A stretch of DNA of 14,561 nt, from positions 69,513-84,073 of IMG/VR virus record IMGVR_UViG_3300028388_003891. One strand, written 5' to 3'. A program made the position numbers and the translations under genes. Shown here piece after piece: positions 1 through 14,561 of the stretch. The stretch comes from a virus. Its lineage: Duplodnaviria > Heunggongvirae > Uroviricota > Caudoviricetes. Numbering within the stretch: the stretch's first letter is position 1; each line of letters opens with the position of its first letter. The notes under the pieces are model-generated. The model searched no databases, was not told the DNA's origin, and saw nothing but the letters and a program-made list of their open reading frames with translations.

Positions 1-13
1 GAAAGGACCCGAC

Positions 14-148
14 ATGTTGTTCTTGGCACGACAAATCAGGGATAATGGGGATGTAAGAGAGCTGGTCAGGCTTGCTTATGTAGGCGGTGCTACGGCCGGC
101 CTATCAATTGGTTTTGACATTGCTCGAGATATAGTAAAGGGAGAATAG
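14..148 (+). CDS. Small hypothetical protein (44 aa, MLFLARQIRDNGD...IVKGE), or the 3' end of a gene entering from the left edge
   Basis: Manual translation, below the ORF-track cutoff. ATG14 follows GAAAGGA (1-7); TAG at 146-148 lies 2 nt before the next start. The frame is also open to the window edge. Confidence 0.45.
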   Translation: MLFLARQIRDNGDVRELVRLAYVGGATAGLSIGFDIARDIVKGE

Positions 149-150
149 TC

Positions 151-732
151 GTGAGGATCTTTTACGTTCATGGGTTTGGCAGTTCGTTTCGTGCGCATTC
201 ACGCAAGATGGAAGCACTGCGCATGCTGGGACCTGTCCACGGGTTGACGGTTGATTGGACCGATCCCGTTGAGGCACTGTCAGAATTGACGTCGGAGATC
301 CAGCGCTGGAAGCCTGACTTGATTGTCGGCACATCGATGGGTGGTTGGGGCGCCAACCAGCTTGGCACGTCCCTTGGCATCAAGTGGATCGCGCTCAACC
401 CCGTCACTAACCCCGCCGAACAGCTGAGGCATCGTGTTGGGGATGGGTACTTCTACGACGGGACGCCGTACACGATGGATGAGTTTGCTATCAAGTACTT
501 GTCGCCGTTTGTCGATGATCTTGACGACTTTTTCCAAGGTATGATGGTTGTCGAGAACGGGGACGAGGTATTGGACCACAGCGGTGTGTTCGATAAATAC
601 TACGGCAAATTCACCGTGATCGGCTACAACCAAGGAAACCACCAGTTTGATGACATCTACAGACTCGTCACCCAGACAATCCCCGACTGGATCCAATCCG
701 AGAGCAACGCTAAAGGACTTGTTGCTCGATGA
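151..732 (+). CDS. Alpha/beta-hydrolase, YqiA/YcfP (UPF0227) esterase family
   Basis: N-terminal YVHGFGSS, nucleophile elbow GTSMGG, LNP motif, GDEVLD (Asp) and GNHQF (His). GTG start with AAGGGAG upstream. Confidence 0.85.
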   Translation: MRIFYVHGFGSSFRAHSRKMEALRMLGPVHGLTVDWTDPVEALSELTSEIQRWKPDLIVGTSMGGWGANQLGTSLGIKWIALNPVTNPAEQLRHRVGDGYFYDGTPYTMDEFAIKYLSPFVDDLDDFFQGMMVVENGDEVLDHSGVFDKYYGKFTVIGYNQGNHQFDDIYRLVTQTIPDWIQSESNAKGLVAR

Positions 733-1303
733 GAGCTTCGTCAACCTAATCGGAGACGACCCACGCAAGCAGCAATATGCTGATCAAGTGTGGGACGTCC
801 TCCAGCGCTCGTACGCACCAATTGGTGGCATCGCTGGAAGTGGGTTCAACAGCAAGCAAGACATGATCGACAACATCCCAATGTGGAAGATGGATGTACA
901 CAACGGTAAGGTGTACGCTGTGATCATGTATAAGGATAAAGGCGGCCGCAAAGTTGTTGCGGGAGGCACAGATGGTAGTGCTCGGGGTAAGCGCAAATAC
1001 GTTGACATTGTTAAAAACGAATTGAAGCGTGCATACGGTGAGAAGAGCAAAGCAGCCCTCGGTGCAACGATCAAGCTGTACGGCGACGATATCGAGCAAT
1101 TCATGATGACGCCACAACAAGCGTCATCGGCAATTAAAAAGGACGTGGTCCCGTTGACCCAATACAAGGGTAAGTTGGATCCTGCTGACAAACTGACAGC
1201 TACTCGTTTTGCCAAGTACCGCAGGTATATGTATTTGCGTGAGATAGGTGGCAAGATGCATCTCAAGATCATGATGGGAACGCCAGGACGTGGGATTCGT
1301 TAG
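719..1303 (+). CDS. Hypothetical phage protein, basic; start uncertain (650, 719 or 722)
   Basis: Long open frame with protein-like composition after LLDESFVNLIG. AAGGA at 713-717. The 647-718 extension is S/T/P-rich and overlaps the esterase gene. Confidence 0.75.
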   Translation: MLLDESFVNLIGDDPRKQQYADQVWDVLQRSYAPIGGIAGSGFNSKQDMIDNIPMWKMDVHNGKVYAVIMYKDKGGRKVVAGGTDGSARGKRKYVDIVKNELKRAYGEKSKAALGATIKLYGDDIEQFMMTPQQASSAIKKDVVPLTQYKGKLDPADKLTATRFAKYRRYMYLREIGGKMHLKIMMGTPGRGIR

Positions 1304-1310
1304 GGCCACA

Positions 1311-1655
1311 ATGTTTATAGTATTCGTCGCGATGATGTACGTCGCGGGGTTTGGGTTGATAGTACTTTCGACATCCGAGACAATGCAGGTTGAAATTCAA
1401 AAGGTAGAAACCGTACATTATCACGAGCGCAGCACGATGCCTTTGTACGTGATTCACACCGACCAAGGACCATTTGGCAATTGGGATTCGTTATTTGACT
1501 CCAAGGGGTCTTCTAAGAAGGTGCAGCACGACCTCGCAACTACCACGATGTGGGGTCCAGTCACCTGCACCGTAACGGTAGCATGGTGGCATTTTCCAAA
1601 CGCAATGTATCGCAACGTGCTTGCGATAAAGGACTGTGATAGGCAATTGATATGA
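1311..1655 (+). CDS. Membrane-anchored protein, tentatively DUF1523-like
   Basis: N-terminal hydrophobic helix followed by YVIHTDQGPFGNWDS and C-terminal WWHFPNAMYRNVL, which resemble a phage family recalled from memory. ATG1311 lies 7 nt after the previous stop. Confidence 0.65.
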   Translation: MFIVFVAMMYVAGFGLIVLSTSETMQVEIQKVETVHYHERSTMPLYVIHTDQGPFGNWDSLFDSKGSSKKVQHDLATTTMWGPVTCTVTVAWWHFPNAMYRNVLAIKDCDRQLI

Positions 1656-1704
1656 AGGAGCGTAAACACGCACTGTTCTAGGTACATTAACCTGGAGCAC
1701 TGCT

Positions 1705-2046
1705 ATGAGCAGAACTTTTCGAGACGTCAATCACCGTCATATGGGATCGACGTTAGCTTGCAAGCGCGAGCGGCTTAAAGAGATTAACTACGAGCATTTC
1801 GGGTGGCTCAACTGGCGCGATACTAGCTGGGAGCGTGATCTTGAGCGCGACATCGCGTTACATGGTACTGATGCTGCCAACTATAAGTACGGTGGCGGCA
1901 CCCGCGAATATTTTAACCGTAATCGCCGTAAAGCTCGTTCATATGCCCGCAACCAGTTGAGAACACATCTGGTGCTGGACGATAATTTTGAATACGATCC
2001 CACCAAAGAACTGGCGTTGAAGTCTACATGGTGGGACATCTTTTAA
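1705..2046 (+). CDS. Hypothetical basic protein (MSRTFR...WWDIF)
   Basis: 113-aa ORF with GGAG RBS at 1694-1697; Arg-rich. Confidence 0.75.
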   Translation: MSRTFRDVNHRHMGSTLACKRERLKEINYEHFGWLNWRDTSWERDLERDIALHGTDAANYKYGGGTREYFNRNRRKARSYARNQLRTHLVLDDNFEYDPTKELALKSTWWDIF

Positions 2047-2056
2047 GGAGTTGAAT

Positions 2057-2185
2057 GTGGGAACTTTTATTGTTGGCGTTGTTTGTTTTACAGCAGGCCT
2101 GTACACGGACCGCACGAAAGTGTGGAACTGGCTACGCAACGTTTTTTCTAGCATCAAGGATGACTCGTCCAAAGACGGAGAGTAA
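2057..2185 (+). CDS. Small membrane protein (42 aa, MGTFIVGVVCFTAGLY...SKDGE)
   Basis: Manual translation. GTG2057 lies 6 nt after AAGGAG (2045-2050); hydrophobic N-terminus; TAA ends 9 nt before the tRNA. Confidence 0.55.
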   Translation: MGTFIVGVVCFTAGLYTDRTKVWNWLRNVFSSIKDDSSKDGE

Positions 2186-2194
2186 TTCTCCTAT

Positions 2195-2270
2195 GGTGGG
2201 GAACGCAAACGGCTGAGCGGGGCGACTCATAATCGCTTGACTGTGGGTTCGATTCCCACCCCCACTACCA
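2195..2270 (+). tRNA. tRNA with CAT anticodon, most likely tRNA-Ile2 (lysidine type) rather than Met or fMet
   Basis: Cloverleaf: acceptor GGTGGGG/CCCCACT, D stem CGC/GCG, anticodon arm GGCGA-CTCATAA-TCGCT, T arm GTGGG-TTCGATT-CCCAC, A73 and encoded CCA. It lacks the initiator C1:A72 mismatch and the GGG/CCC anticodon stem. The anticodon arm matches my recollection of E. coli tRNA-Ile2. Confidence 0.92.
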
Positions 2271-2286
2271 CATTGAAGGATTTGTT

Positions 2287-2832
2287 ATGTTTACAGCCAT
2301 TGGTGCTTTCATTCTGGGGTTACTAGCTAGCCCTATCCTATTAACAATAGTTGTGTTGGCTCTACTCGCTGCAGAGTTTGCCGACAGCAACTGGCGCATT
2401 GTGCTATTCCTATGGACCATAGCTTCATTGTGGGTGCTGTTCGGCACTGTGTTGTCTGCTGTCAGTCCCTGGTGGTTATTGCTGTACTTGCCAATCGGGT
2501 TTGGTTGGTCGCTATGGCGCTATCGTCGTTATGTGCAACACGTTAGACGTGAGCTATGGGTGGGAGATGGACAGCCTCCCGTTATGGATTACAGCGCTGT
2601 TGTAGCTGGGGGCTCTTCGGAAAAGGATCTTACTACCTACACCAACTCAGTGAAAAACCGTATTGCTCTGGATCGCAATGTTGGTCGGATTACGTTGTGG
2701 ATTATGTTGTGGCCATCAAGCGTTGCATGTTGGACGTTGCATGACGTGCTTGAAATAATCGACCGTCTTGTGCGAGTATACCTGAGAAAGGTGTACGAGT
2801 ACGTTGCAAAGTCAGCACTGGAGAGTAGGTAG
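2287..2832 (+). CDS. Hypothetical multi-pass membrane protein
   Basis: Three or four hydrophobic segments with WxxW motifs; GAAGGA RBS directly after the tRNA CCA. Confidence 0.75.
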   Translation: MFTAIGAFILGLLASPILLTIVVLALLAAEFADSNWRIVLFLWTIASLWVLFGTVLSAVSPWWLLLYLPIGFGWSLWRYRRYVQHVRRELWVGDGQPPVMDYSAVVAGGSSEKDLTTYTNSVKNRIALDRNVGRITLWIMLWPSSVACWTLHDVLEIIDRLVRVYLRKVYEYVAKSALESR

Positions 2833-2833
2833 C

Positions 2834-3115
2834 ATGAACATTATTTTTCACAATGCAGTTATCATTGCGATTGTAGTTGGCATTCCACTGGCCACAATTT
2901 CTTCACTCAATCATCTGTTCGGCTTATCGATCGCTCTTGACTTTTATTCGTGGCTATCGGCATCGATGATCTGGTTGTTTATTGCTTCCGCGTCTCGCAA
3001 CAAGCCAGTTCAAACCACACCGATTATCAGTGTGCCAGTGACGCCTGAGGTACTCGAAGAGATGAAATCTCTTCACAAAAAGAAAATGGAGGAAAGCACC
3101 GACGAGTCGCAATAG
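2834..3115 (+). CDS. Hypothetical membrane protein (two TM helices, charged tail)
   Basis: ATG lies 1 nt after the upstream stop; hydrophobic N-terminal half; SLNHLF...WL pattern. Confidence 0.7.
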   Translation: MNIIFHNAVIIAIVVGIPLATISSLNHLFGLSIALDFYSWLSASMIWLFIASASRNKPVQTTPIISVPVTPEVLEEMKSLHKKKMEESTDESQ

Positions 3116-3137
3116 CGAGTCGCCTATATACTTGACA

Positions 3138-3188
3138 GTCACACTGGAATAGATCCACAGTGGCTAATATCTAAGGGGTTTAGATATG
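3138..3188 (+). promoter_or_regulatory. Structured 5' leader of the NadM-Nudix gene, copy 1 of a duplicated element
   Basis: GTCAC-ACT-GGAATAGATCC-ACA-GTGGC-TAA-TATCTAAGGGGTTTAGATATG. Hairpin 1 is followed by hairpin 2, which covers the SD (TAAGGGGT) and the A of ATG. The element recurs at 4203-4253. Confidence 0.8.
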
Positions 3189-4211
3189 CGATATGATACT
3201 GCGGTAGTCATCGGCCGCTTTCAACCGATGCACAAAGCTCACGAACACCTAATTCGTGAGGCCCTCCAAGTCGCCGATAAGGTGATCGTTCTCGTTGGTA
3301 GCGCGATGCTGCCTCGTACGTACAAGAATCCATGGACGTACCAAGAGCGAGAAGCAATGATCAATAGCGTGTTTTACAGCAGCGACAAGCCTGTCCTGAT
3401 ACGTCCGATCATCGACACGCCATACAACGACACCGTATGGATACGCTCAGTGCAACAGACTGTCCACGATGCCAACGCACAATGTGGTACGCCTGATGGG
3501 TCGGTTGTGCTTGTTGGCCATACAAAAGACGACAGCTCATATTACCTGTCGATGTTTCCACAATGGGCGTACCTTGAGGTCGACACTGTCGAGCCCCTCA
3601 ATGCGACCAGTGTGCGAGAGCTGTACTTCAAAGACGATTTTAATCTCAATTTTTTGGTTGGGGTGGTTTCAACGGAAGTACTTAACCGGCTGTCGGACTT
3701 TGTTGCGTCGGACCATTATGAGGAGGTTAAGCGTGAGAGGATGTTTATAGAAGAGTACAAGCGACAGTTCTCGAGCATTCCTTACCCAATGACATTCGTC
3801 ACGGTCGACGCCGTTGTCGTGTGCCTTGGCCATGTGCTGATGGTGAAGCGCGATAAGTTTCCCGGACGTGGTTTGCTTGCACTGCCGGGTGGGTTTTTGG
3901 ATGCAAACGGCGACAAGACGTTAGTCGATGCTGCTGTACGAGAACTAAAAGAGGAAACCAACATCAAGCTACCTGCTAAGACGCTACGCAAGCTGATAGT
4001 GGACAGCGAAGTATTCGACGGTATTGATCGTTCATTGAGAGGACGCACCATAACGCATGCGTTCTTTATCGAGCTGTCTGATGCCACACTGCCAAAAGTC
4101 GCTGGGGGCGATGATGCACGTAGTGCTCATTGGGTGCCAGTTGGCGAAGTTGAAAGTGAGCAGTGCTTTGAGGATCACTTTCAAATCATTCAACACTTTA
4201 TCGGCGCATAG
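3186..4211 (+). CDS. nadM: Bifunctional NMN adenylyltransferase / ADP-ribose pyrophosphatase (NadM-Nudix, NatV-like)
   Basis: N-terminal VIGRFQPMHKAH (HxGH-like nucleotidyltransferase motif), KNPWTYQER and GHTKDDSSYYL; C-terminal Nudix box PGGFLD...AAVRELKEETNI, SLRGRTITHAF and GGDDA. Confidence 0.95.
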   Translation: MRYDTAVVIGRFQPMHKAHEHLIREALQVADKVIVLVGSAMLPRTYKNPWTYQEREAMINSVFYSSDKPVLIRPIIDTPYNDTVWIRSVQQTVHDANAQCGTPDGSVVLVGHTKDDSSYYLSMFPQWAYLEVDTVEPLNATSVRELYFKDDFNLNFLVGVVSTEVLNRLSDFVASDHYEEVKRERMFIEEYKRQFSSIPYPMTFVTVDAVVVCLGHVLMVKRDKFPGRGLLALPGGFLDANGDKTLVDAAVRELKEETNIKLPAKTLRKLIVDSEVFDGIDRSLRGRTITHAFFIELSDATLPKVAGGDDARSAHWVPVGEVESEQCFEDHFQIIQHFIGA

Positions 4212-4253
4212 GAATAGATCCACCGCGCCATTTATCTAAGGGGTTTAGATATG
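4203..4253 (+). promoter_or_regulatory. Structured 5' leader of nadV, copy 2; overlaps the nadM stop codon
   Basis: GGCGC-ATA-GGAATAGATCC-ACC-GCGCC-ATT-TATCTAAGGGGTTTAGATATG. The invariant blocks and spacing equal copy 1; the outer stem has a different sequence but full pairing. Confidence 0.8.
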
Positions 4254-5627
4254 GAATTTGCAAACAACATCGCGCTCAACACCGACTCTTACAAAGTCAC
4301 CATGGATCGCCAGTATCCACCTGGCACCGAATACATCTACAGCTATGCAGAATCACGTGGCGGACGTTATGGCAAAACTGTGTGGTACGGTCTGCAGGCG
4401 TACATCAAAGAGTACCTGCTCAAGCCAGTTACAATGAAGCAAGTCGACCACGCCCGCGCGATGTGGAACATGCACTTCGGTAATGATCTGTTTCCGTACG
4501 AGGGGTGGAAGTACATTGTTGAGCAGCACGGTGGCTTACTTCCTGTTCGTATCGAATCGGTACCGGAGGGCGAGGTGGTGCCAATGGGGATACCTTTGCT
4601 GTCAATTGTCAACACTGATCCAAAAGTGCCGTGGTTGTCAACGTGGTTGGAGCAGTCTCTGCTTCGTGCAATATGGTACCCGACCACTGTTGCTACTCGG
4701 TCAAACATGATTCGTGGACTGATTGTTGATGCCCTCGAGCAATCCGGCACTCCTGAAGACATCGATTTTAAACTGCACGACTTCGGCGGACGAGGCGCTA
4801 GCTCTTTTGAGACAGCAGCAATCGGTGGTTCAGCACATCTCGTCAACTTCAAAGGGACCGACACGATGCAAGGTGCAATGTTTGCTCGTGAGTACTATGG
4901 TGAAGTGATGGCAGGATTCAGTATCCCAGCTTCCGAGCACAGCACAATAACCTCGTGGGGCCGCGATCGAGAGGTCGACGCATACCGCAATATGCTCAAC
5001 GCCTACCCTGAGGCTCCTGTGATTGCTTGTGTTAGTGACAGCTACAACATCTTCGATGCAGTACACGAACTGTGGGGCAAACAGCTTAGGCAAGAGGTGA
5101 TCGATAGTGGTCGCGTTGTCGTAATACGTCCTGACAGCGGTGATCCCCTGTCGACTGTACTCAAGGTGATCGAGCTCGCCGCGAAGCAGTTTGGCTATAC
5201 TACGAACGACAAAGGGTACAAAGTACTCAACCATGTTCGTGTCATCCAAGGTGACGGCGTCAACGAAGATACGATTAGCAAGATCCTGCAAGCGATGCTT
5301 AACCGCAAATGGAGCGCCGACAACATTGCGTTCGGTATGGGCGGAGCTCTATTGCAGGGCGTCGATCGAGACACCCAGAAGTTTGCGTTGAAGTGCAGCG
5401 CTGCGTTCTACGATGGGAAGTGGAACGACGTGTACAAGAGCCCGATCGGCGACAAAGGCAAGCACAGCAAGGCTGGACGCGTTGTCGCCAACCGCACCGG
5501 TAGTGGAGAATGGTTTTCTTCGACAATTGAACAGGCGAAGCGACCAATGTTCCAACTGGTGTTTGAGAACGGCAAGCTGTACAACGAAACGACGTTTGCA
5601 GAGATTCGTGAGCGGGCCACTGCTTGA
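4251..5627 (+). CDS. nadV: Nicotinamide phosphoribosyltransferase (NAMPT/NadV)
   Basis: Motifs TDSYK, LHDFGGRG, PASEHS, VSDSY, IRPDSGD, IQGDG, FGMGG, QKFALKC and SKAGR; 458 aa. Confidence 0.96.
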   Translation: MEFANNIALNTDSYKVTMDRQYPPGTEYIYSYAESRGGRYGKTVWYGLQAYIKEYLLKPVTMKQVDHARAMWNMHFGNDLFPYEGWKYIVEQHGGLLPVRIESVPEGEVVPMGIPLLSIVNTDPKVPWLSTWLEQSLLRAIWYPTTVATRSNMIRGLIVDALEQSGTPEDIDFKLHDFGGRGASSFETAAIGGSAHLVNFKGTDTMQGAMFAREYYGEVMAGFSIPASEHSTITSWGRDREVDAYRNMLNAYPEAPVIACVSDSYNIFDAVHELWGKQLRQEVIDSGRVVVIRPDSGDPLSTVLKVIELAAKQFGYTTNDKGYKVLNHVRVIQGDGVNEDTISKILQAMLNRKWSADNIAFGMGGALLQGVDRDTQKFALKCSAAFYDGKWNDVYKSPIGDKGKHSKAGRVVANRTGSGEWFSSTIEQAKRPMFQLVFENGKLYNETTFAEIRERATA

Positions 5628-5866
5628 TGAAGTGGCTACTGGTCCTTTGTGTAATGCGATTTGGCAACTGCGAATACTTCCAGTTACCTTTTGACACAAA
5701 GGACCAGTGTGAGATCATGATGTATGAAGCGTTTGATTACAACGAGAATGTAAGACGTGGTAAATGTGTACAGCAGGGGGCAATAGAAACGCCTCCTGCT
5801 ACATTCCGCGGCGATCAGTTCGGCAATATTCAAAAAGTCAAACCAGTTTCTACTCCATCTCTGTAA
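5627..5866 (+). CDS. Small exported, Cys-containing hypothetical protein
   Basis: TGATG stop/start overlap with nadV; signal-like MKWLLVLCV; four Cys. Confidence 0.7.
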   Translation: MKWLLVLCVMRFGNCEYFQLPFDTKDQCEIMMYEAFDYNENVRRGKCVQQGAIETPPATFRGDQFGNIQKVKPVSTPSL

Positions 5867-5907
5867 TTTCACCGTTGATACTGCGTCCTGATCTGTTGAA
5901 CGAGGCG

Positions 5908-5936
5908 TTGCGGTCATATCAAAAGTAAGGGATAAT
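5908..5936 (+). promoter_or_regulatory. Sigma70-like promoter upstream of the RNA-repair cluster
   Basis: TTGCGG-17 nt-GATAAT in an intergenic gap, 24 nt before an ATG with an AGGAGG RBS. Confidence 0.65.
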
Positions 5937-5960
5937 GGTGGTTCAGTGAGAGGAGGACTT

Positions 5961-6188
5961 ATGGACATCAACCCCAACGACTTTTACCAAATCTGGATCC
6001 GTCGGCGTCAGGCGGCGTGCTCACATGTCGAAACGGTATACCTCCGCGCTCGAGATCAAGAACACGCGGACGAGATCGCTTACCTGATGTTCGGCGATGC
6101 TTACCAGATCAAGGCTGTGCTGCCGATGAACAAGGCCCTTGAAGAGGAACCGTGTGGCTGCGGCAGAACTATCACAACTGGAGTGTAA
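5961..6188 (+). CDS. Hypothetical protein (75 aa)
   Basis: AGGAGG RBS before ATG5961; stop lies 1 nt before the kinase start. Confidence 0.7.
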   Translation: MDINPNDFYQIWIRRRQAACSHVETVYLRARDQEHADEIAYLMFGDAYQIKAVLPMNKALEEEPCGCGRTITTGV

Positions 6189-6189
6189 C

Positions 6190-6630
6190 ATGCTTTATAT
6201 AATTCGGGGACTGCCTGGATCCGGCAAGACTACTCTTGCACAACGGATGTCTGCTGGTTCGATTGCACATTATGAGGCTGACATGTTCTTCGAGCTTGAT
6301 GGGTATCAGTTCGACGCATCCAAACTCAAGCAAGCCCATGAGTGGTGCTACCGTCAGACAGAAAAGCAGGTCATCGAAGGCAACGATGTCATCGTGGCAA
6401 ATACTTTCACCCGGCTACGGGAGATACAACCCTACGTTGAAATGGCAGAAGGGTATGGTGAATTCGTAACCATTATCACGTGTACTGGCAATTTTCGGTC
6501 AGTACACGACGTTCCCGAGACGACTATCGATAAGATGAAAGCCCGCTTTGTGTCCAACGAGCAGATCAAACAAGCGTTTGGAACTGATATTAACATCACA
6601 ACTTACGGGGGCGACGATGTTTCCGTTTGA
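6190..6630 (+). CDS. P-loop kinase, AAA_33 / polynucleotide-kinase-like
   Basis: Walker A GLPGSGKTT at the N-terminus, HYEADMFF, AHEWC, VIVANTF and VHDVP. Stand-alone, with no HAD phosphatase domain. Confidence 0.88.
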   Translation: MLYIIRGLPGSGKTTLAQRMSAGSIAHYEADMFFELDGYQFDASKLKQAHEWCYRQTEKQVIEGNDVIVANTFTRLREIQPYVEMAEGYGEFVTIITCTGNFRSVHDVPETTIDKMKARFVSNEQIKQAFGTDINITTYGGDDVSV

Positions 6631-7498
6631 TATTAAGCAGTACGTCGAAGCAAACCCCGACTTGGTGGTGCGCCGTGAGAGCAGGCAGTACCCCGGTCTG
6701 TTCGTGATCAAGTACCATCGTCGAGTGTTTTACAAGAACCTGTGGACGCCTGAGCTTTGTGAGCTTCGTGGACTGGTGGTCGACGCTGACTACAACGTTG
6801 TTGCTCGTCCGTTCACCAAAGTGTTTAACCGCGGCGAGAACGGTACTGACTTTGATGTTAACCAGTTCGTAACCGCGGTCACAAAGATCAATGGGTTTAT
6901 GGCTGCGGCAACAACGACGGAACAGTATGGCTTGCTGATCAGCACGACGGGGTCATTAGAATCCGACTACGTTGGCATTGCCGCAAAATATCTGCGGCAT
7001 ACGTCTATCGAAAACTCGCTGCTGCCGGGATTTACTTACTTGTTTGAAATCTGCGATCCTAGTGACCCACACATTATCGACGAGCAAAGCGGCGCTTATC
7101 TGATTGGCGGCCGTGAGCTCACGACCGGTGAGATGCTCCGAGAACGAGAGCTCGACTGGGTGGCTGAGAGGTTGCACGTGTTGCGTCCGAGACATTTCAC
7201 AGTTCGGTTTGGCGACCTGCTGAATGCAATGCGCACGTGCCAGCATGAGGGATACATGGTATACAGCGGTAAAAAAGCGCTCAAACTAAAGTCGCCGTAC
7301 TACCTTGCCAACAAGTTAATGGCACGTATGCGCGACACCAAGCTGGATAAGTGGTTGGATAGTGGCCAGATTAAACAAATCGTTGACGAGGAGTACTACC
7401 CCCTCGTCGACCACATTAATGACAATCGCGAGCATTTTATGACTTTAGACGAACAAGCTCGCCTACAATACATGAAGGATTTTTTACACAATGTCTGA
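6617..7498 (+). CDS. rnlA: RNA ligase, T4 Rnl1 family
   Basis: CELRGLV, RPFTKVFN, motif I KINGF, STTGS, TYLFEI, EGYMV and KLKSPYY. Confidence 0.9.
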   Translation: MFPFDIKQYVEANPDLVVRRESRQYPGLFVIKYHRRVFYKNLWTPELCELRGLVVDADYNVVARPFTKVFNRGENGTDFDVNQFVTAVTKINGFMAAATTTEQYGLLISTTGSLESDYVGIAAKYLRHTSIENSLLPGFTYLFEICDPSDPHIIDEQSGAYLIGGRELTTGEMLRERELDWVAERLHVLRPRHFTVRFGDLLNAMRTCQHEGYMVYSGKKALKLKSPYYLANKLMARMRDTKLDKWLDSGQIKQIVDEEYYPLVDHINDNREHFMTLDEQARLQYMKDFLHNV

Positions 7499-8072
7499 AA
7501 TTTGGTTTACCTCAGATACACATTTTATGCACAAGAACATCCTCAAGTTCTGCCCCAACACTCGCGTTGGGAAGGACGCACGTGAAATGACAGAGCGCCT
7601 GATCTACAACTGGAACAACCAGGTGGCGGACGGTGACGACGTGTACCTACTGGGAGACGTGTTCTTCTGTGGCTACGAGCAGGCTCTGGATATTATGCAG
7701 CGCCTTAATGGCAACATTCACTTGGTATGGGGTAATCATGATCAGGTGATAATGAAGAACAAGAAGCTCAAGGACTGCTTCGCGTCGACCAGCCACTATC
7801 GTAAGCTACGCTTAGATGGTAAGACTGTGATTCTGCATCATTATCCGTATTTGGAGTGGGAGCACTGCCACCACGGCGCATACGCTTTGTTTGGGCACGT
7901 GCATGGTGGCCTCGATCGCAGTCCACACGTTTGCAAATATCGTACGATGGACGTTGGCATTGATTCGCGTCCCGAAGGTATTCACCAACCACGCGATGGT
8001 GCGATGACGTTGTGGAACTGGGATCAGGTCCAACACATCTTGCGTGACAGGGAGATCTTGTCACACCACTGA
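7491..8072 (+). CDS. Calcineurin-like metallophosphoesterase
   Basis: Complete motif set: SDTH, LGD, GNHD, HYP, FGHVHG. Overlaps the ligase stop by 8 nt. Confidence 0.92.
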   Translation: MSEIWFTSDTHFMHKNILKFCPNTRVGKDAREMTERLIYNWNNQVADGDDVYLLGDVFFCGYEQALDIMQRLNGNIHLVWGNHDQVIMKNKKLKDCFASTSHYRKLRLDGKTVILHHYPYLEWEHCHHGAYALFGHVHGGLDRSPHVCKYRTMDVGIDSRPEGIHQPRDGAMTLWNWDQVQHILRDREILSHH

Positions 8073-8103
8073 GGTTATTGTACTGATATCGAGGAGTTAT
8101 GTT

Positions 8104-8544
8104 ATGAGTGAGCCGATACTACTACTCAATGGAATTCGCACGCCTGATGGCACTGACCTATACAGCCGGTACACACACGACTATGTTACACACACAGATC
8201 ATGTGACGGGCAACAAGTACATGGTCGATGGTGGGCTAGAATACGGCCGCCGTAGTGCTTGGGGCGATGAAATTGATCTTTCAATCCGCAGCGACGACGA
8301 GTTCGAGGTTATACGGCGCGCTCCACTTTGGGGTACTCGTGGCATCAACGGCAATGAGCCGTTACGATACGTCTCAATCGCTGCGATGGACACCAACCAC
8401 ATCGAAACACTGATCAACGAATATTTACCTGACCAGTTTCGTAGCGGGCGTGGAACACAGTGGCTCGAGGTATTCAACGATCTATTATTGCGAGAGCAAA
8501 TACAGCGTCAAGAGATGAGGCGCTTTCATGATGAAACACCCTGA
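8104..8544 (+). CDS. Conserved hypothetical phage protein (RTPDG...HDY...VDGG...RR...WGTRG)
   Basis: GAGGAG RBS; the motif pattern resembles a phage family recalled from memory; function unknown. Confidence 0.75.
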   Translation: MSEPILLLNGIRTPDGTDLYSRYTHDYVTHTDHVTGNKYMVDGGLEYGRRSAWGDEIDLSIRSDDEFEVIRRAPLWGTRGINGNEPLRYVSIAAMDTNHIETLINEYLPDQFRSGRGTQWLEVFNDLLLREQIQRQEMRRFHDETP

Positions 8545-8869
8545 TGGTTACATTGTCTTGGACGACCAACAGCGCAAGCTGATGCAAACGCGTCTTGAAC
8601 AAGAACGACAAGTAGTAGAAGATGAAATCGAATGGATACAAGCCGAAATTCAGCGTATAGACCGCATGGTGCAGGTGCACAATGATTTGCCTTGGTACCG
8701 AGCAATATTTGCCGCCCCACCCGATCCATATGGCGTGATGCAAAGCATCTATGAAATGCGGTTGGACAAGGCACGAAAGGAACTCAACACCATTGAATTT
8801 CTAATTAAAGCGATCAACCTTCACAGCTACATCTCATTTCGCGATTGCATGAGATTTCACTTAATATGA
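8528..8869 (+). CDS. Hypothetical coiled-coil protein
   Basis: Heptad-like E/Q/R-rich helices; overlaps its neighbours at both ends, including an ATGA junction. Confidence 0.65.
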   Translation: MMKHPDGYIVLDDQQRKLMQTRLEQERQVVEDEIEWIQAEIQRIDRMVQVHNDLPWYRAIFAAPPDPYGVMQSIYEMRLDKARKELNTIEFLIKAINLHSYISFRDCMRFHLI

Positions 8870-9315
8870 GAATCATTAAGCGTGATATCACGACGATACG
8901 AAGTGGCGTACTTGTTAATGGCGTTAACTGCCAACGAGCAATGGGTTCGGGGGTAGCTAAGGCATACATGGAAAAGTGGCCTCGAGTGTACCGTCAGTAT
9001 GTGTCGTGGGACAAAGCCGACATGCACCTTGGTTTAGTAGACTTCGTGCTTGTTGAGTGGCCGTACGAAGTGTACGTTGCAAATTGTTGGACGCAAGAGT
9101 ACTATGGGCGCGATGGTAAACGATATGCATCCACTGCCCACATTGCGATGTGCCTTGCTCATGTGGTCGAGTTTGGTATCGCGAGGAGTCTTCCGGTATA
9201 TACTCCTTGGGTGGGGTGTGGTTTGGGAGGCGTCAGCCAAGGTGAAGTTAGACAGATCATCGAAGACGTCGAACGGCAATATAACACAACAATAACAGTC
9301 TGTGAAATAGACTAA
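8866..9315 (+). CDS. Macrodomain (ADP-ribose binding/processing) protein, phage Tk.4 / TARG1-like class
   Basis: RDIT, NGVNCQRAMGSGVAK, ANCWTQ and PWVGCGLGG motifs. Confidence 0.88.
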   Translation: MRIIKRDITTIRSGVLVNGVNCQRAMGSGVAKAYMEKWPRVYRQYVSWDKADMHLGLVDFVLVEWPYEVYVANCWTQEYYGRDGKRYASTAHIAMCLAHVVEFGIARSLPVYTPWVGCGLGGVSQGEVRQIIEDVERQYNTTITVCEID

Positions 9316-9324
9316 GGAACTATC

Positions 9325-9849
9325 ATGGAACCAAAAGTTTTCGACTTCCCTGCAATTAAGGAGTCGATTAAGCGAAGCCCAACGAACAGCTCTGTATACA
9401 TTGGAGCTGACTCTAAAGTGTTTACCCGACATGGTAAGCAGATGGTCGCGTACGTTACAGTAATCATTCTTCACTATGGATCGAGCAAGGGTGCAACCAT
9501 TTTTAAGAGTCACCGTACCGATTACTACTACGGTCAAGTGCGCACTCGTCTGATGGGCGAGGTGACAGATGCTATTGCTGCTGGAATGGAGGTCGTCGAT
9601 GTAATTGGCGATCGAGCGTTTGAGATTCATCTCGATATCAACCCCGATCCTCGCTTCAAGAGTTCAGAGATCATTCGCGAAGCTACTGGTTACGTGATGG
9701 GTACTCTTGGCATCGAGCCAAAGATCAAGCCCGACAGTTTTGCTGCATCAAGTGTTGCCGATCGCTACTGCGTACGTGATGCTCGTAGTAAAATGGACAC
9801 GCCAGCACAGCGTCGTCGGCACCGCGATGGTCATCGACCACGTGTTTAG
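9325..9849 (+). CDS. RNase H-like protein, YkuK/DUF458 family
   Basis: YIGADS, RLMGEV, EIHLDIN, ATGYV and IKPDSFAASSVAD; AAGGA RBS. Confidence 0.85.
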   Translation: MEPKVFDFPAIKESIKRSPTNSSVYIGADSKVFTRHGKQMVAYVTVIILHYGSSKGATIFKSHRTDYYYGQVRTRLMGEVTDAIAAGMEVVDVIGDRAFEIHLDINPDPRFKSSEIIREATGYVMGTLGIEPKIKPDSFAASSVADRYCVRDARSKMDTPAQRRRHRDGHRPRV

Positions 9850-10033
9850 CAAAGGATGGCAAAGGCGACTGAAGGCACGGTGGTGGATCTTGCGCAATCA
9901 CGGTAAAAGTCTTAACCGCCGCGCTAAAGTCGAGAAGTACCTTTGGGATGCGGTTGCAGGGACGCAACCGCTGCCCGACAAAGACAAGTGCCGTGAGCTT
10001 GCCATTACATTAGGAGTGCCGCCCAATACGTAG
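9827..10033 (+). CDS. Hypothetical basic protein (68 aa)
   Basis: Protein-like from ATG9827; the track's 5' extension lies wholly inside the RNase H-like gene. Confidence 0.6.
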   Translation: MVIDHVFSKGWQRRLKARWWILRNHGKSLNRRAKVEKYLWDAVAGTQPLPDKDKCRELAITLGVPPNT

Positions 10034-10076
10034 TACCGATCACATATCGCGTGTGTCGGGTGACATCAGGGAGTCA

Positions 10077-10277
10077 ATGATGAAGGTTAAATACGTTAGA
10101 AAAGAAACAGTTTCGAGGCCGTTGTATGACGAAGATGGTCCGATTGCGACCATCTGTCGTCTTCGTGATGAGAACAAGGAACTCAAAACACAGATCGAGA
10201 AACACAGCAAACAGCTAGTTGAAAATGAGCTTCGCCTGCAACAGGTTTCCAAGGTTAAGTGTGCCGATGGATCCTAA
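10077..10277 (+). CDS. Hypothetical small coiled-coil protein
   Basis: AGGGAG RBS, ATG10077. Confidence 0.6.
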   Translation: MMKVKYVRKETVSRPLYDEDGPIATICRLRDENKELKTQIEKHSKQLVENELRLQQVSKVKCADGS

Positions 10278-10473
10278 CGTCGACGAACAAGAGCTGCGAG
10301 AGTTTCTCGCAGAGCGCAAAAAGGAATTACGCAAGATGTGGAAGTCGCTGCAGAAGATGAAAAAGCTCAGCATCGACAACACACAGGCGTACGACGACCT
10401 CGCAGAAGACTATATGAATCAGACACTCGACTACATGCACGCTCGAGCTCTGTTGATCGATGACAGCGCATAA
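10267..10473 (+). CDS. Hypothetical small helical protein
   Basis: ATG10267 overlaps the upstream stop by 11 nt; charged helical composition. Confidence 0.65.
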   Translation: MDPNVDEQELREFLAERKKELRKMWKSLQKMKKLSIDNTQAYDDLAEDYMNQTLDYMHARALLIDDSA

Positions 10474-10481
10474 ATAAATTG

Positions 10482-10823
10482 ATGCACCCCTCTGTTGAGA
10501 TAGATGTACTGACGTCGTTACAACGCGATATTGTGTATTGGACCAACACTCGTTATCGCATGGGCTTGCTAACGGTGTGGGGCATATACGATGGCCGTCG
10601 TGGTGCATCTCCTCACAACTGCCCATTCTACACTGTACGGTACAACGACCACCTCGTGCCAATCGAAGGACTGATGTTGATCAACCTTTGGATTGCTATT
10701 GAAGAGGCTGTCCTGCGCTCTGGCGAAATAGACCGTTTCTTCATCGAAGGATACAGCGCCGATTCTGACGCAATGGTGATGGACATCGATGTCCATCCAT
10801 GGGATCAGTACCCGTTGCCCTGA
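10482..10823 (+). CDS. Hypothetical protein
   Basis: 113-aa ORF in register with the gene array. Confidence 0.65.
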   Translation: MHPSVEIDVLTSLQRDIVYWTNTRYRMGLLTVWGIYDGRRGASPHNCPFYTVRYNDHLVPIEGLMLINLWIAIEEAVLRSGEIDRFFIEGYSADSDAMVMDIDVHPWDQYPLP

Positions 10824-10843
10824 TCGCTAAGGTTTGCGATAAT
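10815..10843 (+). promoter_or_regulatory. Sigma70-like promoter with extended -10
   Basis: TTGCCC-17 nt-GATAAT with TG at 10835-10836, just upstream of the GTG10881 gene. Confidence 0.7.
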
Positions 10844-10880
10844 GTCTTTGTTGAGTTAATAACCACATGGAGACATTGGC

Positions 10881-11426
10881 GTGGATCTGATCACTTTCAT
10901 TAAGGACAAAAACCAAAAGGCCATCGAGTGGATGAACGCCGGCGAAAATCGCTGGACTGGTCTTCTGTCCGAAGATCCCGAGTGGTGGGCCGAGCGTGGC
11001 GTGTACACGATCAAGAACTACGAGCGGTGGACTGTCGAGGCTACCATGAGCGATCTGCACAAGGAGGCCTACGGTTTCCGTCCGCGCGGGTACGACTTCG
11101 CTGCGATGTCTGACGACGACTTGTTCGCTCTCGCAGACAAATGGTCCGCTGATGCCGATCGTGCATATCAAGAAGAGCTCGCGGCTGAGCAGGCTCGCGT
11201 TGATGATCTCAATGCCACCATTGATGAGATGATTGCATTGGGTGCTGGCGATCGTGCTACTGCGATTCGTTGGTTGGTTGATGCCGAAGACCTTGACGAT
11301 TGGGCCGACGTTGATTATAATCTGTGGGATATGAACATCCCCAAAGAACTTGAAAGTGAGTTTTCGCCGGCAATCCGCGAAGCGCTCATTGCTCGTGGAA
11401 CCGGTGTTCATCGCGAGGCAGCGTAA
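10881..11426 (+). CDS. Conserved hypothetical acidic phage protein (SDLHKEAYGFRPRG motif)
   Basis: GGAG RBS and GTG start; the motif resembles early proteins of large phages (recalled from memory). Confidence 0.8.
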   Translation: MDLITFIKDKNQKAIEWMNAGENRWTGLLSEDPEWWAERGVYTIKNYERWTVEATMSDLHKEAYGFRPRGYDFAAMSDDDLFALADKWSADADRAYQEELAAEQARVDDLNATIDEMIALGAGDRATAIRWLVDAEDLDDWADVDYNLWDMNIPKELESEFSPAIREALIARGTGVHREAA

Positions 11427-11479
11427 TGACAACACTGGACGATCGCGATATCTTGGGAATCAAATAGTAGGAGACACAC

Positions 11480-11725
11480 ATGGCACCAATAGTTACAGGA
11501 AACTGGATCCGCATCAACAACGCCATGTCAGGTACCAAGGACAAGCCGGTTGTCGGCAAGTGGTACCTAATTCAAGACGTTGAGAGTGGGTATATTCACC
11601 TTCACGATGGTAGCTCGATCCCCGACGACAGTGAGCTGATTGTGCGTACAGTTACACCGTTGGAGTTTGAAGGAATCACTGGTGTCGCCGCTGGGTTCAT
11701 GCCTGACACCATCACCGTCGCTTAG
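11480..11725 (+). CDS. Hypothetical protein (81 aa)
   Basis: AGGAG RBS, ATG11480. Confidence 0.7.
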   Translation: MAPIVTGNWIRINNAMSGTKDKPVVGKWYLIQDVESGYIHLHDGSSIPDDSELIVRTVTPLEFEGITGVAAGFMPDTITVA

Positions 11726-11733
11726 GAGGACGT

Positions 11734-12576
11734 ATGGAACACAAATACCTTTCAGATGGTCGTAAAGTAGTCCTGTGCGACCAGGTTAATAGCACCGAAT
11801 GGATTGTGCGTGAGATCTTCGTTACAGATGAGGGCGAAGAAATTGCTAGCGGTAAACAGTTCATTGCTGACAATCTACACGATCGCCCAGTTAAAACTTA
11901 CAAACAGTCGGAAGCTGAACGACACGACAAAAAGATCAGAGAACACAAAAAAGAGATCGCTCGCCTGGTTAACGAGATAAGAGATCTCAAAAACAAGCGG
12001 GCGGCCACTAGTGACGTGACTCGTTGGCTGAGTGAAATCAACAGCACGCTAAACAGCAGTCATTTTGAAACGCTGATTAAACTCCTCGAGGGCAAGATTA
12101 AGTGGGTAGTACAGGTGTCTCCTTATTATTGTGAGTGGCAACTACCAGTCTCGCTGGAAGACGCGTTAGCTAGCATCGACACCTTTGGGAGTCGCTCTCG
12201 TTATCAGGGGCTCAAATTGTTGTCTCTATTTGGACGCAGTGGTACCAATCTTCAATATCGCGTTAATATGTACAGCGATGGTAGCGGCAGTTACAGCACA
12301 ATCGAATTATTTGAAACATATGACCAAGCCGTTATGTTTCTATTGGATGATCTGGAACAGCGCATCGATAAGATGCCGTTAAACGACGTTTATAGGCTAA
12401 TAGATAGCGTTCTATGGCCATTTGTAAATGAACAGATGAAAGAGAAGGTCAATGCTCGGTTGGTTCGCGAGCGTGTGGCGCTGTATCGCGAACTCGACGC
12501 CGATGTGGATGAACGCAGTCGCAAAGTCACCGCAGCCGTAGCGAAGATCAACAAGGCGCAGGAAAATATCGCATGA
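11734..12576 (+). CDS. Conserved hypothetical phage protein with a central coiled coil (KYLSDGRKV...EIFV...SG)
   Basis: 280-aa ORF with AGGAGG RBS. Confidence 0.8.
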   Translation: MEHKYLSDGRKVVLCDQVNSTEWIVREIFVTDEGEEIASGKQFIADNLHDRPVKTYKQSEAERHDKKIREHKKEIARLVNEIRDLKNKRAATSDVTRWLSEINSTLNSSHFETLIKLLEGKIKWVVQVSPYYCEWQLPVSLEDALASIDTFGSRSRYQGLKLLSLFGRSGTNLQYRVNMYSDGSGSYSTIELFETYDQAVMFLLDDLEQRIDKMPLNDVYRLIDSVLWPFVNEQMKEKVNARLVRERVALYRELDADVDERSRKVTAAVAKINKAQENIA

Positions 12577-12842
12577 ACAAGGTGTACTTGATACGCGTCG
12601 AAGATATTGTCGGTGGCGCTGCACGTAACGTAAAGGTTGAAGTGGCCGAGGACCGAGTCGCAGCTGAACTATATGCTGACAGCCGGGCAACAGCGATTGC
12701 ACGGCAGTACAGCCAGCACACGCTGATCGAGCACAAGGTGCGCCGTCTGAGGGATACGTGGCTGATCGAACGATTTGTTCGTGGTAGTGATATCGTAGTG
12801 GCTAGTGTTAATGTTGCCCTAACACCTGTGTTGCAAGTATAA
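12573..12842 (+). CDS. Hypothetical protein (89 aa)
   Basis: ATGA overlap with the upstream stop. Confidence 0.65.
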   Translation: MNKVYLIRVEDIVGGAARNVKVEVAEDRVAAELYADSRATAIARQYSQHTLIEHKVRRLRDTWLIERFVRGSDIVVASVNVALTPVLQV

Positions 12843-12843
12843 T
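12814..12843 (+). promoter_or_regulatory. Sigma70-like promoter
   Basis: TTGCCC-18 nt-TATAAT. Shares GTTGCCCT with the promoter at 10814-10821 and lies 23 nt before an ATG with a GGAGG RBS. Confidence 0.7.
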
Positions 12844-12866
12844 AAGGTCTGTTACGGAGGATTACA

Positions 12867-13088
12867 ATGTCGTTAACAATACATGACATTCGCAAGCGCG
12901 TTGCAGAAGAGCGCATGTCGGCTAGCCACAACTTAGCTGGTATGCTCGGCAACGACGTAATGCGACCGTATTACCATGGACGCTTCGATGTGAGCAGTAC
13001 CTTGTTACATTTCATTGACGCGGCAATTCAAAGTGAAAAGGAGAACGATAGTGGAAGCACCCCAGTACCCAACGCGCGACAAGATTGA
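12867..13088 (+). CDS. Hypothetical protein (73 aa)
   Basis: GGAGG RBS, directly downstream of the promoter. Confidence 0.65.
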   Translation: MSLTIHDIRKRVAEERMSASHNLAGMLGNDVMRPYYHGRFDVSSTLLHFIDAAIQSEKENDSGSTPVPNARQD

Positions 13089-13347
13089 TATTGATGGTCC
13101 GCATGGTAACGCGTTTCACCTGCTAGGCAAAGCTCGTGTCTACGCTAAAAACTACAATCTGGACCCAACGCCGATCATCGATGAGATGATGGCTGGTAAT
13201 TACACCAACTTGCTCGCTGTGTTCGAGTATCACTTCGACGAGCACGCCACGCTGGTTACCACTAACGGCAAGCTGCGTACCGATGTTCGCAAGCGTCTCG
13301 ATGAGATTCGCACTAACGAGCGGCTCGACCGCATCTCGGAGATTTAA
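13051..13347 (+). CDS. Conserved hypothetical protein (IDIDGPHGNAFHLLG...EMMAGNY family)
   Basis: GTG13051 follows AAGGAG; the motif resembles a widespread small phage protein family recalled from memory. Confidence 0.75.
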   Translation: MEAPQYPTRDKIDIDGPHGNAFHLLGKARVYAKNYNLDPTPIIDEMMAGNYTNLLAVFEYHFDEHATLVTTNGKLRTDVRKRLDEIRTNERLDRISEI

Positions 13348-13349
13348 TC

Positions 13350-13745
13350 ATGACAGATCGAAAAGTGATCGAAACAACGCTTGACATCTTGATCAAGATT
13401 CGTGAGATAGCTACTGCAGATCCTGATGCCTTTTGGACTGGAATCTGCAATGCGTATCTTAAGATTTTGGACCCAGAAGAGGCCGGTCCGTACGAAGAGG
13501 CCGGTGTGTACGACAAGGCCGGTCTGTACGACAAGGCGCTCGTCGAACATGTGATGAACCTGTGGCCCAAAGTAACCGCCGACGAATGGTGCGACTTTCC
13601 TGTTCCCGATCCGGCAGGACGTGATCCATATACCGCATACTTTCACCACCAGTCCGCACGGACACTGTGGAAGGGTGAGTACGGCGCACTGCGATTTGAG
13701 TTGCTGGACTTCGTAATTGATGAACTGACTGCGCGTCTCAAGTAA
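13350..13745 (+). CDS. Hypothetical protein with an internal 6-aa tandem repeat
   Basis: ATG lies 2 nt after the upstream stop; contains AGPYEE-AGVYDK-AGLYDK. Confidence 0.75.
   Translation: MTDRKVIETTLDILIKIREIATADPDAFWTGICNAYLKILDPEEAGPYEEAGVYDKAGLYDKALVEHVMNLWPKVTADEWCDFPVPDPAGRDPYTAYFHHQSARTLWKGEYGALRFELLDFVIDELTARLK
13480..13537 (+). repeat. 18-bp tandem repeat, three copies plus a partial
   Basis: AGGCCGGTCCGTACGAAG / AGGCCGGTGTGTACGACA / AGGCCGGTCTGTACGACA / AGGC. Confidence 0.9.
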
Positions 13746-13760
13746 CCGCTTGATTTCAAA

Positions 13761-13778
13761 TGGGTTCATGTGAACCCA
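13761..13778. repeat. Perfect 8-bp inverted repeat with a 2-nt spacer
   Basis: TGGGTTCA-TG-TGAACCCA. Confidence 0.85.
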
Positions 13779-13807
13779 AACGGGATTGGTGCTATCTGTC
13801 CCGTTTT
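13778..13807 (+). terminator. Possible intrinsic terminator
   Basis: Stem AAACGGGA/TCCCGTTT ending in TTTT, 32 nt after a stop codon. The loop is long (13 nt) and the U-tract short. Confidence 0.45.
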
Positions 13808-13900
13808 ACAGACAAACGCCGTCAGAATCGCTGACAAACGCTATCACGCGGCTTTTACCACGATGAGGAGCCCAATGTACAAACGAGTTCACTCGACGTC

Positions 13901-14026
13901 GTGGCCGCCACAATTACGATCTGGCTTGCTGTCACAATGATAATGACGGCGATCGGTACCCTGTTGTGGCCTCTATCGCTGGTGTTGTATATTGGGGCAG
14001 CAATAGTGCTTGTGGTGGCTACGTAA
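13901..14026 (+). CDS. Small two-TM membrane protein; its real start may be ATG13875 via a frameshift
   Basis: Manual translation VAATITIWLAVTMIMTAIGTLLWPLSLVLYIGAAIVLVVAT*. Its TAA overlaps the next ATG (TAATG). Confidence 0.55.
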   Translation: MAATITIWLAVTMIMTAIGTLLWPLSLVLYIGAAIVLVVAT

Positions 14027-14235
14027 TGAGCACCCAACCTACGACATGGGCATACGAACAGGCATGCGCAGCTCTTTGGAAGCACCGCGAGCGTAACGAG
14101 CAGATTGAAGCTGCTGCTCAAGACGTGATCGAAGCGTGGGACTGGTGGATACAAGACGAACACGATCGATGCCTAAGCGTTCCAAACGATGCCATTGAAC
14201 GTCTACGAATGCTAATGCAGGAAAGTGAGGAGTGA
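14026..14235 (+). CDS. Hypothetical protein (69 aa, MSTQPTTWAYEQAC...)
   Basis: TAATG-coupled start; Trp- and charge-rich helices. Confidence 0.7.
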   Translation: MSTQPTTWAYEQACAALWKHRERNEQIEAAAQDVIEAWDWWIQDEHDRCLSVPNDAIERLRMLMQESEE

Positions 14236-14238
14236 ATA

Positions 14239-14561
14239 ATGAAGTGCAAACCTATCGAAGAAATGGCTAGCATTTGCCCCGACTGCGGTGAAGATATATT
14301 TGAAATTCATGCAGAGGATTTCAACAAGATGCGGGCCCAGCTTGCGGGGGCGAAGAGGAGGCATAAACCCATGATTCACACCCCTAAAGAAGAGTGGCCT
14401 GAGTGGTTGCAAAAGGCACATACCAGAAATGCCTTAGTGACCGTAGACGAGAACGGTTATGTCACGTGGCACAGCGGTGAGTGGCTCGACGGTCAGTGGC
14501 ACGGCGGTGTGTGGCTCGGCGGTGAGTGGCACGAAGGAGTGTGGATCGACGGTGAGTGGCT
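14239..14561 (+). CDS. Partial ORF running off the right edge, with W-x-x-G-x pentapeptide repeats; alternative in-frame start at 14371
   Basis: Manual translation MKCKPIEEMASICPDCGE...MIHTPKEEWPEW...WHSGE-WLDGQ-WHGGV-WLGGE-WHEGV-WIDGE-W. GAGGAG-type RBS before both ATG14239 and ATG14371. Confidence 0.75.
   Translation, partial: MKCKPIEEMASICPDCGEDIFEIHAEDFNKMRAQLAGAKRRHKPMIHTPKEEWPEWLQKAHTRNALVTVDENGYVTWHSGEWLDGQWHGGVWLGGEWHEGVWIDGEW

Follow-up and report, generated by a model that had tools for sequence, protein, structure and literature searches.

The nicotinamide salvage locus described here lies in a window of 14,561 nucleotides (the whole stretch of DNA that was analyzed), which is part of an 87,243-base IMG/VR record of an uncultured phage that is about 47% complete. 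Two genes of NAD metabolism stand next to each other on the + strand (Table 1), i.e., nadM-Nudix, with Pfam matches to CTP_transf_like (4e-11) and NUDIX (4.5e-17), and nadV, with matches to NAMPT_N (2.5e-30) and NAPRTase (3e-56). The Pfam results (NMNAT plus Nudix; NAMPT) agree with the identities that an earlier note on this DNA had given to both genes. Two copies of a 50-nt element (3137-3188 and 4202-4253) are located directly 5' of nadM-Nudix and nadV, respectively. Just 3' of nadV, Pfam identifies an AAA_33 kinase-like ORF (6139-6630) that overlaps the ORF of a T4 Rnl1-type RNA ligase (6548-7498), and the two may form an RNA-repair pair. A UPF0227 family protein (151-732) and an RNaseH_like PF04308 protein (9325-9849) are encoded among otherwise unannotated + strand ORFs. 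Two repeats, both coding, are also present, namely, a 15-nt tandem repeat of at least four copies (14466-14555; within the open ORF 14239-14559) and an 18-nt repeat of three copies (13480-13537; within ORF 13350-13745).

Table 1. Genes and leader features of the NAD salvage locus in the window
Feature	Position	Strand	Description
TATATACT box	3125..3132	+	4 nt 5' of P1 copy 1; possible promoter -10-like element, tentative assignment
P1 copy 1	3137..3165	+	outer stem 3137-3142/3160-3165, small internal loop (RNAfold MFE)
P1 copy 1, inner part	inner stem 3145-3148/3154-3157; pentaloop 3149-3153	+	pentaloop AUAGA (RNAfold MFE)
P2 copy 1	3167..3187	+	stem 3167-3174/3180-3187, loop GGGGU 3175-3179 = Shine-Dalgarno (SD)
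nadM-Nudix	3186..4211	+	NMN adenylyltransferase + Nudix ADP-ribose pyrophosphatase type, 341 aa
P1 copy 2	4203..4229	+	outer stem 4203-4207/4225-4229, 3x3 internal loop (RNAfold)
P1 copy 2, inner part	inner stem 4211-4213/4219-4221; pentaloop 4214-4218	+	pentaloop AUAGA (RNAfold)
P2 copy 2	4233..4251	+	stem 4233-4239/4245-4251, loop GGGGU 4240-4244 = Shine-Dalgarno (SD)
nadV	4251..5627	+	nicotinamide phosphoribosyltransferase, 458 aa

The earlier note had based the element on two sequence blocks, GGAATAGATCCAC at 3146-3158 and 4211-4223 and TATCTAAGGGGTTTAGATATG at 3168-3188 and 4233-4253, and all of these coordinates are exact, with two copies of each block detected by pattern search. The 21-mer TATCTAAGGGGTTTAGATATG was matched in none of 200 shuffles even when up to three mismatches were allowed, and a repeat finder joined both copies into one 66-nt pair of 76% identity. 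A third copy is absent from the window, as had been claimed, and also from the whole 87,243-base contig, according to pattern search and covariance model alike. The covariance model R1 scored copy 1 with 39.7 bits and copy 2 with 41.3 bits (E about 1e-5 in their own contig), values that arise partly by construction because the window copies belonged to the R1 seed; independent copies from bacteria and cultured phages reached covariance-model scores of 25-56 bits.

RNAfold predicts an identical fold of two hairpins, P1 and P2, for both copies (z = -4.1 for copy 1 and -2.7 for copy 2; 53-nt elements). The inner stem of P1 is formed by GGA/UCC around the pentaloop AUAGA, and both copies share the loop context A-AUAGA-U with L071 and one copy of Synechococcus phage B23. 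The variable flanks pair with each other in spite of their different sequences, i.e., copy 1 has AGUCAC/GUGGCU and copy 2 has GGCGC/GCGCC, and two positions differ on both sides of the stem. The internal loop of 3x3 nucleotides that had been described for both copies was recovered for copy 2 only, and RNAfold gives a 2x2 loop plus an extra U-A pair for copy 1. The earlier note overlooked that the 21-nt block is not a plain ribosome-binding site (RBS); it folds as the second hairpin P2, (A)UAUCUAA-GGGGU-UUAGAUA(U), whose loop contains the SD sequence and whose 3' arm takes up one or two bases at the start of the AUG. In copy 1 the A and the U of the start codon (3186-3188) lie within this arm (predicted energy of -4.5 kcal/mol), and in copy 2 the closing pair of the stem includes the A of the AUG at 4251-4253 (-3.4 kcal/mol). 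The 5' arm of P1 copy 2 is placed within the last codons of nadM, whose stop codon TAG (4209-4211) overlaps the inner stem, which indicates that copy 2 is internal to a bicistronic message.

The box TATATACT upstream of copy 1 is confined to the + strand of the 87-kb contig, where it has five sites in total (the others at 3269, 55507, 62083, and 78709), and it may be a phage promoter box. A sigma70 consensus scan found no promoter before copy 1. Relatives carry a T4-late-like TATAAATA box or a sigma70-like -10 element at an equal distance 5' of P1.

Homologues of NadV with 50-60% identity were taken from about 80 IMG/VR contigs. Most of their nadV upstream regions contain G-AUAGA-C enclosed by a stem of arbitrary sequence, then a short linker and a second hairpin that presents GGAGN, GGAAC, or GGAUU in a 5-nt loop and ends at the ATG. 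Of about 85 IMG/VR phage loci, nearly all show this architecture 5' of nadV, of nadM, or of an operon with nadM. A second copy is located 1-2.4 kb upstream, 5' of nadM-Nudix or of a small ORF preceding nadM. In 66 of 66 nonidentical instances, the distance of the start codon from the P2 end is between -5 and +3 nt, and the window copies (-2 and -1) fall within this range. They likewise share the other family features, i.e., an RNNGA pentaloop (mostly AUAGA) with a G-C or A-U closing pair in P1 and the SD sequence in a 5-nt GGNNN loop (here GGGGU) in P2. Model R2 was matched 105 times in the 85 phage loci, in every case on the strand that carries the gene and either directly before nadV or about one nadM length upstream. 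Among cultured phages, the leader precedes both genes in Synechococcus phage B23, Xanthomonas phage LucasX, and Synechococcus phage BUCT-ZZ01 (AAAGA loop), and leader matches are absent from Acidovorax phage ACP17, Myxococcus phage Mx1, the KVP40-like phi-pp2, Aeromonas phage 31, and Klebsiella phage PMBT1.

In some relatives the leader also heads small ORFs of 81-155 aa (phrog_33851 and phrog_12218; L009:87-440, L026:1114-1437, L058:1532-1882, L082:156-524, and L059:2184-2426), at least one of which lies directly 5' of nadM in the same orientation. These small ORFs have no Pfam match, only unknown families among the PHROGs, and no lead from Atlas. One phage lineage (L017, L029, L039, and L045-L050) retains P2 alone before nadV (GAUUAGGAGCUAAUC, around 2470-2500), right after the stop codon of the upstream gene and with a full leader about 1 kb upstream, which suggests that P2 can work without P1.

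The claim that pairing is kept under sequence change was borne out by many compensatory changes among the homologues in both stems. In the anchored alignment A2 of 66 sequences, 81% of the cells pair, compared with 54% in shuffles and 28-45% with slid partners, 15 of 16 pairs are changed on both sides, and P2 pairs in 97.7% of its cells with up to four pair types per position, whereby the pairing figures are somewhat inflated, as the picking of instances for A2 favors pairing beside the loops. A model-based alignment of 82 matches including bacteria gave the same covariation result. The pentaloop AUAGA and its closing pair are invariant or nearly so, with ACAGA, AAAGA, AGAGA, AUGGA, and GUUGA as variants, among which only G4 and A5 are fixed. 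About seven nucleotides are fixed outside the SD sequence; the stems of P1 vary between perfect helices of 9 bp and helices interrupted by 2x2 or 3x3 loops, and the predicted energies of P2 lie between -2 and -4.5 kcal/mol across the family. No conserved alternative pairing or pseudoknot partner was found among the relatives, and the loops of P1 and P2 are not complementary. Three further structural candidates were rejected. In the window, UAGAU of the P1 loop could pair with AUCUA of P2, but the relatives and loop variants offer no consistent partner in the linker, in P2, or in the first codons. An anti-SD sequence in the 3' arm of P1 (CUCC) is limited to a few relatives, and the short U run 3' of P1 that a terminator or attenuator would need is found only in some nadV-type copies and is absent from the window and from bacteria.

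The leader is specific for its pathway. Whole genomes that carry it contain one to four copies, every one of them at the NAD locus and on the sense strand. Five phage records of 200-355 kb, two of them complete, have two to four copies each, all inside the NAD cluster, and five bacterial genomes of 3.7-6.4 Mb have exactly two copies each, 5' of nadM and nadV. Among 151 genomes of one order, 19 harbor one or two copies and none harbors more, with the copies of a pair being about 1.1 kb apart on one strand. The pathway specificity that the earlier note had proposed from the window is thus also seen on the scale of whole phage and bacterial genomes. Exactly two gene starts of the window's own contig have a hairpin of at least 6 bp with a GG-loop abutting the ATG, and both are the leader copies, which argues that P2 is part of the element and not a general RBS style of this virus.

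In bacteria, the leader is present in Lysobacterales, Variovorax, Methylococcaceae, Thiodiazotropha, and Sulfurovaceae, with Xanthomonas, Lysobacter, Luteimonas, Dyella, Arenimonas, Pseudoxanthomonas, Thiothrix, and Marinicella among the carriers; some small MAG contigs among the bacterial matches may be misbinned phages. Because bacterial chromosomes carry the leader, too, it is not phage specific, and the tuning to NAD-depleting host immunity that had been proposed is only one possible use. Both copies of Lysobacter enzymogenes (L127:1783-1868 and 2940-3003) have an ACAGA loop, and the nadM copy is located 3' of a TTGACG-N16-TAGCAT box, from whose position P1 would start a few nucleotides from the 5' end of the transcript. 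Contigs from RNA libraries of four studies align to this locus and span both leaders and both genes, and one of them starts about 18 nt 5' of P1; transcript starts, strand, and level cannot be read from such contigs, which may include DNA, and they were therefore given no weight. For the window itself, no sequencing runs were listed. A cobalamin riboswitch (93 bits; L199:4442-4673) located just 3' of nadV in one proteobacterial MAG is unrelated to the leader.

The leader appears to be undescribed in public resources. The novelty that the earlier note had tied to absence from Rfam holds, since Rfam 15 gave no family at the element (searched up to an E value of 10 for the window copies, 1 for the phage relatives, and 5 for the bacterial copies). 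The Rfam models of NAD+-I and NAD+-II did not match up to E = 10, neither on 2900-4500 nor on 3125-3195. A literature search on RNA control of nadV and nadM and on NARP2, which covered the NARP2 preprint and the NrtR paper, retrieved no description of the leader, and the latter paper (PMC2330246) mentions neither a hairpin nor a phage.

The core of the earlier reading, i.e., a structured, covarying, and pathway-specific leader that is a candidate riboswitch or translational operator, is therefore supported, and the leader is probably an undescribed control element for NAD salvage. Both window copies are members of a widespread two-hairpin mRNA leader that would jointly control the translation of nadM-Nudix and nadV. 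The weak hairpin P2, whose 5-nt loop contains the SD sequence and whose 3' arm includes or abuts the start codon, may gate the binding of the 30S subunit, and P1, a few nucleotides upstream, may present the invariant pentaloop (AUAGA here; RNNGA family-wide) on a stem of free sequence as the recognition site of a trans-acting factor. This factor, most likely a protein, would bind P1 and lock (perhaps open) P2 and thereby set both enzymes together. The reading that we tentatively prefer is accordingly a pathway-specific translational operator, at which a bound protein would lock P2 and repress both genes.

Three components of this model, namely, repression, the protein nature of the factor, and the identity of the protein, we infer from the architecture and the distribution of the leader. 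The predicted energies of P2, only -2 to -4.5 kcal/mol, are in line with a hairpin that blocks initiation only when a factor is bound. A protein is favored because, as in known protein-bound operators, the loop of a hairpin carries the information and internal loops are tolerated in the stem, and the tolerant P1 stem together with the lack of a conserved alternative pairing or pseudoknot is a pattern typical of protein-recognized hairpins. Since the leader moves with both genes between distant hosts, the factor should be universal, a metabolite, or one of the two enzymes. The simplest candidate would be NadM-Nudix or NadV, with binding modulated by ligands of the NAD pathway, because the leader travels with both genes through distant phages and bacteria. 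Against this model stand the close homologues of both enzymes in the leader-less phages ACP17, Mx1, and phi-pp2 and the lineage that retains P2 alone before nadV, and riboswitches, too, are typically widespread and strictly tied to one pathway.

A new riboswitch class, with NAD+, NMN, nicotinamide, ADP-ribose, or PRPP as a direct ligand of the RNA that alters the access to SD and AUG (e.g., with a pocket where the P1 pentaloop docks on the loop or stem of P2), is a serious but somewhat less probable rival. The leader occurs in phages of different hosts and across several bacterial phyla, each time together with the same gene pair, as would be expected of an element that works without a host-specific factor. 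The marginal stability of P2 would allow a small binding energy to switch it, and the two-hairpin layout recalls guanidine-II. However, about seven fixed nucleotides outside the SD sequence are a very low information content, and there is neither a junction nor a conserved internal loop nor a pseudoknot. The stems of P1 extend from perfect 9-bp to 2x2- and 3x3-loop helices, the two loops are not complementary, none of the mutually exclusive pairings used by expression platforms is seen, and the loop itself varies (AUAGA, ACAGA, GUUGA, and others).

We consider it unlikely that the leader is constitutive and has no sensor at all, with P1 protecting the 5' end or marking processing and P2 fixing the translation rate and the enzyme ratio. 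Many P1 copies indeed follow TATAAATA-type or sigma70-type boxes and begin within a few nucleotides of the transcript start predicted there, and some nadV genes retain P2 alone, but P1 is placed inside a polycistronic message in copy 2 of the window and in several relatives, where it overlaps the nadM stop codon. Moreover, a protective hairpin does not require an invariant loop, and the same genomes show the element at no gene other than these.

It is highly improbable that the leader is a DNA operator of a transcription factor such as NrtR. P2 of the window (ATATCTAAGGGGTTTAGATAT) is a perfect 8-5-8 palindrome of 21 bp and thus resembles most NrtR sites, which are 21-bp palindromes (PMC2330246), but the GT-N7-AC core of these sites is absent and the arms are not conserved. 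They change freely while staying complementary, and only the center is fixed, which is the reverse of a protein-DNA operator. In addition, none of the matches (105 plus 82) is on the antisense strand, the loop of P1 is asymmetric, and the element lies over the SD sequence and the AUG and not over a promoter. A recent local duplication of an RBS cassette that is functionless in itself would explain the 13 plus 21 identical nucleotides of the window copies, but it is already contradicted by the same architecture with different sequences at about 100 independent loci and can practically be dismissed.

Tight control of the two genes would be plausible in view of their cost. NadV and NadM-Nudix constitute NARP2, by which phages rebuild NAD+ against NAD-depleting defenses, and the NARP2 genes overproduce NAD+ at the expense of PRPP, which is drained; cloning of the KVP40 operon in E. 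coli was prevented by its toxicity (bioRxiv 10.1101/2024.02.11.579819). Published control of nadV or nadM-Nudix in phages was not found in the literature search. A leader common to both genes in phages and bacterial chromosomes provides a concrete 50-nt object for studying the regulation of NAD salvage. To our knowledge, the known regulators of bacterial NAD metabolism are only protein repressors and two riboswitch classes that act on other genes, and the leader could add a third RNA sensor related to NAD or a new example of an enzyme that regulates its own mRNA. It is possible, albeit speculative, that it represents a new class of metabolite sensor, i.e., a minimal two-hairpin riboswitch or an RNA-enzyme-metabolite feedback loop, which reads the NAD status and switches on the nicotinamide salvage pair. 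If so, bacteria would use the leader for NAD homeostasis, phages would have captured it with the genes, and phage NARP2 would be expressed only when host defenses deplete NAD+. Tractable hosts are available with Lysobacter enzymogenes, Xanthomonas, and Variovorax, as are the phages LucasX, B23, and BUCT-ZZ01.

With respect to known systems, NrtR, NadR, and NiaR are transcriptional regulators of nadV and nadM in other bacteria (PMC2330246). Their sites are DNA operators with conserved arms, whereas the leader is strand specific, shows RNA-like covariation, and covers the SD sequence and the AUG. The riboswitches NAD+-I (nadA motif) and NAD+-II (pnuC motif) are, like the leader, cis-acting leaders of NAD metabolism genes, and NAD+-II also acts on the ribosome-binding site. 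The leader lacks the bulged tandem domains of NAD+-I and the SD-sequestering pseudoknot of NAD+-II, and it is associated with different genes (nadM and nadV) in different taxa. In guanidine-II (mini-ykkC), a variable linker connects two short hairpins, each with a conserved loop, just 5' of the start codon, a layout that the leader shares. Each guanidine-II hairpin has an ACGR tetraloop, whereas the loops of the leader (AUAGA and GGGGU in the window; RNNGA versus SD in the family) are unlike each other, not self-complementary, and without ACGR. The genes that the leader precedes are unrelated to those of guanidine-II, and Rfam gave no match.

PyrR, a protein with a phosphoribosyltransferase fold, binds the mRNA of its own pathway and acts mostly by transcription attenuation. 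The likeness is conceptual: in the pyr leaders, which precede the genes of a pathway that uses PRPP, a purine-rich hairpin loop is recognized by an enzyme-like protein of that pathway. NadV is of another phosphoribosyltransferase class, and a resemblance to the PyrR loop was discarded because the Rfam PyrR model gave no match. The protein-bound translational operators of E. coli thrS, gene 43 of phages T4 and RB69, and the MS2 and PP7 coat proteins are short hairpins with a sequence-specific loop near or enclosing the SD sequence and the AUG, in which the stem sequence is free and the pairing is kept. The bound protein, often the product of the gene itself, blocks initiation. The leader differs from these operators in that it serves two different enzyme genes, spans phages and several bacterial phyla, and is divided into two separate hairpins with the SD sequence in the loop of the second.
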